Shown: positions 1-64,000 of the stretch, piece by piece
Layout: each line of letters opens with the position of its first letter
Numbering within the stretch: position 1 is the first letter of the stretch
Source of the DNA: Candidatus Campbellbacteria bacterium
Lineage (GTDB): Bacteria > Patescibacteriota > Minisyncoccia > Phycocordibacterales > JABAAK01
Reading direction: 5' to 3'
DNA length: 64,000 nucleotides
Assembly: GCA_028817035.1 (NCBI GenBank)
Contig: JAPPQH010000015.1
Coordinates: 1,895-65,894, forward strand
Made by a program: the position numbers and the translations under genes
Notes under the pieces: generated by a model
Databases searched by the model: none
The model's input: the letters and a program-made list of their open reading frames with translations, nothing else
What the model was told of the DNA's origin: nothing

Positions 1-242
1 AGATAATCTCTCAATCTATCACCTCGGCGGTGGGGGAACAAGTAGTTCGCGTCGGCGAACTAGTAAATATTACAAGGGGTGTTGTTGCAGCAACTCGGCT
101 GCCCGACGTTGATTACAATCATATCGCATTCCCTCCTTTTTGGGTTTCTCATATCAAAGGTGCAACGGCAATACAATACTTGGATTGCCTCTACTTACAT
201 CCTATCATACCCCCTTGCTGATGTCAACCCCCACCCCGACCC

Positions 243-284
243 ACCCAAAAACAAACCCCCAAGGCACACATGTGCCTTGGGGGG
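243..284 (-). terminator. Intrinsic-terminator-like hairpin (cccccaaggcaca..tgtgccttggggg) followed on the minus strand by a T-rich run. It lies downstream of the minus-strand gene 313-846 and is copy A of a conserved hairpin family
   Basis: Inverted repeat read directly. T-rich tail (tgtttgtttttgggtg) on the minus strand. A near-identical element with compensatory stem changes occurs at 2417-2456. Confidence 0.45.
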
Positions 285-312
285 TGGGAGTTCTTGCGAG
301 AAGACTGTTGGT

Positions 313-846
313 TCAGCCGCCGATTGTGTCATACATAGAAGTCGGTGGCTCATAGTCCCACGTATCCTGCTCAGCCATATCACCTGCAATCTTCTCTGCT
401 TTGTTCCACGCTTCCTCCTCAGAATCGTAGGGCGATGACAGGTAAAATTTTTTCCCTGTCCCAACAAACCCGACTACCTGCCAAACGGAAGAAGGATGAG
501 CCTTCACTTCTTCTACAGAAAACTCACATATGTTGTGTGCAAGCAGGGATTCCAGAGATTCACTACTGCATCTCTCAAAGACGTCTACAAAGTAGCATCG
601 TAGCGACCCCACCAATTCTTTTCGTTTTGCATCTGCATCAGAAAAATTTTCGCAAGACTTTGACAGGTAGTGTCTACGAGCGCGGGTTTCTCCTTTGGGA
701 GTACCTAAAAAATCCACGATATCCCCAATTACTCGCCACACACAGCCATCGTATTCTGTGTAGATCCTTGAAAGTTTGTATGGGTTGAGAATATGGGTGG
801 GTTTACCAGCATAATCTCGTTCCCCATATGATTTTAAACATATCAT
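313..846 (-). CDS. hypothetical protein (177 aa), no recognisable motifs
   Basis: Long ORF followed by a terminator hairpin. No family recognised by eye. Confidence 0.4.
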   Translation of the reverse strand: MICLKSYGERDYAGKPTHILNPYKLSRIYTEYDGCVWRVIGDIVDFLGTPKGETRARRHYLSKSCENFSDADAKRKELVGSLRCYFVDVFERCSSESLESLLAHNICEFSVEEVKAHPSSVWQVVGFVGTGKKFYLSSPYDSEEEAWNKAEKIAGDMAEQDTWDYEPPTSMYDTIGG

Positions 847-966
847 CTCTTCACCTCCTGTTCCTTTTTCTACACGGCAAATCCGTGCAGTCCAACCACA
901 TATTAAACTATTAAAAATAGTTTGTCAAACATCAAAATCAATCGCAGACCCAATTCTGCCAATCAA

Positions 967-2175
967 TTATTTAACTTGCACCAACGCAGCATTTACTGAC
1001 TTGTGTTTACTGACTATGTATAAATACAGAGGAAGTAGTATTACGATAAAAATCAATCCCAAGTATATAAATCCGTATTGATACGACAATCGTTCAATTG
1101 TGAAACCGATACCAAAACTTGCTATCGCAGCGATAATTTGAATGATTTGTGCTTGGATTGATAACAGCGTAGATTTGAATTTACTTGTTTTTATAATATC
1201 AATCAAGTAGCTATTATCAACCCTATTCAACCCCCACCGAACTGCATCTATAACAATAAATGTTGCGACTGCAACTTGCCACGATGAAATAAAGCCCAAA
1301 GTTAGAATGAGAAGCGTATAAAAAATCAGCTGAAATCTGTAAAACCCAAAAAGCGACACCCTTTCTCTGATCTTTCCGCTATAAGCAGTCAATAATGAAG
1401 CAAACATTCTTCCCAAACCAAAAAGTACACCATACCAAATAACAGGCACTTCCAAAAATACTTGGTATGGAGCACGAAAGCCCTCAATACCAAACACAAC
1501 CCCAGCAATAATTCCAGAAAACAAGGCGAAAACAAAAAAGTTTAAACGACAACCTTCTTTAACAACTTGCTTGAACTTCGTAACTTGAATTTCTTTTATC
1601 TTCTCTTGTGGAACAGACGGAGACACCAAAAGCGCAGCAGCGATTATGCCGATAACATTAAACACAAGTGCTACGACAAAAGGCGCTTTGAAACTGATGC
1701 TCACAAGAAAGGGCGTGAGTACTATGAATATGATAGGAACCATCAAACCAATTGAGCTTATCTTTCCCATAATTTTTGCATATTCATTTTCTCTTTTGAG
1801 AGCTTGCAGTGTCTCATACATAAAAGCATTACCAGTTCCACCAAAAAAGGCATATCCAATACTCATAAACACACCTCCAAGAATGAGAAAACCAATACTG
1901 TTCGCAAAAAGGAAAAAGAGTGTAGATGCGAGCATAAACAACCGCGACAACACGAGCGCTGTCTTGTGTCCGATTTTGTCAGACAGATACCCACTTGGAA
2001 TCTCAAAAATGACTTGCGAAAAACTTCCAATAAGCAAGATGATACCAATACCCTCTGGCGTAACACCGGGGATTGTTAAATAGTAAGCACCAAGAATCGC
2101 AAGAAAAACCCTCTTGTTTGTGATTAAGAAAAGAGTGTATTTCCAAATATTTGATTGGAGATTTTTTTCTATCAT
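967..2175 (-). CDS. Major facilitator superfamily (MFS) transporter
   Basis: 402 aa with about 12 hydrophobic segments. MFS-like G-rich motifs such as GxLSDKIG. Confidence 0.75.
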   Translation of the reverse strand: MIEKNLQSNIWKYTLFLITNKRVFLAILGAYYLTIPGVTPEGIGIILLIGSFSQVIFEIPSGYLSDKIGHKTALVLSRLFMLASTLFFLFANSIGFLILGGVFMSIGYAFFGGTGNAFMYETLQALKRENEYAKIMGKISSIGLMVPIIFIVLTPFLVSISFKAPFVVALVFNVIGIIAAALLVSPSVPQEKIKEIQVTKFKQVVKEGCRLNFFVFALFSGIIAGVVFGIEGFRAPYQVFLEVPVIWYGVLFGLGRMFASLLTAYSGKIRERVSLFGFYRFQLIFYTLLILTLGFISSWQVAVATFIVIDAVRWGLNRVDNSYLIDIIKTSKFKSTLLSIQAQIIQIIAAIASFGIGFTIERLSYQYGFIYLGLIFIVILLPLYLYIVSKHKSVNAALVQVK

Positions 2176-2204
2176 TCTCTGAATTGTCGCAAGTGTGGAG
2201 TTGC

Positions 2205-2277
2205 GGTGCGAGTAGGGAGAATCGAACTCCCGTTATATCCTTGGCAAGGATACGTTCTACCACTAAACTATACTCGC
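2205..2277 (-). tRNA. tRNA-Gly (anticodon GCC)
   Basis: Cloverleaf read by hand on the reverse complement. Acceptor GCGAGTA/TACTCGC, anticodon loop TTGCCAA, T-arm GGGAG-TTCGATT-CTCCC. CCA is not encoded. Confidence 0.85.
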
Positions 2278-2416
2278 AAGTGAGGTTAAATATTAAAAAA
2301 CAAGTTTTTTAATATTTACACCGAGCGCCGCGAATATATCCCCAAGATATACTCGCAAGTGAGGCGAAGTCATCACCTCTTTTCTATAATATCAAAAACA
2401 CAAAATAAATAAAACA

Positions 2417-2456
2417 CCCAAAAACAAACCCCCAAGGCGCACCTGCGCCTTGGGGG
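2417..2456 (-). terminator. Intrinsic-terminator-like hairpin, copy B of the conserved family (cccccaaggcg..cgccttggggg), downstream of the minus-strand lipoprotein gene
   Basis: Same flanks as copy A (cacccaaaaacaaaccccc). Stem retained through paired a>g / t>c changes. Confidence 0.45.
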
Positions 2457-2498
2457 ATGTCGTCTCTGACCCACAAGTCCCCTTGGTTTGTTTAACCG

Positions 2499-2894
2499 TT
2501 AAGAAGGAACAAATACATCCATGTGGGTCTTAAATATGCCCTGACCACAGCTTGCCTCCTGTACCACACCGCTTTCTCCCTCCCTGGGCTTTCTTTCACC
2601 AATGGAGCGAACAGTGAGTGACCTTGGGTCTGCCCCTGTCGCAGACAAAATAACCTGGTAAAGCCCGCTAAGGCTGTGGTTCTTTGTCTCTCTGTATGCC
2701 TTAACGACCCTATACTCATCACCCTCTGCTTGATCTGGTATAATCTCACAGTTTTCGGGTTCAATGGGCTTGGAATCGTTTCTTGCACCGGGAGCAATCA
2801 TCTCCCCCAATGACATTCTGGCATCATGAAGGGCTGAGCAACCAGACAACAAGACGACGAAAAGAAAAAGAGCAAAAGTATGCAAAGTGCGCAT
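2499..2894 (-). CDS. putative secreted lipoprotein (hypothetical). Its GC content is higher than the surrounding sequence
   Basis: N-terminus MRTLHTFALFLFVVLLSGCSA is a signal peptide with a lipobox (LSGC). ATG at 2894 chosen over the upstream alternative start. Confidence 0.5.
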   Translation of the reverse strand: MRTLHTFALFLFVVLLSGCSALHDARMSLGEMIAPGARNDSKPIEPENCEIIPDQAEGDEYRVVKAYRETKNHSLSGLYQVILSATGADPRSLTVRSIGERKPREGESGVVQEASCGQGIFKTHMDVFVPS

Positions 2895-2995
2895 AATACA
2901 CCCCACTGTTTTCTTTACCGCACAGCCAATCTGCACAGCTAATATTAAAAGTTAGCATATAGTATAAAATTTGTCAAACACATTCTTTAGGCAAC

Positions 2996-3021
2996 AAAAA
3001 AACCACGCCTACGCGTGGTTT
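2996..3021 (-). terminator. Minus-strand intrinsic terminator (stem aaaccacgc / gcgtggttt, 4-nt loop, U7 tail). Unit 1 of a tandem family
   Basis: Perfect 9-bp stem. On the minus strand it is followed by ttttttt. Near-identical copy at 3212-3237. Confidence 0.5.
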
Positions 3022-3211
3022 CAAAATAAAAATATAGAGGTGGAGAAGAAAGGTCGCAGAGCATGTGCTCCGTACCCAAGGAGGAGGCACGACCCACCTC
3101 TCCACAATAGAGAGAAAACTCGTAGAATACCAACACGACTTCTCCCCCATTCAAAGGAATAACCCTTCAAACATTAAAATTGTATAGTACACAAAAATAT
3201 CCGTCAACAAC

Positions 3212-3237
3212 AAAAAAACCACGCCTATGCGTGGTTT
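3212..3237 (-). terminator. Minus-strand intrinsic terminator, copy 2 (aaaccacgcctatgcgtggttt + U-run)
   Basis: Differs from copy 1 by one loop base. Flanked by a similar ggtggag...ctccacc long-range complementarity. Confidence 0.5.
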
Positions 3238-3472
3238 CAAAATAAATGGTGGAGGGAGAGGAGCTATGTCACCGCATGGCGAACCATGCGTAATGCCGTA
3301 CACAACCCATCCCCTCCACGCACCGCTAACGAAACGACATGGATAACTCCTGCAGAAGGAGGACCACATTGCTTCATTTATTATGATATACCCTGCTAAA
3401 ATATCTGTCAATATCCAGATTCTCTCAAGGTCAGATTTATAATCAATCACTCTATCCCCCACTTTTAGTATT

Positions 3473-3546
3473 AAAAAAAGGGATTGCAATTATCAGCACC
3501 ATGCCTTCATTGGTAGATGAGGTCTAAAACCAACAACCGCAATCCC
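3473..3546 (-). other. Long imperfect hairpin (gggattgc...gcaatccc) followed on the minus strand by a T7 run. Possible third minus-strand terminator or the 3' end of a small RNA
   Basis: 8-bp closing stem read directly. A-run 3473-3479 on the plus strand is a U-run on the minus strand. Confidence 0.3.
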
Positions 3547-4082
3547 TTGGCTTTAGTGTAGGACTCCCGATTGCAATAAAAGATTGTACCTACGAGCCAA
3601 TAATAACATTACACCAATTATCTCTTTTTGTCCACTTCTCTATTTACTACTTATTCTCCTATCTAAATTAGTTTTGTATAAAAATTTAGAGGGCCCTGGA
3701 GACTGACGGGATTTCTCCCATCAAATCTCCAAGACCCAAGGGGGTTATGCAAACCGTTGATCGCGTGGCCACGCTACTCCAGCTTCCCCTGGAGCTTTAG
3801 GGCAGCTAGCCATTTGACTAACTGTGGTTTCAAACCAACGGTCTGCGAGGTCGGTCAGTACTAACCGAACCCTAATATATATGGTATACCAAGTCGCAAG
3901 ATTTGTCAACCCCCAGGGCTCGCGAAATCCAACTCATAAATTCGTTGCGGTCAGACTCACATCCCACAACCTATTCCGCTCCCCTGCTCACCCATCTCTT
4001 CCGCCCCATAAAATATAGGGCTATATGTCCGTGTACATACGTATGTACACGAACCTCCCCAAAATGCCTTATTTTGTGTAAA

Positions 4083-4323
4083 AAATGTTTCACGTGAAAC
4101 ATGTATGTACACATACACCCCCCAAAAGTGTGGAAAAGATGTTTCACGTGAAACATGTATGTGTACATACCCCCTAAATTTCCTTATTTTTTGGTGATGG
4201 GATGTTTCACGTGAAACATGTCTGTGTACATACCTCTCAAAAGCTGTGGAAAAGATGTTTCACGTGAAACATGTCTGTGTACATACCTCTCAAAAACTGT
4301 GGAAAAGATGTTTCACGTGAAAC
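4083..4323. repeat. Tandem array (4 full units of 52-65 bp plus 1 partial). Each unit begins with the perfect 18-bp palindrome ATGTTTCACGTGAAACAT followed by GT(A/C)TGTGTACATAC. Three inter-palindrome segments carry TGTGGAAAA, which is one mismatch from a DnaA box. It is not a CRISPR array
   Basis: Palindromes at 4085, 4138, 4202, 4254 and 4306. The inter-palindrome segments resemble each other (aaaagctgtggaaaag / aaaaactgtggaaaag), so they are not unique spacers. Confidence 0.9.
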
Positions 4324-4370
4324 ATTGACTGTTGATAAATGGTGTGTTGTTAGTGCAAAATATATGTGAT

Positions 4371-4745
4371 ATGGTTAATAATATGTTTATAACAAGCAAA
4401 GAAATCGGGATTATAGGTGAAAATATCGCCTGTAGATATCTCACCAAAAAGAAGTATAAAATAATAGAGAGGAACTATAGAAAAAAATGCGGAGAGATAG
4501 ACATAATCGCAGAGAAGGATGACATCATATATTTTTTTGAGGTGAAAACTAATGAATTATCAAATAACTATATCAGACCAGAGGAAAGAATCACCCCCAA
4601 AAAACTCAGAAAAATAAAAATGACCGCTGAACTTTATCAGCTTGAAAAAAAGATAGAAAAAGATGTGGGCGTAAGATCAATCTCTGTTCTGATAGATGTG
4701 GAAGGGAAGGAGGCAAAAGTGTATATGCTAAAAAATATTTTATGA
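4371..4745 (+). CDS. yraN: YraN-family (UPF0102) PD-(D/E)xK endonuclease-like protein
   Basis: GEDIAxxYL...ERNYRxxxGEIDIIAxxxxxxxFxEVKT motif pattern typical of UPF0102. About 125 aa from the ATG at 4371. The ORF track begins at an upstream TTG (4332). Confidence 0.65.
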   Translation: MVNNMFITSKEIGIIGENIACRYLTKKKYKIIERNYRKKCGEIDIIAEKDDIIYFFEVKTNELSNNYIRPEERITPKKLRKIKMTAELYQLEKKIEKDVGVRSISVLIDVEGKEAKVYMLKNIL

Positions 4746-4774
4746 GTTATAGTATAAAAGGGTAGGGAGCAAAT

Positions 4775-4847
4775 CGGGGAATGGTGTAACGGCTAACATT
4801 CTCGCTTTGGGAGCGAGCGACTCCGGGTTCGAATCCCGGTTCCCCGA
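4775..4847 (+). tRNA. tRNA-Pro (anticodon TGG)
   Basis: Acceptor CGGGGAA/TTCCCCG, anticodon stem CTCGC/GCGAG with loop TTTGGGA, T-arm CCGGG-TTCGAAT-CCCGG. Confidence 0.85.
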
Positions 4848-4892
4848 CATTAAATTATTACTTAATAGGGAAGAAGGCAGGAACTTTTTATT
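4832..4892. repeat. 61-bp direct repeat copy 1. It includes the last 16 nt of tRNA-Pro (att-like)
   Basis: aatcccggttccccgacattaaattattacttaatagggaagaaggcaggaactttttatt is identical at 4996-5056. Confidence 0.85.
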
Positions 4893-4995
4893 ATCAATGT
4901 AAACGAACGAGCCCGTTAGGGCTATGGGTTCGGCGCTTTTTTCTTAACGAGCGAAGCGAGTTTAGAAAACAGTTTCACTTGCGAAGCAAGTGAAA

Positions 4996-5056
4996 AATCC
5001 CGGTTCCCCGACATTAAATTATTACTTAATAGGGAAGAAGGCAGGAACTTTTTATT
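4996..5056. repeat. 61-bp direct repeat copy 2 (duplicated tRNA-Pro 3' end plus flank)
   Basis: Exact copy of 4832-4892, 103 bp downstream of copy 1. Confidence 0.85.
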
Positions 5057-5095
5057 CTTGCTTTATATAATAAATACATATATACTAAATTTGTT

Positions 5096-5977
5096 ATGTC
5101 AAATGAACACTCAAAAAAAGTCCCACCTTTTGCTGACTTTTTTAATCCAATAATAAAAGCACTTAAAGAATTAGGAGGTAGTGCTTTAAGAAATGAAATT
5201 GAAAATAAGGTTATTGAAATAATGGGTATTACTGAAAAGCAGGTTAGTTATACATACAATAATAATGATAAATCTATAGTGCTTGATAGAATAGGCTGGG
5301 CACTATTTTATTTAAAGAAAGGCAAAATACTGAAGAGTGGCGGTCGTTCAATTTGGGAATTAGTCAAAAAAGACCAAAAAGAGATAGATGATGTAAAAGA
5401 GTTTATCAAACAGATTAATAAAGAGAGTAGAGAAAAAAAGAAATATCTTGAAGAAGAAAGTATTGAAATAACTCCACAAACAATTGAAGAAGAAAACTTT
5501 GATGAAATTCTCTTGAAAAAATTAAAAGAACTCACCCCTCTGGCCTTTGAAAAATTTTGTAAAAAATTACTTGAAAGAACTGGAGTCACAAATGTTGAAG
5601 AAACATCCTATTCAAATGATCGTGGTATAGATGGGACTGGTGTATTAAAAATACAAGGTTTGGTCAGTTTGCGTATAGCATATCAGTCAAAAAGATATAA
5701 CGAAGTCACTGTTGCTTCTAAAACAATTAGAGATTTCCGTGGGTCTCTTCCTTCTAATGTTGATAAAGGTATAGTTATTACCACTGGAAAATTTACTTCG
5801 GCAGCAAGGAAAGAAGCAATTAGCTCAGAAAAATCAAAAATTATTGATTTAATTGATGGCGAGGAATTGGTAAATATGATGAAAGAATTTAAAATGGGAG
5901 TTGAAACTGAAGACATCAAATCCATAATAAATATTGATGATGAATACTTCAAGCAATTTGAAGAGGGCAAAAAATAA
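5096..5977 (+). CDS. mrr: Mrr-family type IV restriction endonuclease (Mrr_N winged helix plus Mrr_cat PD-(D/E)xK domain)
   Basis: N-terminal Mrr_N-like region (GWALFYLKKGKIL). C-terminal catalytic core GIDGTGVL...QSKRY...GIVITTGKFTSAARKEA...IDLIDGEEL. Confidence 0.8.
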   Translation: MSNEHSKKVPPFADFFNPIIKALKELGGSALRNEIENKVIEIMGITEKQVSYTYNNNDKSIVLDRIGWALFYLKKGKILKSGGRSIWELVKKDQKEIDDVKEFIKQINKESREKKKYLEEESIEITPQTIEEENFDEILLKKLKELTPLAFEKFCKKLLERTGVTNVEETSYSNDRGIDGTGVLKIQGLVSLRIAYQSKRYNEVTVASKTIRDFRGSLPSNVDKGIVITTGKFTSAARKEAISSEKSKIIDLIDGEELVNMMKEFKMGVETEDIKSIINIDDEYFKQFEEGKK

Positions 5978-6005
5978 ACAGGGAAGCATCCTTTATTCCC
6001 AAAAC

Positions 6006-6875
6006 CTAATCAAAAGTATACTCAAGATACTCGTAAATATCTCTTTGATTCATATCGTAAAAAGTAATTCCGCTTCTATTTAATTCTTTTGCGAGTCGGA
6101 CGCCAACAAAACGCCAGTGCCACGGCTCATATTGGTAATACGGATTGTCTTTTGGATAGGAGAGTGTAAAGCCATATTTATGAGCGTTTTTTGTAAGCCA
6201 TCTGTATTGCTCTGTGTCTGCAAAAGCAATAGTAAGTAGCGGACCAGTTTTGCCGACAACATCAACCGTTGTTCCAAGCTGATGCTCTGACAAGCCAGGG
6301 TCTGCGACCGCCGGACTACCCGTTGCAGTTTTTATCCTCTTTTGATGGTCAAAAGATCTATATGCAGAGATAACAACTATATCAACACCATCATCCTCTG
6401 CATCATCAAGCATGTCTCTCAGATAATCAAGAACTTCAGATCTTATCCTTGCTTTTGTCACACTTCCGTGTAGATATTTTTTAGGAATGCTCACCAATGT
6501 GGCTGGGATGTAGTGCTCGTTCAAAAAGTATTCTCTGGAGTATTTATCCAAAATTTCCTTATCTGTGCTTTGTATTTTCGCAACTGACTCAACCTTTTTG
6601 GTGAATTTATTAACTGCTCTTTGTTGTTTATCAAAATCATCCTCAACCTCCTCAATTCCTTCGCTCAGCTTCTTTATATTGCTCTCGGTGAATCTTACAC
6701 TGCTTGATATAACCTTTTCATTCTCCTCAACGCTTTCTTGGATTTCTGCGAGTGTCTGCTGTATCTCTCCAACCTTCTGATTTTGTTTTGTTATGAAATA
6801 TCCTCCAAATACATACCCACCAGCGATGAGTATTACCAAAAAGCCATAACTGAAAAAATAACCTTGCTTCTTCAT
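6006..6875 (-). CDS. Membrane-anchored D-Ala-D-Ala carboxypeptidase-like peptidase (M15B / VanY family)
   Basis: N-terminal TM helix, coiled-coil region, then SAYRSFDHQ...SEHQLGTTVDV...YGFTLSYP...EPWHWRF, which are VanY zinc-peptidase signatures. Confidence 0.75.
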   Translation of the reverse strand: MKKQGYFFSYGFLVILIAGGYVFGGYFITKQNQKVGEIQQTLAEIQESVEENEKVISSSVRFTESNIKKLSEGIEEVEDDFDKQQRAVNKFTKKVESVAKIQSTDKEILDKYSREYFLNEHYIPATLVSIPKKYLHGSVTKARIRSEVLDYLRDMLDDAEDDGVDIVVISAYRSFDHQKRIKTATGSPAVADPGLSEHQLGTTVDVVGKTGPLLTIAFADTEQYRWLTKNAHKYGFTLSYPKDNPYYQYEPWHWRFVGVRLAKELNRSGITFYDMNQRDIYEYLEYTFD

Positions 6876-6941
6876 AATTTCATATATATGGTATCACATA
6901 AATGTGTATTTCTCACATTTGTGCTATATTTTAATATATCT

Positions 6942-7012
6942 GCGGGTGTAGTTTAGTGGTAGAATATCTGCCTTCCAAGCAGAGGACGGGAGTTCGATTC
7001 TCCCCACCCGCA
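6942..7012 (+). tRNA. tRNA-Gly (anticodon TCC)
   Basis: Acceptor GCGGGTG/CACCCGC, anticodon loop CTTCCAA, T-arm GGGAG-TTCGATT-CTCCC. Confidence 0.85.
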
Positions 7013-7129
7013 CAGAGATAAAAGAGGGGAGTGGAGTGGCTGTTAAATTCTGATGTCCTTCACTTTTCAAACAAACCCACCAGCGTTTATTTTTGGTTTA
7101 GAAATGAAATAATGTGCTAAAATATAGTA

Positions 7130-9523
7130 ATGGAAAAACCTAAATTTAGAGGAGCAGATAGGAGGGGAACATCTATTTTAGAATCATCCCGAGAAAAAGA
7201 AATTTTGAAAAACTTTTCTCCAGAGGAAGCTAAGATTATAAAAGATAGAAAAAGTGTATTGTCAGCCTTGGGGTATTTCATAGGAAAAAATTTCTCTATG
7301 CCGATTGTTTTAGGATTGCCAAGTGAATCAAATCCGAGTGGTTGGCATTGGGGTAAGGCGAATGGAGAAAGTTATATACAAATAAACGCGAAAGATTTAC
7401 TGGAGAAACCCATGGATTATTTGCGTTATCTTATTTCTCACGAAGGTGGGCATGAGCGAGTTTCCAGAGTAGGATTTATACCTCCTGAAGAATGGAAACA
7501 GCCTGGTTTTGCTCTTATGATGAACTCCATTGAAGATCCCAGAATGAACAACTTTGTCGCAGAGGCATATCCTCCAATTCGAGGATTGATGCATAAAGTT
7601 TATAAAGAAGAGTTTGGATCTGAAAAGAAGGGTGAGGAGCTTGCAAAGCAAACTTTAGGTTTTCAACCACTACATGCCCAAGCTTCTAGTGAATATATAA
7701 AACAATGGATGAGGCAAGAAAAAGGGCGGGACTTTAAGATAGACGGGGGTTTGCCAAAAGAAGTGAAAGATGTTGTCAGAAAAACTCTATCATCAGCTGC
7801 TCGTTCATGGAGGCTTTTTCCAACCAAAGATATGGCTGATGGAAAAGAATATGATGAGCTGGGATCAACGGGCGAAGAGTCCATCGTCCAACACGCCCGT
7901 GCATCCTATGAAGTAAATAAAAATGAAATTTGGCCAGAATTCAGAAAATTAATTGCTCAAGATATTGAAGATCAAAAAATACAGGAAACCATACAAGATA
8001 TGAAAAATCAAAAAGGGCATGGGCAAGAACAAGCAGAAGAGCAAGAACAACAGCAAGGACAGGGAGGTGGACAAGGACAACAGCAGGAGCAAGAACAACA
8101 GCAAGGACAGGGAGGTGGACAAGGACAACAGCAGGAGCAAGAACAACAGCAAGGACAGGGAGGTGGACAAGGACAACAGCAGGAGCAAGAACAACAGCAA
8201 GGACAGGGAGGAGAAGGACAACAGCAGGAGCAGGGTGGTGCGTGCGCTGGGGGGCAATCACCAAGTATTCCCCAAAAATTAAAAGACAATCTTTCTTCTG
8301 AAGAACAAAGAGATTTAGAAAATGCCATCAATAACTCTCTTGGGCAGTCTGGGGAGGAGGGGCAGGGTGAAAGTAAAAATATCACACCAGTTCCCCTTGA
8401 CTCATTGTCAGAAGAATTAAAACAAAAAATAAGAGAATACATTGAGTCATTGCCCGAAGGCGAAAGAAGAGAGATTGAAGAAAGGGCAAGACAAGCCATA
8501 AAGGAATTTAATGATGCTTTAAATAAAGAGCTGGAGGGTAAGTTAACCAAAAATCCAGAAGAGATAGAGGCTGAACAAAAAGAACAGCAAGCACAAGCAC
8601 AAGAAACCCAAGAACAAGCAGAAGAGCAAGAACAACAGCAGGGACAGGGAGGAGTACAAGGACAACAGCAGGGGCAAGGACAGGAACAGCAAGAACAGCA
8701 AGAGCAAGTGCAAATATATGATGACACCGAAGGCGAACCATCCGAAAACAATGCTGCTAACCAAGAACCAGAAAAACACACTACCAGAAGGTGGAGAGAA
8801 CATTTTCGCCAAGATTTTCATGAGGATATGAATGCATATAGAGAATATCGCCAAAATTTATTAGCACTTATTAATAAAACAAAAAATGATTTTAAGCGCA
8901 TATTGATACCACAAAAGAGTACTTGGCAAGAGGGGCATAAGGTAGGAGGTAGAATCAATATCGGTCGACGCATTCAAGAAAAAGCAAAGGGTATTTCGGT
9001 AGTGGAAAGCAAGGCGTGGCAAAGAAGAGAACATCCAAAAAAAAATAGATATGCAATCTCTCTGCTGGTTGATTTGTCAGGCTCTATGTGGGGAAGAAGT
9101 ATCGAAGAAACCTTTAAATCAGTTATTGTGCTTGTTAATGTCTTGAACAGCTTGGGAATTAATACAGAAGTGCTTGGTTTTAATGATGAATTGAGTGAAT
9201 ATCAAAATTTTGGACAGCCAATGTCAGAAGAGGTAAGAGAAAAAATAAGCGGAATGATTCAAGCAGCTGACGGAGGAACTAATGTTTATCGTGCAACAGA
9301 TATTGCTTTGGAACGGCTCTCAAAACAAAGAGAAGAACAAAAGATGTTGATAACTCTCAGCGACGTTGAATTATCTGAACTACAGGATCTTGTAGAAGAA
9401 AAAGAGAAAACGCTTAAAAACACAAATATTACCCACATAGATATTGGTACGGTTGATGGCAAGACCGTTGGGGAAATTATAGAAAACATAAAAAAATTGA
9501 TTGAGAAAGAAAAGACAACATAA
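7130..9523 (+). CDS. Multidomain protein with three parts. N-terminal putative zincin-like metallopeptidase domain (HEGGHE = HExxH). Central Q/G/E-rich low-complexity linker with perfect tandem repeats. C-terminal von Willebrand A domain with a DxSGS MIDAS motif. Resembles the DUF2201_N + vWA architecture that pairs with MoxR-like ATPases
   Basis: LISHEGGHERV; (EQEQQQGQGGGQGQQQ)x3.7; vWA region LLVDLSGSMWG...GGTNVYRATDIA...LITLSDVE. Confidence 0.7.
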   Translation: MEKPKFRGADRRGTSILESSREKEILKNFSPEEAKIIKDRKSVLSALGYFIGKNFSMPIVLGLPSESNPSGWHWGKANGESYIQINAKDLLEKPMDYLRYLISHEGGHERVSRVGFIPPEEWKQPGFALMMNSIEDPRMNNFVAEAYPPIRGLMHKVYKEEFGSEKKGEELAKQTLGFQPLHAQASSEYIKQWMRQEKGRDFKIDGGLPKEVKDVVRKTLSSAARSWRLFPTKDMADGKEYDELGSTGEESIVQHARASYEVNKNEIWPEFRKLIAQDIEDQKIQETIQDMKNQKGHGQEQAEEQEQQQGQGGGQGQQQEQEQQQGQGGGQGQQQEQEQQQGQGGGQGQQQEQEQQQGQGGEGQQQEQGGACAGGQSPSIPQKLKDNLSSEEQRDLENAINNSLGQSGEEGQGESKNITPVPLDSLSEELKQKIREYIESLPEGERREIEERARQAIKEFNDALNKELEGKLTKNPEEIEAEQKEQQAQAQETQEQAEEQEQQQGQGGVQGQQQGQGQEQQEQQEQVQIYDDTEGEPSENNAANQEPEKHTTRRWREHFRQDFHEDMNAYREYRQNLLALINKTKNDFKRILIPQKSTWQEGHKVGGRINIGRRIQEKAKGISVVESKAWQRREHPKKNRYAISLLVDLSGSMWGRSIEETFKSVIVLVNVLNSLGINTEVLGFNDELSEYQNFGQPMSEEVREKISGMIQAADGGTNVYRATDIALERLSKQREEQKMLITLSDVELSELQDLVEEKEKTLKNTNITHIDIGTVDGKTVGEIIENIKKLIEKEKTT
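8042..8230 (+). repeat. Perfect 48-bp tandem repeat (about 3.7 copies) inside the vWA-protein gene. It encodes the 16-aa unit EQEQQQGQGGGQGQQQ. A diverged copy lies at about 8600-8700
   Basis: caagaacaacagcaaggacagggaggtggacaaggacaacagcaggag is repeated head-to-tail without mismatches. Confidence 0.9.
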
Positions 9524-9545
9524 GTATGATATTATTAATATATCT

Positions 9546-9968
9546 ATGGAAACCTTAGACACAGAAAAACTTCAGACCTTTATTTCTGCTATTCCATTAG
9601 TATCAAGAGAAGTTGGGTTGATTATCGCAGAAAACATGAAGGAGATGGATGGGTATTCTAATATTTTGGAAATGAATGGCATGACCAAATTGTCATCTTT
9701 TTTGGAATACAAAAATGTTAATAATGGCTATTATATTGTTGTTAACGAAGACAATTTCAAACAAACATACGACTTTGTGTGTCAGTACCCATCAACGATA
9801 ATTTCTTTGTTTGATCCTAAAACCGCAGAAACTATCGTAATACATCCCAATTACACACATCCAGTAATAGTTCTTATTGAAAAAGATGACTTGAACACAG
9901 TGCTGAAAAATTTTGATTTGTTTGGTCGAGTGGGTCTGGTTTATAGACCTAAGAACTTTTTGCAATAA
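9546..9968 (+). CDS. hypothetical protein (about 140 aa) between the vWA and AAA_5 genes. Possible third component of the module
   Basis: ORF tightly packed between 9523 and 9971. No recognisable motif. Confidence 0.4.
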   Translation: METLDTEKLQTFISAIPLVSREVGLIIAENMKEMDGYSNILEMNGMTKLSSFLEYKNVNNGYYIVVNEDNFKQTYDFVCQYPSTIISLFDPKTAETIVIHPNYTHPVIVLIEKDDLNTVLKNFDLFGRVGLVYRPKNFLQ

Positions 9969-9970
9969 TT

Positions 9971-12190
9971 ATGAAAATTATTAGGTCACAAGAAAAATTG
10001 GCTAAGGCAAGAAATGAAGTATCGGAAGCATCAACGCCAACAAAAAATCCGACATTGGGAAACTTGGATGGATTTAAAGAAGTGAGAGCAAGGTTAAGAG
10101 GTACCCCTGTAGAAGAAATGCTCACAAGCGTCTCTTACAGTGGTGTAAAGTTAGAAAAAGCTAAAGACCAAACAGGCGTTTGGGTCCCAAGGCGAGAAGA
10201 GTTTAAATTTTATGTTAATAGCAATCATTCTCTAAGATTACAAAAAGATATTGCTACAGCTTGGAGGTTAAGGCAGTCTATGCTTATTGAAGCAGGGACA
10301 TCTTATGGAAAAACTACAACTATTGAAAAAATGTGTGCCGAACTTGGGTATGAATATCACTATGTAAATCTCCATGAACAAATAGATGTAGAAAATTTCA
10401 TGGGTCGTTATATCCCCAACATAAATCGTAAAACAGAAAATGATCCAGAATATGTGTTTAAGTATGGACCTGTTTCAAGGGGTTTGATACAGGAAGAAGG
10501 CAAGGTGAAAGTGATAGTGCTTGACGAAATAAACACCGTAGAAGGTGGGGTTTTAAAAAGATTAAATGAAGTGCTTAATGCTGTTGAACGAAGCGGAACA
10601 GTAACTCTTACTGAAGATTCCTCAGAACAAATCCATGTCGACCGAGAAAAAACGATAATTATTGGCACAATGAATCCCAGTGGTGAGGACTATCATAGCA
10701 CAAAGCCTCTTTCCAAAGAGCTCATTAACCGTTTTTTATATAAGAAACTTGAAAAAATGACGGAAGAAGACATACATTCTATTATCATGACAATAAACGG
10801 CTTTTCGCATCACAACAACAGAGAAGAGGAACTTGCGATGGAAGCATATAAAGAAATTCCTGGTATAAAAGAAATGATTGAAAAATATGCAGAATTCCAT
10901 ATTGCTGTCCAAAAACTCTTGGAAAAAGGAGAATTGGCTACAGATCAAGATCAAAAAATTGTTTTTGACACTCATCGCGAACCTGAACGAATCAAAGAGC
11001 ATATAGCAGAATTCTATACAGGAGATATTAATGAAACAATGCAAGATGCATTGGACTTTACTTACCTGGGCAGATTATCTTCTAAAGAAGACAAAGAAAA
11101 AGTGAAAGAGTTGGCAAAGGTTGTCCGAGTAGAGATCAAGCCCAAAATATCTCAACGCCAAGGTCTTGAGAAAGCAGAAGTAGAGGGCAGGGATGCTGCA
11201 GAGTTTTTGGGTAAGTTCATTAATGTTCTTGATAATAATCCTAATCTAATAGATTCAATACATTGGAATTGGCATATTACCAACGAAGGTCATGTGGACA
11301 TGAAGGTTGGGGTATCCGATCTGAAAGAACTTGGTATAAATATAGATATTGATGCAATAGAAGGGTCAGACCAACCAATCTCATCATCCGTCAAGGAAGG
11401 TATGGGCATCAAAAACCTAATAAAGGAATTGGAAGGTAAGAATGTTCTCTCTGTAAGAACTGGAGATAATTGGAGGTTAAAAATCCTCCCAAAAGAATAT
11501 GGGGAACAAGAGGACAAAATAGGGCAAGAAATACTAAAAAAAGTAGGAGGCAGAGATCCGCAGATTTTGAATAAAATGTTTTCCAATCGAGAGCTTAAAA
11601 AGAATTTTGGTAAACAACATGATAGAGAAACTATTAAATGGATTTTTGGAAAAAGAGGGTTTATAGGGGTTCATGCTTTGGGCTTGGCTAAGTATGTGGA
11701 TAAAAACTATATTGATATGGCAACATCATATGATATAGGAGCAGAACAATACAGATCACAAGGTGTAGACCCCATGCTGAGGGTGATAGGAGACAGAAAG
11801 GTTGCTCTTTTAAATAATAAAAATATTTTTCAAATAAAAATCCTTCCAGAAAGTATATTTGATGAAATGCTTGGCCAAGGTTCTGGAAAGTTTCTGAAAA
11901 AGGTTGGTAAGATTTTCCCAAAAGATACTTTAGAAAAGTTTTCGTGGACGATTACCAACAAGGGTTTTGTGGATATGAAATGTAGTATAAAAACTCTGAA
12001 ATCTATGGGTGGAAGTGTTGATAAAGAAGTAAGTTACTTGCACAACCCAGAAAATGGAGAACCGTATGAGGAGCACTTTGGAGAGATACGCTCAACGGGT
12101 GAGGGTATAGGACCTCTGGGATCTGACTTATTGAATAAAAAAGTTGTCTCTTTAAATAGTAATGGTAACTGGGTATTAAAAATCCTTTAG
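9971..12190 (+). CDS. AAA_5 / MoxR-like AAA+ ATPase (N-terminal about 240 aa). The C-terminal about 500-aa extension contains an internal duplication of a module of roughly 110 aa
   Basis: Walker A AGTSYGKTT, Walker B VIVLDEIN, sensor IIIGTMNP. Repeats WHITNEGHVDMKVGVSDLKELG / WTITNKGFVDMKCSIKTLKSMG and LSVRTGDNWRLKILP / VSLNSNGNWVLKIL. Confidence 0.75.
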   Translation: MKIIRSQEKLAKARNEVSEASTPTKNPTLGNLDGFKEVRARLRGTPVEEMLTSVSYSGVKLEKAKDQTGVWVPRREEFKFYVNSNHSLRLQKDIATAWRLRQSMLIEAGTSYGKTTTIEKMCAELGYEYHYVNLHEQIDVENFMGRYIPNINRKTENDPEYVFKYGPVSRGLIQEEGKVKVIVLDEINTVEGGVLKRLNEVLNAVERSGTVTLTEDSSEQIHVDREKTIIIGTMNPSGEDYHSTKPLSKELINRFLYKKLEKMTEEDIHSIIMTINGFSHHNNREEELAMEAYKEIPGIKEMIEKYAEFHIAVQKLLEKGELATDQDQKIVFDTHREPERIKEHIAEFYTGDINETMQDALDFTYLGRLSSKEDKEKVKELAKVVRVEIKPKISQRQGLEKAEVEGRDAAEFLGKFINVLDNNPNLIDSIHWNWHITNEGHVDMKVGVSDLKELGINIDIDAIEGSDQPISSSVKEGMGIKNLIKELEGKNVLSVRTGDNWRLKILPKEYGEQEDKIGQEILKKVGGRDPQILNKMFSNRELKKNFGKQHDRETIKWIFGKRGFIGVHALGLAKYVDKNYIDMATSYDIGAEQYRSQGVDPMLRVIGDRKVALLNNKNIFQIKILPESIFDEMLGQGSGKFLKKVGKIFPKDTLEKFSWTITNKGFVDMKCSIKTLKSMGGSVDKEVSYLHNPENGEPYEEHFGEIRSTGEGIGPLGSDLLNKKVVSLNSNGNWVLKIL

Positions 12191-12202
12191 CAAAATAAAA
12201 AA

Positions 12203-12231
12203 TAGTCCCTCAAGAGAAGGACTATTTTTTA
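12203..12231. terminator. Bidirectional intrinsic terminator (tagtcc-N-ggacta flanked by A-run and T-run) between the convergent AAA_5 and hup genes
   Basis: Hairpin with aaaaaa upstream and tttttt downstream. Confidence 0.55.
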
Positions 12232-12246
12232 TTGAAAAAACAGGGT

Positions 12247-12525
12247 TTATTTTTTCGCAACTGCCTCCTTAAATGGCTTTGCTACCCTGAATTTTACAAC
12301 TCTTGAAGCGGCTATTTTTATTGATTCACCTGTTTTTGGATTTCTTCCCATTCGTGCTGCGCGCGCTTTTGAGACGAATGCTCCAAATCCAGCAATGGCG
12401 ACTTCGTCACCTTTAACCACTGAATCCATGATTGTGCTAAACACAAAGTTTACAAGGCGTTCCGCTTCGGCTTTTGAACAGCCGCATTCTTCGCTTACTT
12501 GTTCTACAAGAAGTGCTTTATTCAT
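12247..12525 (-). CDS. hup: HU-family nucleoid-associated DNA-binding protein
   Basis: MNKALLVEQVSEE...GFGAFVSKARAARMGRNPKTGESIKIAASRVVKF is a close match to HU/IHF signatures. Confidence 0.85.
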   Translation of the reverse strand: MNKALLVEQVSEECGCSKAEAERLVNFVFSTIMDSVVKGDEVAIAGFGAFVSKARAARMGRNPKTGESIKIAASRVVKFRVAKPFKEAVAKK

Positions 12526-12634
12526 AAGAGCTCTTTATTTTCTTTATATGGCTTGTTAAACAGGGGTTTTTCCCTGATAGTATTAGTATATTATAGAAAT
12601 ACACATATAGCAAAATATAGGGTTTATTGGGGTA

Positions 12635-13219
12635 TTAGTCTTTATTTGTGTATACTTGGTCAATTATCCCGTAAACCTTAGCTTTTTGGGCTGTCATAAA
12701 GAAATCTCTTTCTACATCTTCCGCTATTTTTTCAAGGGTTTGGCTGGTATTTTTGGCTAATATCTTGTTTAAGCGCTCTTTTGAGTCAATTATATGCTGG
12801 GCGCGTATGTTTATATCTGTTGCTTGTCCTTCAATACCGGATGCATGTGGCTGGTGAATCATTATTTCTGAGTTTGGCAGTGCGGTCCTTTTTCCTTTCT
12901 CGCCGGCAGAGAGGACGATTGCTGCACCAGATGCCGCCAAGCCCACACAGGTTGTGGTAACTGGTGGTTTGATAAATTTCATCGTGTCCAGTATCGCGAG
13001 TGTTGATGATACAGATCCTCCAGGGGAGTTTATGTATATTGATATTTCTTTTTTGTTATCTTCAGAAGCAAGAAAAAGAAGCTGGGCTATTATGAGGTTT
13101 GCCATGCTGTCTTCAATAACTCCTCCTAAAAATATAATCCTGTCTTTCAGCAAGCGGGAATATATGTCGTAAGCCCTTTCGCCTTTGTTTGTATTTTCAA
13201 TTACTGTTGGTATTAACAT
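12635..13219 (-). CDS. clpP: ATP-dependent Clp protease proteolytic subunit ClpP
   Basis: IPTVIE...[19 protein letters not shown]...GLAASGAA...IMIHQP; ATG at 13219. Confidence 0.85.
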
Positions 13220-13256
13220 AGTTTTTATATTAATGTCATTCAATACTTTTGTCAAC

Positions 13257-14216
13257 TTATATCGTTGTTGGTATCAATTCTTCAAGAAAATTAAAAACTT
13301 TCTCATTTCTCAATACGGCTTCTATATATGGTCTTAGCTGTTTTTCATCGGCATCTTTGTAATGCTTTTTTACTTTCGCCAGATGCTCCTCAATTTCTTT
13401 TTCATCTGGTTTTATGTTTTCTTTTCTTGCTATCTTCTCAATAATTAATTCCATTATTATTCTTTCCTTTGCTTCTCCTTTCCATTTTTCACGCAACTCT
13501 TCTTTTGTTATGTTTTCTTTTTTCAGGTAGTCCTCAAATGTCATTCCCATCTTTTCTGTGTCTTCTTTTATTCTTGAAATCATTATTTCCAGTTTTGAAT
13601 TGATAAGAATTTCAGGAACTTCCAATGAAACAGCGCCAACAATTGCTTTTGCGATACGAACACGCCTTCTTTGTTTTGCCATTTCTGTTTTTCCTTTCAT
13701 TATCGCTTCCTCTGCGTGTTTTCTAAGGTCTTCCTCGTTTGTTTGGTCGTCTTTTTTTAATTGTGATACGAAATCTTCAATTTCTTTTTTCTCCACCTTT
13801 GGCGGATCTTCTGGTATTTGTTGTCTTGATATTGCTTTGTAGTCGGGCAGTTCAAAATTTGGAATTATTATCATCTCAATTTCAAAAGGTATGTCTATGC
13901 CTTTCGCCATCTTTTTGAAAACAACTCGCGGCTCTCCTATCACATCAAGTTTTTCTTTTTTTAATATGTCAATGTATGTTTTTTTTATTATAGATTCTGC
14001 TACACGCGATATAACCTGCATCTCGCCTCCGAAGTGCTCTACAACCTTGTCATCTGGCGCTTTTCCAACCCTAAAACCTGAAATTTCTACGGTCTTTTTG
14101 GCATTCTGAAGAAACCCATCAAAATTACTTTCTATTTCTTTTTGAGGGATTGTGCCGCTTACTTTTGCAGATGTGTCTTTTCTGACAACCTCTATGTTCC
14201 ATTCGCTTGTATCCAT
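13257..14216 (-). CDS. tig: Trigger factor (short form, N-terminal ribosome-binding and C-terminal chaperone regions, no obvious PPIase insert)
   Basis: [20 protein letters not shown] matches the trigger factor GFRKGKVP signature. Located upstream of clpP as in the canonical tig-clpP arrangement. Confidence 0.7.
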
Positions 14217-14471
14217 TTATGGTATTTGTGGTGCCTCTGTTGGCGGATCGCTCAGAATTTCCCAGTTTGTTCTTCCGTTGTCTTCAACTATTGCGGTTTC
14301 GTCCTCGTAATCAACTGCTTCTATTATTTCTATGTCAACTTCTTCCTGTATCGCTTCTCTTTGTTCAACTCTAGACTTGTATGCATTGTATAGTGTAAAT
14401 AAGCCACCTATAATAAAAACACCTATTATTATAAAAATTGCTACTACTGGTCCATACTCAAAATCAGCCAT
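14217..14471 (-). CDS. small membrane protein (hypothetical, one TM helix plus acidic tail)
   Basis: ORF only. Hydrophobic segment VVAIFIIIGVFIIGGLFTLY. Confidence 0.35.
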   Translation of the reverse strand: MADFEYGPVVAIFIIIGVFIIGGLFTLYNAYKSRVEQREAIQEEVDIEIIEAVDYEDETAIVEDNGRTNWEILSDPPTEAPQIP

Positions 14472-14514
14472 ATAAAAAATAGTACCACGAAAGTAAAAAT
14501 AATTCTACTTCTCC

Positions 14515-15033
14515 CTATTTTGACTTTTCGTACATCTCTCTCGCCTCCTCAAATGCTTTTTTCGCTTCCTCTGCGCCTTCATATCCTTTAATCTCTACTT
14601 TTACATTTTGCAGACCTTTGTATGTCTCAAAGAAGTGTGCGACTTCTTTTAGTGTGTGAGAGTTTATGTCGTCTATGTCCTTGACTTTGTCCCATCTTGG
14701 ATCATGTGTTGGAACTGCTATTACCTTATCGTCTGAGTCGCCGTCGTCTATCATTTTTAAGAGTCCGACAAAACGAGCCCTAACCACGATGCCTGGAGAG
14801 AGGGGAAATGTGGTAAGAACTACGCAGTCAAGCGGGTCGTCATCATACCAAAGGGTCTGTGGGATAAACCCATAATCTACGGGATAGTCCTGTGCTGTGT
14901 GAAGTGCTCTGTCAAGCGCGATGAGCCCCGTTTTTTTGTCTATCTCGTATTTGTTTCTTGAATGGCGCGGTATCTCAATTATTACTGTTGCCTTTTCTTT
15001 GTTTCCTGGGTCTATTTCGTGTATAAGATTCAT
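14515..15033 (-). CDS. ppa: Inorganic pyrophosphatase (family I)
   Basis: EIPRHSRNKYEID...DGDPLDCVVL...DDKVIAV motifs. Confidence 0.85.
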   Translation of the reverse strand: MNLIHEIDPGNKEKATVIIEIPRHSRNKYEIDKKTGLIALDRALHTAQDYPVDYGFIPQTLWYDDDPLDCVVLTTFPLSPGIVVRARFVGLLKMIDDGDSDDKVIAVPTHDPRWDKVKDIDDINSHTLKEVAHFFETYKGLQNVKVEIKGYEGAEEAKKAFEEAREMYEKSK

Positions 15034-15057
15034 AATCGTTTTTTAGTATATCACAAA

Positions 15058-16380
15058 TTAATCTGACTTTTTTGCACTTGAGCTTTCACCTTCACTTTCT
15101 TCTTTGCTTTCAGTTTCACCGACTTCATTTTCACTGACTTCATTTTCTTTTGTCACCTCGCTGTCTTTCGCTTCGCTCACTTCGTCATTGTCCGCTTCTT
15201 TCTCTTCAGCATCAGCAGAAGCACCAACACCTTCACCAACACCTTCACCCTCACCACCTGTTTCTGCATCATCTGTCGCGCCTTCAACTTTCACCGACTC
15301 AATGTCTATGCTCCATCCTGTGAGTTTCGCGGCAAGACGAACATTTTGTCCGCCATGTCCTATTGAAAGTGATATTTGGTCTTCTGGAACAAAAACTTTG
15401 GCGCTGTTGTTCTCTTCATCCAAATCTATGGATGTGATTCTTGCTGGGGATAATGCTTCCTCTATGAAGGTGGCTGGGTTTGCTGACCATTCTATTACAT
15501 CTATTCTTTCTCCATGTAGTTCGCCTGTTACCATTGAAACTCTTACACCGTGTTGACCTATGAGTGCGCCTACAGGGTCAATCCTGTCGTTATCACTTGT
15601 TACTGAAATTTTTGTCCTTGAACCTGCTTCACGGGCTATGGACTTTATGGTGACATTTCCGTTTGCAACCTCTGGGGACTCAAGCTCAAACAGTTTTACC
15701 ACAAACTCTGGTGCGCTTCTTGAAAGGGTGACAAAATTTCCTCTGCTTGCCTCTGTGTTTACATTAAGAACATACGCTTTTATGATTTCCCCTTGCTTGA
15801 ATCTTTCGTTGGGTATCTGTTCGTTGTAGGGAAGTATCGCCATTGTTCTTCCAAGATCTATAAGTATATTTCTTCTTTCAAATCGTCTGACCGATCCAGA
15901 AACAATAGTCCCTTCTTTTTCTGAGAATTCGCTAATCACAGTTTCTTTTTCTGCTTCGCGTAGTTTTTGTGTGATTATTTGTTTTGCGTTCTGTGTCGCG
16001 ATTCTTCCAAAAGAAGAATTCTTTTTGATGGGAAAACTAAGCGCCTCGCCAACTTCTATGCTACCTTTTATTTTTTTTGCATCCTCAAGCATTATGTGTC
16101 TTTCGGGATTGAAATGAACTCGCGTGTCTTCCTCGCTCTCCACCTTTTCTCCCTCGGGTAAAATTCCCGACTCATCTATCACAATTTTTTTCTGCTCAAA
16201 AGAGATGTCCCCCGTGTCTGTGTTGAAGGTTGCTTCAATTATTTGGTCGGGCTTGCCGTATTCTTTTTTGTAAGCACTCTCAAGAGCCCGCTCAATAGCG
16301 TCTATAAGGTGTGCGCGTGGAATACCACGCTCTTCTTCTATTTGGTCTATTGCGACTTTTAATGTTTTTAAATCAAGCAT
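15058..16380 (-). CDS. nusA: Transcription termination/antitermination factor NusA with acidic C-terminal tail
   Basis: N-terminal, S1 and KH regions recognisable (LKVAIDQIEEERGIPRAHLIDAIERAL...). ATG at 16380. Confidence 0.85.
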   Translation of the reverse strand: MLDLKTLKVAIDQIEEERGIPRAHLIDAIERALESAYKKEYGKPDQIIEATFNTDTGDISFEQKKIVIDESGILPEGEKVESEEDTRVHFNPERHIMLEDAKKIKGSIEVGEALSFPIKKNSSFGRIATQNAKQIITQKLREAEKETVISEFSEKEGTIVSGSVRRFERRNILIDLGRTMAILPYNEQIPNERFKQGEIIKAYVLNVNTEASRGNFVTLSRSAPEFVVKLFELESPEVANGNVTIKSIAREAGSRTKISVTSDNDRIDPVGALIGQHGVRVSMVTGELHGERIDVIEWSANPATFIEEALSPARITSIDLDEENNSAKVFVPEDQISLSIGHGGQNVRLAAKLTGWSIDIESVKVEGATDDAETGGEGEGVGEGVGASADAEEKEADNDEVSEAKDSEVTKENEVSENEVGETESKEESEGESSSAKKSD

Positions 16381-16482
16381 ATCAATAAAAAACCGACGCA
16401 AGCGCGTACGGCATTAATCTACCCCCTAACTCTATATTATTTAGCAGGTTTTAGTCAAGTGGTGATATAATGATTTACATAT

Positions 16483-17247
16483 ATGGCTTATAATAAAGTT
16501 TTTATCGGCAATTGGAAGGTGTCCCCTAAAACCGAGAAGGAGGTGGAAAAACTACTAAAATCAATAAAATCAATAAAGCATCCCACCAACAACCTAATCA
16601 CCATCTGCCCATCATTTGTTCATTTATCAATCGCTGCCGACCTACTTTCAAGGTCAAGGGTGGTTCTTGGCGCACAGGATGTTTCGGCATACGGCGGCAC
16701 CGCAAACACAGGCGAGGTTTCTGCTGAGATGTTGGAAGATTTTGGTGTGTCTTTTGTTATTGTCGGTCATTCAGAGAGAAAAGCGATGGGTGAGAGCAAT
16801 GAAAAAATTTTAAGAAAAATAAAATCAGCTTTGTCTCACAAAATAACACCCATCGTTTGTATCGGTGAGCATGAAAAAGCAACTGACGGTTCTGCACTCA
16901 GAGAAATAAACGAACAGATGGTCTCTCTGTATGAAAATCTTACAGAAAGAGAAGCCAAACAAACAATGATTGCCTATGAACCAATATGGGCAATAGGCGA
17001 CGAAGCAGTTAGCACTCCAACACCACACGAAATACACGAAACAGTTTTGTTTATAAGAAAAATAATAAATGAAATGTATAATCGTTCAATGGCGTTCTCA
17101 ATAAAAATTCTCTACGGTGGTTCTGTAAACGAAACAAATGCTAAAGAATTGTTTGTTAACAGCGACATAAATGGTTTTATCATTGGTAGAGCAAGCACTG
17201 ACCCATCAAAACTCTCAGAAATAATAAAACAGGTGAATAGTAAATAG
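16483..17247 (+). CDS. tpiA: Triosephosphate isomerase
   Basis: GNWKV, VGHSERK, AYEPIWAIG, ILYGGSV. Confidence 0.85.
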   Translation: MAYNKVFIGNWKVSPKTEKEVEKLLKSIKSIKHPTNNLITICPSFVHLSIAADLLSRSRVVLGAQDVSAYGGTANTGEVSAEMLEDFGVSFVIVGHSERKAMGESNEKILRKIKSALSHKITPIVCIGEHEKATDGSALREINEQMVSLYENLTEREAKQTMIAYEPIWAIGDEAVSTPTPHEIHETVLFIRKIINEMYNRSMAFSIKILYGGSVNETNAKELFVNSDINGFIIGRASTDPSKLSEIIKQVNSK

Positions 17248-17262
17248 TGTCTTCGCCACAAT

Positions 17263-18366
17263 ATGTCTCAGAAAAATTTTACATCAATCAAAGAGGGCGA
17301 AAATGTCTTAATCCGTTCTTCTCTCAATGTCCCAATTTCAGACGGCAAGATCCAGAGCACTTTTAGGCTTGAACAATCAGCACGGACAATCAAAATCTTG
17401 TCATCAATGGGCGCAAAGACTATTGTGATAAGCCATTTAGGCAGAGAGGGCAAGTCGCTTGAGAATGTCGCAGAGAAACTATCGGTAAAAAACACCTTTG
17501 TCCCAGACATTTTGGGGGATGTAGCACAGTCGGCAATTCACAATATGAAAAACGGAGATGTTGTCGTCCTTGAGAATTTAAGACAAAACATAAAAGAGAC
17601 CTGTTGTGATAAAGAATTTGCAAAGGAACTTTCAAAATACGCCTCTCATTATGTTTTTGACGATTTTTCTGTCGCGCATAGGAATCACTCATCTGTCGTC
17701 CTCCTGCCTCAGCTTCTTGAGTCATACAGGGGAATTCGTTTCAAAGAAGAGATTTCCGTTTTGTCTAAGACAATCAACCCATCGCCCTCATCACTTTTGG
17801 TTTTGGGTGGCGCAAAGACAGAAACAAAGATACCAATTCTTGAGAAATTTTTATCTCGCTATAAAAAAGTTTTTGTCGGTGGCGTCCTTTTGAATGCCTT
17901 GTTAAAAAGAGCACACTTTTCTGTCGGTCTTTCAAAAGTTGGTGACAAACTTCCAGACAAAAATATTTTTGGTAATCCTAAAATTATCTCGCCTGTTGAT
18001 TTGGTGGTGTATTCAGAAAAAAATGGCGACAGAGTTTGTTCAATCAATGATGTTCAAGAAAATGAGGTCATAGTTGATGTAGGTCCATCAAGCGTGAAAA
18101 ATTTAATTGATGAGGCGAAAAAATCAGACACAATTGTTTGGAACGGACCTTTGGGCTGGTATGAAAAAGGTTTTTTGCAACAGACAAAAGAATTTGCAGA
18201 AGCACTTTTGTCTGTTAAGTCAGAGATTGTCATAGGAGGAGGGGACACCGTTGCTTTAATTTCAGAAAACAATGTTGCTGATAATGTATTTTTATCAACC
18301 GGAGGAGGTGCAATGCTTTATTATCTTTTGCACGAAACTCTGCCCGTTGTTGCGGCTTTGAAATAA
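17263..18366 (+). CDS. pgk: Phosphoglycerate kinase
   Basis: LNVP, VISHLGRE, C-terminal GGGAM/ATP-binding motifs. Adjacent to tpiA. Confidence 0.85.
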   Translation: MSQKNFTSIKEGENVLIRSSLNVPISDGKIQSTFRLEQSARTIKILSSMGAKTIVISHLGREGKSLENVAEKLSVKNTFVPDILGDVAQSAIHNMKNGDVVVLENLRQNIKETCCDKEFAKELSKYASHYVFDDFSVAHRNHSSVVLLPQLLESYRGIRFKEEISVLSKTINPSPSSLLVLGGAKTETKIPILEKFLSRYKKVFVGGVLLNALLKRAHFSVGLSKVGDKLPDKNIFGNPKIISPVDLVVYSEKNGDRVCSINDVQENEVIVDVGPSSVKNLIDEAKKSDTIVWNGPLGWYEKGFLQQTKEFAEALLSVKSEIVIGGGDTVALISENNVADNVFLSTGGGAMLYYLLHETLPVVAALK

Positions 18367-18372
18367 AAAAGC

Positions 18373-18420
18373 CCCCACTCAGTGCTTGCAGAAATGCAGG
18401 CACAGAGTGGGGTTTGGTGT
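18373..18420. terminator. Hairpin terminator after pgk (ccccactc...gagtgggg followed by tttggtg)
   Basis: 8-bp outer stem plus inner stem tgcttgcag/ctgcaggca. Confidence 0.45.
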
Positions 18421-18425
18421 TGGCT

Positions 18426-19040
18426 TTAGGCCACTACGGGTTCGGAGAGGATGTCAGCGATGACCACCTCGCCCTTCTCCAAGGGAAAGTCTGCTGGTAT
18501 GTCGATGACTTTTTGAAGACTCCAATAGGGTTTCCCATCGACATCTTTTCTGCCAACATGAAAAAGATGAAGCGGACTGAGAAACCTAACCGCTCTCCAT
18601 CTCCTGTATGCCGCAGCATATGATTCGCCATCAGCACACATGTCTTGAAGGTTGCAGACGAGGATGCTTCTAAACTCCTCCTGATCTACATGCCAACTTT
18701 TGTACCAATCACTGCTGTCTCTGTGGACCATACAGTGTGAGGGAGGCTGGCATATGGGGTCGTCTTGACTCATCGCACCCGTTTCCTCAAGTGGTATGTC
18801 AAAACCCATAAACATGCCAGGACTCTCTAAAGAACCAACTTTCTCCGATGCATAGACCCTTTCCACGCCCGCCCAACGCTTCAGACACAATGCCAAATTC
18901 CTTTCGGAAATATTTTCGGCAGTACGAACATCAGCAGGGATAAAAAAGAAGCGTGCAAAACGAAGGTATTCGTCTACCTTGACGACTTGGTCGTCAAGTG
19001 CCTGGCTTTTGCCAGGGTGGTGATAGATACTCATCTCCAT
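18426..19040 (-). CDS. hypothetical protein encoded by a GC-rich patch, immediately downstream of folA in the same orientation
   Basis: Only long ORF in a locally GC-rich 0.7-kb segment. No family recognised. Not ThyA or ThyX (motifs absent). Confidence 0.4.
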   Translation of the reverse strand: MEMSIYHHPGKSQALDDQVVKVDEYLRFARFFFIPADVRTAENISERNLALCLKRWAGVERVYASEKVGSLESPGMFMGFDIPLEETGAMSQDDPICQPPSHCMVHRDSSDWYKSWHVDQEEFRSILVCNLQDMCADGESYAAAYRRWRAVRFLSPLHLFHVGRKDVDGKPYWSLQKVIDIPADFPLEKGEVVIADILSEPVVA

Positions 19041-19142
19041 TCCTCCTATTTTGAAAGACCAGTTCTACCCCAAATCTACCACAAGACCACAAATAAAGCA
19101 AGACCCCCTATAGATTGCGGAGCAATCTATAGGGGGAATTAG

Positions 19143-19631
19143 TCAGAGCCACTTTCTTTTCAGGGCTTGAAAGACCATTTCGTTTTTGTTTTTTTCATCA
19201 ATCGGGTGAGGAATATTTTCCACCAACTCCCACTCGTTTTGTCTGATTTCGGGAAAGAAAGCATCACCTTCCACATCAGCATCAATCACCGTGCGATATA
19301 GCTTGTCGCAGAAAGGCAGAAAGAGTTTGTAGATCTGTTCGCCACCAATGATGAAGATTGGCTTGTTGCCCAGAAACTTTGACACCCCTTCCTCACTTGA
19401 AACCCACTCAAAACCTGATTGACTGTAAGGACTGCGACTCATAACCACATTTGTGCGATTGGGAAGCGGTTTTTCTATAGAGTTCGCAGTTTTCCTTCCC
19501 ATCACGACCGTGTGTCCCAAAGTAACTTCTTTGAATCGCTTTAGGTCTGCTGACAAGTGCCACGGAGTTTTTCCTTTGAAACCTATCACACGCCTTTCGT
19601 TGTGTGCGACAATCATGTGTATCCTGTTCAC
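19143..19631 (-). CDS. folA: Dihydrofolate reductase
   Basis: MIVAHNERRVIGFKGKTPWHLSADLKRFKEVTLGHTVVMGRKT...FIIGG. Confidence 0.85.
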   Translation of the reverse strand: MNRIHMIVAHNERRVIGFKGKTPWHLSADLKRFKEVTLGHTVVMGRKTANSIEKPLPNRTNVVMSRSPYSQSGFEWVSSEEGVSKFLGNKPIFIIGGEQIYKLFLPFCDKLYRTVIDADVEGDAFFPEIRQNEWELVENIPHPIDEKNKNEMVFQALKRKWL

Positions 19632-19734
19632 AAGATTCCTCCTTTTTGTAGAACAAAGTAAGTTTTCATATCACACGAAAACTTCCGACAAAATTATAAC
19701 AACTAAAAAATGTTTCTGCAACTTTCCAACTTTT

Positions 19735-20151
19735 CTACTCAACACTATTTTTTATTTTCTCTGTAATTTCTTCCTGCTCTTTTTCGTCTGCATATTTTGT
19801 ATGTTTTGACGGATTAAAAACGCCATCGTTTTTGAAACGGGGGATTATGTGTGCGTGCAGATGGAACACAACCTGCCCTGCGGATTCATCGTTGTTTATA
19901 ACCACATTTACACCGTCAGCATCAACCGCTTTTTTCACAGCCCGTGACATTTTTGAGATGGTTTCCATAAATGAACCACAATCTTCTTTTTTCAGTTCGT
20001 AAATATTTTTGTATGGAGTTTTGGGAATCACAAGGGTATGACCCTTGTTGTTGGGGTTTATGTCTAAAAATGCGATAGTTGAATTGTCTTCATACACTAT
20101 ACTCGCTGGAAGCTCCTTGTCAATTATCTTTTGAAAGATTGTCTTTTCCAT
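19735..20151 (-). CDS. HIT-family (histidine triad) nucleotide hydrolase
   Basis: HLHAHIIPR histidine triad. ATG at 20151. Confidence 0.8.
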   Translation of the reverse strand: MEKTIFQKIIDKELPASIVYEDNSTIAFLDINPNNKGHTLVIPKTPYKNIYELKKEDCGSFMETISKMSRAVKKAVDADGVNVVINNDESAGQVVFHLHAHIIPRFKNDGVFNPSKHTKYADEKEQEEITEKIKNSVE

Positions 20152-20195
20152 AATATATAATTCTGGTGGTATAAATATATTATCATAATAGGTAT

Positions 20196-21881
20196 ATGAA
20201 TGACTATCAATTAAGAGAACCGATTTCGCCAAGTATATCAAGCGCGTTGTCTGAATATGACTCTCTTACCAAAATTTTGCTTTCTGCTCGTGGGATAAAT
20301 TCTTCAGAAGAGGCAGAAGAGTTTTTGAATGTGGAATACAAAACTCACGACCCTATGTTGTTTATGGATATGAAAAAAGCAGTGGATCGTTTTAATACCG
20401 CAATTAAAAACAATGAAAAAATAGTGGTGTTCTGTGACTACGATGGCGACGGAATACCAGCTGCCGCTTTGATGTCTTCTTTTTTTCAGCTTATAAAACA
20501 CGATAATGTAATTTTTCGCATACCTGACCGACATAGCGAGGGATACGGTCTTTCTGAAAAAATAGTAGAGGAGTTTGATGATGTATCTCTCATAATACTG
20601 ATTGACTGCGGGATAAGAGATAATGATGCGATAGAAAGTGCGAACAAAAAAGGAATTGACACGATAGTTATAGATCACCACCTGCCTTCAGAGAAATTGC
20701 CCAATGCGTTTGCAATAATAAATCCAAAAAGGGAAGAAGATTCTTATCCAGAAGAAGATTTGTGCGGTTGTGCTCTTGCGTTCAAATTCGTTCAGGGGGT
20801 TCTCAGTGAAAACAGGTATTCTCTGAAAGAGGGCGCAGAAAAATGGCTTCTTGATTTGGTTGCCATCGCGACTGTTGCAGACATGGTTCCTCTTCGTGGG
20901 GAGAACAGGATACTTGCGCGTTTCGGTCTCATAGTTTTGAGAAAGACCCAACGATACGGCTTGCGCTCTTTGATGTCTATCCTTAAACGACCCATACAGT
21001 CAATAACAGAGGACGATATTGGCTTTGTCATCGCCCCTCGGATAAACTCAGCATCTCGCATAGGTGATCCCTATGATGCTTTTAAGATGTTATCAAGCAA
21101 CGACCCTGCAGAAGCACACAATCTCGCCGTCAAACTGAACGATTTAAACAAAAGAAGGCAGGGTTTGGTGGCTTCAGTCACAAAGACCGCAAAAAAGGTG
21201 GCAGAGACAAAAGATAGTTCAATGTCTGTATGGTGTTTTGGACAAAGCGACTGGCGACCCTCAATCGCCGGTCTTGTCGCATCTTCTCTGGTGGATCAAT
21301 ACAACAAACCTGTTTTTGTGTGGGGTCGTAGTGGCAGTGGAACAATAAAAGGATCTTGTCGGGCTCCAAACGGTGTCAATCTTATTGAGATAATGAATAA
21401 GGCACAGGAATCAAAAAATATATTTACAGAATATGGCGGTCATAAAGTTGCTGGCGGTTTTACAATAGATGAAAAAAAACTTTTTGAAGTTGAAGCCGCA
21501 CTGTCTGTGGCATTTGAAAAAATTCCTTCTGAAAGTGAGGAAGGTGAAAAAATTGCAGATGCAGTTCTTTCATTTGATACACTGACTGAGATATTTAATG
21601 AATGTCTGAGTAAGTTTGCGCCTTTTGGTCGTGGAAATGAAAAACCACTTTTTGTTTTTGAGGATGTTTATATTAATAATGTTACAAAGTTTGGCATTGG
21701 TGGAAGGCATGTAAGATATGAGCTCAAAGATAAAAAAGGAAATGTTGCAAAGGGAATATCTTTTTTCTCATCTGTCTTGATTGAGGAAGGTTCTAACACA
21801 ACACTTGTCGCCTACCTTGAAAGTTCCCTAAACTCAAACAAACCAAGTTTAAGAATTATTGATTATAAAAAAACTATATGA
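20196..21881 (+). CDS. recJ: Single-stranded-DNA-specific exonuclease RecJ (DHH/DHHA1)
   Basis: VVFCDYDGDG, IDCG, VIDHHLP DHH motifs, C-terminal OB-like region. Confidence 0.85.
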   Translation: MNDYQLREPISPSISSALSEYDSLTKILLSARGINSSEEAEEFLNVEYKTHDPMLFMDMKKAVDRFNTAIKNNEKIVVFCDYDGDGIPAAALMSSFFQLIKHDNVIFRIPDRHSEGYGLSEKIVEEFDDVSLIILIDCGIRDNDAIESANKKGIDTIVIDHHLPSEKLPNAFAIINPKREEDSYPEEDLCGCALAFKFVQGVLSENRYSLKEGAEKWLLDLVAIATVADMVPLRGENRILARFGLIVLRKTQRYGLRSLMSILKRPIQSITEDDIGFVIAPRINSASRIGDPYDAFKMLSSNDPAEAHNLAVKLNDLNKRRQGLVASVTKTAKKVAETKDSSMSVWCFGQSDWRPSIAGLVASSLVDQYNKPVFVWGRSGSGTIKGSCRAPNGVNLIEIMNKAQESKNIFTEYGGHKVAGGFTIDEKKLFEVEAALSVAFEKIPSESEEGEKIADAVLSFDTLTEIFNECLSKFAPFGRGNEKPLFVFEDVYINNVTKFGIGGRHVRYELKDKKGNVAKGISFFSSVLIEEGSNTTLVAYLESSLNSNKPSLRIIDYKKTI

Positions 21882-22306
21882 CAAACCCGACCTATACAAT
21901 ATACACAGATGGCGCATCAAGGGGGAACCCAGGACCTGCTGGTTGTGGCGCGATTGGTTATTGTGAAAATGGCGCTGAGATGTTTAGGGTCTCTAAGTTT
22001 TTGGGAAACCAGACGAACAATCAAGCAGAATATGAGGCAGTGTTTTTGGGCTTGGTTGAGCTAAAAAGGAGGGCAAAGGATATTAAAGATGTGGTTGTTG
22101 AGGTAAAAATGGATAGTGAATTGGTCGCGAGACAGATCAAGGGGGAGTATCAGATAAAAGAACCCACCCTTTTTCCACCATATATCGCAATTCATAATTT
22201 CATAGTAAAAGAAAAACCATCCATAGTCATAACTCATGTTCCACGAGAGGAAAACAAAGAGGCAGACAAATTAGCAAATCTTGGTATTGATAAAAACGGA
22301 CGATAG
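21878..22306 (+). CDS. rnhA: Ribonuclease HI
   Basis: YTDGASRGNPGPAG...NQAEYEA...EENKEADKLA catalytic DEDD residues. Confidence 0.85.
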   Translation: MTNPTYTIYTDGASRGNPGPAGCGAIGYCENGAEMFRVSKFLGNQTNNQAEYEAVFLGLVELKRRAKDIKDVVVEVKMDSELVARQIKGEYQIKEPTLFPPYIAIHNFIVKEKPSIVITHVPREENKEADKLANLGIDKNGR

Positions 22307-22309
22307 AAA

Positions 22310-23842
22310 ATGTTTAAGTTAGATAAAGTGAGTTTCGCGTTTGTTGCGCTATTGTCATTTTTTGTAGGAATAATCATCTCATTTCTTGTCCTTGATAATC
22401 CGCTGAATGTGTGGGTGTATCTGTTTGTGGTACTTCTCTCCATCACCATTTTCTTGGTCTCTTTTTTCCAGCGTGATAAACCAAAAGAGTTTTCATTACT
22501 TTTGTCGTTGGTCATACTGTCTTTATTTTTTGGCATGTGGCGTGCGCAGTCAGTTCAAACACCTCCAAAACTTCCTTACCCATACGACACGCGCATAGAG
22601 TTTGAGGGGACACTGATAGAAGAAGCAGTTGAAAAGAAAGGAAGAGTTCATCACACAATCGCACTATCAGAAGATGTTTCAGCGCTTGTCATTGGCGGTC
22701 GTTTTCCAAAATGTGAGTTTTCTCAGAAAGTGCGGGTATATGGGAGATTGGAAAAACCAAAAAGTTTTGTTACTGATGTTGGTCGTGATTTTAATTACCC
22801 TACTTTTCTTAAAAAGAGCGGAATTTATTATCTTGTAAAGATTGACGCGAAAGATGAAAAGATAGAATGTCTTGACACGGCAATTAATAAGTCAGAAGTT
22901 TCAACGGCAACATTAACCCTAAAACCTTTGATAAAAATAAAAAAATTATTTACAAACAAAGTTTCTGAAAACATAAATGAACCAGAGGCATCACTAACAA
23001 ACGGAATCATAATCGGTGGCAGAGGCGCAATACCAGAAACCCTTCAAGAAGCGATGAGAAGGTCTGGTGTCATACACATAGCGGTTTTGTCTGGGTACAA
23101 TATATCAATAATCGCGGTTACATTTCAGAAACTATTTATGTTTTTGTCTCTCGGCTTGGCGAATATATTTTCAATCATATTTGTTGCGCTGTTTGTGTTG
23201 ATGGCTGGGGCAACACCCCCTTTGGTAAGGGCGGCAATCATGGCGGCAATCGCGATGTTTGCACAATCAACAGGCAGAACATATTTATCGGGCAGGGCAC
23301 TTTTCTTCGCCGCCGCGGTTATGGTTTTCTTCAATCCTTTTATATTGCTATACGATGCATCTTTTCACCTTTCATTTTTAGCAAGTAGCGGGATAATCTA
23401 CCTTGCGCCAATTTTTAGGGAGAGAATAAACAAATCGGATTCATCAAAATTTTCAAAATCCATAAAAGAAATAGTCATCTTAACACTCGCAACACAGATA
23501 TTTGTTACGCCATACCTTTTGTATACTTTTGGCATGGTTTCTGTTGTTTCTATCCCCGCGAACCTTCTTGTTTTACCAGCAGTTCCACTGCTTATGCTCA
23601 GCGGTTTTATTTCTGGAATTTTTCCACTCCTGCTTGCGCTTCCATTTTTCTATATAACCTACGCGATTGCAAACTACATAATTTCCGTGAGTGAGTTTTT
23701 CGCATCACTGCCGATTGCTGTTTTGGAAATAAATATCGGCTTGTTGATTATGTTCGCTTTTTATTTTGCATTTATACTTACAATCTACCTTTCTTCAAGA
23801 AAGGGAATAAAAGATGAAAATAAAAAGCATTACTTTTTATAA
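22310..23842 (+). CDS. comEC: ComEC/Rec2-family competence membrane channel (DUF4131 plus Competence domain). It lacks a fused MBL domain
   Basis: GIIIGGRGAIPETLQEAMRRSGVIHIAVLSGYNISI is the ComEC signature. Multi-TM protein. Confidence 0.7.
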   Translation: MFKLDKVSFAFVALLSFFVGIIISFLVLDNPLNVWVYLFVVLLSITIFLVSFFQRDKPKEFSLLLSLVILSLFFGMWRAQSVQTPPKLPYPYDTRIEFEGTLIEEAVEKKGRVHHTIALSEDVSALVIGGRFPKCEFSQKVRVYGRLEKPKSFVTDVGRDFNYPTFLKKSGIYYLVKIDAKDEKIECLDTAINKSEVSTATLTLKPLIKIKKLFTNKVSENINEPEASLTNGIIIGGRGAIPETLQEAMRRSGVIHIAVLSGYNISIIAVTFQKLFMFLSLGLANIFSIIFVALFVLMAGATPPLVRAAIMAAIAMFAQSTGRTYLSGRALFFAAAVMVFFNPFILLYDASFHLSFLASSGIIYLAPIFRERINKSDSSKFSKSIKEIVILTLATQIFVTPYLLYTFGMVSVVSIPANLLVLPAVPLLMLSGFISGIFPLLLALPFFYITYAIANYIISVSEFFASLPIAVLEINIGLLIMFAFYFAFILTIYLSSRKGIKDENKKHYFL

Positions 23843-24005
23843 ATTTTTATTATACAAGGTATACGAAGATTCCAATAAGGACTAAGACAATTATCACAAG
23901 CACTAACAAAAAAACTTTTGAAGACTTTGGTTTCTCAACATAATCCCTATCTTTTCCGCGATTATACCTTTCTCGATGGTGTTTTAGATATACCATAATA
24001 TTCAC

Positions 24006-24878
24006 TTACTCTTTATTATACCACGCAAACCCATCTGAAACAAAATGGGTCTTTTTATCCTTTGTGTGCAATAAAATAGAGTCGGTGTTTTGGTTTATCC
24101 TGTCTACGACATCTTTGTGCGGGTGTCCATAACGGCTGTTTTCTTCAGCAGATATTATGGAAAAATCAGGATTTACTATACTTAAAAATAACGCATCACT
24201 TGAATGCCTTGACCCGTGGTGGCTTACCTTCAAAATGTCGCTTTCAATTTTTTTACCAAAATTATTTGCTATGGACCTTTCTATCTTTGTAGATATGTCC
24301 CCAGTTAAAAGAGCAGTTGTTTCTCCATAAAGAAGTCGTGCAACAATTGATGTGTCGTTTCTATCTCCCCTCAAAAGATTTTTTTGTGGAGAAATAAATT
24401 CAAGAGTTACTCCATCTGAAAAAGCGAAAACCTGTGGAGAGTCAATAACTATGATTTCCGCCCCCTCGTCTTCCATCTCTTCTGTAAGAGCCCTGTATGT
24501 TGCGGTGCCGCTTTCCACTCCGTTGTGTACAAAATATCTAACTGAAAATCTTTTCAACACATCAACCAGTCCCCCTATGTGATCTGCGTCAGGGTGTGTG
24601 GCGATTAACATATCAATTTCTCTGTCGTTCAATTCAAGAACATCTTTAATTTCTGTGAGAACAGTTCCCGAGTTACCCCCATCAACGAGTATCTGAAAAC
24701 CAGTTGGTGTTTCAATAAAAATAGAATCCCCCTGACCAACATCTAAAAATGAAAGTTTCAACTCCTGTTGCTCCACCTGTCTGTCATTTTCTGAGATATA
24801 GTAGACAAAGTAGGCGATGGCGAGAAGAGACGCGATTGCGAAGATTTGCGAGCAGAGTATGTATTGACTTGTTTTCAT
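24006..24878 (-). CDS. Membrane-anchored metallo-beta-lactamase-fold protein of the ComEC C-terminal type, encoded separately and convergent to comEC
   Basis: LDVGQGDS, ATHPDADHIGG, SHHGS MBL motifs. N-terminal TM helix. Confidence 0.7.
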   Translation of the reverse strand: MKTSQYILCSQIFAIASLLAIAYFVYYISENDRQVEQQELKLSFLDVGQGDSIFIETPTGFQILVDGGNSGTVLTEIKDVLELNDREIDMLIATHPDADHIGGLVDVLKRFSVRYFVHNGVESGTATYRALTEEMEDEGAEIIVIDSPQVFAFSDGVTLEFISPQKNLLRGDRNDTSIVARLLYGETTALLTGDISTKIERSIANNFGKKIESDILKVSHHGSRHSSDALFLSIVNPDFSIISAEENSRYGHPHKDVVDRINQNTDSILLHTKDKKTHFVSDGFAWYNKE

Positions 24879-24928
24879 CGTGCTATACTTAAATATATTA
24901 CAAGAAAATCTGAGAAATAAAAAATAAA

Positions 24929-25519
24929 ATGTCTTACACAAAAAAATCTTTTTCTATACCAGAAATTACAGGTCTATCAAAAGAGCAGATAGACGCTCAT
25001 CTCAAGCTTTATGAGGGTTATGTAAAACACTCTAACCTAATAATTGAGAAAATAGACGAATTGTCAAAAAACAAAGAAGAAAACGCGTATATGATTGCCG
25101 AGCTGAGAAGGCGGTTTGGTTTTGAGTTCAACGGTATGAGAAACCACGAGTATTATTTTGGACACCTTGAGGGTGGTGCACAACCAATGCCGACCTCTCA
25201 ATTAAAAGAAGAGATAGACAAAACATTTGGGTCATTTGATAATTTTAAAAGTGTGTTTAAGAATATCGCCCTTTCAACAAGAGGAAACGGCTGGCTTATC
25301 TTAGCAAAAGACAGAATAAAAAAGAATCTGGTGTTGTTGTGGGTTAGCGATCACGAGATAGGACAATGCACGGACATGCTACCCGTTTTTGTGTTTGATG
25401 TGTGGGAGCATGCTTATATGGTTGATTATGTTCCCGCCCAAAAAGGAGAATATGTTGAAGCATACCTCAACGCTGTGAATTGGGAAAAATTGAGCGAAGA
25501 GTTTGCCAACACTTTATAG
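24929..25519 (+). CDS. sod: Fe/Mn-family superoxide dismutase (divergent N-terminus)
   Basis: C-terminal DVWEHAYMVDY...NWEKLSEEF signature. N-terminal HHxxHH motif degenerate (AHLKLYEGYV). Confidence 0.7.
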   Translation: MSYTKKSFSIPEITGLSKEQIDAHLKLYEGYVKHSNLIIEKIDELSKNKEENAYMIAELRRRFGFEFNGMRNHEYYFGHLEGGAQPMPTSQLKEEIDKTFGSFDNFKSVFKNIALSTRGNGWLILAKDRIKKNLVLLWVSDHEIGQCTDMLPVFVFDVWEHAYMVDYVPAQKGEYVEAYLNAVNWEKLSEEFANTL

Positions 25520-25521
25520 TC

Positions 25522-25764
25522 CTAAATAAGTTTAGATTTTGAGAGTGTCTTTTTGACACCACGCTTTCTGATTGTTTTAAGTCCGCGAGCAGAAACTTCA
25601 ATTTTTATTTTCTTTCCTGTTTCTGGGTCAACAAGCGTCTTCTTACACATATTAGTGCTCTTTCTTTTCTTAGGAATAGGGTTGAACTTGGTTGCTCGGA
25701 CACGGTTGCTATAACCACCTGTAACCATGCTTCCTTTTCCAGTTATGGGACATACTTTTGCCAT
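25522..25764 (-). CDS. rpmB: 50S ribosomal protein L28
   Basis: MAKVCPITGKG... Confidence 0.8.
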   Translation of the reverse strand: MAKVCPITGKGSMVTGGYSNRVRATKFNPIPKKRKSTNMCKKTLVDPETGKKIKIEVSARGLKTIRKRGVKKTLSKSKLI

Positions 25765-25806
25765 TGCAAAATATAATAGCACTTAAAGAAAATTATTGCA
25801 ATACTA

Positions 25807-26466
25807 ATGTATAATATAGAAATAATGGCTTTGGAAGTTATATTAACAATAGGAATAGTCTTTATGTCGGTTGTCGTCCATGAAATATCTCATGGATATG
25901 CGGCTCATTTTCTCGGAGATCCAACGGCAAAGTATCAAGGTCGGCTCACGCTGAATCCGATTCCACACATTGATATCTTGGGAACCATATTGGTCCCACT
26001 GTTTTTGATTCTTTCACAGGCAGGCATTCTTTTTGGTTGGGCGAAGCCAGTCCCATACAATCCCTACAACCTCCGCGGTGGCGCAAAAGCAGAAGCGTTT
26101 GTTGCGGCAGCCGGCTCACTTTCCAATTTTGCCCTCGCGATAATATTTGGAATTTTGGCACAGGTCGTTGCCTCCGTTGATCCATCCCAGACAGAGTTAG
26201 TTTTCACATTTACAACCATTGTTTTTGTTAATGTTTTGTTGGGTCTGTTCAATTTATTGCCGATACCCCCACTTGACGGCTCTAAAGTCCTTCTCGCCAT
26301 ACTTCCTATGAAAATTGAGTCTGCGTATAAAAAATACATAATCAATCCTTTTGAAAGAATGGGCTTTTTGGCGTTCTTTCTCGTGGTGTTCATATTCATA
26401 TTTCTCCTCGCACAGCCGTTTTTCTTATTTGTGAATTTTGTGACGAGTTTGCTTGTGGGCGGGTAG
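25807..26466 (+). CDS. Site-2-protease-like M50 family zinc metalloprotease (membrane)
   Basis: HEISHG HExxH in a TM helix, multi-TM, LLPIPPLDGS motif. Confidence 0.7.
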   Translation: MYNIEIMALEVILTIGIVFMSVVVHEISHGYAAHFLGDPTAKYQGRLTLNPIPHIDILGTILVPLFLILSQAGILFGWAKPVPYNPYNLRGGAKAEAFVAAAGSLSNFALAIIFGILAQVVASVDPSQTELVFTFTTIVFVNVLLGLFNLLPIPPLDGSKVLLAILPMKIESAYKKYIINPFERMGFLAFFLVVFIFIFLLAQPFFLFVNFVTSLLVGG

Positions 26467-26510
26467 ATGAGGTTGCATAATCGCGCCTATCGTGGTAAGT
26501 TTTATACATT

Positions 26511-26927
26511 ATGCCTACAATAGGACAATTAATAAAAGGTTGCCGAAAGGCAAGAACAAAAAAGGCAAAGACACTCGCACTTTCGCGTGGTGCTTTCAGT
26601 CCGATTAAAAAACGGATAACAAACTATGAATCACCATTCAAGCGCGGTGTGTGTACTCGTGTCTACACGATGAACCCCAGAAAGCCAAACTCTGCGACAA
26701 GAAAAATAGCAAGAGTGAGATTAACAAACGGAATGGAAATCACAGCATACATACCCGGTGAAGGACACAACTTACAGGAACACTCTGTTGTCCTTGTTCG
26801 CGGTGGTCGGGTAAAAGACATTTCTGTTCGTTATGTTATCGTTCGCGGAGTTTTTGATGCGACAAGCGTTGAGAAAAGAAAAAATGGAAGGAGTTCGTAT
26901 GGAACAAAGAAAGAGAAGAAAGAATAA
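26511..26927 (+). CDS. rpsL: 30S ribosomal protein S12
   Basis: [13 protein letters not shown]...PKKPNSA... Confidence 0.9.
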
Positions 26928-26929
26928 AT

Positions 26930-27400
26930 ATGAGAAAGCCCATAAAACAAAAAAATCAACTTGAGCCAGATCACAGATACAACTCCCTAAAAGTGAGTCA
27001 GCTTATAAACTATGTTATGAGATGCGGTCATAAAGAGCGTGCACAAAATATTGTCTACAAAGCGCTTGATATAACAAAAGAAAAAACAAAGTCAAAAGAA
27101 GCTCTCGCGGTGTTTGAAGAGGCGGTTAATAATGTTGGTCCAAATATGGAGGTTCGTTCAAGGCGTGTTGGTGGAGCAAATTATCAAGTTCCAAGGGAGG
27201 TTTCTCAAAAAAGACGACAAGCCCTCGCGCTCAGGTGGATTGTCGCTTCTGCGCGTAACAAAAAGGGTGCACCTATGTATCAGAAACTTGCAGAAGAGAT
27301 AATCGCGGCAAGTAACAAGGAAGGCGAGGCATTTACAAAAAGAGAAAATACCCACAAGATGGCAGAGGCAAACAAGGCATTTGCGCATTTTGCATGGTAA
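26930..27400 (+). CDS. rpsG: 30S ribosomal protein S7
   Basis: Sequence similarity read by eye; canonical str operon position. Confidence 0.9.
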
Positions 27401-27414
27401 ATTTGTAGAAAGTT

Positions 27415-29574
27415 ATGGAAAGAGATTATCCGCTTGATAAAGTAAGAAATATAGGAATAATAGCCCACATAGATGCGGGCAAAACGACCACAACAGAGAG
27501 GGTTCTTTTTTATACTGGCGTATCGCACAAAATAGGAGAAGTTCACGAGGGTGAGGCGGTGATGGACTGGATGGAACAGGAGAGAGAAAGAGGGATAACA
27601 ATAACATCTGCTGCGACTACTTGTTTTTGGGTTCCGACATATGCAGGAACTGACACATCAAAGAAACATCGTTTTAATATAATTGACACACCTGGTCATG
27701 TTGACTTCACAGCAGAGGTTGAGAGATCATTAAAAGTTTTAGATGGCGGTGTTGTTGTTTTTGACGGAGTTGCTGGTGTTGAGTCACAGTCAGAAACAGT
27801 GTGGCGACAGGCAGACAAATATAAAGTCCCAAGAATTTGTTTCATAAACAAACTTGATAGAACAGGAGCAAGTTTTGAGCGATCTTTCAAAACAATACTT
27901 GAACGCCTTACCACAAACGCGATAATGATGCAGATCCCTATTGGTGAAGAAGACGAACTTAAAGGGATAATAGATTTTCTTGAAATGAAGGCGTATTACT
28001 TTGACGGTGAGAGAGGTGAGAAAGTAAGAAAAGAAGAAGTGCCAAGTGAATACAAAGAACAAGCAGAGAAAAAACGAGCAGAACTTATTGAAGCAATTGC
28101 AGAGAGTGATGACAAACTTGCGGAGGAATACCTTGAAGGAAAAGAGATAACAGTTGATGTTGCAAAAAAAGCACTTCGTAAGGCAGTTATTGAAAACAAA
28201 ATAGTCCCTGTTTTTGCCGGCTCTTCACTTAAAAACAAAGGGGTTCAATTGGTTCTTGATGCTGTTATTGATTATCTTCCTTCTCCTCTTGATATCCCTC
28301 CTGTCAAAGGGGTCAATCCAAAAGATGAAAGTGAGGTTACAAGAAAGGCATCTGATGATGAACCGTTCTCTGCCCTCGTGTTCAAACTGCAAGCAGATCC
28401 TTTTGTCGGACAGCTCGCCTTTTTCCGTGTTTATTCGGGGGTTCTTGACGCTGGCTCTTTTGTGTATAACTCATCGGCAGATAAAAAGGAAAGGATAGGA
28501 AGAATTGTCAGATTGCACGCCAATTCAAGAGAAGAGGTAAAGAGGGTGTATTCAGGTGAGATAGCCGCAGCGATAGGGCTAAAAGACTCAAAAACATCAC
28601 ACACTCTATGTGATGAGCAGAACCAGATTCGCCTTGAAACAATAACATTTCCCGAGCCAGTTGTTAATTTAAGAATTGAACCAAAGACAAAAGGGGATCA
28701 AGAAAAAATGGGAATGGCGTTGAAAAAACTTTCTGATGAAGACCCTACTTTTCGTGTTTCAAGTGACTCAGAAACATTAGACACAATAATTGCAGGTATG
28801 GGCGAACTTCACCTTGAAGTTTTGGTTGAGAGAATGAGAAGAGAGTTTAGTGTGGAGGCAACAACCGGTGCACCGCAGGTTGCGTATAGAGAAACAATAG
28901 TAGGAAATGCAGATGAGGAATACAAATACATCCGCCAGAGCGGTGGTCGCGGTCAATACGGTCATGTAAAAATAAAAATAAAACCGCTTGATAAAGAAGC
29001 GCAGAAAAATGAAGACGGCAAAAAAGCAAAGAACATACACAGAGAAGATGGTTTTGAATTTATAAACAGTATAAAAGGAGGTATCATCCCGCAAGAGTAT
29101 ATCCCTGCTGTAAGAAAAGGAATAAAAGAAGCCATGGATCGCGGTGTCCTTGCTGGCTACTCAATGAGAGATGTATCCGTTGAACTTTATGATGGATCGT
29201 TCCACGAAGTTGACTCATCAGAAATCGCATTCAAAATCGCGGCAAGTCATGCGTTTCAAGAAGGCGCAAAAAAAGCAAAACCTGTTTTGCTTGAGCCGAT
29301 AATGAAACTTGAGGTTACAACTCCAGAAAAATTTATGGGAGACATAACAGGACACTTAAATTCAAGGAGAGGTCAGATGTTGGGAATGGAAGATGTCAGC
29401 AATCTGAAGATAATCCGCGCACTCGTGCCTTTGGCAGAGCTGTTTGGATACACAACCACCCTCCGTTCAATGACAGAAGGGCGAGCAACGCCAACTATGG
29501 AGTTTTCCTCATATGAGATAGTCCCAAACAATGTGGCAGAAGGCATCGTATCCCAGAGAAAACCCTCTGCTTGA
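27415..29574 (+). CDS. fusA: Elongation factor G
   Basis: [17 protein letters not shown]..., 719 aa. Confidence 0.95.
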
Positions 29575-29721
29575 CTAATACAGCCCAGTTCGGTAACATA
29601 TACCTTTGTTACTGCTCAAGCACAGCACTAACGCGGCTCTTCGTTATTTGAACGAATCCGACAGCACAAAATATCGTTTTGTGTAAGTGCTACATTAACA
29701 ATATTTAGATAATAATTTAAT

Positions 29722-30918
29722 ATGGCAGAAAAATTCCAAAGAGATAAACCTCATATAAATGTGGGAACAATCGGTCATGTCGACCACGGAAAAACAACAT
29801 TGACTGCTGCAATCCTCAAAACGCTTAACGCGAAAGGAGATGGCTTTTCAGCTAATGTAAAAGATGTGGGACAAATCGACTCTGCACCAGAAGAAAAACA
29901 GCGTGGAATAACCATCGCACTTTCTCACAGTGAGTACTCAACCCCACAAAGACACTATGCCCATGTTGATGCGCCAGGTCACGCTGACTACATCAAAAAC
30001 ATGATTACAGGTGCCGCACAAATGGATGGAGCAATAATAGTAATTGCCGCATCTGATGGTCCGATGCCACAAACGAGAGAGCACATTCTTCTTGCAAAGC
30101 AAGTTGGTGTTCCAAAGATTTTGGTATTCATAAACAAGTGTGATGCAGTTGACGATCAAAGCCTGATTGACCTTGTTGAAGAAGAAACAAGAGAACTTCT
30201 TGAGAAATACGGATTTGACAAAGACGCACCGATAATAAGAGGATCTGCGCTAAAAGCGCTTGAAGCACCAGACGCAAGTGACGAGTGGAGTCAAAAAATA
30301 GTTGAACTTATTACAAAGATGGACGAATACATCCCAGTCCCTAACCGTGAGACAGACAAGCCGTTCTTGATGCCTATTGAGGACATATTCTCAATTGAAG
30401 GTCGCGGAACAGTAGTTACTGGAAAGATTGAAAGAGGAGTGGTTAAAGTAGGAGATGAGGTTGAGATAGTGGGTATAAAAGACACCACAAAAACGACCGT
30501 TACAGGTATTGAAATGTTTAACAAATCTCTTGATGACGGGCAGGCAGGCGACAACGCAGGAGTCCTTATCCGTGGTATGAAAAAAGAAGATGTTCATCGC
30601 GGACAGGTTCTTGCAAAGCCAAGCAGCGTAACTCCACACACAGAGTTTGACGCTGAAGTATATGTCCTATCAAAAGAAGAAGGAGGACGACACACGCCTT
30701 TCTTTTCTGGTTACAAGCCTCAGTTCTACATGAGAACAACAGATGTTACAGGTGAGATAAAACTTGCTGATGGCGTTGAAATGATAATGCCAGGAGACAC
30801 AGCAACATTCAACATAAAGTTGGTATCTCCAGTTGCGCTTGAAGAAAAGCAGCGTTTTGCAATCCGTGAAGGAGGTAAAACTGTTGGAGCAGGTGTTGTT
30901 ACAAAAATAATCTCCTAA
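29722..30918 (+). CDS. tuf: Elongation factor Tu
   Basis: [13 protein letters not shown]...DAPGHADY...NKCD. Confidence 0.95.
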
Positions 30919-30929
30919 TAATCTTAAGA

Positions 30930-31322
30930 TTGATTATGAAGGTAGATGCAAAGAATAAAAAGACAGACGGAAAGAGCAAAGATAAGAAACCAATGAGTAT
31001 GCAAAAGCTTCGCATTCGCGTGCAAGCATACGACAGTCGTGTTCTTGATACATCAGTAAAACAGGTTGTAGACACCGGTCTGCGACTTGGTTTCAAGGTT
31101 GTTGGTCCTGTACCTTTGCCGACCACAATCAAAAAGTATTCTGTTAATAGATCTACCTTCATCTTCAAGTCATCGGGAGAGCAGTTTGAAACAAGAGTTC
31201 ACAGAAGGTTAATTGACATATTGAACCCAACACAACAAGTTATAGAAGCATTAACAAACATTGACCTACCAACAGGTGTTAATGTAAGTGTTAAGCTCAT
31301 AGCAAACGAAAACTCTTCATAG
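30930..31322 (+). CDS. rpsJ: 30S ribosomal protein S10 (with a K-rich N-terminal extension if the first start is used)
   Basis: MQKLRIRVQAYDSRVLD core. The start could be at 30993/30999. Confidence 0.85.
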   Translation: MIMKVDAKNKKTDGKSKDKKPMSMQKLRIRVQAYDSRVLDTSVKQVVDTGLRLGFKVVGPVPLPTTIKKYSVNRSTFIFKSSGEQFETRVHRRLIDILNPTQQVIEALTNIDLPTGVNVSVKLIANENSS

Positions 31323-31361
31323 TCGCGTTCTCCAGTCAGACAACAAAATATAATAACCCAT

Positions 31362-31940
31362 ATGAAATTTCTTTTAGGAAAAAAAGAAGAAATGACGCAA
31401 TTATTTGATGATGATGGTGTAGTTCATCCTGTAACCATGCTATCGCTTGAGCCGATAATCGTCACAAAAATATTTGACACGGAAAGCCGTGGTTATTCAT
31501 CTGTTCAAGTGGGATATGGAAATTCTCCTAAAAAGTCATCAAAAGAAAGTTTCAAAGGTCTTAAAGAATTTCGTATGGATGATACCTCTGGATACAAAGA
31601 GGGCAACGAGATAAACACAGGTGAAACTTTCAAAGAAGGAGATATGGTCCGTCTGTCTTCTGTCTCAAAGGGTAAAGGTTTTCAAGGCGTTGTCAAAAGA
31701 CACGGCTTTCACGGTGGTCCGAGAACACACGGTCAGAGAAAAGGAGAAAGAATAGGAGGAGCGATTGGGGGCGGTCTTCAAGCTCGTGTTCCAAAAGGCA
31801 AAAAAATGCCAGGAAGAATGGGAGGAGACAGAGTCACCATCAAGAAAGCAAAAATTGTAAAAGTAGAAGACGGAAAGATATACATAAGAGGTTCGGTTCC
31901 TGGCTCAAGGGGGACACTTGTTGAAATAAGAGGAATTTAA
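31362..31940 (+). CDS. rplC: 50S ribosomal protein L3
   Basis: Canonical S10-operon order and sequence similarity. Confidence 0.9.
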   Translation: MKFLLGKKEEMTQLFDDDGVVHPVTMLSLEPIIVTKIFDTESRGYSSVQVGYGNSPKKSSKESFKGLKEFRMDDTSGYKEGNEINTGETFKEGDMVRLSSVSKGKGFQGVVKRHGFHGGPRTHGQRKGERIGGAIGGGLQARVPKGKKMPGRMGGDRVTIKKAKIVKVEDGKIYIRGSVPGSRGTLVEIRGI

Positions 31941-31946
31941 TCTAAT

Positions 31947-32615
31947 ATGAACGCACAAGTATTTGACATAGAAGGTAAAAAAGTAAAGAGTTTTCAACTC
32001 CCATCTGAAATTTTTGATGTGGCGTGGAATGCAGACCTTGTAAAACAGGTTGTAGACACCGCTGAGGCAAATACAAGGATTGCAAAAGCACACACAAAAA
32101 TGAGAGGAGAGGTGCGCGGTGGTGGTAAAAAACCTTGGAGACAAAAAGGAACAGGAAGGGCAAGACACGGATCACGCCGTTCTCCTATATGGGTTGGTGG
32201 TGCTATAACTTTTGGACCACGAAATGAGAAAGTGTACAAAAAAAACATAACAAAGAAAATGAAAGCAAAAGCCCTTGCATCAATGCTTTCACAAAAGGCA
32301 AGAGATGGAGAGTTGTTTTTCTTCAACGATATTGATTTTGGTGACAAGCCAAAAACAAAAAAAGCAGTAGAAATGTTTGGAAAAATATCAAAGAAGGATT
32401 TTAACCCACTTTCAAAAACATCAAAGGCATCCCTTGTTCTACTTTGCAACGACAACAAAACAACAACAAGAAGTTTACAAAATATAAACAATGTTGGCGT
32501 TTCACTTGTCTCCTCTTTGAATGCAAGAGATTTGGCTCTTTACAAATACATTTTTATGGTTGACCCAGAAAAATGTGTGGAGATACTAACAAAGCGTTTA
32601 GTAGAAAATAAATAA
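31947..32615 (+). CDS. rplD: 50S ribosomal protein L4
   Basis: Order and similarity. Confidence 0.9.
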   Translation: MNAQVFDIEGKKVKSFQLPSEIFDVAWNADLVKQVVDTAEANTRIAKAHTKMRGEVRGGGKKPWRQKGTGRARHGSRRSPIWVGGAITFGPRNEKVYKKNITKKMKAKALASMLSQKARDGELFFFNDIDFGDKPKTKKAVEMFGKISKKDFNPLSKTSKASLVLLCNDNKTTTRSLQNINNVGVSLVSSLNARDLALYKYIFMVDPEKCVEILTKRLVENK

Positions 32616-32621
32616 AGTATT

Positions 32622-33107
32622 ATGAAAATATTTGGAATTGACTTCGGCAAAAAAGACAAAGATGAAAATGACAAGAAAGTTGTTATTGATGATTCTATTG
32701 GTGAAGAAGAAACCCTTGAAACATTCTCACAACCGACAACTCCAACCAAAAAGAAATTTGTAAAAAGGGTTTCAAAAAAAGCGCCAAAGAAAAAACTCCG
32801 CAGGACAAACTTCACTACGAAGAAAATGAGCAAGACAAGTGTTCTCGTGAAGCCGTATTACACGGAAAAAGCAGCAGATTCTTCTGAAAAATCAATATAT
32901 ATCTTTGAGGTTAACAGCCGTGCAGGAAAGCGAGAGGTGGCATCCGCTATAAAAGAAAAATACAATGTCATCCCAAAGAAGGTTAATATATTGACAACCT
33001 CATCAAAGCCAACATCCCTACGCCGTGTGGGGCGTGCTGGACGCACACAAGTGAAGAAAAAAGCTTATGTGTATCTTGCTAAGGGAGATAAGATTCAATT
33101 CTCATAA
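32622..33107 (+). CDS. rplW: 50S ribosomal protein L23 with an N-terminal extension of about 70 aa
   Basis: C-terminal L23 core (VKPYYTEKA...YIFEV). Confidence 0.85.
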   Translation: MKIFGIDFGKKDKDENDKKVVIDDSIGEEETLETFSQPTTPTKKKFVKRVSKKAPKKKLRRTNFTTKKMSKTSVLVKPYYTEKAADSSEKSIYIFEVNSRAGKREVASAIKEKYNVIPKKVNILTTSSKPTSLRRVGRAGRTQVKKKAYVYLAKGDKIQFS

Positions 33108-33112
33108 ATAAT

Positions 33113-33952
33113 ATGAAAGTACTTAAACCAACAACACCAGGATCGCGTGGAACAAAACTTCTTTCATTCAAAGGAGTTACAGCAAAAAAACCACACAAAA
33201 AATTAACATCAGGAGCGAAACGCGCATCCGGTCGTGGAAGTGCTGGTCGTATAACTATGAGACACAAAGGTGGCGGACACAAAAAAAGATATAGGAAAGT
33301 TGATTTTCTCTATAACAAACACGGAATACCAGCGCGCATTGAAACAATTGAGTATGACCCACACAGAACCGGCTTCATCGCACTCGCGTGTTATAAAGAT
33401 GGAGAAAAAAGATACCTGCTCGTCCCATCAAACATAGAAGTTGGTAATACAATAGTTACAGCAGAAAAGACACCATTGAGAACAGGAAACAGGATGATGC
33501 TTAAACACATGCCAGTCGGAACTTCTGTATACAATATAGAACTCAAACCAAACGGAGGAGCAAAGCTTGCCCGCTCCGCAGGTAACTTCGCAGAGGTTGT
33601 CGCGCAGGATGCAGGCAACACAAACCTCAAACTCTCCTCTGGCGAGGTAAGAAAAGTGTCCGACAGGTGCTTTGCCTCAATAGGCTCTGTCTCAAATGAA
33701 GAGAATAAACTGCGTGTTTTAGGCAAAGCAGGGCGAAGCAGACACATGGGCAGACGCCCAACCGTCCGTGGTTCCGCGATGAACCCAGTAGATCACCCCT
33801 ATGGAGGCGGTGAAGGGCGCGCAGGACGAGGTCGAAGAAGGGCGGTGTCTAAATGGGGCAAAGGAGTAGGAAAGGGTCAAAAAACGAGGCGACCGAAAAA
33901 ATACTCAAATGTATTCATCGTTTCGTCCCGACACAAGAAACGCAGGAGATAG
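33113..33952 (+). CDS. rplB: 50S ribosomal protein L2
   Basis: Similarity and order. Confidence 0.95.
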   Translation: MKVLKPTTPGSRGTKLLSFKGVTAKKPHKKLTSGAKRASGRGSAGRITMRHKGGGHKKRYRKVDFLYNKHGIPARIETIEYDPHRTGFIALACYKDGEKRYLLVPSNIEVGNTIVTAEKTPLRTGNRMMLKHMPVGTSVYNIELKPNGGAKLARSAGNFAEVVAQDAGNTNLKLSSGEVRKVSDRCFASIGSVSNEENKLRVLGKAGRSRHMGRRPTVRGSAMNPVDHPYGGGEGRAGRGRRRAVSKWGKGVGKGQKTRRPKKYSNVFIVSSRHKKRRR

Positions 33953-34017
33953 TCACAATTTGACATCAACATTTCTCTGCGATAGCATAAAACTTGTGTT
34001 TATAAACACAGACAAAC

Positions 34018-34359
34018 ATGGCAAGATCAATCAAAAAAGGTCCACACATAGACTTTAAATTAATGAAGAAAATAGACGGCAAAACACCCGAGCAAGTCGG
34101 TGATATAAAGACATGGGCAAGGGCAAGCCAGATATCACCCAAGATGATTGGTTTTACTTTTCTTGTCCACAACGGAAAGACATTTATAAAAGTATTTGTC
34201 ACAGAAGAAATGGTCGGACACCGTCTCGGAGAATTTTCGCCGACAAAGAGGTTTGTAAAACACGGAGGAAAAATACAGAAAGAACTTGATCAGAAGAGAA
34301 AGGAAGCAGAGATAACTGCAGCAAAAGCAGCGAGGGAAACATCTGCGGCTAAAAAATAA
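34018..34359 (+). CDS. rpsS: 30S ribosomal protein S19 (with C-terminal extension)
   Basis: MARSIKKGPHID... Confidence 0.9.
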   Translation: MARSIKKGPHIDFKLMKKIDGKTPEQVGDIKTWARASQISPKMIGFTFLVHNGKTFIKVFVTEEMVGHRLGEFSPTKRFVKHGGKIQKELDQKRKEAEITAAKAARETSAAKK

Positions 34360-34370
34360 GATAGATTATT

Positions 34371-34706
34371 ATGAAAGCGAATTTGAAAAATTACAGGCAG
34401 TCGCCAAGAAAGGCAAGGTTGGTCGCAAACACTGTTAAAGGAAAAAATGTTTCTCATGCGTGTGCGATTCTCTCCTTCTTAAACAAAAGGGCAGCGCACC
34501 CAATAAAGAATTTAATTCTTTCAGCATCACAGAACGCAAAAGAAAAAAATAAAGAAATTGGAGACAAGGACTTAATAATTAAAAGTATAAGAGTTGATGA
34601 CGGTATCATCCTAAAAAGAGGGCGTGCTGGTAGTCGCGGAACAGGAAAACCCATCAAAAAAAGAACAAGCAATATATCCATTGAGCTTGAAAAGAAAAAA
34701 GTATGA
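34371..34706 (+). CDS. rplV: 50S ribosomal protein L22
   Basis: Order and similarity. Confidence 0.9.
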   Translation: MKANLKNYRQSPRKARLVANTVKGKNVSHACAILSFLNKRAAHPIKNLILSASQNAKEKNKEIGDKDLIIKSIRVDDGIILKRGRAGSRGTGKPIKKRTSNISIELEKKKV

Positions 34707-35377
34707 CACACAATGTTCACCCATACATACACCGTTTAGGAATAATAAAAGACTGGAAATCTTCCTGGTTTATTAATGATGCCAAAAAATACAGAGAAGC
34801 ACTCCGTTGCGACCATGTAATCCGCAAGTTTTTAGAGAAACGCCTTAAAGGCATGTTGGTTGATGATGTTTTCATAGAGCATAAAAGAAAAGCAATAGCG
34901 ATAACCATAAAAACAGCACGACCAGGACTACTCATAGGAAAATCAGGGGCAGGCATAGAAACCCTTAAAAAAGAAATTGAAAAAGTTGTAAAAAAAGCAA
35001 AAGTAGAATATCAGGAAATCGTATTACACATTGAAGAAATAAAATTCATAGAACCACACGCAGCACTTGTCGCAGAAACAATAGTCGCAGGTCTTGAGAA
35101 AAGAATGCAGTTCCGCCGTCTACTAAAGCAGACAGCAGAAAAGGTGATGGCAAACAGCGCAGTAAAAGGAGTAAGAATAGTTCTCTCAGGCAGGTTGGGT
35201 GGCGCAGAGATCGCAAGGTCGGAACACATAAGAAAAGGAAGAGTTCCCTTGCAGACATTTCGTTCTGATATTGACTACGCACACAAACCAGCAGTTTTGT
35301 CTTATGGAACAATCGGCGTGAAAGTTTGGGTGTACAGAGGAGATGTGTATGCAAAAAAGAACAAAGAATATAATTAA
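34703..35377 (+). CDS. rpsC: 30S ribosomal protein S3
   Basis: KH and S3_C features. Confidence 0.9.
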   Translation: MTHNVHPYIHRLGIIKDWKSSWFINDAKKYREALRCDHVIRKFLEKRLKGMLVDDVFIEHKRKAIAITIKTARPGLLIGKSGAGIETLKKEIEKVVKKAKVEYQEIVLHIEEIKFIEPHAALVAETIVAGLEKRMQFRRLLKQTAEKVMANSAVKGVRIVLSGRLGGAEIARSEHIRKGRVPLQTFRSDIDYAHKPAVLSYGTIGVKVWVYRGDVYAKKNKEYN

Positions 35378-35383
35378 AAAACT

Positions 35384-35803
35384 ATGTTAATACCTTCAAA
35401 AGTAAAATATCGCAAAGTTCAAAAGAAGCGAACAAACAAAAACAAAACACACACGGAAACGCGTGGGACAAAAGTTTCTTTTGGATCTTATGGATTGAAA
35501 TCGCTTGCAGAAGGAAAATTGAAATCCAACCAGATTGAAGCAGCACGAAGGTGCATCGTCCGTTCAGCAGGAAAAACCGCTAAATTTTGGATACGAGTGT
35601 TCCCAGACAGACCTTTTACTAAAAAGCCATCAGAGGTTAAAATGGGTAAGGGCAAGGGTGATGTTGAGGGCTTTGAGTTCAAGGTCATGCCAGGCAGAGT
35701 CATATTTGAGCTGGACAACGTATCAAAAGAAATAGCGACATTGGCACTCAACAAGGCAGGTAGCAAATTGCCTGTAAAGACAAAAGTAGTATCACGAGAA
35801 TAA
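35384..35803 (+). CDS. rplP: 50S ribosomal protein L16
   Basis: MLIPSKVKYRK... Confidence 0.9.
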   Translation: MLIPSKVKYRKVQKKRTNKNKTHTETRGTKVSFGSYGLKSLAEGKLKSNQIEAARRCIVRSAGKTAKFWIRVFPDRPFTKKPSEVKMGKGKGDVEGFEFKVMPGRVIFELDNVSKEIATLALNKAGSKLPVKTKVVSRE

Positions 35804-35804
35804 T

Positions 35805-35993
35805 ATGGATATAAAAGATTTGAAAATAAAGAGCAAGGCAGAAATAATAGAAGAGTTAAAAAAACTCCAAGATAGTTTGCAGTCCGAACGGTTTGGAGGC
35901 AGTGGTGTAAGTGATGTCAAAAAAACACATATGAGAAAACAACTGCGCCGAGATATCGCAAGGATAAAAACACTCTTAGCATCACGATCTTAA
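35805..35993 (+). CDS. rpmC: 50S ribosomal protein L29
   Basis: Size and position. Confidence 0.8.
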   Translation: MDIKDLKIKSKAEIIEELKKLQDSLQSERFGGSGVSDVKKTHMRKQLRRDIARIKTLLASRS

Positions 35994-36002
35994 TTATTTA
36001 TT

Positions 36003-36263
36003 ATGGAAAAAACATCAGAAACAAAAACACAAAGCAGAAAAAAACAACTCAAAGGAGTTGTCGTGTCTGACAAGATGAAAGACACGGCAGTTGTTCAAGT
36101 TGTGCGATTTGTGAAACACCCACGATACGGAAAGTATGTAAAGAGAATAAAAAAATACAGCTCACACAACACAATAGGCGCAAAGGAAGGCGACACAGTG
36201 ATAATAAGAGAAACAAAACCAATCTCTAAAAGAAAATCATTTGAGATAACCTCAATAAAATAA
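36003..36263 (+). CDS. rpsQ: 30S ribosomal protein S17
   Basis: Order and similarity. Confidence 0.85.
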
Positions 36264-36268
36264 TACTT

Positions 36269-36649
36269 ATGATACAGCCACAAACACTCGTAAAAATAGC
36301 AGACAACTCAGGCGCAAAAATAGGGCGCGTTTTCAAAGTGCTTGGTGGCTCAAGAAAAAGATATGCACGCATAGGCGACAAAGTTGTTTTATCCGTCCAA
36401 ACCGCAGAACCAAAGAAATTGGCTCAAAGCGCAAAGAAAAAAGATGTATTTCATGCGGTAATAGTCCGTCAAGTTGCGCCATACAGAAGGAAAGACGGAT
36501 CATACATCCGTTTTGATGAAAACGCTGCCGTCCTTATTGAAAAAGGAAAATACGAACCGCGAGGAAATCGTATTTTTGGCCCAGTCCCCCGCGAGCTATC
36601 ATCATTGGGTTATCAAAAAATCGTATCTCTCGCAAATGAAGTAATATGA
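36269..36649 (+). CDS. rplN: 50S ribosomal protein L14
   Basis: [17 protein letters not shown]. Confidence 0.9.
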
Positions 36650-36951
36650 AAATAAAAAAAGGAGACAAAATAATAGTAATAAAAGGTAAAGACAAGGGAA
36701 AAACTGGAGAAGTTATAAAATCAATCCCAAGCAAGTTATCCGTGGTTGTAAAAGGTGTGTGTGTAAGAACAGTCCATCAGCGAGCACGACAAAAAGGCGA
36801 AAAAGGAGCACTTGTAAAAAAAGAAATGCCAATAAACATTTCAAATGTATCACTCTTTGACTCAAAAACAAAAAAGCCAACAAAGACAAAATGGGAAGTC
36901 AAAGACAACAAAAAAATCCGCGTCCCAAGAAAAAGTGATGTAAAAATTTAA
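36646..36951 (+). CDS. rplX: 50S ribosomal protein L24
   Basis: KOW motif [17 protein letters not shown]. Confidence 0.85.
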
Positions 36952-36952
36952 T

Positions 36953-37495
36953 ATGAATACAATAAATCAAAAACTAAAAGAATCTTTCAAGGCAATAGGG
37001 AAACAGAGAAATCTGAAAAACCCAATGCAAGCCTTCAAACTGGAGAAAATAGTCATCTCTGCAGGTGTTGGTCGTGTGAAAGACAAGTCACGCATAGAAC
37101 TCATACAAGACCGCCTCGCAAAAATAACAGGATACAAACCAGTTCCGTGTGCCGCAAAAAAATCAATCGCATCTTTCAAACTCCGCCAAGGCGACATAAT
37201 AGGATACAAAGTAACACTAAGAGGAAAAGCAATGGAAGACTTTCTTGAGAAATTTATAAACATAACACTCCCACGAAGCCGTGACTTTCGCGGAATAACC
37301 CCAAAAGGCATTGACAAAGCAGGCAACCTCACAATAGGGATACAAGAGCACATAATCTTCCCAGAAACCTCAAACGAAGAAGCAAAAGACATATTCGGAC
37401 TCGCAGTAACACTTGTTACAAACACAACAAACCACGAAGACACAAAAGCATTCCTAACCTACCTCGGCATCCCCTTTAAGAAAGACACTGCCTAA
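36953..37495 (+). CDS. rplE: 50S ribosomal protein L5
   Basis: Order and similarity. Confidence 0.9.
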   Translation: MNTINQKLKESFKAIGKQRNLKNPMQAFKLEKIVISAGVGRVKDKSRIELIQDRLAKITGYKPVPCAAKKSIASFKLRQGDIIGYKVTLRGKAMEDFLEKFINITLPRSRDFRGITPKGIDKAGNLTIGIQEHIIFPETSNEEAKDIFGLAVTLVTNTTNHEDTKAFLTYLGIPFKKDTA

Positions 37496-37516
37496 AACAA
37501 GGGTTATAATATAATC

Positions 37517-39505
37517 ATGCAAAAAACCACTGCATTATTACTTGTCGCTTTTTTATTATTAGCCCAACCATCTATTTCAGTTCAAGCACAAGTACCAATC
37601 GTCCCATCCCAAACACAGACACCAGTTGTCCCAATCCAAGAGACACAAGTTGTTGAACCCCAAACATGGGCACCAGTCGTTCCAGCACAAACTCAGCAAG
37701 AGAAACAATCCGCTGATGATAAAGAAGATGAAATACCAGTCATCCAAAAAGAATGGACTGATGATGAACTTGTTAATGAAGCACCGATATATAGAACAAA
37801 CGATAGAGAAGATTATGAGGAAACATTAAGTTTAGAAAGAGAAGAAGAAGATGAACGAAGGAGAGAGGAAGAAGAATATGAAAAGTGGAGAGAAGAAAGA
37901 GATAGAGAAGAGGAAAACGATGGCTCAGTTGAGTTGACCATTAAGGATGCAGAAAAGATTTTCAAATCACTTTCTGTGGAAGAAAAGCATAGTGGAAAAA
38001 TAGAGGCCATAGAAAAAATTGTTCAAAAAATAGTTGATAAAACTCATGCCAGAGAAAGCAAGGATGTTGTTATCGTGTACAACGAGCCAAAGGATATAAT
38101 ACGACAAATTGAAGAGATGCTTAGTGAAGAAATACTGGAGAATATAGAAAGAGTGATTTTTGAATGGCAAACAAAAACCATCGGCAGAGGACATATTGAA
38201 ATTGGTCGAGATGCTTTTATATTAACTAAATACTATAGAAATGGAAAAAAGATGTCAGAAAAACACTATGGTTATCTAGACCAAGTGCCTTGTCCATGGA
38301 GAGAATGGTATGAGGACGGTCAAATATCTAATGAAATGCTTTGTTTTCCGAAAAAAATTCAGAAAGTGTATTTTAAGAATGGAGAATTGCAAATTAAGAG
38401 AACGCTTATTGAAGGCAAATTTAAGGAGGAGTGGTGGTATGAGAATGGGCAAATAAAAGAAAGGTTTGATGGTGAGTTGAGAGAGGAGTGGTGGAGGTCT
38501 AGACCTATAACAACACGGGTTGAAAGAAATCTGAAGTTAGAGCGGTGGTATAAAGACGGACAATTGGCAAGAAAAACTGAAAACGGTGTCACCAAAAGAT
38601 GGTATCAAAATGGACAACTAATGTCGGTGGGAGAAGAGGTTGAAAACGAAGTTACTCAATGGTTTGAAAAACCCAAATATACCGAGTGGTATGAAAATGG
38701 TTCTATTCATATAATAAAAAATGGTGGTATAACCAAATCATGGTATCCTAATGGTGAAAAAAAAGTTGATAAAGTTTCTGATGAAAAAAAATCAAGATAT
38801 GAGTCGTGGTGGGAAAATGGAAATAAAAAAGAAGAATCAATTGAGAAGATTGCACCAGATGGAAGGTGGCATGATAATCTTAAATGGTGGTGGGAAAATG
38901 GAAATTTAAGAACATCAGAATTTAGAATAGACAACGAAACATCTCGAATCAAAGAATGGCGTCAAGATGGAACTCCAAAATATGAGGCAGATTGGGAAAA
39001 AGGTTTTACAAAGATATGGTATGAAAAAGGACAAAAATCATCAGAGACACAATTTCTTGCCATAAAAAAGCCATCAGGGATATTAGATAAAGAAAATTTA
39101 AAAATTATTATGGCAATGTATTGGTATAAGAATGGCAAGAAATTGGCTGAATTTAAAGATGGAAAATTGCAAGTTTGGAATATGTTGGGAATAATTATGA
39201 ATGGACTCCAGGCCAAGAGGCGCTTTTGTGAAAAAGATGCTCATTGGGTTGAGAGATATGGGTATTATGAATGTGATGGATGGGGAGGTCCAGATAATCT
39301 TAGTTGTGAACAAATCAATGGCAAAGTTATCGGCTACCATAATGGTTGCCGTTGCAGAGGTGAAGACTGCCTCGGTAAAACATGCCAAGCAGCAGTAGTA
39401 TATTCCTGCCAAGTGCAGAAAATTGAGCAACCTAAAAAGATTTTGATGATACATAAATTGAGAAACACAAACCCTTTAACTACATCACTGCCTACAACAT
39501 TTTAG
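37517..39505 (+). CDS. Secreted repeat protein with four parts: signal peptide, P/Q/V-rich and acidic E/R-rich linkers, at least 12 MORN-variant (YwqK-like, WYxNGQ) repeats, and a C-terminal Cys-rich module
   Basis: MQKTTALLLVAFLLLAQPSISVQA signal. Repeats EWYEDGQ, EWWYENGQ, ERWYKDGQ, KRWYQNGQ, TEWYENGS, KSWYPNGE, ESWWENGN, KWWWENGN, KIWYEKGQ, MYWYKNGK. Tail contains 10 Cys. Confidence 0.65.
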   Translation: MQKTTALLLVAFLLLAQPSISVQAQVPIVPSQTQTPVVPIQETQVVEPQTWAPVVPAQTQQEKQSADDKEDEIPVIQKEWTDDELVNEAPIYRTNDREDYEETLSLEREEEDERRREEEEYEKWREERDREEENDGSVELTIKDAEKIFKSLSVEEKHSGKIEAIEKIVQKIVDKTHARESKDVVIVYNEPKDIIRQIEEMLSEEILENIERVIFEWQTKTIGRGHIEIGRDAFILTKYYRNGKKMSEKHYGYLDQVPCPWREWYEDGQISNEMLCFPKKIQKVYFKNGELQIKRTLIEGKFKEEWWYENGQIKERFDGELREEWWRSRPITTRVERNLKLERWYKDGQLARKTENGVTKRWYQNGQLMSVGEEVENEVTQWFEKPKYTEWYENGSIHIIKNGGITKSWYPNGEKKVDKVSDEKKSRYESWWENGNKKEESIEKIAPDGRWHDNLKWWWENGNLRTSEFRIDNETSRIKEWRQDGTPKYEADWEKGFTKIWYEKGQKSSETQFLAIKKPSGILDKENLKIIMAMYWYKNGKKLAEFKDGKLQVWNMLGIIMNGLQAKRRFCEKDAHWVERYGYYECDGWGGPDNLSCEQINGKVIGYHNGCRCRGEDCLGKTCQAAVVYSCQVQKIEQPKKILMIHKLRNTNPLTTSLPTTF

Positions 39506-39520
39506 AAATACATTAACAAA

Positions 39521-40537
39521 TTGTGTAGTATAGAATATATGGCTATCTCACTGAAAGAAATAAATGCATTCAAGACAGAAGAAACAACACAGGAAATTAT
39601 AGAAATAAGCACTGAAAATGAATTAAAGGACGCCGTAACAAAACACCCAGACCACATAGTTTTGGGAAAGGGAACAAATACACTTTTTGTAAAAAACATA
39701 TTCATCCCTGTTTTAATAAACGAGTTTAAGGGAATAAAGATACAGGAAGAAGACAAAGAATCAATAACATATATCATCGGAGGAGGGGAAATATGGACAG
39801 ATGTTGTAGACAAAATGTGTGAGAAAAATCTTTGGGGATTGGAATATTTATCAGGAATACCAGGAAGTGCAGGCGCAGGAGTTGTAAAAAACATAGGGGC
39901 ATATGGATCAGAACTCTCTGACATATGTAAAGCAGTAAATGTATATGATAAAGAAAAACAAGCATTCAGAGAAATAAAATCAAAAGATTGTAAATTTGGC
40001 TACAGAACCAGCATATTTGAGAAGATGCCAAACCAATACATCATAACAGATATTGTAATTACGATACAGAAACAAAACAAAAACGCAGAACAACAATTCC
40101 TCATCAACACGAGAAACAGAGGTGTGGGTACTCCAAAAGCATATACGCCAATAGAAATATCAAAAGAGATAACAAAAACAAGAAACAGAAAACTTCCATC
40201 CCCAGAAACAAGTCCAAACGCAGGAAGTTTTTTCAAAAATCCGATACTGAACGAAAAAGAGTCAGAAAATATATTACAAAAACATAAAAAATTAAAACAC
40301 TGGAAAACAGACGAGGGAACAAAATTTTCTGCAGGGGAGTTGATAGAATTGTGTGGAATGAAGGGCTATAAAGAAAAAACAGGAGCAGGAATATCAGAAA
40401 AACACGCATTAGTAATAATAAATAATGGAACAAAAAGGGGAAATGACATTTACTCCCTATCACAAAAAATACAAAAAGAAGTAAGCAAAAAATTTAAAAT
40501 AAACCTTGAGCCAGAAGTATCAATACACAAAGGTTGA
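39521..40537 (+). CDS. murB: UDP-N-acetylenolpyruvoylglucosamine reductase MurB
   Basis: FAD-binding N-domain and the LSGIPGSAGAGVVKNIGAYG / C-terminal SAGELIELCGMKG motifs. Confidence 0.8.
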   Translation: MCSIEYMAISLKEINAFKTEETTQEIIEISTENELKDAVTKHPDHIVLGKGTNTLFVKNIFIPVLINEFKGIKIQEEDKESITYIIGGGEIWTDVVDKMCEKNLWGLEYLSGIPGSAGAGVVKNIGAYGSELSDICKAVNVYDKEKQAFREIKSKDCKFGYRTSIFEKMPNQYIITDIVITIQKQNKNAEQQFLINTRNRGVGTPKAYTPIEISKEITKTRNRKLPSPETSPNAGSFFKNPILNEKESENILQKHKKLKHWKTDEGTKFSAGELIELCGMKGYKEKTGAGISEKHALVIINNGTKRGNDIYSLSQKIQKEVSKKFKINLEPEVSIHKG

Positions 40538-40591
40538 TATTCCCCCAGTTTTTGTGTATAATTTATGTGTAAATAATGATGTGAATATATT

Positions 40592-40756
40592 ATGGAAAAT
40601 TCAAACAAAAAATTAAATTACAATGCGACAAATAAGGTAGCAGACAATCAAACAAACACATTAACGCAAGAACAAATAAACGAAGTAATTAAATTTACTG
40701 CGGATTTTACTGTGAAAAAATATGGACACATCATTGAACGACTCTCAAAAGAATAA
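40592..40756 (+). CDS. 54-aa small ORF overlapping the start of the Doc-like gene by 35 nt. Candidate antitoxin (Phd-position) gene. Absent from the ORF track because it is under 60 aa
   Basis: ATG at 40592, TAA at 40754. Position and overlap are typical of type II TA operons. Its 3' end is part of the 57-bp direct repeat. Confidence 0.3.
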   Translation: MENSNKKLNYNATNKVADNQTNTLTQEQINEVIKFTADFTVKKYGHIIERLSKE

Positions 40757-40757
40757 T
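40701..40757. repeat. 57-bp direct repeat, copy 1 (left boundary of the island inside the ribosomal operon)
   Basis: gattttactgtgaaaaaatatggacacatcattgaacgactctcaaaagaataatat is identical at 44607-44663. Confidence 0.9.
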
Positions 40758-41204
40758 ATCAAGTTTCTTACAGAAAAAATTTTATTGGGTTTGTATGAAG
40801 CAGAATATGAAAAGGAGTATCTAACCTCCATATTCGGTGAATTTTTGCCAACTGAAAAAGAAAAATGGGTAAAAGAAATGGCTTCTATAATGTCAACCGT
40901 AGAAACAAGAAGCAATTTTTGCAATATGTCTTTAGATGAGGCAGTCGCTCGTGTCATGTTTTGCATAATAAAAGGACACAAACTTGTTGATGGAAACAAG
41001 CGATCTTCCATTTTGTGCATGGTGGGTCTGTATGCCCTAAACTTATATGTTTCAGATAAAGGTGTCGGCAACAAAGAGAGATTTACATTTGATCCAGAAT
41101 CCTTGTATCACAAGGTCAAGGAAATCGCTGCGCTTGACTCCCAAACAATAGATGACGAAAAAGTTATAGTTGATTTAACCGAGTTTCTAAAAACAAAAAA
41201 ATAG
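40722..41204 (+). CDS. Fic/Doc-family protein (death-on-curing-like toxin)
   Basis: Doc/Fic motif HKLVDGNKRSSIL (Hxx(D/E)GNKR). 160 aa. Confidence 0.65.
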   Translation: MDTSLNDSQKNNIKFLTEKILLGLYEAEYEKEYLTSIFGEFLPTEKEKWVKEMASIMSTVETRSNFCNMSLDEAVARVMFCIIKGHKLVDGNKRSSILCMVGLYALNLYVSDKGVGNKERFTFDPESLYHKVKEIAALDSQTIDDEKVIVDLTEFLKTKK

Positions 41205-41269
41205 GGACTTGTAATTTTAGGAAATCTTTGATATCATTTCCCTATTGTATCTAATATAAAAACTAATAT

Positions 41270-42034
41270 ATGGACAGTAATTTTGCCTATAAAATTAATA
41301 ACTTCATATTTACCCCCTGGTATGCTTTTTCTGCTTTTATATATAAGCGTTTTTCAAAAATTATATTAATTCTTTCTTTTCTGTCTTTCTTTTACCTTTT
41401 ATTTACAGGTCATTTTATAGAAATAGTTCTAGTACTGGTTAGCTCAATTCTTGTAGCACCATTACTTACTTTTTTATTAACAGAAACTTTTAATTTTATT
41501 ATTTTTACAAAAGAAGAAAGAAAATGTATGAAAGACTTTCAAAAAACATTTGCCAAATCAAATGTTACAGAACATTATAGCGGTTTTGCGCCAACTATTC
41601 CAACAGAAGCAGACGAGAAACTTTCTAGATTTCCAAAATATAAAATTTCACTTGTCGCAACAAGTGGCATACTCATTTCTTTGGTGGTTGTTTTGATTTT
41701 ATATACCGGATTATTGGGTTATTTTTCTAACACCAGTTTTTATAATGGGATAAATGTAATGCAATTGAACTATGCATTAATTTTTGTATTATATTTGTCA
41801 GTTGATTATCAAAGATTACTGTTAGAAATTTTTTATTCACATCTGCCCCATCTTTATCCCAATACAAGGTTTCTATTTCCTTTTAAAATAATTTTAATAT
41901 TGTTCTTGTGTGTAGTAATTTTTTTGGGTATAAGTTTATCATACACATCGTTTCTTTTGGGTGGTTCATTATTAATTTTAATGTTCTCTTTGACAATGTT
42001 TTTTAGCGATACTTCTTATATCGCAAAGTTATAA
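41270..42034 (+). CDS. hypothetical polytopic membrane protein
   Basis: About 6 hydrophobic segments. No family recognised. Confidence 0.45.
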   Translation: MDSNFAYKINNFIFTPWYAFSAFIYKRFSKIILILSFLSFFYLLFTGHFIEIVLVLVSSILVAPLLTFLLTETFNFIIFTKEERKCMKDFQKTFAKSNVTEHYSGFAPTIPTEADEKLSRFPKYKISLVATSGILISLVVVLILYTGLLGYFSNTSFYNGINVMQLNYALIFVLYLSVDYQRLLLEIFYSHLPHLYPNTRFLFPFKIILILFLCVVIFLGISLSYTSFLLGGSLLILMFSLTMFFSDTSYIAKL

Positions 42035-42076
42035 AGAAGCCAAATTGACCTTTTGCAATAACAAAAACACCAACCC

Positions 42077-42117
42077 AAAATAGCACAGTTGCAATTTTTG
42101 GCGTGGTTTGGTATCAT
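42077..42117 (+). promoter_or_regulatory. sigma70-like promoter element (TTGCAA-17-TGgTATCAT), copy 1, upstream of the 81-aa ORF
   Basis: -35/-10 spacing read directly. 39 of 41 bp identical to the element upstream of rpsN (44703-44743). Confidence 0.45.
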
Positions 42118-42148
42118 TTTTATCGCATTTGATACAGGCTAAAAACCT

Positions 42149-42394
42149 ATGGACAACAATCTCAACACAAAAGAAGAAATAATGGAAGAACTTGAAAAAC
42201 AGGGCGGAGAAATGAAAATAGGAATTAATAATAGTGAAAAGGAATCTATGGATAAATTTAGGGGGTTGCTTGATGAGTTAAACGATAAAATAACATATGA
42301 TGAAGGACCTTATATGCATATAGGTATTGGTAATGTGAATGACCCAGAACGATTTCCAGCCATTACTGAATTTTTTATCAGAAGGATAAAATAA
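42149..42394 (+). CDS. hypothetical protein (81 aa, acidic)
   Basis: ORF with a promoter-like element upstream. Confidence 0.35.
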   Translation: MDNNLNTKEEIMEELEKQGGEMKIGINNSEKESMDKFRGLLDELNDKITYDEGPYMHIGIGNVNDPERFPAITEFFIRRIK

Positions 42395-42427
42395 AAATAT
42401 GGACCTTTGTTTTGAGATATTGATTAT

Positions 42428-43552
42428 ATGAAAAGAAAAATTTTAGACTCAATTTGTGTTATTAATGAAATATTAGAGAAAAATCCTTTTAAACCAGAAA
42501 GTTCGTCGGGAAGTTGGAAACACAACACCACAGAAATAAATAAAGAAATTAAAAGATTAGGACTTGAAAATAATATTATTTTTGAAAAAAATACTTTCAC
42601 CATAAGAAATTTACACTTTAAAAGGGGAGGAGTACTTGCATTTAATAATAGTTATTTAATATCAATTCACTTTGAAAATAATATATTTGAGTGTGAGAAG
42701 GATGGTGCGGGTGTCAATATATCAGCAACTAATGCTCAAATTACATTTAAGAATAATTCTTTTAAAGAAAAGTTTCTTGAATTATTTATAGCTTCTATGG
42801 GTTGGCGAATTTCTTTTGTGAATAATTCTTTTAATAACTCATCATGTGGTATATTGACTGATCCATCTTTTTCTTCCAATGAAAAAAAACAAATTGGAAA
42901 TATAAAAATTGACTCAATAGTTTTGAAGCATAATAAATTTGAAAGCTTTGATTTATATGCAGGTAGTGGAAAAATAATTAAAGAAGTTATAGGCAGAAAA
43001 AATACCTTCCATGATTTTGGTATAGACGATGTTTCTAAAATAGATTACATATCTTTTTCCACAGATAATAAATTTATCCTAGAAGGTAAAAGGGAATTAG
43101 AGATTGACAGACTAAGAAGGACATTCGCAAAACTGAAATCAAAAAGTATAGAATCCAATTTTACGATAGAGGCTAATGACTTTAATGCCATAGAACTGGA
43201 TATTTATAGAAGAAATCCTAACCGTATAAAATTTGGAGATAAATTTTTATTATATATAGAGAAACATGTGAGCAACTTTAAAACTTCTTGGATTTCAGCA
43301 ATGGTATGGCTTCTAATAGTTAATACTGTAATTTATATTATATTAATAATACTTTTGGGGGAGTTTCATATAAATCTTAATTTATGGTTTACGTCACTAG
43401 ATCCACTTGTAAATTTAAATAGTTATCTAAAAGAAAAGGGCTATGAGCATTTTAATCGTGATTATATTTCCCATATTGACTTTATTAGAAGGATATTCAT
43501 TTTATTCTTTGCATACGAAATAATAAAATCCTTTAGAAAGTTTTCTAGATAA
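42428..43552 (+). CDS. hypothetical protein with N-terminal N/F-rich beta-helix-like repeats and one C-terminal TM helix
   Basis: Repeated xNNxF motifs (FENNIF, FKNNSF, VNNSFNNSS). Hydrophobic MVWLLIVNTVIYIILIILLG. Confidence 0.4.
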   Translation: MKRKILDSICVINEILEKNPFKPESSSGSWKHNTTEINKEIKRLGLENNIIFEKNTFTIRNLHFKRGGVLAFNNSYLISIHFENNIFECEKDGAGVNISATNAQITFKNNSFKEKFLELFIASMGWRISFVNNSFNNSSCGILTDPSFSSNEKKQIGNIKIDSIVLKHNKFESFDLYAGSGKIIKEVIGRKNTFHDFGIDDVSKIDYISFSTDNKFILEGKRELEIDRLRRTFAKLKSKSIESNFTIEANDFNAIELDIYRRNPNRIKFGDKFLLYIEKHVSNFKTSWISAMVWLLIVNTVIYIILIILLGEFHINLNLWFTSLDPLVNLNSYLKEKGYEHFNRDYISHIDFIRRIFILFFAYEIIKSFRKFSR

Positions 43553-43633
43553 TTTGATATAATTAACCCATTGTGTAATAAAAACCAATTATATGAACCT
43601 TAAGAAAATCTTACAAAACACAAAACCGACATA

Positions 43634-44014
43634 TCAAACCTGTCTTTCGTGGTTTGGGTCTATGTGGGTTACCATACAAAATTGCTCACATTGGATGCCA
43701 AATACCCTAAAGTTTTGGTTTATCCTAAAATGAAAGGGTCTGCCCAATTCTCTATCTTCTGCACTGTCTATCGCATTACGAATTTCACTTTTCATATGGC
43801 CCTTATCAATAGTTATGCCCCCATGCGCCCTATCCTTTGCCGCCCATTGTTTCCATGTTTGTCCATTTATTTCCTCCAACTTCTTAAAAATGAGTTTTAA
43901 ATTGATGACAAGCTGTTTTTTATTGGTTTTATCATTTGCCTTAAAATATCTGAAACTAAACACAACCTTATCCTCGGTGTGACTAGGCAATACCTTACTA
44001 CCAAAATCACCCAT
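43634..44014 (-). CDS. hypothetical protein downstream of and co-oriented with the Panacea-domain gene. Candidate toxin partner
   Basis: Only 3 bp separate it from the upstream Panacea gene. No recognisable fold. Confidence 0.4.
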   Translation of the reverse strand: MGDFGSKVLPSHTEDKVVFSFRYFKANDKTNKKQLVINLKLIFKKLEEINGQTWKQWAAKDRAHGGITIDKGHMKSEIRNAIDSAEDRELGRPFHFRINQNFRVFGIQCEQFCMVTHIDPNHERQV

Positions 44015-44017
44015 ACC

Positions 44018-44533
44018 CTACTCTATACTAAACACATCTCTATAATAATTTTTTATAGACTCATTTGATATTGGAATATGTTTCTTTCCTTCTTCATAGA
44101 CATCCTTCCATGGCTTGTGCTTGTGTGTTATATCAACAAGTTCTCTTGCAGAATATTTATCAAATATTTCTAAAGTTTTTTCCACTACCCATATAGTTTC
44201 TTCATTAAACTTATCAACATCACATTTTTCATTTGGTATCACACCTGCACCATTACTTTTGTATTCTTCGTAAACACTGTCTACGGCAGGTCCGTGCTTC
44301 CATGCCTCTATTGTTTCAGAAAATAGTGGTTTGTCATATCTTACTAATGATATAGCCTGAGCAAAGTATAGAAACTTAAGCAGTTTCATATTTGTTATAT
44401 CGTTTAAATCTTGGTCTTTCTCATAAGATTTACAAATAAACAACCTTGCTATATCAACTGCACTTGCTTTGTTAGAAAGTGTGTCCATATTTATTAAATT
44501 ATTATACACCAAAAGAGCAATAATCGCCAACAA
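44018..44533 (-). CDS. Panacea-domain (DUF4065, SocA-like) putative antitoxin
   Basis: Core KLLKFLYFAQAISLVRYDKPLFSETIEAWKHGPAVDSVYEEYK matches the DUF4065 signature (KLQKLLYxAQ...W..GPV). Confidence 0.65.
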   Translation of the reverse strand: MLAIIALLVYNNLINMDTLSNKASAVDIARLFICKSYEKDQDLNDITNMKLLKFLYFAQAISLVRYDKPLFSETIEAWKHGPAVDSVYEEYKSNGAGVIPNEKCDVDKFNEETIWVVEKTLEIFDKYSARELVDITHKHKPWKDVYEEGKKHIPISNESIKNYYRDVFSIE

Positions 44534-44606
44534 TCGTCATACAAACAGAGGGTATAAATATGTAGGGGAATAAGTAAAAATTGGGTTAATTTTTGATATT
44601 CTCTTT

Positions 44607-44663
44607 GATTTTACTGTGAAAAAATATGGACACATCATTGAACGACTCTCAAAAGAATAATAT
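44607..44663. repeat. 57-bp direct repeat, copy 2 (right boundary of the island). It carries a truncated copy of the Doc-gene start
   Basis: Exact copy of 40701-40757. Confidence 0.9.
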
Positions 44664-44702
44664 ATAGCCTATTAGGGCAGAAAAATAAAAGAGGAAGGCT
44701 GA

Positions 44703-44743
44703 AAAATAGCACGGTTGCAATTTTTGGCGTGGTTTGGTATCCT
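44703..44743 (+). promoter_or_regulatory. sigma70-like promoter element copy 2 (TTGCAA-17-TATCCT) about 100 bp upstream of rpsN. It is followed by a 12-bp palindrome ttgacttgtcaa
   Basis: Near-identical to 42077-42117. Confidence 0.45.
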
Positions 44744-44841
44744 TTAACCTATTGACTTGTCAATCTATGGGATGCTCCCTGTATTCTGATATAGAGAAGA
44801 TTTCATACGATATTGCTTGTCATAATAAAAATCGCGAGAGT

Positions 44842-45111
44842 ATGGCGAGAAAATCACTTATAACAAGAAACGAAAAAAGAATAAAGTTGGCGAAAAAATA
44901 CGAGAAAAAGCGCAAAGCATTAAAGGCGGCTAATGATTACATTGGTCTACAAAAACTTCCAAAAAATGCTTCGCCTGTTCGTATTCGTAATCGTTGTTTC
45001 ATAACCGGCAGGTCGCGGGGTTATCTTCGTGCTTTTGGAATTTCAAGGATATGTTTTCGCGAGGAAGCACGCAAGGGTAATCTCCCAGGAGTAAGAAAAT
45101 CATCATGGTAG
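44842..45111 (+). CDS. rpsN: 30S ribosomal protein S14 (long type)
   Basis: [24 protein letters not shown]...[24 protein letters not shown]. Confidence 0.85.
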
Positions 45112-45497
45112 TTGATAAAGTTTCAGATTTAATAATCAGCATAAAGAACGCTGGGATGGTGAATAAAGATAATGTTGAGATTCAGTATTCAAAGTTCAAG
45201 CATCAGATAGCAAAGAAGTTGCATTCTTGCGGTTTTTTGGATTCTGTTGAGCACAAGTCAAAACCAAAGAGTAGGCTGATTATAAAATTGAGATACAACA
45301 AAAACGGACAGCACTGCATACATGATGTAAAAAGAATATCTCGCCCTTCTCATCGCGTGTATGGTGGGTCTAAAAAAATATTGCCTATAAAAACAGGTCG
45401 TGGCGTTACGCTTCTCTCTACTCCTAAGGGCATCCTCACAGACAGGGAGGCGAGGCGTGAGAATGTGGGTGGAGAGTTGCTTTTCTCAATCTGGTAA
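45105..45497 (+). CDS. rpsH: 30S ribosomal protein S8
   Basis: Order and similarity. Confidence 0.9.
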
Positions 45498-45508
45498 TAA
45501 AATTCATT

Positions 45509-46048
45509 ATGTCTCGTTTATCAAAAAAACCAACATCGCTACCACAAGGAGTATCAGCAGAATACAAGGATTTTACCTTGTCCGTAAAGGGTCCTAAGGG
45601 TGAGTTAAAAAGGCAATTCAAGGACAACGCAGATATTAAAATTGAGAATAATGAGGTATCGGTTTCAATCAAGACGAACTCTCCCAGAGTTTCCAGCGTG
45701 ATGTCGGGCACTCTTGTGTCGCATATCCGCAATATGATCAAAGGGGTGACGGATGGTTTCTCAAAAAGATTGGTGATTGAAGGCGTGGGTTACAAAGCGG
45801 AAGCTCAGGGGGATAAACTAAAACTAATAGTTGGCTTGTCACATCCTGTTATGGTTTCCATACCGTCAGGGATAAAAGTTTCTATTGAGAAAAATGTAAT
45901 TATTGTTGAAGGGATGGACAAGGAGATGGTTGGTCAGTTTGCTGCGGATGTATGTGCGGTAAAAAAAGTAGAACCATACAAAGGATACGGCATAAGATAC
46001 GAAGGTGCTTTTGTAAGGCGTAAACAGGGTAAGCGTGCTACAGCATAA
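45509..46048 (+). CDS. rplF: 50S ribosomal protein L6
   Basis: Order and similarity. Confidence 0.9.
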   Translation: MSRLSKKPTSLPQGVSAEYKDFTLSVKGPKGELKRQFKDNADIKIENNEVSVSIKTNSPRVSSVMSGTLVSHIRNMIKGVTDGFSKRLVIEGVGYKAEAQGDKLKLIVGLSHPVMVSIPSGIKVSIEKNVIIVEGMDKEMVGQFAADVCAVKKVEPYKGYGIRYEGAFVRRKQGKRATA

Positions 46049-46409
46049 AGATAAGATTATGAAAACACAAAAGAATGACAAAAAAATAAGAAGAGAAAGA
46101 CGGCATAAAAAAATAAGGAGCAGAATTTTTGGCACAGCAGAGTGTCCGCGACTTTCTTTTTCAAGAACAAACAAGCATATATATCTCCAAATAATTGATG
46201 ATGAAAAGGGTAACACCCTTGCATACACTTCTTCACACTATTCTGATGCTTCCAAAAAAGAAAAGGCAGCACAGATGGGGGAGAATATCGCCCGTCTTGC
46301 AAAGGAAAAGAAGATAGAAAAGGTCGTTTTTGATAGGAGCGGTTTTTTGTATGCGGGATTGGTAAAGATAGTTGCTGATTCTGCGAGGGCTGCGGGACTT
46401 AAATTTTAA
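46035..46409 (+). CDS. rplR: 50S ribosomal protein L18
   Basis: RLSFSRTNKHIYLQIIDD. Confidence 0.85.
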   Translation: MLQHKDKIMKTQKNDKKIRRERRHKKIRSRIFGTAECPRLSFSRTNKHIYLQIIDDEKGNTLAYTSSHYSDASKKEKAAQMGENIARLAKEKKIEKVVFDRSGFLYAGLVKIVADSARAAGLKF

Positions 46410-46412
46410 TAT

Positions 46413-47039
46413 ATGACAGACGAGAAAAAACAACAAAAAAATACCAAAAAGGAAGAGGTAAAGAAAGCAAAACCTGCTGTCGCTTCTAAGAATGCGCCAA
46501 GGGACAAAAAGCAGAACAACCAAAGGAACAACAACAAAAAACCACAATCACGGGGTTCTTCTGGAAGACCTCAAAACAAAAGACAGAGAAAATCACGGGC
46601 TAACAAGTCTGAGGCGAAGGAGTTTGATCAAAAGATACTTTCAATAAGAAGGGTATCCCGAGTTGTTGCTGGCGGTCGCCGTTTCTCACTTTCTGTTGCG
46701 GTGGCGATAGGCAACCGCCGTGGCAAAGTTGGAATTGGAAAGGGAAAAGCGACAGACACAGTTCAAGCGATAGAAAAAGCAGCGGCACAAGCGAAAAAGA
46801 ATTTAATAAATGTCCCTCTCACCGAAACGCTTAGTATCCCTCATCAAGTGTCGGCAAAATACTGTGCTTCTGAGGTTATGCTTCGTCCTTCAAAATCATT
46901 CATAGCAGGTGGTGCAGTTAGACAGATAGCAGATCTTGCTGGGATAAGAAATATAAACGCAAAAATAAAAACACGCTCAAAAAATCATATCAACAACGCA
47001 AAGGCGACCGTAAAGGCGTTGAGTAAATTGATAACTTAA
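46413..47039 (+). CDS. rpsE: 30S ribosomal protein S5 with a K/Q-rich N-terminal extension
   Basis: S5 dsRBD and C-domain motifs. Confidence 0.9.
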   Translation: MTDEKKQQKNTKKEEVKKAKPAVASKNAPRDKKQNNQRNNNKKPQSRGSSGRPQNKRQRKSRANKSEAKEFDQKILSIRRVSRVVAGGRRFSLSVAVAIGNRRGKVGIGKGKATDTVQAIEKAAAQAKKNLINVPLTETLSIPHQVSAKYCASEVMLRPSKSFIAGGAVRQIADLAGIRNINAKIKTRSKNHINNAKATVKALSKLIT

Positions 47040-47042
47040 AAT

Positions 47043-47489
47043 ATGAAAATTCACGAACTCAAAAAAGAATCACATAAAAAAGATAAAAAAAGAATTGCAC
47101 GGGGAGGCGCAAGGGGTAAAACTGCTGGTCGCGGAACAAAAGGACAGAAATCAAGGGCAGGAACAAGGATAAGACCTGCTTTCAGGGATGTGTTTCAGAA
47201 GATACCAAAAAAGAGAGGACACAACAAAAATCGCGGAAGGACGCTTCGTCGCAGGTTTGTTCCAAGAACAGAGATATCAATTGGTTCGCTAAACAGCATA
47301 GAAGGAAAGCTAATAAATCCCCGCACACTTCTAAAGGGCGGTGTTATAAAAAAGCAAAGGGGAATGTTGCCAAATGTAAAACTGCTCGGAAGGGGTGATG
47401 TAAAAAAGGCATTTTCTGTATATAATTGTTTTGTATCAGAAAGTGCTAAACAAAAAATTGAAAAAGCAGGGGGTAAAGTGCACATATAA
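47043..47489 (+). CDS. rplO: 50S ribosomal protein L15. It follows S5 directly; no L30 gene lies between them
   Basis: Order and similarity. Confidence 0.85.
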   Translation: MKIHELKKESHKKDKKRIARGGARGKTAGRGTKGQKSRAGTRIRPAFRDVFQKIPKKRGHNKNRGRTLRRRFVPRTEISIGSLNSIEGKLINPRTLLKGGVIKKQRGMLPNVKLLGRGDVKKAFSVYNCFVSESAKQKIEKAGGKVHI

Positions 47490-47492
47490 ATT

Positions 47493-48776
47493 ATGACTAT
47501 AATACAAACATTATCAGCAATAGCAACTGACAAAATTCTCGTTAGAAGAATAGGATTCATCCTTTTTGGTCTTATCTGTTTCCGTCTTCTTGCTTCCATT
47601 CCTGTTCCAGGAGTTGATACAAATGTTCTAAGCGCACTCCTTGAACAAAACCAATTTTTAGGCATATTCAACATATTTTCAGGTGGTGGTCTTGAGAACT
47701 TTTCAATAGCACTTTTGGGTGTGTTTCCATACATTACTGTTGCCATTGTTGCCCAGTTGTTGACAAGCGTGATTCCACGACTTCACGAGCTTTATCACGA
47801 AGAGGGAGAAATAGGAAGAAAAAAGATGGGGCAATACATAAGAGTAGCATCCGTTCCCATCGCTGCTGCAAACGCATTCGGTCTTTTAACTTACTTTCAG
47901 ACAACGGGAGTCCTCCCAGAACTTGACTGGTTTGTGATGTTGGTAAATGTATCCGTCATGACGGCAGGTGCCGTTTTGTTGATGTGGGTTGGTGAGCTTA
48001 TGACAGAGTTTGGAATAGGTAACGGAATCTCAATGATAGTTTTTGCAGGTATCGTGGTTAACATCCCTACATTAATAGGTCAGGCAGTGTTTGCCTTTGA
48101 AACAGCAGATATACCGCTTTATGTCGGCATCATACTCGGCATATTTGTCTTGTTCTATATTGTTGTATTGGTGAATGAAGCAGCACGACCAGTCCCTGTA
48201 ACATACGCCCGTTTTGAGCGTAGCGGAACAACGCAAGCAAGCAGAACTTCTACATATCTTCCACTCAAAGTAAATCCAGTAGGAGTGTTGCCATCAATAT
48301 TTGCATTAACCATCGTGGCGTTTGTCCGATTTTTATCTGGAACTTTAAGCAATAGTTCAAACGAAATAGTTTCAACCGCCGCACAAGCGACACACACTTT
48401 TCTGGCAAATAATTATTACTTCGCAATTCCTGTGTTTATCCTTGTCATATTCTTCACATATTTCTACACGCCTATAGTCCTCAACACCAAAAAAATGTCA
48501 GAGAATTTGCAGAAACAAGGTGCGTTTGTTCCAGGGATAAGACCAGGAGGAGAAACAAAAGAATATATGGACACCATAATAATACGCATCTTGGGTGTCG
48601 GCGCTTTGTTCCTTGGTGTTGTGACTGCATCTCCGTTTTTAATTCAAGGAGGCGTAACACAGACAGCACTTTTTGCAATAGGTGGAACATCAGTTCTCAT
48701 TACCGTGTCTGTTATCCTTGATATTCATAGAAAAATACAGGCACACCTCGTAACCTTTAACAAAAATGATGTCTGA
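47493..48776 (+). CDS. secY: Preprotein translocase SecY
   Basis: 10 TM helices, conserved SecY motifs. Confidence 0.95.
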   Translation: MTIIQTLSAIATDKILVRRIGFILFGLICFRLLASIPVPGVDTNVLSALLEQNQFLGIFNIFSGGGLENFSIALLGVFPYITVAIVAQLLTSVIPRLHELYHEEGEIGRKKMGQYIRVASVPIAAANAFGLLTYFQTTGVLPELDWFVMLVNVSVMTAGAVLLMWVGELMTEFGIGNGISMIVFAGIVVNIPTLIGQAVFAFETADIPLYVGIILGIFVLFYIVVLVNEAARPVPVTYARFERSGTTQASRTSTYLPLKVNPVGVLPSIFALTIVAFVRFLSGTLSNSSNEIVSTAAQATHTFLANNYYFAIPVFILVIFFTYFYTPIVLNTKKMSENLQKQGAFVPGIRPGGETKEYMDTIIIRILGVGALFLGVVTASPFLIQGGVTQTALFAIGGTSVLITVSVILDIHRKIQAHLVTFNKNDV

Positions 48777-49368
48777 TAACAAATGCTACATAATATACGG
48801 TTCGCCAGGATCGGGAAAAAGCGTTCAAGCTGAGATACTTGTGAAGTGGCTGAAGGAAGAAAAAAAGGAAAAAGCGACACTTTTCTCAATGGGGCACGCA
48901 CTCAGAGAAATGGCGAAAGAAGACGAGGGGACCCTTTTTGGTAGGTGTCTAAAAGAGTATTTGAATAAAGGATACCTTGTCCCCAAATTCCTACCAACGA
49001 TGATATGGGGTGATTTCCTAAGAAAAAATATAGGCAGCGAATATGACTCATTTGTGTTTGACGGTGGCGCAAGAAGGATAGGAGAATCAGAAAGCCTGTC
49101 AGAAGCCCTTAAATTTCTGAAAATGGATCCAGTAGTTTTTTTGATATCTGTCCCCAACGATGTCTCAAGAGAAAGATTGCTGAAACGAGGTCGGCATGAT
49201 GATAGGGATATTGAAGTCATAGACAAGAGGATTGAGATGTTTAATAAAGAAACAAGCGCAGCGATAAAAGAATGGGTCGCAATGGATGAAAAAATATACA
49301 CAATAGATGGCACAAAGACGATAGGAGGTGTCGCTGAGCAAGTAGTTGATGTCCTAAAATCTCTATGA
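48766..49368 (+). CDS. adk: Adenylate kinase
   Basis: P-loop GSPGSGKS, LID/NMP-binding motifs. Confidence 0.9.
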   Translation: MMSDNKCYIIYGSPGSGKSVQAEILVKWLKEEKKEKATLFSMGHALREMAKEDEGTLFGRCLKEYLNKGYLVPKFLPTMIWGDFLRKNIGSEYDSFVFDGGARRIGESESLSEALKFLKMDPVVFLISVPNDVSRERLLKRGRHDDRDIEVIDKRIEMFNKETSAAIKEWVAMDEKIYTIDGTKTIGGVAEQVVDVLKSL

Positions 49369-50135
49369 TAATAAAAACACAAAAAGAACGAGATACCATA
49401 AAAGAAGCTGGTAGGCGATTGCATAAAATATTAAGAGATGTCGCATCACGCGCAAAGGTTGGAACAGATGCGAGTGAATTAAATACTCTCTGTATAGAAA
49501 TGATAAAAGCAGGCGGTGATGTTCCAGCGTTTCTGAATTACACGCCGTATGGCGCAAAGAGACCTTATCCCGCAGCGCTCTGTGTGTCTGTTAATGATGA
49601 AGTGGTACACGGCATTCCAAATGAAACACAAAAAGTATTCAAAAAAGGTGATGTCGTGTCATTTGACTGCGGACTCATACACAACGGGTTTTTTGTTGAT
49701 TCTGCGATAACAATAGTAATTGGCGAGGATGATATAGACAAAAACTTAAAGCGGCTTCTAAGGACGGGAAGAGAAGCGCTTGAAATGGGGATTGTCGCAG
49801 CAAAGACAGGAAACACAACAGGTCACATAGGACATGCTGTTTATGAAAGAGTATCAAAAGAAAACTACAGTGTCCCAAAAGAGTTGGGCGGTCACGGAGT
49901 GGGCAGAGCAGTTCACGAAGAACCTTTTATTCCTAACAAAGGAATAAAAGGAAGCGGTGAAGTTCTTAAAGAAGGACAGGTTATCGCAATAGAGCCCATG
50001 GTTATTGAAAGCACAAACAACAAAATTAAAGTTGATGAAGACGGCTACACATACAGAACAAAAAGCGGTGCACGGGCAGTTCACTTTGAACATACCATTG
50101 AAGTGACAAACAAAGGTGGAGTTGTCATAACTTAG
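49365..50135 (+). CDS. map: Methionine aminopeptidase type I
   Basis: Pita-bread metal-ligand residues (D, D, H, E, E) in conserved positions. Confidence 0.9.
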   Translation: MIIKTQKERDTIKEAGRRLHKILRDVASRAKVGTDASELNTLCIEMIKAGGDVPAFLNYTPYGAKRPYPAALCVSVNDEVVHGIPNETQKVFKKGDVVSFDCGLIHNGFFVDSAITIVIGEDDIDKNLKRLLRTGREALEMGIVAAKTGNTTGHIGHAVYERVSKENYSVPKELGGHGVGRAVHEEPFIPNKGIKGSGEVLKEGQVIAIEPMVIESTNNKIKVDEDGYTYRTKSGARAVHFEHTIEVTNKGGVVIT

Positions 50136-50153
50136 GAAAAATAATATAATTCT

Positions 50154-50753
50154 TTGTATATGAAAAACGAAAAAACATTAGTCATAGTCAAGCCAGACGG
50201 TGTCCAGCGCTCTCTCATAGGAGAAATAATTACAAGAATGGAAAGAGTAGGGCTTAAATTGGTTGCTATAAAAATTTTGATACCAGATGATGAAACAGTA
50301 AGAAAACATTACACCGTTGACCCTATGTGGATTAAGGGCACAGGTGAAAAACTTATTGAGAATCTAAAAAACAAAGGATCAAACGAGTTTGAAACACCAG
50401 AAGAAGCCGGAAAATCTGTTTTGAACAACCTTGTTAAGTTTATGACTTGTGGACCTGTTGTTGCTATGGTATGGCAGGGCGCAAACGCAGTGCAACTTGT
50501 GAGAAAACTTGTGGGAACAACCGAACCCTTGTCTTCTGATGTGGGAACAATAAGAGGGGACTTGGTGCTTGACTCCTACAAACTCGCAGATGTTGACGGA
50601 AGGGCAGTCAGGAACATAATTCACGCCTCTTCTTCCACAGAGGATGCTGACAAAGAGGTAGCCGTTTGGTTTGATAATAAAGAGCTTTTGAAGTATCGCC
50701 TAATTGCAGAGCAAATAATCTATGATGTCAATATTGACGGTCTAAAGGAGTGA
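50154..50753 (+). CDS. ndk: Nucleoside diphosphate kinase (with an insertion of about 50 aa)
   Basis: TLVIVKPDGVQR...GPVVAMVWQG...NIIHAS with catalytic His. Confidence 0.85.
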   Translation: MYMKNEKTLVIVKPDGVQRSLIGEIITRMERVGLKLVAIKILIPDDETVRKHYTVDPMWIKGTGEKLIENLKNKGSNEFETPEEAGKSVLNNLVKFMTCGPVVAMVWQGANAVQLVRKLVGTTEPLSSDVGTIRGDLVLDSYKLADVDGRAVRNIIHASSSTEDADKEVAVWFDNKELLKYRLIAEQIIYDVNIDGLKE

Positions 50754-50871
50754 TTTAAAATATAAGTAGTGTTCTGGAAGAGATTACACAATATATATAG
50801 GATATACTCGATACAATTTTAATTGAGTTAACCACATGACCAAAAGGTCTTATAAGGAGCACTTTAAAAAC

Positions 50872-50925
50872 ACACAAAGCCTATCCTGCTCTAAGGATAG
50901 GTTTTGTGTGTTTATCCGTTTTTTG
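50872..50925 (+). terminator. Intrinsic terminator after ndk (acaaagcctatcc...ggataggttttgt + T-rich tract)
   Basis: 13-bp stem with one G-U pair, followed by tgtgtgtttatccgtttttt. Confidence 0.5.
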
Positions 50926-50944
50926 TGGGTGTATACTAAGAAAT

Positions 50945-51796
50945 ATGGAAAACTACATAGGTTTAATTGTCATACTTATATCCGTTGCAGTAATTATTTT
51001 TTTCTTAATAATAATAATTCTTTTTTATGATGACATCCTTAAATTTGCTCCACAGGAAATAAGAATTCGTGATGAAACCTCCACAACAACAGACAACAGA
51101 GATAGAGAAACACAATCCCCACTTCAAGACAACAGAGAAACACGCACACAAGAGCAAGAACAAGAAGACACAAGAGATGAAGAAAGCATAGCACGAGATT
51201 ATGAAACAGATGAAGAAACTCTCATCCGTCTTGCAAGAAGTAGAGATGAAGATGTCAGATACGAAGTTGCGAGAAACCCAAACACACCAAAAGAATCATT
51301 GCGCCGTCTTGCAGAAGATGATTTTGATTTTGTAAGAAAAGAAGTCGCAAAAAATGAAAACACATTAGGAAAAACACTTGATTACCTTGCCGGTGACGGT
51401 GATTGGGAAGTAAGAGAGTATGTTGCGCAACATTCAAACACTTTTACCACAACACTTGACACACTTTCAAAAGATAAAAGACGAGAGGTAAGAGAAGAAG
51501 TCGCACTTAACCCAAGAACAACAAGGGGGACACTTCGCTCCCTTGCAAGCGATCAAGAGGAAAATGTGAGAGAAGCCGTTGCAAGACACCCCAATACATC
51601 ATCACAAACACTCCGCTTCCTCTCACGCGACACCTATGCAGAGATAAGAGAAGAAGTGGCAGGAAACCCCAACACACCATCAGATGTCCTTGGACGGCTT
51701 TCTGATAACGATGAAGAAAAAGATAGATATGTAAGAAAAGCAGCAGTCAGAAATCCCAACTACGATTCAGAAAAATACAAATACGAAAACGATTAA
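50945..51796 (+). CDS. Membrane-anchored acidic protein with leucine-rich-repeat-variant (LRV)-like repeats (VRxxVAxNPNTP)
   Basis: One TM helix, then at least 6 repeats such as VRYEVARNPNTPKESLRRLA, VREEVALNPRTTRGTLRSLA, VREAVARHPNTSSQTLRFLS, IREEVAGNPNTPSDVLGRLS. Confidence 0.5.
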   Translation: MENYIGLIVILISVAVIIFFLIIIILFYDDILKFAPQEIRIRDETSTTTDNRDRETQSPLQDNRETRTQEQEQEDTRDEESIARDYETDEETLIRLARSRDEDVRYEVARNPNTPKESLRRLAEDDFDFVRKEVAKNENTLGKTLDYLAGDGDWEVREYVAQHSNTFTTTLDTLSKDKRREVREEVALNPRTTRGTLRSLASDQEENVREAVARHPNTSSQTLRFLSRDTYAEIREEVAGNPNTPSDVLGRLSDNDEEKDRYVRKAAVRNPNYDSEKYKYEND

Positions 51797-51877
51797 ATCT
51801 ACTTTTACCAATCTATAGTAAATATTCTATCGAAGACCCCTATTCACACCAAACAATTTTTATTATAAGATATAGTA

Positions 51878-52192
51878 ATGAAAAAAAATTATAAATATAT
51901 TATAGGTGTAGCGGTGATTATAATAGTCGCTGGTGTTTTATATGTAAATAGTGTCCATTACAAGGCAACTCAATATTGTAACTCAACAATAAAAGATTCT
52001 TATCGTACCATCGCTTGTATTGGGTCTGAAAGTGGAGAAAGAGTGTTTCTACCTCTGGGCGAAAGTTGCAATACATACTTGTGGAGGGGAATAAAATTTA
52101 CAGGAAAAACAGAAGAGCAGTTAGAACGGGATGTAAAGAGTTGTATAAGTGAGTATAAGAGAGAATACAAGATTAAAAAATATGAGTTGTAA
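51878..52192 (+). CDS. small secreted/membrane Cys-containing protein (hypothetical)
   Basis: Signal-anchor plus 6 Cys. Confidence 0.35.
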   Translation: MKKNYKYIIGVAVIIIVAGVLYVNSVHYKATQYCNSTIKDSYRTIACIGSESGERVFLPLGESCNTYLWRGIKFTGKTEEQLERDVKSCISEYKREYKIKKYEL

Positions 52193-52210
52193 TTAAACAC
52201 AAAGTATAAT

Positions 52211-53014
52211 TTACCCTGTTTCTTCTTCTATCAATTTTAACATTATTTGTCTTTTTTCCTTTGGACCAGAAGGATATAACCGTGAAGGGTGTTGTATAGT
52301 GGTCATTGCTCCTACTATATCACCAGTTGTATCATCAAAACTTTCTTGAAATGTTGCACATGCCAGACAGTAAGGAAGATTGTGAAGAGGTAAAAATTGC
52401 ACCTCAAATTTCTCTTCTTGAAACACTTTCTCAGTATTCCCATCAAACAAATCCCTTATTATTTGTTCAACATAAAGTCCTTTTTTCCCAATCCCTGTTT
52501 TATCTTTATCTGTTAAAAAAATCGCTGTTCTTAATTTTTCTGCACTTTTATCATTGCAAGTCGAGTAAACAAAATCACCTTTTTTCGGATTTTCTTTATA
52601 TTTATCATTTATATTAAAGTTTAATATATATGCTATAAGACTAATACCATTTTCCTTAAAATATTCTAATTCCAATTCCTCAACATACATACCAATTCCT
52701 TTTATTGTTCCATCATTATTTCTACCAGAGGTAATACCCCTGCCTGAAATCTGAATAAATACCTCTTTTCCAAATATATGAAAACTTAACTTTGGCTCAG
52801 TGCTTAAATCTAAAGAATCCATCTCATTTAAGTCCTGCCCATCCTGTCTTGCAACATCCCATCTCTTATTGGAAGAGTTTTTTAGATAACTATTTGGAAT
52901 AGTAATAGCAAATCCATCACTAATTAGAAAGATCTTTGCCAAATTCCTTTCAGCGTGGCGAACATATATTCTATCTTTTTTCATACCTTCACTATATTGT
53001 TCCACATGTATCAT
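52211..53014 (-). CDS. hypothetical protein (267 aa)
   Basis: Clean ORF, no recognisable motif. Confidence 0.4.
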   Translation of the reverse strand: MIHVEQYSEGMKKDRIYVRHAERNLAKIFLISDGFAITIPNSYLKNSSNKRWDVARQDGQDLNEMDSLDLSTEPKLSFHIFGKEVFIQISGRGITSGRNNDGTIKGIGMYVEELELEYFKENGISLIAYILNFNINDKYKENPKKGDFVYSTCNDKSAEKLRTAIFLTDKDKTGIGKKGLYVEQIIRDLFDGNTEKVFQEEKFEVQFLPLHNLPYCLACATFQESFDDTTGDIVGAMTTIQHPSRLYPSGPKEKRQIMLKLIEEETG

Positions 53015-53040
53015 AATAAAATGTAGTAACTCTGAGTTAA

Positions 53041-53391
53041 CTACTTACTCTCCACCTGCGTGACAATTCTATCAAATGTTTCGGGATGTTCCTGCGCTAT
53101 GGAAGAAAGCATCTTTCGGTTTATATTTATTTTTCTTTTATTTAAAGTATCTATAAATTTACTGTAAGTGGTATTTTTTGATCTCAAGGCAGCGTTTAAT
53201 CTAATGTTCCACAACCTTCTGAAAGTTCCCTTTTTTACCCGCCTATCTCTGTATGCGTGGAGTCCAGCGTGCCTTATAGCCTCGTTTGCCTGTCGCTCTT
53301 TATTTGAAATTCCAAAACGAAAACCTTTCACCTTTTTTAAGGTACTCTTTCTTCTTTTTAGTGATGTTGTTCCTCGTTTTATTCTTGGCAT
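53041..53391 (-). CDS. rplT: 50S ribosomal protein L20
   Basis: MPRIKRGTTSLKRRK... Confidence 0.9.
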   Translation of the reverse strand: MPRIKRGTTSLKRRKSTLKKVKGFRFGISNKERQANEAIRHAGLHAYRDRRVKKGTFRRLWNIRLNAALRSKNTTYSKFIDTLNKRKININRKMLSSIAQEHPETFDRIVTQVESK

Positions 53392-53406
53392 AAATAGATA
53401 GTATAA

Positions 53407-53589
53407 TTAAAGATTTACAAAGAACCTCTGCATCTCTTTTTTAGACACAGACAGCGGTCTGCCCCTGTTCCTTGCCAGTTGCTTCCTGCGTGACATTTTT
53501 GCATTAAAATGACCGTGACCTGACTTTCTTACTCTCACGCCAGACCCTTTCAATGCAATTCTCTTTTTTACTGATTTATTTGTTTTCAT
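53407..53589 (-). CDS. rpmI: 50S ribosomal protein L35
   Basis: MKTNKSVKKR... Confidence 0.85.
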   Translation of the reverse strand: MKTNKSVKKRIALKGSGVRVRKSGHGHFNAKMSRRKQLARNRGRPLSVSKKEMQRFFVNL

Positions 53590-53668
53590 ATTCTACAAAT
53601 AGACAATATATAAAACATACACTATTTCCCATTATTAAGTCAATCCCATCGCAAATATCGCTTTATGG

Positions 53669-53703
53669 AAAAAAAAGGAGACCCATACGACCGTATGGGT
53701 CTC
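53669..53703 (-). terminator. Strong minus-strand intrinsic terminator (gagacccatacg/cgtatgggtctc perfect stem + U8) between the 148-aa ORF and rpmI
   Basis: Perfect 12-bp inverted repeat followed on the minus strand by tttttttt. Confidence 0.6.
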
Positions 53704-53709
53704 TCGGGA

Positions 53710-54156
53710 TCAATGTAGCGTAGGAACTGCGCCCTCTGTGGGCTTGCTCTCACCCCCTGCGGACCTTTCCTTACCCAACACCTTTGAGGTTACTCGGTAT
53801 GCCGTCTCCGCGCACATTTGGTTGAAACCAACCCTACGCCAAACTCTCACGAATTCCTCTTCTCCCAGACCAAAAATTATTGAAAGCTCCTCTCTTGTGA
53901 AGATGAAAACAAAATTCCTTATAGCATCTTCTTTCTCAGGGGTCATATCACCCTCACCAAGGGCTTTAATCCTCTTTCTGTCTCCATCTGAAAGAAAACT
54001 CCTTACCCTTTTAACGATACCTTTAACCACTGCCTCTTTGTTCTCCATCTGCTTCCACCTCTCTGTGTGTAAAACCTTTTTGTCCTTTCTCTTTTCCTTT
54101 CTCATAGAATAGAAAAGATTAATAAAAATATTATCACACCCCACGAAAAAACACAA
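53710..54156 (-). CDS. hypothetical protein inserted between infC and rpmI; its 3' end is GC-rich
   Basis: ORF with its own terminator. No family recognised. Confidence 0.35.
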   Translation of the reverse strand: MCFFVGCDNIFINLFYSMRKEKRKDKKVLHTERWKQMENKEAVVKGIVKRVRSFLSDGDRKRIKALGEGDMTPEKEDAIRNFVFIFTREELSIIFGLGEEEFVRVWRRVGFNQMCAETAYRVTSKVLGKERSAGGESKPTEGAVPTLH

Positions 54157-54175
54157 CCCGCCACCAAACCACCAA

Positions 54176-54754
54176 CTACTCGCCCTTCTTCTTTTCTTCA
54201 GTTTGATCTTTTACACCACCACCTTTCTTCTCCTGTATCACTATAGAAAAACCCTTAGGACTCTTTTTCAATTCTTCTGCCACATCATAAGGGTAGGGTA
54301 TGAAATCTAAAAATGCCTGCAACTTGCCCTTAAGAAATTTCTCATCCATATATTTATAGCGACCAAACAAAAATAAATCAATCCGAACCCTGTGCTTCTC
54401 TTTCAGCCACTCTTCAATTTTTTTGGCTCGCATATTTATCTCGTTTTTTCCTGTGGTTGGTTTTATCTGTATGGTCTTCGTCTCGCTTATGTGTTGTTTC
54501 TGTTTTATCTCCTTCTGTTTCTTTTTCTGCTCGTATGCATATTTGCCGTATTCAACTATTCTGACAACAGGCGGAACCGCCTTTCCTGACACCTCAACAA
54601 CATCAAGCCCATCTTTCTGCGCCATCGCAATAACATCCTTAATAGACATCACATTAAGGTTTTCGCCGTCTTTTCCTATTGCACGGACCTTCTCTGCCCT
54701 AATCTCCTCATTTATGCGAACTCTCCCCGAGCTCTTTTTTAGTTTATTTTTCAA
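54176..54754 (-). CDS. infC: Translation initiation factor IF-3
   Basis: RINEEIRAEKVRAIGKDGENLNVMSIKDVIAMAQKDGLDVVEV and C-terminal domain. Confidence 0.85.
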   Translation of the reverse strand: MKNKLKKSSGRVRINEEIRAEKVRAIGKDGENLNVMSIKDVIAMAQKDGLDVVEVSGKAVPPVVRIVEYGKYAYEQKKKQKEIKQKQHISETKTIQIKPTTGKNEINMRAKKIEEWLKEKHRVRIDLFLFGRYKYMDEKFLKGKLQAFLDFIPYPYDVAEELKKSPKGFSIVIQEKKGGGVKDQTEEKKKGE

Positions 54755-54817
54755 AATTTATATTTATTATCTTATAAATTAAGTATAGCGACATAAGCAT
54801 AATATGTAAAGCGCAAA

Positions 54818-55576
54818 TTGTTGATGTATAATTGGGTAATGGAAGGTTCTCGACACAACAAAACCAAAAAACACAAAGCACAAATCATATTTTCCTTTTA
54901 TTTGTCTTTAATAATCGGTGTGGCTATGATCTTTAGCGCACTTTGGTATACAAACAGCGTGCTCCTGTTCGGCATCAAGGACTCAATAAACAGCGTAAAA
55001 GGAACACTCATCATTTCTGTCAACAGCAAAATAAAAAGCATCACCTCTGAAGACCACATCCGCGGAGACAAAGACAAAGCAGAAGTTTTTTTGATAGAGT
55101 ATTCCGATGTATTCTGTCCAGCATGCGCACAAATGCGTGAAACAATAAGAAAAGAATATAACTCAAGAAACAAAGACCTGGCTTGGGTGTACAGACACTT
55201 TCCACTCTCAACACATCACCCCTTTGCATACAGACCCGCGATTGGATCTGAATGTGTCGCTGAAATAAAAGGCAACGATGACTTCTGGAGATATGTAGAC
55301 ACATTGTTTGAGATAGAAAAAAGAGAAAAAGTAACAACAGAAATAGTGGAAAGGGAAGCAGTATCCTTGGGCATCTCTGAGCAGGAGTTTGAAAGATGCA
55401 TAGTAAAAAGAAAACATCAAGCGCGAGTCTTTGATGAGCGACTTGAAGCATTTTCTGCAGGAGCAATAGGAACGCCATTTATCATATTGGTAAACAGAAA
55501 CGGCGAAGTAAAAACACTACGCGGTGGCGCAATCCAGCAAAAAATACTCGCAGGCTTTATAGATTCTCTTTTGTAA
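54818..55576 (+). CDS. Membrane-anchored DsbA-like thioredoxin-fold oxidoreductase (CPAC active site)
   Basis: N-terminal TM, FLIEYSDVFCPACAQ. Confidence 0.65.
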   Translation: MLMYNWVMEGSRHNKTKKHKAQIIFSFYLSLIIGVAMIFSALWYTNSVLLFGIKDSINSVKGTLIISVNSKIKSITSEDHIRGDKDKAEVFLIEYSDVFCPACAQMRETIRKEYNSRNKDLAWVYRHFPLSTHHPFAYRPAIGSECVAEIKGNDDFWRYVDTLFEIEKREKVTTEIVEREAVSLGISEQEFERCIVKRKHQARVFDERLEAFSAGAIGTPFIILVNRNGEVKTLRGGAIQQKILAGFIDSLL

Positions 55577-55607
55577 GCGTTTATTTAGTGTATAATGATA
55601 TTTATAT

Positions 55608-56378
55608 ATGGAAGAAATAGAAACCAAACAAAAAAATAAAAAAACAAACGCCTTTGTCTTTTTTGTTGTATTAATCGTAATAGTTTTTTTACTCCTTTTT
55701 TATTCTACTGAAGTCAGCGAAGACATAGCCCGAGAACAACCAACACAACCCGCACAGCCAACACAACCAACGCCACCAACACAAAGAAACAGCGGCTACA
55801 GCAACGCCGACAGCACCGACAGATTTATAGAAGCCCTGGTAACCATCCGCGAATATGATCACATACGGGGAAACAGAAACTCAGAGGTCAGCGTCATTGA
55901 ATACTCTGACTTCCAATGCCCGTTTTGTGGCAGAGTTCACAACACACTTATTGAAACCGTAGAAGAATCAAACGGCAGAGTTTCGTGGGTTTATAGACAC
56001 CTCCCACTAACAGAAATACACCCCACAGCAACCGCCGCATCAAGCGTCTCTGAATGCATCGCAAGAGAGAAGGGAAACGATGAATTTTGGAGATTTACTG
56101 ACACACTATTTCTAAACGGAACAATATCTCTGAGTAGCAGAACACAGTTAGTAAAAGACACAGAAAGACAATTCCAAATATCAGAAACTACACTCAACCA
56201 GTGCATATCAGACCTCGCCATATCAGACCGCATAAAAGCAGACACAAACGAAGCAATACGCGCAAACATAAGAGGAACCCCCGGTCTATTATTGGTAAAC
56301 CACACAACAAAAAGATACCGCTTGTTACCAGGTGCAGTTTCAAAAGAACAACTCATCAGAGCAATAGCAAGTCTATAA
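55608..56378 (+). CDS. Second membrane-anchored DsbA-like oxidoreductase (CPFC) with P/T/Q linker
   Basis: VIEYSDFQCPFCGR; paralogue of the preceding gene. Confidence 0.65.
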   Translation: MEEIETKQKNKKTNAFVFFVVLIVIVFLLLFYSTEVSEDIAREQPTQPAQPTQPTPPTQRNSGYSNADSTDRFIEALVTIREYDHIRGNRNSEVSVIEYSDFQCPFCGRVHNTLIETVEESNGRVSWVYRHLPLTEIHPTATAASSVSECIAREKGNDEFWRFTDTLFLNGTISLSSRTQLVKDTERQFQISETTLNQCISDLAISDRIKADTNEAIRANIRGTPGLLLVNHTTKRYRLLPGAVSKEQLIRAIASL

Positions 56379-56388
56379 AACAGTCACC

Positions 56389-57168
56389 ATGGCATCTTTA
56401 ATAACACTAATGTTCGGCGCCTTTTTAGCAGGCATCGCGCTTTTTCTACTTCCTTGCACATACCCATTAATCCCCGGTTACCTTGCGATTCTATATCAAG
56501 AAGGCGACACAAAACAAAAAATGATGAAAAAAGCAGTCGCCTTTCTCGTAGGTTTTTCAATCATCATATTATTATTGTTCGGCGTATTGTCTGTCGCTGG
56601 TTTTACGATACAAGTTCTGTTCGCACCATTTCAATCATTACTTATTAAACTGGGAGGCATAATAATTATTTTCTTCGGCATACTAATCATATTTGCCGGC
56701 GCCTACCCATCATTTCTAAAAAAGACATATCATTTTGTCGGCATAAACAAACCCACAAACAATAACTCAATAACCACATCCTTTTCACTCGGCGCGTTTT
56801 TGGCACTCGGCTGGACACCCTGTCTTGGTCCAATAATAGGGAGCATAGTGATACTCACAAGCCTTTGGGACACATTCCTTGAAGGACTCTTGTTGCTAAC
56901 CGTCTTCCTCATTGGCTTCACCCTACCTTTTCTCGCTATTGCTTGGGTATATGCAAGCGCCTCAACAACCCCAAAAATTCCAAACTGGTTTTTCAAGGCA
57001 GTTTCAATAATAGGCGGACTCGTCCTTATAATCTTAGGATTTTTGCTATTTTTTGATGAACTTGGTTTAATAGCATATGTGGGCTACCAAACAGCAGACA
57101 ACCTCGGGTGGCTCTCTGAGGTAATTAATGGGCTTGAAAACATTGCAGAAAAGTTTTTTAATCAGTAA
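56389..57168 (+). CDS. ccdA: CcdA/DsbD-family thiol-disulfide transporter (cytochrome c biogenesis-type)
   Basis: Two conserved TM cysteines (LPCTYPLIP and WTPCLGPIIG), 6-7 TM helices. Confidence 0.7.
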   Translation: MASLITLMFGAFLAGIALFLLPCTYPLIPGYLAILYQEGDTKQKMMKKAVAFLVGFSIIILLLFGVLSVAGFTIQVLFAPFQSLLIKLGGIIIIFFGILIIFAGAYPSFLKKTYHFVGINKPTNNNSITTSFSLGAFLALGWTPCLGPIIGSIVILTSLWDTFLEGLLLLTVFLIGFTLPFLAIAWVYASASTTPKIPNWFFKAVSIIGGLVLIILGFLLFFDELGLIAYVGYQTADNLGWLSEVINGLENIAEKFFNQ

Positions 57169-57245
57169 ATCTCAGTAAATTTTGCTGACTTTACACAGCC
57201 CGTCTTTATATATATAATAAAACCCTATAATAAAATTTGTAAATC

Positions 57246-57422
57246 GTGAGATTAATAAGATACATAAGCAATGTAATTGCAGAATCAAAAAAAGTCAGGT
57301 GGCTACCCATAAAAGACGCCACCAAGCTTACCATATTGGTTGTAATAATAACCCTACTCGTTGCTTTTATTTTAGGATCTCTTGATTACGGAACAAATTA
57401 CATTATCCGCACAATCATATGA
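57246..57422 (+). CDS. secE: Probable preprotein translocase subunit SecE (58 aa, GTG start, 4-nt overlap with nusG). Not in the ORF track
   Basis: KKVRWLPIKDATKLTILVVIITLLVAFILGSLDY resembles the minimal SecE (amphipathic plus single TM). Canonical secE-nusG-rplK order. Confidence 0.5.
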   Translation: MRLIRYISNVIAESKKVRWLPIKDATKLTILVVIITLLVAFILGSLDYGTNYIIRTII

Positions 57423-57964
57423 GTAAACAAACATCAACAGGAGAAAAAAACTGGTACGCAGTTCACACATATTCGGGCTATGAAGAATCCGTTATGCGCA
57501 ACCTAAAACAAAGAGTAGTAACCTTAGGCATGGAGAACCGTATTTTTGATGTCATTGTTCCAACAGAAAAATGTGTAAAAATAAAAGGAGGAAAACGAAC
57601 AGAAGTAACAGAAAAAATTTATCCAGGATATGTTTTGGTAAACATGATAGTTGATGACGAAACATGGTACACCGTGAGAAACACACCAAGAGTAACAGGA
57701 TTTGTCGGTGTCGGAACAAGCCCAGTCCCACTCTCTGAAGAAGAATCAAAAAAAATATTCTCAAGGATGGAACAAACAACACCAATGTATGAAACTGATT
57801 TTACAGAAGGTGATATGGTAGTTGTTATTGACGGACCGTTCAAAGACCTTGAAGGCCGCATAGGAAGTGTGAATCACGAAGAAGGAAAGGTCAAAGTATA
57901 TGTGCCTATGTTTGGAAGAGAAACCGGCATTGAACTTGATTTTCTTCAGATAAGACGAGTATAA
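57419..57964 (+). CDS. nusG: Transcription antitermination factor NusG
   Basis: NWYAVHTYSGYE NGN domain, C-terminal KOW (GDMVVVIDGPFKDLEGRIGSV). Confidence 0.9.
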   Translation: MSKQTSTGEKNWYAVHTYSGYEESVMRNLKQRVVTLGMENRIFDVIVPTEKCVKIKGGKRTEVTEKIYPGYVLVNMIVDDETWYTVRNTPRVTGFVGVGTSPVPLSEEESKKIFSRMEQTTPMYETDFTEGDMVVVIDGPFKDLEGRIGSVNHEEGKVKVYVPMFGRETGIELDFLQIRRV

Positions 57965-57971
57965 AATAAAT

Positions 57972-58394
57972 ATGAAAAAAGTTATAAGACAAGTAAAAAT
58001 TCAACTTGAAGGGGGAAAAGCAACCGCAGGACCCCCAGCAGCAACCGTTCTGGGACCCCTTGGAATAAACATAGGGGAATTCATAACGAAATTTAATGAA
58101 GCAACCAAAGAATCAATGGGCGAGGTTATCCCTGTTGTATTAAGCATTTATGACGACAGAAGCTTTACCTTCATAACAAAAATATCTCCCGTCTCCCGAT
58201 TGCTATTAAAAGAAATAGGAAAAGACAAAGGCTCAGGAAAAAACCTTGTCACAAAGGCAGGAAGGATAACAAAAGAACAAGTGAAAAAGATAGCAGAGAA
58301 AAAAATGGAAGACCTAAACACAAAAGACATTGAAGCCGCATCAAAAATAGTAGAAGGAACAGCAAGATCAATGGGCATTGAAGTCAGCAATTAA
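57972..58394 (+). CDS. rplK: 50S ribosomal protein L11
   Basis: IKLQLEGGKATAGPP-type motif. Confidence 0.9.
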   Translation: MKKVIRQVKIQLEGGKATAGPPAATVLGPLGINIGEFITKFNEATKESMGEVIPVVLSIYDDRSFTFITKISPVSRLLLKEIGKDKGSGKNLVTKAGRITKEQVKKIAEKKMEDLNTKDIEAASKIVEGTARSMGIEVSN

Positions 58395-58422
58395 AACGAC
58401 TGAAATGGCAGCAAAAACAAAA

Positions 58423-59472
58423 TCACTCAACCATACCCAACTTGTCCTCAACCTTCTTCCTTATCTCATCCGCCAACTTTTTATCCTCACTAAGACACTT
58501 TCTCGCAGCATCATAGCCCCTCCCAAGCTTTTTCTTACCATACGCATATGAACCAACCTTTCCCTTCGTTATAATCTTGTATTTCTCACCAAGCGCAAGC
58601 AACTCTCCCTCCTTTGTTATACCCTCGTTATACAAAAGATCAAACTCAGCAAGACGATGGGGAGGTGCAACCTTATTCTTTACAACCTTAACACGAACAC
58701 GACCACCCATAACCTCATCACCCTTTTTAATCTGTGCTATACGGCGTATATCCAAACGGACAGAAGAAAAGAACTTTAACGCCTTACCACCTGGCGTTGT
58801 TTCAGGACTTCCAAAACCCATTGACCCTATATTCATCCTTATCTGGTTTATGAAAATAATAACCGTCTTTGACCTTGAAACAATAGCAGTCAACTTCCTT
58901 AACGCCTTCGCCATCAACCTCGCCTGCAAACCAATCTGCATACTATCCATATCACCCTCAATCTCAGCCTTCGGAGTCAGTGCCGCAACAGAGTCAACAA
59001 CAATAACATCAACACCACCCGACCTAACCAAACTATCAGTTATATCAAGCGCCTCCTCACCAGTGCTTGGTTGAGTAAACAAAAGTTCCTCCAAATTAAC
59101 ACCAATCTTTTTTGAATACTTTGTATCAAGCGCATGCTCAGCATCAACAAACGCCGCAACACCACCCTGCTTCTGCGCCTCCGCAATAGTATGAAGTGCA
59201 AGCGTAGTCTTTCCTGATGACTCAGGTCCATATATCTCAATTATCCTTCCTCTCGGAATACCACCAACACCCAAAACAGCATTCAAACCGATAGACCCCG
59301 TAGGAATAACTTCTATATCCAACTTCGGTCTCTCAGACAAAGTCATTATCGCATCCTCACCAAACTTTGTTTTTATTTCATCTATAGTATCAGAAATATT
59401 TTTTTTAGACACGCCACCACCAACACCGACACTTTTCTTTTTACCACCCTTACTCTTACTCTTTTTAAGCAT
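58423..59472 (-). CDS. recA: Recombinase RecA
   Basis: GPESSGKTT Walker A, RecA L1/L2 loop motifs. Confidence 0.95.
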
Positions 59473-59497
59473 ATACCTTACTCTATTATATTTATTA

Positions 59498-59845
59498 CTA
59501 TTCTACAACAATAATCTCAATCGCCTCATTCCTAACCCTCCCATCTGGAGAAGTCGCCTTAAGATTAATAACATTATAACCGACAGGAAAGGCAATCCTT
59601 TCACGAAACTCCATCTCAGGTGTTATGAAAATCGCCCTCCCATTAAGCAGAATCTCACTTGTAAATGAAACATCACCCTCAACAACAACAGGCGAAACAA
59701 CCTCCGCTCCACGCACAGGACTCTCAACATTAATCACAGGACCCGCCCTAAAAACACGAGAATTCCAAAGCAAATACGCCACTATCAAAATCGCAAGTAT
59801 TAGCGAAAACAGAATACCACCCGCCCTCCTTTTTGTCCTTACCAT
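59498..59845 (-). CDS. hypothetical membrane-anchored protein (115 aa)
   Basis: One TM helix; no family recognised. Confidence 0.4.
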
Positions 59846-59852
59846 ATAGGCG

Positions 59853-59900
59853 TTATTTTACACCATATTACGAAAAATAGGGAGAAATGAAAGACCACCC
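59853..59900. repeat. 48-bp direct repeat copy 1 (the immediate upstream region, i.e. 5' leader or promoter, of the 115-aa gene)
   Basis: ttattttacaccatattacgaaaaatagggagaaatgaaagaccaccc is identical at 60757-60804. Confidence 0.9.
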
Positions 59901-60073
59901 AATCCCAGCTCCTTAAATATATTGATTTTTTGTATATCATATGATATAAATATTAGTAGGCATCAGACTGTTGTGGAGCCCCAAGCTTATGCCGGGTAAG
60001 TGTCGTTTTTTCGGCACCGAAACAACAGCAGCTTAGAAAAAGATCCGTAGGGGTCTTTTTTGTTTGTAAGTAT

Positions 60074-60751
60074 TTACTTAGTGGACCTAATTCTTCTTGG
60101 ATATTCCCAAACATCTAATATTTTTGGTTTTATATAATTCTTATAAAGTCCTACAGAACCATTGTATTCATATTTTGTAAAAACTATATTAGCAATCAAG
60201 TCTGCCAATTGAATGCCATAGCATTTCTTAGAATTTTTATATTTTACTAAGATACTTTCACAACAATGATTATCATTGTGTATTGATTCAACATTAATAT
60301 ATTCCTCCAACGAATATTTTGATCCAGTTTTTAGGTTTCTATTATCAATACAAACCTCAACTGATTTTGTTGATATTTTTCTTGTGATTTTTTCTTGGAA
60401 TAATCTATTAAGGGTATAGTTAAAAGCCAACTCTTTAATACTATCTGAGTTTATATATTTTTCTTTATAATATTGTGCTGCAGTATCAATAATGCCAAGC
60501 CAAATGTTAAAATCTATTCCTTTACTATCTATCTCACTCAATATTCTCTTTTTCAGGGCATAATTCATATCAGATCCTTTTATCTCCCCCAAGGTTTTTA
60601 AAGTAGAATTATTCTTTATAACCTTCTTTGCTAAATTTTTCCAGCTTTTATAATGTCTTCTTGAAGAAAAATAAATAACTGGAAATACAAAATATCTGCC
60701 ACCCCTTCCTAAATTTCCACTTTCATCAATATAAAGCCTCTCTATTTCCAT
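60074..60751 (-). CDS. DUF3800-family protein
   Basis: N-terminal LYIDESGN and C-terminal IQLADLIANIV are the two hallmark DUF3800 motifs. Confidence 0.6.
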   Translation of the reverse strand: MEIERLYIDESGNLGRGGRYFVFPVIYFSSRRHYKSWKNLAKKVIKNNSTLKTLGEIKGSDMNYALKKRILSEIDSKGIDFNIWLGIIDTAAQYYKEKYINSDSIKELAFNYTLNRLFQEKITRKISTKSVEVCIDNRNLKTGSKYSLEEYINVESIHNDNHCCESILVKYKNSKKCYGIQLADLIANIVFTKYEYNGSVGLYKNYIKPKILDVWEYPRRIRSTK

Positions 60752-60756
60752 ATCGC

Positions 60757-60804
60757 CTTATTTTACACCATATTACGAAAAATAGGGAGAAATGAAAGAC
60801 CACC
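60757..60804. repeat. 48-bp direct repeat copy 2 (upstream region of the DUF3800 gene, directly after the ftsK stop)
   Basis: Exact copy of 59853-59900. Confidence 0.9.
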
Positions 60805-60806
60805 CC

Positions 60807-63047
60807 CTACTCCTTATCAGCCAAAATCTCCCTCGGCTTTGACCCCTGCTGAGGCCCTATAACCCCCCTATCCTCCAACATATCCATCAACCTCGCAGCC
60901 CGCGAATAACCAACCTTAAGCCGCCTTTGCAAAAGAGAAGTAGAAGCCTTTCCCGCACTTACAACAACCTCCCTCGCATCATTATACAAATCATCCTCAT
61001 CATCACCCCCACCATCACCAAAACCACCAAGACCAGCACCACCACCACCACCACCACTACCACCACCCTCAACATCATCAGCAACCATTATATCGCTTAT
61101 AGCCGCATCATTATTCTTCACTATATTACTCACAACACTCTTAACCTCCGCCTCCCTCACATACGCCGCCTGCAACCTCTCCGACTTCGCCATCTCACCA
61201 GATATAAAAAGCAAATCACCAGCACCCAACAACTTCTCAGCACCAGCACTATCAATAATAGTCCGCGAATCTATCTGCGAAGAAACCTGCAACGCAATCC
61301 TTGACGGAATATTAGCCTTTATCAACCCAGTTATAACATTTACAGAAGGCCTTTGCGTAGAAAGTATTATATGTATCCCAACCGCCCTACTCATCTGCGC
61401 CAAACGGACAATAGCACCCTCAAGCTCCCTCGGATACGCCTGCATAAGATCCGCCAACTCATCCACCACCACAACCACATACGGCAAAATCTTACCCCTC
61501 TTAGAAGAATTATAAGAAGCAATATCCCTCGCCTTAGCACTCTGCAAAACATCATACCTCCTCTCCATCTCCTTTGTCGCCCAAATCAAAGAAGCAACCG
61601 CCTTCTTAGGAGAAGTAATAACATCAGTAAGCAAATGAGGAATACCATCATACAAAGTAAGCTCAACCCTCTTAGGATCAACCAAAATAAACCTAAGCTC
61701 CTTCGGCGAATGCCTATACAACAAAGAAAGCAATATATTATGTATAACAACCGACTTCCCAGACCCAGTAGTCCCCGCCACCAATATATGAGGCATCTTC
61801 GCCACACTAACAATCTTAGTCCCACCCTCAATATCCTTACCCACAACTATAGGCAAAGGATCACCAAACGCCTTAAACTTCTCAGAAGCAATCATAGAAC
61901 CAAGCCCAACAGTCGCCTTCTTCGTATTTGGCACCTCAATACCAACCAAAGACCTACCAGGAATAGGCGCCTCAATACGGACAGGATGAGCCGCCAAAGT
62001 CAGCTCCAAATTATTCTGCAACGCCAAAATTTTTGAAAGACGAACCCCCTCAGCAGGCTTCAACGCAAACCTTGTAATAGACGGACCCACAGAAACCTCC
62101 TCAACATCAATATCAATACCAAAATTATCAAAAGTCCTCACCAAAGTATTCGCCTGCGCCTTAATATCACCACCAGACGAAGCACCCTTATCAGTCTTAA
62201 GCAAAGACAAAGGAGGGAAATTATACGGCGCATCCGAAACCTCAATCTCAGACAAAACAGGAGTCCTCACAGGCGCACCACCACCACCATCACCATCACC
62301 AGCACCCTCTTCCTCCTCATCACCCTCCTCATCACCCTCCTCAACATCATCCTCCTCATCCTCACCTTCCTCCTCATCACCCTCACCCTCAACATCCTCC
62401 TCCTCACCCTCACCCAACTCCTCACCATCTTCCTCATCCTCATCCTCATCACCATCACCACCAATAACCTTAAAATCCTCCGCCCTCTCCTTCTTATTCT
62501 TCCAATCAGTAACATACGCAGCAAGCGTAGGATAAAGCATAACAATAAAACCAGTAATAAAAACAACCAACAAAATAGGCAACGCAAAATAAAGTTCAAA
62601 CAAATACACCAACAAGTTTGCAATACCACCACCAACAACACCACCAACAAAAGGACCAACCAAAAGCGAAAGCAAACCTATAAAAGAAACAAACGCAACC
62701 ACACCACCAACAACACAACGAACTGAAAAAAACTTTGAAGTCTCCTGCTTAGCAATAACATAAATAAAAAACGCAATTATAAAAACCAAAACCCAATAAC
62801 CCTTACCAAACGCACTATCAAGAAAAGAAAAAGAAAACTCACCAACAGGACCCGCCCTACCAAACGCAGCCAAAACCAAAAAAATTAAAACAAGAGTAAG
62901 AACAATAGAACTAATAACCGCCCTCTCAGCATCAGAAAGAGAATTAATAGATTGTTTAATCAAATTACAACAACCACCACAAAACCTACACACAAAACCC
63001 ACCAACCCAGAACCAGATTTATTGGTATTTTTCCTTGACCGTCTCAT
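60807..63047 (-). CDS. ftsK: DNA translocase FtsK/SpoIIIE with TM N-domain, long acidic D/E/G low-complexity linker, motor domain and gamma domain
   Basis: VAGTTGSGKSV Walker A, FILVDPKRVEL, and C-terminal winged-helix gamma. ATG at 63047 chosen. Confidence 0.85.
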   Translation of the reverse strand: MRRSRKNTNKSGSGLVGFVCRFCGGCCNLIKQSINSLSDAERAVISSIVLTLVLIFLVLAAFGRAGPVGEFSFSFLDSAFGKGYWVLVFIIAFFIYVIAKQETSKFFSVRCVVGGVVAFVSFIGLLSLLVGPFVGGVVGGGIANLLVYLFELYFALPILLVVFITGFIVMLYPTLAAYVTDWKNKKERAEDFKVIGGDGDEDEDEEDGEELGEGEEEDVEGEGDEEEGEDEEDDVEEGDEEGDEEEEGAGDGDGGGGAPVRTPVLSEIEVSDAPYNFPPLSLLKTDKGASSGGDIKAQANTLVRTFDNFGIDIDVEEVSVGPSITRFALKPAEGVRLSKILALQNNLELTLAAHPVRIEAPIPGRSLVGIEVPNTKKATVGLGSMIASEKFKAFGDPLPIVVGKDIEGGTKIVSVAKMPHILVAGTTGSGKSVVIHNILLSLLYRHSPKELRFILVDPKRVELTLYDGIPHLLTDVITSPKKAVASLIWATKEMERRYDVLQSAKARDIASYNSSKRGKILPYVVVVVDELADLMQAYPRELEGAIVRLAQMSRAVGIHIILSTQRPSVNVITGLIKANIPSRIALQVSSQIDSRTIIDSAGAEKLLGAGDLLFISGEMAKSERLQAAYVREAEVKSVVSNIVKNNDAAISDIMVADDVEGGGSGGGGGGAGLGGFGDGGGDDEDDLYNDAREVVVSAGKASTSLLQRRLKVGYSRAARLMDMLEDRGVIGPQQGSKPREILADKE

Positions 63048-63343
63048 ATATACTATAAAAATTATGATAACACGAAAATGGCGATATATTGTGTATATAG
63101 TCAATAAATAAAGGTATTTTCCACAACCACAAGACAAACCGAACTATATATGCTATAAAATAACACTAAGGGTACTCATACTCATTTTTTTATGGGTTTG
63201 CGTTCCCATCCTTAGAGTTATGTTTTTTAAATATAAAACTAAGGAAGACTTGATTAGTAGTTGTGTTTTGAAAATTTATTTTCAAAAAAAATAAATTTTT
63301 ATTTCACATCTTAAAACTTAACAAGTAACAGTCATAATCGATT

Positions 63344-64000
63344 ATGAATATTACAACAAGTAAAGAAATGAAGCGGATAGTTTTAGGAGCTGTTCTTTCT
63401 TTTGTGCTCGTTGCATCACTTTTTGCGGTTGCGCCAGTCGCACACGCGCAAAGTGAAGCAGAGCTTCAAAAACAAATAGCAGACCTTCTTAAGCAAATTC
63501 AAAGTTTGCAAGGTCAGCTTGGTCAGAGCGGTTCAGGTCCGGTTGCGTCTTCTTCTTCGGTGTGTCCAAACACTTGGACTCGCAACCTAACTTTTGGTTC
63601 CGTAGGTGAAGATGTAAGAAAACTACAACAGTTCTTAAATGATGACCCCGACACGAGAGTTGCAACAACAGGAGTTGGTTCAGCAGGAAGTGAAACCACT
63701 TTCTACGGATCACTCTTAACAAGTGCAGTCACTCGTTTTCAGGAAAAATACGCAAGCAGCGTATTGACACCTATAGGGCTCACACAAGGAACTGGAGGCT
63801 TCTACACAAGAACCAGAGATCACGCAAACTCACTTTGCTCAACAACAGTTGAAAGAAGTGGTAGTAGAAGGAGCATAGACACCGAAAGTGTCACTCCATC
63901 AGCTGACTCTGTAAGGGTTACCGAGGGTAACCACCCAACAAACGGTATAGCAGTCCAAGGCGCACTTCGTGTTCCTTTCACTGTCTTCTCACTAACAGCG
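63344..64000 (+). CDS. Secreted protein with a PG_binding_1-like (putative peptidoglycan-binding) domain. 3' end lies beyond the window (partial)
   Basis: Signal peptide MKRIVLGAVLSFVLVASLFAVAPVAHA; GEDVRKLQQFLN...FYGSLLTSAVTRFQEKY. Open frame runs to the window end. Confidence 0.5.
   Translation, partial: MNITTSKEMKRIVLGAVLSFVLVASLFAVAPVAHAQSEAELQKQIADLLKQIQSLQGQLGQSGSGPVASSSSVCPNTWTRNLTFGSVGEDVRKLQQFLNDDPDTRVATTGVGSAGSETTFYGSLLTSAVTRFQEKYASSVLTPIGLTQGTGGFYTRTRDHANSLCSTTVERSGSRRSIDTESVTPSADSVRVTEGNHPTNGIAVQGALRVPFTVFSLTA

Follow-up and report, generated by a model that had tools for sequence, protein, structure and literature searches.

A tandem array of five perfect parS sites was found directly upstream of yraN on the chromosome of Candidatus Campbellbacteria (Parcubacteria, CPR), an ultra-small bacterium. 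Probably, the array is a centromere with several loading sites for ParB, binds DnaA as well and originated from the tandem duplication of DnaA boxes together with one parS site. Judged by its sequence, the repeated palindrome equals the canonical centromere site parS; the element is thus of a known kind, found here in an unusual layout. The tandem arrangement, the abutting DnaA box and the conserved link to yraN in Parcubacteria are the novel aspects, the parS centromere itself being known. The window, as we call the whole 64-kb stretch of DNA that was analysed, reads in the reverse direction of a 141-kb metagenomic scaffold.

The initial annotation of the array took the palindromes to be sites for a dimeric DNA-binding protein, noticed the likeness of adjoining motifs to DnaA boxes and set the array apart from CRISPR and REP elements. 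In these respects it was correct, ParB being the predicted binding protein. It missed the identity with parS, and none of the three readings that it offered (operator array, iterons of a replication origin, oriC-like element) names the function that is best supported here.

Layout of the array

All five 18-bp copies of ATGTTTCACGTGAAACAT are exact matches, as had been described, and the array ends at position 4325 instead of 4323 (Table 1). The dispersal expected of a generic REP-like element was not seen, since a further match to ATGTTTCACGTGAAACAT with up to three mismatches is absent from the 64-kb window (chance expectation 0.02). Analysis with Tandem Repeats Finder yielded a period of 53 bp across positions 4075–4325, with the last 2.4 units being 98% identical. 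The recurrence noted previously is thus real, and its spacing of 52–65 bp is corrected to start-to-start distances of 54, 63, 53 and 53 bp. The pitch of 63 bp in unit 2 is due to a different and longer spacer, which is similar to that of the partial leading unit.

The order of elements within a unit is TGTG(G/T)AAAA, 1 bp, the 18-mer, GT(A/C)TGTGTACATAC (present as reverse complement after copy 1) and a C-rich spacer. The claim that GT(A/C)TGTGTACATAC follows each palindrome applies to copies 2–4; copy 1 is followed by GTATGTACACATAC and copy 5 by the yraN promoter region. The partial sixth unit that had been suspected upstream does exist and carries the accessory motifs without a parS site. 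Its motif CGTGTACATACGTATGTACACG is a perfect 22-bp palindrome of alternating purines and pyrimidines at positions 4030–4051.

The accessory near-palindrome GTATGTACACATAC has further copies at positions 4157–4170, 4220–4233 and 4273–4286, all in the orientation opposite to that of the first copy. As it is absent as a conserved motif in the closest relative (L209), a function of this element is doubtful. TGTACA-type palindromes of alternating purines and pyrimidines were also considered as a second conserved protein site and were rejected for lack of conservation in the same relative. The alternating tracts at 4030–4051, 4099–4118 and 4153–4170 (22, 20 and 18 nt) are three of the four longest in the window and could be flexible or prone to form Z-DNA, with the motif again not being conserved in L209.

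Table 1 Features of the parS array and its downstream region (positions refer to the window; a dot marks features given without strand)
Feature	Position	Strand	Remarks
Partial leading unit	4025–4084	.	ATGTCCGTGTACATAC, CGTGTACATACGTATGTACACG, C-rich spacer, TGTGTAAAA; without parS
Related motif TGTGTAAAA	4075–4083		before parS copy 1
parS copy 1	4085–4102	.	core 16-mer TGTTTCACGTGAAACA at 4086–4101
Accessory near-palindrome GTATGTACACATAC	4103–4116	.	within alternating purine-pyrimidine tract
DnaA-box-like motif TGTGGAAAA	4129–4137	-	2 bp from parS core
parS copy 2	4139–4156	.	
parS copy 3	4202–4219	.	sole copy without preceding DnaA-box-like motif
DnaA-box-like motif TGTGGAAAA	4245–4253	-	2 bp from parS core
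parS copy 4	4255–4272	.	
DnaA-box-like motif TGTGGAAAA	4298–4306	-	2 bp from parS core; conserved in L209
parS copy 5	4308–4325	.	ends 6 bp ahead of -35-like TTGATA of the yraN promoter
Motif TGTTGATAA	4330–4338	-	one mismatch from TGTGGATAA; overlaps -35-like hexamer
Promoter-like site of yraN	4332–4361	+	TTGATA, 18-bp spacer, CAAAAT; 9/12 positions, consensus match only
yraN	4371–4745	+	UPF0102 family, predicted nuclease, 124 aa; Pfam E = 6e-23; NCBI annotation from 4371
tRNA-Pro (tgg)	4775–4848	+	part of the conserved context

Identity of the palindrome

The site parS is the universal bacterial centromere site and is bound by the chromosome-segregation protein ParB. In each of the five copies, the inner 16 bp read TGTTTCACGTGAAACA, which is the canonical chromosomal parS (ParB/Spo0J site) and agrees with the consensus TGTTNCACGTGAAACA. 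In the literature on ParB and parS, TGTTTCACGTGAAACA is used as parS site or consensus, including in a review (PMC7022226). The palindrome of 14–16 bp is perfectly conserved and identical to the pan-bacterial ParB site, from which we infer the existence of a ParB-type reader. A cognate ParB is accordingly assumed to be encoded in this organism.

DnaA-box-like motifs

Four of the five parS copies are abutted by the motif TGTG(G/T)AAAA, which is located 2 bp from the parS core and always has the same orientation. Read on the minus strand, TGTGGAAAA becomes TTTTCCACA and fits the relaxed consensus TTWTNCACA, which bears out its earlier description as a DnaA-box-like motif with one mismatch. The number (three) and the common orientation of the TGTGGAAAA motifs were also given correctly. 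Their pitch is 116 and 53 bp rather than 52 bp, and two further related motifs had been overlooked, namely TGTGTAAAA before the first parS copy and TGTTGATAA behind the last one. By eye, TGTTGATAA is the counterpart of the invariant DnaA box in the module found upstream of yraN in Parcubacteria (see below).

The motifs are enriched at the array. Of 17 matches to TTWTNCACA in the window, four lie in a stretch of 260 bp at the array, all in the same orientation, and are joined by a fifth box that deviates at one position. No cluster of DnaA boxes in the 64-kb window scores higher than the array (z = 7.5). Since the boxes were duplicated along with the repeat unit, their multiplicity is not independent evidence and the count alone is weak. 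Stronger support comes from the relatives: the box is kept in L209, perfect boxes occur in the homologous module of relatives, and a Parcubacteria MAG (L092) shows the same geometry of box, 2 bp and half-site. Among 558 parS sites from all the DNA retrieved, a box within 16 bp of parS is confined to this lineage, apart from two cases that seem to be due to chance.

The abutment of a relaxed DnaA box on four of five sites indicates that the locus probably also binds DnaA. With 2 bp between them, box and parS may be too close for ParB and DnaA to bind simultaneously. A composite of DnaA box and parS that is specific to one lineage would constitute a compact natural test case for the interplay of the two proteins. 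DnaA-trio motifs were inspected by eye as well; the result was not convincing and no claim is made.

Genomic context

NCBI assigns the MAG to Candidatus Campbellbacteria. The window contains a long block of ribosomal-protein-sized genes as well as nusA, tig, clpP, ppa, tpiA, pgk, recJ, recA, ftsK, nusG and rplK. This housekeeping gene content places the array in a chromosomal context. The gene downstream of the array belongs to the YraN family, as had been annotated, with the Pfam match listed in Table 1.

Genes coding for potential binding partners were searched in several steps. Pfam scans of about 50 ORFs of the window yielded no parA, parB, dnaA or rep gene, which is in line with the earlier statement that dnaA and rep are absent from it. 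None of the four genes was found in the 9 kb beyond the left end of the window or in the 5.6 kb between its right end and the end of the contig. For ParB and ParA, about 85 kb of the 141-kb contig were covered without a match. In 657 kb of yraN and dnaA loci from Parcubacteria, neither tblastn nor a profile HMM built from 60 seeds, the latter even at E = 10, matched a ParB, and no ParA gene was found there either. The empty ParB searches around these loci show only that parAB is unlinked to them. A dnaA gene is absent within about 20 kb on one side of the array and 69 kb on the other, so that proximity to the origin is unproven on this contig. With a DnaA query from Parcubacteria, no protein of this contig or of a 562-kb contig (JAXLZT010000001.1) was among the matches listed.

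Several other features of the window were recorded. Immediately to the left of the array, positions 3640–3880 (minus strand) contain a candidate unannotated structured RNA, the transcription of which would lead away from the array. Its minimum free energy is -101 kcal/mol compared to -64 ± 5 kcal/mol after shuffling (z = -7.4), and none of 200 shuffled sequences reached its value. A promoter-like site at 3909–3881 (TTGACA, 17-bp spacer, TACCAT, 10/12 positions) precedes the candidate, which has no match in Rfam. Positions 3205–3345 and 2990–3135 (minus strand) form a paralogous pair, each member being a long imperfect hairpin followed by a terminator (z = -5.0 and -5.4). Both share one strong intrinsic terminator, AAACCACGC(A/G)TAGGCGTGGTTTTTTTG. 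An ORF of 112 aa at 3151–3489 overlaps these hairpins, lacks a Pfam match and is probably not a gene.

Further downstream, a VWA-domain protein (7130–9523) is followed by an AAA_5 (MoxR-like) ATPase (9971–12190). The VWA-domain protein contains a long low-complexity region rich in Q, G and E, which is derived from 48-bp tandem repeats (8020–8232). In ftsK (60807–63137, minus strand), the 5' third carries tandem DNA repeats rich in CAC and CCT at 60990–61077 and 62276–62460.

Conservation upstream of yraN in Parcubacteria

A YraN alignment scan of metagenomes yielded 80 loci, 70 of which included enough upstream DNA. A parS site with up to two mismatches is present within 700 bp upstream of yraN in 19 of these 70 metagenomic loci, and 10 of the 19 have a site with 0–1 mismatch located 40–150 bp upstream of the gene. 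A profile of the upstream module, about 200 bp in length, matches about 27 yraN loci. At the level of sequence, parS and DnaA boxes just upstream of yraN are a conserved non-coding module, which occurs at no fewer than 25 related loci in Parcubacteria.

The elements of the module are arranged as tRNA gene, TGTCCTTTA, several DnaA boxes in a row (TGTGGATAA-cta-TGTTAGTAA-TGTTTATAA) and AGGACA. Behind AGGACA, the order is GTCTTTTA ... TATAAAAGACA, parS ((T)GTTTCACGTGAAAC), a degenerate second parS (GTTACnTGTGAAAC) and yraN. In an alignment of 16 sequences, every position of the DnaA box TGTGGATAA is invariant or almost so. The same applies to most of the parS core GTTTCACGTGAAAC, and the flanks are variable in this alignment. 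Neither a consensus RNA structure or covariation nor an Rfam match was found for the module. An RNA element was rejected on these grounds, indicating that the module acts at the level of DNA.

The gene order PNPase, NYN, rpsO, xerC/D-like integrase, Exo_endo_phos, CCA-adding enzyme (minus strand), module and yraN (plus strand) is shared by this contig and four other contigs from Parcubacteria. In one relative (L207), yraN is located 3.4 kb from dnaA, and in a Lloydbacteria contig the distance is 12 kb. As a non-coding landmark, DnaA boxes and parS upstream of yraN could help to anchor the annotation of origins and centromeres in thousands of MAGs. Our literature searches found no relevant published work on parS, ParB or oriC in CPR bacteria, and parS/ParB is apparently undescribed for CPR/Patescibacteria.

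Two additional observations were made on these loci. The module (positions 3675–3900 in L158 and about 26 other yraN loci) contains two inverted pairs of 9-mers, TGTCCTTTA...TAAAGGACA and TGTCTTTTA...TAAAAGACA, the members of which are about 70 bp apart and show no RNA covariation. Matches resembling parS (1–2 mismatches) also recur at fixed sites inside the yraN gene of relatives, at about +40 and at +152 to +179 from the start of the match. They were seen in L128, L131, L134, L140, L150, L167 and others, are absent from yraN of the window and may simply reflect conserved codons.

Copy-number variation and tandem arrays in other bacteria

Most relatives have one parS copy at the yraN locus. 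The closest relative, L209 (YraN 69% identical), has two units, each composed of TGTGGAAAA(C/G) and the 18-mer. Eight parS sites with yraN immediately downstream are present, at about 417.5 kb, on the complete chromosome of a Candidatus Paceibacterota member (L091, OZ241963.1, 661,662 bp). The MAG L092 features six parS sites at a pitch of 52 bp, interleaved with three perfect TTATCCACA boxes.

Variants of the site accompany both of the larger arrays. Positions 4440–4920 of L092 contain split palindromes, TGTTTCAC-N7-GTGAAACA, in which the parS half-sites are 7 bp apart. Each of them is located 2 bp from a perfect TTATCCACA, and parS units of 52 bp, three in a row, are arranged in alternation with them. 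In L091 (1440–1930), an extra half-site, GTGTTTCACATAGC(C/G)AC or GTGAAAC, precedes most parS sites of the eight-site array.

Outside this lineage, pairs of perfect parS sites 25–55 bp apart were detected in at least 120 species genomes from many phyla, and also in 56 viral or provirus contigs. Arrays of at least four sites are rarer (roughly ten of 120 loci, among the matches listed). In a Lachnospiraceae MAG (L055, 1014–1353), eight perfect sites directly precede parA-parB-DUF4446. A Rhodospirillales MAG (L105, 2221–2399) has five that separate gidA from gidB-parA, and a Bacilli MAG (L097, 5384–5894) has ten between dnaX and tadA/gyrA. All three arrays examined outside Parcubacteria are chromosomal. 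They indicate that tandem amplification of parS is a recurrent and little-noticed event that is not unique to the window; perfect parS sites can amplify into regular chromosomal tandem arrays in several phyla. Separately, a contig from a MAG labelled Nitrosopumilus sp. (L043, CAXQPB010000082.1) was found to contain four perfect parS sites of bacterial type and a ParB homologue. Their presence on a contig binned as archaeal might stem from a mobile element or from misbinning, or might represent a ParABS system that is genuinely archaeal.

The variation in copy number raises the question whether all copies matter. It is unlikely, in our view, that a single site is functional and that the others arose neutrally by replication slippage, which would make the array a kind of minisatellite. 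The presence of two copies in L209 versus five here would fit such a process, as would the identity of 98% between units 3 and 4, which points to a recent duplication. However, older and younger units are only 70–72% identical, whereas all five 18-mers are 100% identical. Perfect 18-mers next to spacers that have drifted to about 70% argue for selection on each copy. Expansions that occurred independently in L091, in L092 and in three other phyla also speak against neutral slippage.

Proposed function

The preferred reading of the array as a multi-site centromere follows the established ParABS model. According to this model, a ParB dimer would recognise each 16-bp palindrome, bind CTP and close into a clamp. 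The clamp would then slide onto neighbouring DNA and leave the site open to a further dimer. With five such sites in 240 bp, the loading rate would be expected to rise and one dense partition complex to form, on which ParA and/or SMC would act. Multiple sites may matter in an ultra-small cell with few ParB molecules. The data show the sequence identity with parS, its conservation, the variation in copy number and the enrichment of DnaA boxes; binding of ParB and DnaA, like any benefit of several copies, is what we infer.

For DnaA, two roles are conceivable. The array could be a cluster that titrates DnaA or has a regulatory function. Alternatively, occupancy by ParB and by DnaA might influence each other and the adjacent yraN promoter. 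With regard to its origin, the array would have resulted from tandem duplication of an ancestral module, consisting of DnaA boxes and one parS site, which is situated upstream of yraN throughout Parcubacteria. If the array is simply a multi-site centromere, the outcome is a tidy annotation without surprise.

Rather unlikely, but more far-reaching, is that Campbellbacteria have merged a centromere and a DnaA-binding replication element into one unit (DnaA box, 2 bp, parS), on whose 30 bp ParB and DnaA would compete or cooperate. Either the array would then serve as the genuine origin, at a distance from dnaA, or it would be dedicated to regulating initiation and would link replication with segregation in a minimal cell.

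Alternative functions

A primarily transcriptional role appears quite unlikely. In this case, the palindromes would form an operator array for the control of yraN, be it by ParB, by DnaA or by a different dimeric regulator. Across Parcubacteria, the association of parS and DnaA boxes with yraN is conserved, and the promoter region of yraN is about 90% identical to that of L209, compared to about 80% (estimated by eye) for the coding sequence. The last parS site ends 6 bp before the -35-like hexamer, which is overlapped by a DnaA-box-like motif, making an effect on yraN transcription plausible as a secondary one. Regulation of the downstream gene, as offered in the initial annotation, would be at most a side effect. 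A single site would suffice for repression, and most relatives do have one. The sequence is exactly the pan-bacterial centromere site and not a lineage-specific operator. In addition, chromosomal ParB usually affects neighbouring genes little (PMC7022226).

It is similarly improbable that the array is, or belongs to, oriC, with DnaA oligomerising on the repeated boxes and ParB marking the same spot. In favour of this reading, the array is the strongest cluster of DnaA boxes in the 64 kb, perfect boxes are conserved in the module of relatives and are interleaved with parS in L092, and the homologous locus is 3–12 kb from dnaA in two relatives. The flanking genes diverge from the array, and the cumulative GC skew has its minimum near position 4000. 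This minimum is uninformative on replication because the skew mirrors the coding strand across the window, with values of about +0.06 to +0.27 in blocks of plus-strand genes and -0.13 to -0.20 in blocks of minus-strand genes. The sign change at about 4000 coincides with the divergent gene orientation, and GC skew, proposed earlier as a check of the full contig, was discarded as evidence for an origin in the window.

Further results disfavour an origin. An AT-rich unwinding element is absent, as no 40-mer with at least 85% AT exists between 3400 and 4700. The AT content is 55% at 3490–4024, 62% in the array and 69% at 4326–4370, and the left flank is richer in GC than the average. Neither dnaA nor dnaN was found nearby, and for dnaA this holds out to about 20 kb in one direction and 69 kb in the other. 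The spacer between dnaA and dnaN is the classical position of oriC. In the Parcubacteria L207, L267 and L268, this spacer is the top cluster of degenerate boxes (joint-top in L207), with 7–9 boxes and z = 4–6. L267 and L268, which were scanned fully for parS, have no such site within 10 kb of dnaA. Of the oriC-like reading given earlier, the box cluster thus holds, and the unwinding element, the adjacency to dnaA/dnaN and an independent skew switch are missing.

An array of a mobile or guide-RNA system (plasmid iterons, CRISPR/TIGR or REP/MITE) is effectively refuted: the tandem arrangement of interspaced palindromes, the occurrence of TIGR arrays in Parcubacteria (PMC12045711, which also provided the TIGR feature set used for comparison) and nearby genes for an Mrr restriction-endonuclease-family protein and an xerC/D-like integrase would be compatible with it, but the spacers are alike (70–98%) and not variable, no cas or tas gene was found in the first ~22 kb of the window including the flanks of the array, no rep gene is nearby, no other copy of the palindrome exists in the 64 kb and the locus is syntenic across Parcubacteria. 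The earlier exclusion of CRISPR is thereby confirmed. Iterons of a plasmid origin, which had been offered as a candidate, are excluded by the chromosomal housekeeping neighbours and the absence of a rep gene.

Comparison with known systems

In well-studied chromosomes, parS occurs as single sites scattered over kilobases, often inside genes. The array resembles the ParABS systems of Bacillus subtilis, Caulobacter and others in the identical 16-bp site TGTTTCACGTGAAACA, in its chromosomal host and in the origin-proximal position of the locus in two relatives. It differs in having five perfect sites within 240 bp as a 53-bp tandem repeat, four of them abutted by a DnaA-box-like motif. Furthermore, parAB is not adjacent here and ParB was not found in the DNA searched.

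The centromere sopC of the F plasmid and similar plasmid centromeres consist of tandem head-to-tail units of about 40–55 bp, with one inverted-repeat site of ParB type each. The architecture of the repeat unit matches that of the array. In contrast, sopC has another site sequence and another protein (SopB), is part of a plasmid replicon and has units without DnaA boxes.

Cross-talk between partition and initiation proteins has been described previously. Soj/Spo0J acts on DnaA in B. subtilis, and direct contacts between ParB and DnaA were reported for V. cholerae and D. radiodurans (PMC7022226). In P. aeruginosa, a cluster of DnaA boxes outside oriC, oriCII, is located upstream of gidAB-parAB (PMC13438810). 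Both loci share DnaA boxes at a partition locus adjoining a promoter, and the array stands apart by boxes that are physically interleaved with parS at a distance of 2 bp.

A similar layout was seen for the arrays in L055, L105 and L097, which also feature 5–10 perfect parS sites at a regular pitch of 40–55 bp and are intergenic and chromosomal. Unlike the array upstream of yraN, they adjoin parA-parB (L055) or parA (L105) or lie among replication genes (L097), and they are without adjacent DnaA boxes.

Follow-up and report, generated by a model that had tools for sequence, protein, structure and literature searches.

A CPR cassette of zincin-like/vWA protein, small protein and Midasin/CobS-like AAA_5 ATPase, in a DGR-free form with tandem C-terminal units

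Described systems and how the cassette compares

Among the DGR targets of CPR bacteria, AAA-ATPase-CLec proteins are reported to be the commonest (Doré 2024, PMC10907252, citing Paul 2017), and the idea that the ATPase acts as a transducer has already been proposed (PMC10907252). A Midasin-like domain, 'UVR4/Midasin', has been noted in CPR DGR targets, and the variable regions (VRs) of the CPR ATPase targets were left unclassified in the same study (Wu 2018, PMC5758913). MoxR-vWA ternary conflict systems have been described in VMAP, iSTAND, FtsH and beta-propeller types (Kaur 2020, PMC7159879), and group 2.2 jumbo phages carry metallopeptidase-vWA and MoxR pairs (PMC7824862).

We analyzed a 64-kb stretch of DNA (the window) from a Candidatus Campbellbacteria genome (MAG), in which three intact, tightly spaced + strand ORFs (the trio) encode a zincin-like/vWA protein, a small protein and an AAA_5 ATPase. 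The CPR AAA-ATPase DGR targets have a homologous ATPase module, and their upstream partners and gene order are those of the window. They carry a VR, a template repeat (TR) and Avd/RT, whereas the window protein lacks all of these and has three units of a different domain instead. The ATPase family of the trio appears to be this published target class. An initial annotation of the same DNA had placed the ATPase tail and the third gene outside anything described, a view that lacks support given the report of AAA-ATPase fusions as the commonest CPR DGR targets, as cited above. The accessible target descriptions other than Paul 2017 itself make no mention of the vWA and small-protein partners.

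The ternary systems (Kaur 2020, Doré 2024) resemble the trio in combining an AAA+ MoxR-clade ATPase with a vWA protein and a third protein, in having a peptidase as the likely effector, and in a logic that runs from sensor to ATPase transducer to effector. Many members of both are also linked to DGRs. In the ternary systems, however, it is the vWA protein that bears the FGS/CLec domain diversified by the DGR, whereas in the trio family the diversified domain belongs to the ATPase. Their third component is VMAP or an inactive STAND protein, while that of the trio belongs to a 136-aa family with no VMAP or iSTAND match; their peptidase is a trypsin or caspase, while the trio has a zincin as part of its vWA protein; and they occur in multicellular bacteria, the trio family in CPR. 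A single marginal VMAP match (VMAP-M5, E 0.15) was obtained in one of 37 vWA-protein N-domains. On an unsystematic look, the N-terminal consensus of the trio-family ATPases, SVSYLGVxLEKA...FVPxREQY, appears unlike the MoxR N-terminal motifs of the ternary systems, WxhapG / PsWRxa.

The DUF2201_N/DUF2201 pairs and the jumbo-phage pairs (PMC7824862) share with the trio an HExxH-vWA fusion beside an AAA_5/MoxR ATPase. A long low-complexity linker, the small gene and an ATPase-borne receptor domain set the trio family apart from the DUF2201_N pairs. Among solved sequences, those of Midasin (Rea1) and CobS/CobT come closest to the AAA module (E 1e-30) and to the MIDAS domain. The Midasin layout of AAA, acidic or low-complexity linker and MIDAS is shared, and the trio splits it over two polypeptides, as do CobS/CobT. 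Midasin has six AAA modules whereas the trio ATPase has one, and unlike Midasin and CobS/CobT the trio has a peptidase domain and lacks a ribosome-biogenesis or chelatase context.

The three genes and their surroundings

The three ORFs had been described as encoding 797, 140 and 739 aa, which our analysis upholds; all lie on the + strand. The features of the locus, in window coordinates, are as follows.

4775-4848, tRNA-Pro
6942-7013, tRNA-Gly(TCC)
7130..9523, + strand, gene 1, zincin-like domain, Q/E/G linker and vWA(MIDAS) protein, 797 aa (ORF; Pfam VWA and CobT_C)
7130..8011, + strand, N-terminal HExxH domain, aa 1-294
8012..8929, + strand, low-complexity Q/E/G-rich linker, aa ~295-600 (composition; 48-nt tandem DNA repeats)
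8930..9523, + strand, vWA domain (Pfam VWA aa 643-776, E 2.9e-7)
9546..9968, + strand, gene 2, 140-aa protein directly upstream of the ATPase (family in ~80 related loci)
9971..12190, + strand, gene 3, AAA_5 ATPase, 739 aa (ORF; Pfam AAA_5)
9971..11170, + strand, conserved ATPase module, aa 1-400: family-specific N-terminal region, AAA_5 core and helical region
11183..11491, + strand, C-terminal unit 1, aa 405-507
11549..11848, + strand, C-terminal unit 2, aa 527-626, degenerate (unit HMM domain E 1.2e-6)
11873..12187, + strand, C-terminal unit 3, aa 635-739 (unit HMM E 1.5e-24)
12194..12233, no strand, inverted repeat with 18-nt arms, 94% complementary, and a 4-nt loop

The HEGGH motif of gene 1 occupies aa 104-108 (nt 7439-7453), and E135 within IEDPR (7529-7543) is the probable third zinc ligand; HExxH and E135 are invariant. 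Structure prediction gives this domain a minigluzincin/M48-like core, and the model has the gluzincin-like layout in which a small beta-sheet precedes the active-site helix carrying HExxH and the third ligand follows downstream. The domain thus models as a putative zincin-like metallopeptidase, in agreement with the zincin-like region originally described. Membership of DUF2201_N lacked support, as Pfam DUF2201_N gave no match to the window protein at E <= 0.1, and PF13203 and PF09967 (DUF2201_N and DUF2201) gave none to 37 family members at E <= 1. Scanning 37 vWA-protein N-domains against Pfam returned nothing consistent, and a profile of the N-domain found chance-level matches only among PDB sequences. 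Q accounts for 24% of the linker, E for 17% and G for 12%; the linker is partly encoded by 48-nt tandem DNA repeats at 8020-8259, with related copies at 8557-8730. In the vWA domain the MIDAS sequence DLSGS lies at aa 648-652 (nt 9071-9085) and a conserved LSD at 9353-9367, and this motif (DLSGS, LSD) is kept in at least 80% of 78 homologues. Pfam CobT_C passes its cut-off in the protein (23.1 vs 21 bits), and the top PDB sequence matches of the vWA domain are the Midasin MIDAS (E 1.6e-4) and CobT. The HEGGH motif and the Pfam VWA match bear out the described architecture of HExxH region, Q/G/E-rich linker and vWA domain.

Members of the small-protein family are ~136 aa long; we therefore take ATG 9546 (140 aa) rather than TTG 9501 as the real start, which supports the length first assigned. 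The family was seen in about 80 related loci, always directly 5' of the ATPase. At locus L013 the small protein and ATPase are duplicated together, and at L055, L070 and L083 the vWA gene is elsewhere while the small protein is still beside the ATPase. Searches with the small protein against Pfam, PDB, PHROG and PADLOC gave no match, a Pfam scan of 42 small proteins gave nothing consistent, and its profile produced chance-level matches only against PDB sequences. A kinship between the small protein and the C-terminal unit of the ATPase was considered and rejected, as hhalign gave no relation.

In the ATPase, Pfam AAA_5 covers aa 113-255 (E 2.5e-13), with Walker A GTSYGKTT at aa 109-116 (nt 10295-10318) and Walker B VLDE at aa 183-186 (nt 10517-10528). 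An alignment with 28 homologues revealed that all 42 family-invariant residues, Walker A/B included, are kept in the window protein. The best PDB sequence match of the module is to the Midasin AAA domains (E 1.3e-30). An AAA+ core with Walker A/B next to a MIDAS vWA gene has both hallmarks of an AAA_5/MoxR-vWA pair.

Mrr (5096-5977) and VanY (6006-6875, - strand) were confirmed as neighbours by Pfam matches. These two genes alone lie between tRNA-Pro and tRNA-Gly. The trio had been placed between the two tRNAs as part of a tRNA-flanked island; it starts 117 nt past tRNA-Gly and adjoins HU/ClpP/trigger factor, with only 56 nt between the ATPase stop and the HU gene. No repeats bracket it, and the GC content of the trio region does not depart from its surroundings. 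The duplication of the tRNA-Pro 3' end is real (4832-4892 is identical to 4996-5056 over 61/61 nt), but its reading as an att site of the island was dropped, since only 164 nt separate the copies, which lie upstream of Mrr and bracket neither Mrr nor the trio. Composition and skew were also considered as signs of horizontal transfer and rejected, since composition is unremarkable and skew tracks gene orientation. The inverted repeat at 12194..12233 sits in the gap that separates the ATPase stop from the convergent HU gene and, judged from its sequence, is likely a bidirectional terminator. In another assembly of this strain the sequence is broken within the vWA gene, and an identical ATPase was found again in a second sample.

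The cassette in relatives and the C-terminal units

The trio occurs in identical order at 68 of the 69 related loci with enough upstream sequence and is contiguous in 57. Together with the Pfam AAA_5 and VWA matches, this substantiates the original description of an AAA_5/MoxR-type ATPase and vWA pair with a third small gene. The cassette is spread over many CPR/Patescibacteria lineages, and its flanking genes differ at every locus inspected. It is well supported that the trio is a three-gene operon of a CPR-wide zincin-vWA / ~136-aa / Midasin/CobS-like AAA_5 cassette.

In most relatives the 3' end of the ATPase gene is a DGR VR. A TR was found for 41 of 64 complete ATPase genes, and 645 of 672 VR/TR mismatches (96%) fall at TR adenines; some VR/TR pairs differ at adenines alone. 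Avd and RT are encoded just downstream of the ATPase at 36 of the 49 loci with at least 3 kb of downstream sequence. The window ATPase is 41-51% identical to VR-bearing ATPases over aa ~45-400. Its tail lacks a variable-type ending and does not recur within the 64-kb window, and tblastn searches of the window with two RTs and two Avds as queries returned nothing below E 0.2. Because the window copy lacks a DGR, the link was missing from the initial annotation.

In place of a variable tail, aa 405-739 form three tandem ~100-aa units. The repeats had been recognized before, as two of ~110 aa in an extension of ~500 aa; the count and size are amended here, and the extension is shorter, since aa 1-400 are conserved in the family. 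Unit 2 was left out of the profile that matched it at E 1.2e-6. Within the unit-coding part is a DNA repeat (11437-11487 / 12136-12186). The unit is an alpha/beta domain by confident modelling, and in the structure libraries searched nothing matched the model significantly. The unit is also rare, occurring in 8 of 1.84 billion representative proteins, and PADLOC, NCBIfam and PHROGs yielded no specific match to the units or the small protein. At the locus of every other unit-bearing ATPase without a variable-type tail and with readable flanks (L019, P0094 and P0092), both partner genes, vWA and small, are retained and Avd/RT are absent; the P0094 ATPase has four units. A rough NJ tree, used only for these two points, shows the unit-bearing ATPases scattered and the window ATPase on a long branch. 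It is well supported that the window carries a DGR-free minority form of the cassette in which three units replace the hypervariable tail.

Proposed function and competing explanations

We propose, at a probability of roughly 55%, that the trio works in the cytoplasm as an AAA/vWA/protease switch, sensing its ligand through a fixed sensor. The ATPase would form a ring, as in MoxR/CobS/Midasin-type AAA+ proteins, and display its C-terminal domains as cytoplasmic ligand receptors. Ligand binding would be coupled to ATP-driven remodelling of the vWA partner, contacted via its MIDAS and long flexible linker, and this remodelling would expose or position the N-terminal Zn-peptidase to cut a target. 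No effector besides the peptidase is evident in the trio. The small protein, as companion of the ATPase, is probably an adaptor, a lid or the first substrate. Receptor specificity would be continually re-drawn in the DGR-bearing relatives and germline-fixed in the window copy.

The dedicated hypermutation that the ATPase tail undergoes in 36 of the 49 relatives with sufficient flanking sequence argues for recognition of variable ligands, so that a conflict or interaction role fits better than a fixed chaperone. Most likely the trio serves to recognize a protein of foreign or partner-cell origin, in phage defence or host sensing, rather than to mature a housekeeping enzyme, and a conflict role is plausible. 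None of the PADLOC-DB 2.0 defence models matches the three proteins, the neighbouring Mrr alone being matched (model mREase_IV), and for this reason we infer defence rather than assign it. The defence or conflict module first suggested for the locus has the backing of the relatives' hypermutation and loses its island argument.

An unlikely but substantial rival is that the trio is an assembly or remodelling chaperone in which zincin processing matures a cell structure and the C-terminal domain picks the client, with no immune role; clients might be pili or the attachment structures that CPR episymbionts use on hosts. RavA/ViaA, CbbQ/CbbO, NorQ/NorD and the ATV tail pairs are established as chaperone-like (summarised in PMC7159879), a role in virion assembly has been proposed for the jumbo-phage metallopeptidase-vWA/MoxR pairs (PMC7824862), and CPR DGRs have been proposed to diversify host attachment (PMC8867640). 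The cassette is often found among core genes, as in the window and at L091, which is compatible with a cellular, non-defence role. However, the three proteins have no signal peptide or TM segment, so that a role at the surface would be indirect: no segment reaches ~1.6 in hydrophobicity, the threshold we set for a TM helix, whereas the putative N-terminal anchor of the VanY control scores 1.81. The differing flanks of the inspected loci also leave the trio without a conserved client gene, and a hypermutated client-binding site ill fits a fixed client.

Decay is improbable. On that account the window copy would be a non-functional or drifting relic left after loss of the DGR and variable tail, and the DGR-free window, the degenerate middle unit and the long ATPase branch, which makes relaxed constraint possible, are what it would draw on. 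Against it stand the closely spaced intact ORFs, the complete set of invariant ATPase residues, the intact peptidase and MIDAS motifs, the identical ATPase in a second sample, and the recurrence of the DGR-free, unit-bearing architecture in the independent lineages L019, P0094 and P0092. Least probable of all is a housekeeping pair for metal chelation or metallo-enzyme maturation, as in CobS/CobT, BchI/BchD or NorQ/NorD. The CobT_C score just over its cut-off, PHROG matches to phage CobS/CobT-like families and weak NCBIfam CobT matches point that way, but with the NCBIfam CobT equivalog, whose cut-off is 759 bits, the score is 17 bits, and no CobN, BchH or NOR gene lies in the neighbourhoods inspected, which effectively refutes a chelatase role. 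Chelatases also lack the peptidase domain and DGR-targeted tail of the trio family. Related loci with annotated neighbours contain no cobalamin, NOR or other housekeeping maturation genes, in keeping with the earlier judgement that the module is not housekeeping.

Returning to the ligand-sensing switch, we tentatively extend it further: the trio may form the frame of an 'antigen receptor' machine at work in the cytoplasm across CPR, whose receptors, on a ring ATPase, are DGR-re-drawn or, as in the window, hard-wired as tandem copies, and in which ligand triggers a vWA-tethered zinc protease. If this were true, the window would carry, in germline-fixed form, an immune or host-sensing system that otherwise hypermutates, in cell-attached organisms. 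CPR DGR targets are numerous and functionally blank, and their commonest class seems to belong to a fixed machine of three genes, which offers a testable receptor/ATPase/protease mechanism. The DGR-free variants present one defined receptor sequence and would be far easier to express, to use in ligand fishing and to crystallise than the hypermutating form.

Composition and setting of the cassette

The three ORFs proposed in the initial annotation are all present on the + strand and form a tight operon with conserved catalytic, MIDAS and Walker motifs.

Features of the window locus
4775-4848, tRNA-Pro
6942-7013, tRNA-Gly(TCC)
7130-9523, + strand, vWA protein ORF (797 aa)
9501/9546-9968, + strand, small-protein ORF (140 aa from the ATG at 9546)
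9971-12190, + strand, ATPase ORF (739 aa)
12194-12233, hairpin at the downstream edge of the trio

In Pfam searches, the first protein matched VWA (aa 643-776, E 2.9e-7) and CobT_C, the third matched AAA_5 (aa 113-255, E 2.5e-13), and the small protein matched nothing. Relatives of the latter are ~136 aa long and start 15-25 nt past the end of the vWA gene, which makes the ATG at 9546 its likely start. A protein annotated in a Candidatus Campbellbacteria MAG (141-kb contig) matches the ATPase with 100% identity. Using a hydrophobicity of ~1.6, the level usually taken for a transmembrane helix, no such segment was found in any trio protein; the VanY control scored 1.81.

The N-terminal domain of the vWA protein (aa 1-294) has no PDB sequence match and no Pfam match, DUF2201_N included; the resemblance to DUF2201_N-vWA proteins is one of architecture, not sequence. 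HEGGH (104-108) and E135 within IEDPRxNNF are invariant or nearly so in 37-77 homologues. The AF2 model of this domain, of moderate quality (pLDDT 67), has the helix, three-stranded sheet and HExxH helix of a zincin layout. The linker is Q/E/G-rich and in layout is reminiscent of the acidic linkers found in Midasin, CobT and BchD. In the vWA domain, the MIDAS motif DLSGS and a distal LSD are conserved. The DNA encoding the linker includes 48-nt tandem repeats (window 8020-8259 and 8557-8730) that are up to 93% identical. Because a second assembly with the same ATPase (L090) ends inside the vWA gene, these repeats appear to break assemblies, and their copy number may vary.

The trio had been placed in an island between tRNA-Pro and tRNA-Gly. 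It lies beyond tRNA-Gly, and only Mrr and VanY, both confirmed by Pfam, are found between the tRNAs. The 3' end of tRNA-Pro is indeed duplicated, as described (61/61 nt; 4832-4892 = 4996-5056, comprising the final 17 nt of the tRNA and 44 nt downstream), but the copy is 164 nt downstream, upstream of Mrr, and brackets no gene. It may be an integration/excision scar or a local duplication. The argument for defence built on the island does not hold. Past the hairpin are convergent HU, ClpP and trigger-factor genes, with only 56 nt separating the ATPase stop from the HU gene, and the GC content of the region is unremarkable.

Elsewhere in the window, a 53-nt unit is repeated in tandem about 4.5-5 times (4075-4325) immediately upstream of a YraN/UPF0102 gene. 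Every unit contains the perfect palindrome TTTCACGTGAAA, and three additionally contain the DnaA-box-like TGTGGAAAA. The ~1.7 kb preceding the array (2300-4070) has slightly higher GC and no ORF with a Pfam match. The array region could be regulatory or replication-related.

The cassette and its hypermutated tail in CPR/Patescibacteria

CPR/Patescibacteria contain abundant homologues of the ATPase, which have only the first ~400 residues in common with the window protein. In the first three neighbourhoods inspected, a ~700-aa CobT_C/vWA protein, a ~135-aa protein and the ATPase occurred in the same order (3/3), with bAvd and an RVT_1 reverse transcriptase next in line each time. Scanning a single genome per species, with partner genes detected by profiles built from the window proteins, added 79 loci from many CPR lineages. 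Both the small protein and the vWA protein (N-domain plus vWA domain) occur, with trio order kept, in 68 of the 69 loci with enough upstream sequence, and the three genes are contiguous in 57 of those. Flanks vary by locus: some hold recombinases, HEPN or a prophage capsid gene, others cell-wall and division genes. In a Zambryskibacteria genome (L001/L002, 2443-4860), the trio is directly preceded by two ChlI/Mg_chelatase-type (YifB/ComM-like) AAA genes, and downstream of the DGR there are a recombinase and a Phage_rep_O-like gene. In two genomes (L005/L092, 12200-17950), the cassette and DGR are followed by a block that includes the gene for an SU10-type major capsid protein, placing the cassette at the edge of a prophage-like region.

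The small protein matched nothing in any library searched. It is most likely a partner of the ATPase, since its gene is duplicated along with the ATPase gene in locus L013 and remains beside it where the vWA gene is displaced.

In most relatives the ATPase tail undergoes dedicated hypermutation. In the neighbourhoods first inspected, the final ~120 nt of the gene have a second copy in the spacer preceding Avd, and all differences between the two fall at adenines of the spacer copy, a pattern that marks a DGR variable region (VR) and its template (TR). A TR partner was found for 41 of 64 complete ATPase genes, at a median of 334 nt from the stop, and 645 of 672 VR/TR mismatches (96%) are at TR adenines. 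Where 3 kb or more of downstream sequence is available, 36 of 49 loci have Avd and/or RT. In L013 (9531-14673), the small-protein and ATPase pair is duplicated in tandem behind one vWA gene, and a single TR (14945-15061) matches both tails, with mismatches at adenines in 13/14 and 15/15 cases. In many DGR-bearing cassettes, an extra, shorter target gene between ATPase and Avd ends in a second VR served by the same TR, as in L001 (10467-11450) and likewise in L022, L025, L043, L049, L051, L054, L059 and L076.

According to Doré 2024 (PMC10907252), citing Paul 2017, the most frequent architecture among DGR targets in CPR bacteria is a fusion of an AAA-ATPase with a CLec domain, and Wu 2018 (PMC5758913) reports CPR DGR targets that have an unclassified VR and match the Midasin AAA domain. 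We infer that both describe the present ATPase family. The accessible literature, which does not extend to Paul 2017 itself, makes no mention of the vWA and small partners in CPR.

The DGR-free tail of the window ATPase

No RT or Avd was detected in the 64-kb window by tblastn with two RTs and two Avds as queries, and the variable-tail endings (…LGVSLSRRL, …GFRVAVVLGT, …LGVVSLR) are absent from the window tail. Where the initial annotation had two repeats, residues 405-739 comprise three tandem ~100-aa units (HMM E 1.3e-33, 1.2e-6 and 1.5e-24); the middle unit is degenerate and was left out of profile building. The AF2 model of unit 1, built with 13 units as input, is confident (pLDDT 89.5, pTM 0.81), with the topology helix, β-hairpin, helix, four strands, helix.

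An exhaustive HMMER search found the unit in only 8 proteins among 1.84 billion representatives. Together with matches from a word-indexed search, these cover further ATPases of the family, of which P0002 has one unit, P0094 four, and P0007 one ahead of a variable-type tail. Also among them are P0092, a more divergent AAA_5 protein, and three short proteins. The genome scan added L019, with one unit after a long helical-repeat region. In some family ATPases, long arrays of such ~30-aa repeats (consensus GLAGxDSxxAWxxR) separate the ATPase module from the C-terminal domain (L019, 9866-13345, >20 copies; P0005; P0013; P0048). The window copy, L019, P0094 and P0092, which are all the unit-bearing ATPases with readable flanks and no variable-type tail, retain both the vWA gene and the small gene but no Avd/RT. 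On a rough tree, the unit-bearing ATPases are scattered, which indicates that the unit has moved between members of the family; the window copy sits on a long branch, with VR-bearing proteins among its nearest relatives. In the window, the proposed receptor appears hard-wired by its three units, not DGR-diversified.

Proposed mechanism and related systems

We are confident in the identity of the trio as described. By analogy with MoxR, CbbQ-CbbO and Midasin systems and with the sensor-transducer-effector scheme proposed by Kaur 2020 and Doré 2024, a ring ATPase would display C-terminal receptor domains, a captured ligand would be coupled via ATP hydrolysis to the vWA protein, and the tethered zinc peptidase of that protein would thereby be activated or aimed. 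We give this mechanism, with a conflict or partner-sensing role, a probability of roughly 0.5.

The closest solved relatives of the ATPase core are the Midasin AAA domains (E 1.3e-30), and those of the vWA domain by sequence are the Midasin MIDAS and CobT. Among the rival explanations, that the cassette is an assembly chaperone seems unlikely. The window ATPase keeps all 42 family-invariant residues, and we consider a decaying relic quite improbable. Cobalamin and NOR genes, the housekeeping context raised in the initial annotation, are absent from all flanks inspected, and a chelatase-type maturation factor is the least credible of these explanations.

The proposed receptor-ATPase-peptidase cassette would work like the MoxR-vWA ternary systems, yet falls outside them: it lacks a VMAP or iSTAND component, and the ATPase, not the vWA protein, carries its variable domain. 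The cassette shares homology with the CPR DGR-target ATPase family, but the window copy lacks the defining VR, TR and RT features. Two of its elements, the C-terminal unit and the small protein, are uncharacterised. The DGR link is a better argument, for a role in variable-ligand recognition, than the one the island offered for defence.

Follow-up and report, generated by a model that had tools for sequence, protein, structure and literature searches.

The genes for ribosomal proteins L5 (rplE) and S14 (rpsN) are normally contiguous, lying <200 nt apart in 78 of 80 other genomes. In the 64-kb stretch of Candidatus Campbellbacteria DNA analyzed here (the window), they are separated by a 7.3-kb gap (37496-44841) that includes a 3.9-kb island of toxin-antitoxin and orphan genes, bracketed by a 57-bp repeat. 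We asked how such an island comes to lie there. The initial annotation, which had the usual contiguity of the two genes right, proposed an addiction/defence island acquired by recombination at a short duplicated target. The features of the gap and its flanks are listed in Table 1.

Table 1. Features between rplE and rpsN, with positions in the 64-kb window
Feature	Position	Strand	Description
rplE (L5), left core flank	36953-37495	+	Pfam Ribosomal_L5 on identical Logan gene; NCBI MDD9868166.1
662-aa MORN_2-repeat protein, cargo	37517-39505	+	Pfam MORN_2 6.9e-14; N-terminal hydrophobic segment, residues 4-26
murB, UDP-N-acetylenolpyruvoylglucosamine reductase	39539-40537	+	Pfam MurB_C, FAD_binding_4
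ORF54-Doc promoter-like site	40534-40562	+	TTGATA-17-TATAAT; best consensus match in region, 11/12
ORF54, 54 aa, candidate Doc antitoxin	40592-40756	+	C-terminal motif TVKxYGxxIxxLxKE conserved
R, left copy	40703-40759	.	ORF54 codons 38-54 plus stop, overlapping Doc codons 1-13
Doc-type Fic-fold toxin candidate	40722-41204	+	Pfam Fic 24.3 bits, cutoff 24
Polytopic membrane ORFan, 254 aa	41270-42034	+	27% GC; 4-5 hydrophobic segments
P, copy of S14 promoter region	42077-42119	+	TTGCAA-17-TATCAT; 41/43 identical to P'
Acidic ORFan, 81 aa (p81), putatively driven by P	42149-42394	+	Also on recombinant contig L005
374-aa ORFan (p374)	42428-43552	+	Soluble repeat-rich part and C-terminal membrane segment
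126-aa candidate toxin (PanT; p126)	43634-44014	-	RelE/ParE-like predicted fold
PanA-type antitoxin (Panacea/DUF4065), 156 aa	44018-44488	-	Pfam SocA_Panacea 73.9 bits, 2.5e-20; phrog_1281 3e-47
Panacea upstream region	44489-44606	.	Ends in TTGATATTCTC (44593-44603), the -35 box of the ORF54-Doc promoter
Panacea promoter-like site	44530-44501	-	Consensus match
R, right copy	44607-44663	.	Isolated ORF54/Doc-overlap fragment, apparently non-coding
Spacer s	44664-44702	.	Last 32 nt are native S14-upstream sequence
P', S14 promoter region	44703-44745	+	TTGCAA 44715-44720; TG-extended TATCCT 44738-44743
S14 5' leader, conserved	44746-44841	+	Predicted long hairpin
rpsN (S14), right core flank	44842-45111	+	Pfam Ribosomal_S14

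Gene content of the gap

The island has a GC content of 29.9%, compared with a mean of 38.4% (sd 2.7%), and is the lowest-GC 4-kb stretch in the window. It was described as lying between rplE and rpsN, and it does fall within that gap, but its immediate neighbors are murB and rpsN. A MORN_2-repeat gene, which begins 21 nt past rplE, fills the remainder together with murB. The genes originally listed were all found: a Doc-like gene with an overlapping 54-aa ORF, a polytopic membrane protein, an 81-aa protein, a membrane-anchored protein and a Panacea-plus-partner pair. Three of the encoded proteins are low-GC ORFans (254, 81, and 374 aa). The largest of these has a soluble part of about 280 residues, in which hxNNxF repeats occur, followed by the anchoring transmembrane segment (residues 286-322), and a search for its homologues found none. 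In agreement with the initial annotation, no island ORF matched an integrase or transposase family in profile searches against Pfam, NCBIfam, PADLOC, and PHROG.

ORF54 and the Doc candidate are preceded by a promoter-like site that shares bases of its -35 hexamer with the murB stop codon; this site is kept in one relative (L033) and persists as a relic in another (L035). ORF54 had no match below E = 0.05 in the same four profile collections. ORFs of 54-59 aa with the same 35-nt overlap of the Doc start occur in L033, L122, and L124; among Parcubacteria, ORF54-Doc is a conserved two-gene module. The Doc candidate has about 40 homologues (44-62% identity), and its family profile matches PDB Doc chains 9vzc and 3k33 across the catalytic motif. 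The arrangement resembles phd-doc of phage P1, a type II toxin-antitoxin system in which a small gene precedes a Fic-fold toxin, and the catalytic loop, H-K-L-V-D-G-N-K-R, can be compared with the Doc-specific HxFxD(A/G)NKR. It differs from phd-doc in that (i) no similarity to Phd/YefM or to any family was detected for the upstream protein; (ii) the two genes overlap, and the overlap is conserved; and (iii) the toxin candidate scores 23.5 bits against TIGR01550 DOC_P1, below the cutoff.

The gene for the 126-aa protein starts 3 nt after the Panacea gene. This protein has no Pfam match and belongs to a rare family, with 14 representatives among 1.84 billion proteins. A survey of PanA-PanT systems described many PanT clusters without a known domain, and partners that include ParE and mRNase toxins (Kurata et al. 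2022, PMC8832971). The window shares the common antitoxin-first order, with Panacea immediately upstream of a small unrelated protein, but the partner is of a rare family, its RelE/ParE-like fold is known by prediction only, and the pairing occurs in just two related genomes. Compared with the ribosome-dependent mRNA interferases RelE, YoeB, YafQ, and HigB, the 126-aa protein is about 35 residues longer, has no sequence-level similarity, and is paired with Panacea rather than with RelB, YefM, DinJ, or HigA. EF-Tu is the phosphorylation target of phage P1 Doc (Castro-Roa 2013, cited in PMC8832971). We infer that both modules may work as type II pairs, in which Doc would likewise act on EF-Tu by phosphorylation and the 126-aa protein would be a nuclease for mRNA on the ribosome.

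Two interleaved repeats

The 57-bp direct repeat (R) is exact, with a spacing of 3904 nt. The initial annotation had placed it at 40701-40757 and 44607-44663; the exact identity and the right-hand position hold, whereas the left copy truly starts 2 nt further right. R ranks fourth by length among the exact direct repeats in the window, and by calculation a chance 57-mer match is expected about 1e-25 times in 64 kb. Two more accessory insertions in the window are each bracketed by exact repeats of 48-61 nt.

The coding overlap of which R is an internal part is conserved throughout the Doc family; between L033 and the window, 3 of the 57 R positions differ. Translation of the right copy gives MDTSLNDSQKNNI-stop, the first 13 codons of Doc, confirming that it is a truncated Doc start. 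Its flanks are unrelated to those of the left copy. The left flank of the right copy aligns with the Panacea-ORF54 intergenic region of L033, not with murB. The distance between the Panacea start and the -35 box TTGATAT is 106-114 nt in all three of the window, L033, and L035. At this conserved distance, the right copy occupies the position held by the ORF54-Doc module in L033 and by a promoter relic in L035. A duplicated target predicts a single 57-mer at an empty site, but the MurB-S14 junction of relative L036 has zero copies. The repeat is thus best read as the remnant of one toxin-antitoxin module, neither an attachment site nor a target duplication. The right copy is probably a decayed second ORF54-Doc module rather than a templated patch. 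However, an old relic should have diverged, so the 100% identity of the two 57-mers calls for a recent duplication or gene conversion. The bases around the right copy (TTT, ATAGCCT) match no simple one-step deletion.

A second repeat, interleaved with R and missing from the initial annotation, duplicates the S14 promoter at 42077 (P) and 44703 (P'). The spacer between R and P' aligns to the MurB-S14 spacer of L036 (91% over 35 nt), and homology with L003 and L036 begins at P'.

The gap in related genomes

All relatives are short metagenomic contigs, and the differences in their gap contents are directly observed. In L035, the order is L5/p126-Panacea/S14, with a gap of about 1.2 kb that is missing the MORN_2-repeat gene. 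L033 and L036, from one sample, have Panacea-ORF54-Doc-MurB and then S14, with murB directly upstream of S14 in L036. L003 has a different gene upstream of S14, yet is 96.8% identical to L036 from P' on. L006 has housekeeping genes, and L5 is not within 10 kb. The gaps of L041 and L042 are 301 and 636 nt; the latter contains terminator-like hairpins, a 133-aa ORF, and a promoter-like site. In this clade, the rplE-rpsN junction is a break in transcription and synteny with varying cargo of 0.3 to >10 kb, and it was not intact before the insertion. Nor does the proposed 3.85-kb island fit a single acquisition, because the Panacea pair adjoins S14 in L035 and the Panacea gene does so in L033 as well. 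What stands of the proposed addiction/defence island is its accessory, AT-rich, toxin-antitoxin-rich character and its variability between close relatives.

A contig from another sample, L005, is 99-100% identical to the window and reads ORF54-R-spacer-hybrid P'/P-p81. This variant, a single contig of 509 nt, has the structure that recombination across both repeats (R and P/P') should produce. We found no parsimonious series of events that turns the L033/L036 order into that of the window.

Origin of the island

We consider it unlikely that the 3904-bp unit (repeat, Doc, membrane protein, P, p81, p374, p126, Panacea) is a discrete excisable cassette that entered as a circle by a Campbell-type single crossover at pre-existing 57-bp homology, with re-entry at the 43-bp repeat yielding L005. 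Such integration leaves direct repeats equal to the shared homology, the unit has the lowest GC in the window, and the L005 order results if the unit is excised at R and then integrated at P. A Logan k=31 contig, L001, is 3904 + 30 nt long, runs from repeat base 1 to base 30, and is unbranched where it leaves the repeat; the left-flank contig L034 ends 30 nt into the repeat. However, any 57-bp chromosomal repeat also gives a k=31 loop, and L004, from another sample, shows a chromosomal ORF54-R-Doc junction. The unit has no replication, partition, recombinase, or relaxase gene, no DNA match to the island turned up in plasmid and phage collections, and the viral contigs searched do not contain the 57-mer core. 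The circle would hold Doc without ORF54 and its promoter, and the Panacea pair is resident beside S14 in relatives.

The alternative offered in the initial annotation, a tandem-duplication scar in which ORF54-Doc doubled, foreign genes later entered between the two modules, and decay left 57 bp of the distal one, comes nearer the evidence than its main inference. The right R copy is indeed a module fragment, and the TTGATAT microhomology at the murB/ORF54 junction also ends the L036 MurB-S14 spacer. We nonetheless regard it as improbable: the Panacea pair is older at the locus than the left ORF54-Doc position (L035, L033) and hence no newcomer, and the left flank of the right copy does not resemble murB. 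We give similarly little credence to an assembly artefact, in which the assembler joined co-occurring strains, or a separate molecule with 57 bp in common, into an order present in no cell. Contig ends in three assemblies do coincide at 40574, 44607, and 44765 regardless of k, pointing to several structural variants in populations, and the complete right junction (Panacea-R-spacer) is found in the MAG contig only. Against this, L004 (1131 nt, 1 mismatch) is an independent assembly of the left junction, Logan supports Panacea-upstream-to-R for 30 nt, L005 supports R-spacer-P', and the gene order of the window is matched by consecutive NCBI protein accessions. AT-rich accessory genes between direct repeats also recall a classical mobile element, either an integrase-type island whose att sites are 57 bp long or a transposon that duplicated its target site. 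This is very improbable, given that the island has no integrase, transposase, or relaxase and no terminal inverted repeats at its ends, that transposon target duplications are far shorter than 57 bp, that the empty site in L036 is entirely without the 57-mer, and that R is internal to a conserved coding overlap.

We favor, at a probability of roughly 55%, a reading of the rplE-rpsN gap as a lineage-wide accessory-gene hotspot, flanked by core genes and without mobile-element genes, in which short repeats drive cassette shuffling. We base this on the different cargo between the same core genes in relatives; the positional homology of the right R copy to the ORF54-Doc module, followed by native S14-upstream spacer; the L036 junction and the L005 recombinant; the lack of integrase and transposase; the presence of recA in the window; and the two other repeat-bracketed insertions. 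The closed 3904-bp loop of L001 counts against the hotspot reading, as an excess of circular or tandem copies would explain it no less well.

An established category of hotspot lacks mobile-element genes and evolves through recombination at the core genes on either side (Oliveira, Touchon, Cury, Rocha 2017, PMC5635113). As in those hotspots, the same core pair flanks different accessory genes in related genomes without integrase or transposase; homologous recombination, to which their turnover was attributed, would also account for that of the window's gap. In contrast, this gap lies inside the normally contiguous S10-spc cluster of a Patescibacteria lineage, and short internal repeats (57 and 43 bp) may also take part.

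In this Campbellbacteria lineage, the S10-spc cluster is broken between rplE and rpsN, and under the hotspot reading cargo would be gained, lost, and reshuffled by host recombination, probably RecA-dependent, rather than by an element-encoded recombinase. In the window, this cargo comprises the MORN-repeat protein, MurB, the small-antitoxin/Doc module, three ORFans, and the Panacea-antitoxin/RelE-fold-toxin module. The right R copy and the duplicated 43-bp S14 promoter would act as short homologies that delete, excise, or swap cassettes between them. In E. coli, the spc operon (rplN...rplE-rpsN-rpsH...) is a single transcript autoregulated by S8. The canonical gene order is retained on either side of the window's gap, but here transcription must restart at rpsN, where S14 has a promoter of its own and a conserved leader; the leader, about 97 nt long, is predicted to form a hairpin and has no Rfam match.

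The repeat-bounded island between rplE and rpsN

The genes rplE (encoding L5) and rpsN (encoding S14) are separated by a 7.3-kb gap that holds, besides the island, genes for a MORN-repeat protein and MurB. The island is bracketed by two exact direct copies of a 57-nt repeat (R) with a period of 3904 nt. The initial annotation was right that an exact repeat exists, but its coordinates for the left copy were 2 nt off. In one frame, R holds the final 17 codons and the stop of ORF54, a 54-aa candidate antitoxin gene; in the other, it holds the opening 13 codons of the Doc-like gene downstream, and the right copy therefore encodes MDTSLNDSQKNNI followed by a stop. All the island genes listed earlier were found: the Fic/Doc-like gene, a 254-aa membrane protein with four to five hydrophobic segments, an 81-aa gene (p81), a 374-aa protein that has hxNNxF repeats plus a membrane segment at its C-terminus, and a Panacea (DUF4065) gene with a 126-aa gene (p126) 3 nt behind it, both on the minus strand. 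A search for homologues of the 374-aa protein detected none. Among the 4-kb windows of the 64-kb stretch, the island has the lowest GC content (29.9% vs 38.4%). The proteins of the window are identical, residue for residue, to MDD9868166-176, a consecutive series of accessions from a Candidatus Campbellbacteria MAG, and the Logan assembly of SRR10996920 holds contigs identical to the window. The MORN-repeat gene encodes 662 aa in the NCBI version of this MAG and 342 aa in its ENA contig, and Logan contigs break within it; it is assembly-sensitive because of its internal repeats.

A second repeat of 43 nt, missed in the initial annotation, lies before p81 (P) and before rpsN (P'), with 41/43 positions identical. 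It carries the promoter elements TTGCAA-17-TATCAT/TATCCT with a TG extension. Downstream of P', the S14 leader (~97 nt) is 88-93% conserved among three relatives (L003, L035, and L036) and is predicted to fold as a long imperfect hairpin. It had no match in Rfam, and no covariation was demonstrable in the four sequences, which are too alike. The leader could be an autoregulatory site, with the spc operon now being split.

Coordinates of features in the window
Feature	Position	Remarks
61-nt repeat	4832-4892; 4996-5056	exact, direct; 17 nt from the 3' end of tRNA-Pro(tgg) and the next 44 nt; copies ~103 hairpin-rich nt apart; region 4775-5977
Mrr-type restriction endonuclease gene	5096-5977	after copy 2 of the 61-nt repeat
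VWA-domain protein gene	7130-9523	797 aa
Tandem repeats	8039-8230	inside the VWA-domain protein gene; exact 125- and 77-nt matches, 48-nt period
rplE	ends 37495	
MORN-repeat gene	37517-39505	
Breaks of Logan contigs	38264/38293	
ORF54	40592-40756	
R, left copy	40703-40759	
Doc-like gene	40722-41204	
P	42077	
Point equivalent to the L037 replacement	44079	
R, right copy	44607-44663	
P'	44703	
S14 leader	44746-44841	
rpsN	starts 44842	
Coincident contig ends	40574; 44607; 44765	
48-nt repeat	59853-59900; 60758-60805	exact; forms the promoter/5' UTR of two neighbouring genes on the minus strand
DUF3800 gene	60074-60751	flanked by a 115-aa gene and ftsK

Two putative toxin-antitoxin modules

The catalytic loop of the Doc-like protein, H86-K-L-V-D-G-N-K-R94, conforms to the Doc loop H-x-F-x-D-(A/G)-N-K-R of a Fic core except that Leu replaces Phe; among 14 homologues it hardly varies, if at all, and it aligns with the loop of the PDB Doc chains 9vzc and 3k33. 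The protein scored 24.3 bits against Pfam Fic, barely above the cutoff of 24, and 23.5 against NCBIfam DOC_P1, below the cutoff of 38.65. Some 40 homologues (44-62% identity), mainly unnamed metagenomic proteins and Kaiserbacteria MAGs, retain the loop KGHKL-x-DGNKRSS, over which their profile can be aligned with solved Doc structures. At three homologous loci (L033, L122, and L124), an ORF of 54-59 aa with the C-terminal motif TVKxYGxxIxxLxKE lies upstream of the toxin gene. Because these loci keep both the small ORF and an identical 35-nt overlap with the toxin start, ORF54-Doc is a conserved two-gene unit. The Doc-like gene thus has a conserved upstream partner, but family searches matched ORF54 neither to Phd/YefM nor to any other known family. 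We infer that ORF54-Doc is a type II pair that would work like phd-doc. A homologous small-ORF/Doc module lies divergently beside the rplJ-rplL (L10-L7/L12) operon of a Kaiserbacteria MAG (GCA_028820405.1, L121/L122 5478-6471), and is another toxin-antitoxin module adjoining ribosomal-protein genes.

The Panacea domain (PF13274) scored 73.9 bits, above its cutoff of 25.7. The Panacea-p126 pair is common to the window and L035, with 83% protein identity between the two p126 proteins. Sequence searches of Pfam and PDB with p126 gave no match; fold comparison alone was informative, predicting a RelE/ParE-like fold. The p126 protein has 12 distant relatives; a search of viral contigs added none. 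We regard Panacea and p126 as a putative PanA-PanT toxin-antitoxin pair, its toxin partner being assigned by predicted fold. In one metagenomic contig (L037, ERZ23499976), 172 nt of unrelated sequence with 46% GC and an inverted repeat stand where the Panacea gene would have its 3' portion; this sequence had no match elsewhere and may be an insertion or mark a chimeric contig.

Cargo upstream of rpsN in related genomes

We obtained short contigs of related genomes from exact-protein look-ups and one metagenome scan. In L035, L5 is followed by p126 and Panacea on the minus strand, then by the promoter, leader, and S14; its L5-S14 gap therefore holds the Panacea pair only. Two contigs from a single sample carry Panacea (minus strand)-ORF54-Doc-MurB (L033) and MurB-180 nt-S14 (L036). 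L003 and L036 share 96.8% identity starting at the S14 promoter, but just upstream L003 has an unknown gene where L036 has murB, so that cargo varies even at about species-level identity. L006, with an S14 of 79% identity, carries Dus and L19 among its upstream genes, and L5 is absent within 10 kb. Genomes sharing 87-97% identity in their ribosomal genes show five or more arrangements upstream of rpsN; for one, L035, the contig also includes rplE. Given these arrangements, the rplE-rpsN junction is already dissolved in the clade, with varying cargo at this level of identity. MurB itself is 95-97% identical between genomes, vs 87-94% for ribosomal genes; with such short segments and so small a difference, we do not claim a recent horizontal transfer of it.

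A scan of a genome collection by S14 alignment was dominated by Bacteroidota and is used here as a control. In this set, L5 and S14 are adjacent in 78/80 genomes, which bears out the earlier statement that the junction is contiguous elsewhere. The other two are Patescibacteria, with L5-S14 gaps of 301 and 636 nt, the longer containing terminator-like hairpins, a 133-aa ORF, and a promoter-like site. Scanning the collection with L5 alone found no relative.

Related genomes thus have the same core flanks and different gene content between them, as is characteristic of hotspots without mobile-element genes. Such hotspots, flanked by core genes, are an established category (PMC5635113), and the best explanation of the locus is a core-gene-flanked recombination hotspot of this sort. 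The hotspot would lie where the ribosomal cluster has broken in a lineage-specific way and would be stocked with two putative toxin-antitoxin modules and orphan genes, and short internal repeats would drive the rearrangement of its content. The locus belongs to already known kinds. The observation in the initial annotation was confirmed; its interpretation was supported in part.

The repeats and the origin of the island

The MurB-S14 junction of L036 reads TTGATATTCTC-CC-ATTAGGGCAG..., then the promoter, the bases after CC being ATTAGGG; the right side of the island in the window reads TTGATATTCTC-TTT-[57-mer]-ATAGCCT-ATTAGGGCAG... Since both share ATTAGGGCAG before the promoter, the spacer after the right R is native S14-upstream sequence. 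The 57-mer is absent from the empty L036 junction, and this, together with the native spacer, excludes both a duplicated target and an att core. The proposal that the island was gained at a short duplicated target, which predicts a single 57-bp copy at such an empty site, was therefore abandoned. A classical mobile element is extremely unlikely. No island protein matched an integrase or transposase family, as had been noted, and mobility-associated proteins are lacking among the island ORFs. Site-specific recombinase families were found neither in the 7 island ORFs nor in a further 10 large ORFs from the window, which argues against an integrase-type element, and the missing 57-mer in L036 against an att core. 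A transposon or IS is countered by the lack of inverted repeats at the island ends and by a repeat of 57 bp vs a target duplication of 2-15 bp. We also rejected a plasmid, phage, or viral origin: the island gave no DNA match in plasmid or phage collections, and viral contigs lack the 57-mer core.

The ORF54-Doc promoter, TTGATA-17-TATAAT, is the best promoter match in the region. Its -35 hexamer lies 106-114 nt (hand-counted) from the Panacea start in the window, L033, and L035; at that position L033 has the full ORF54-Doc module and L035 a relic, ~50 nt of promoter and 5' UTR. Because this distance agrees in L033 and L035, the right R occupies the place of the module beside Panacea, and we read it as the remnant of a second ORF54-Doc copy, or as a patch copied from the intact one. 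A degenerate full-length ORF54 left of the right R, hinted at by tblastn, was rejected, as the translation has a stop and no similarity past the 17 R-encoded residues. One-step paths from the L033/L036 order to that of the window (circle excision at TTGATATYC boxes, tandem duplication, and microhomology deletions) were likewise rejected, none of them yielding the bases flanking the right R. A plain tandem-duplication scar, the alternative offered in the initial annotation, is improbable. The perfect identity of both R copies and the odd flanking bases of the right one sit awkwardly with the hotspot reading.

Recombination at the repeats is visible in another sample. Its contig L005 shows 100% identity with the window across ORF54 and the 57-mer, then continues with the spacer, a P'/P hybrid, and p81; a 5' difference sets the hybrid apart from P' and a 3' difference from P. 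Judged by its sequence, L005 arose through an exchange involving both repeats. An assembly artefact is quite unlikely, as L004, from a third assembly, confirms the ORF54-R-Doc junction. The Logan contig L001 comprises exactly one 3904-nt period plus 30 nt and is self-closing with a k-1 overlap. Its length fits an excised circle, but any 57-bp chromosomal repeat at k = 31 would give the same graph and explains it equally; we consider an excisable circle rather unlikely. The R copies would fit the direct repeats, equal to the shared homology, of a Campbell-type single-crossover integration, with the ambiguous L001 graph as its candidate circular form. The window also contains recA. Three positions (40574 among them) are each the exact first or last base of contigs in as many as three independently made assemblies (k = 31, k = 141); these coincident, k-independent ends suggest more structural variants in the sampled populations.

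Two further repeats lie elsewhere in the window. The 61-nt repeat resembles a duplication of att type at the 3' end of a tRNA. The 48-nt repeat brackets a single DUF3800 gene and is the same theme as P/P', a duplicated promoter round an accessory gene.

At long odds, the interleaved R and P repeats could form a switch driven by host recombination, in which a cassette of 3.9 kb (or 2.6 kb) would move back and forth between a chromosomal and a circular state, re-entering at either repeat and turning toxin-antitoxin or membrane-protein expression on or off at the population level. If so, Doc would be alternately joined to and parted from its antitoxin and promoter, the genes behind the S14 promoter copies would change, and an episymbiotic CPR bacterium would have an on/off mechanism lodged among its clustered ribosomal genes.

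The locus offers natural variants with visibly recombined short repeats, and two uncharacterised putative toxin-antitoxin pairings: Doc and a new partner of 54 aa, their genes sharing a conserved 35-nt overlap, and Panacea with a rare partner of predicted RelE fold. It bears on how tiny genomes retain a flexible gene pool without mobile elements, and on studies that assume synteny of the ribosomal-protein block for phylogeny and binning. In this reduced-genome CPR lineage, a near-universal block is breakable and usable as a landing pad for accessory genes.
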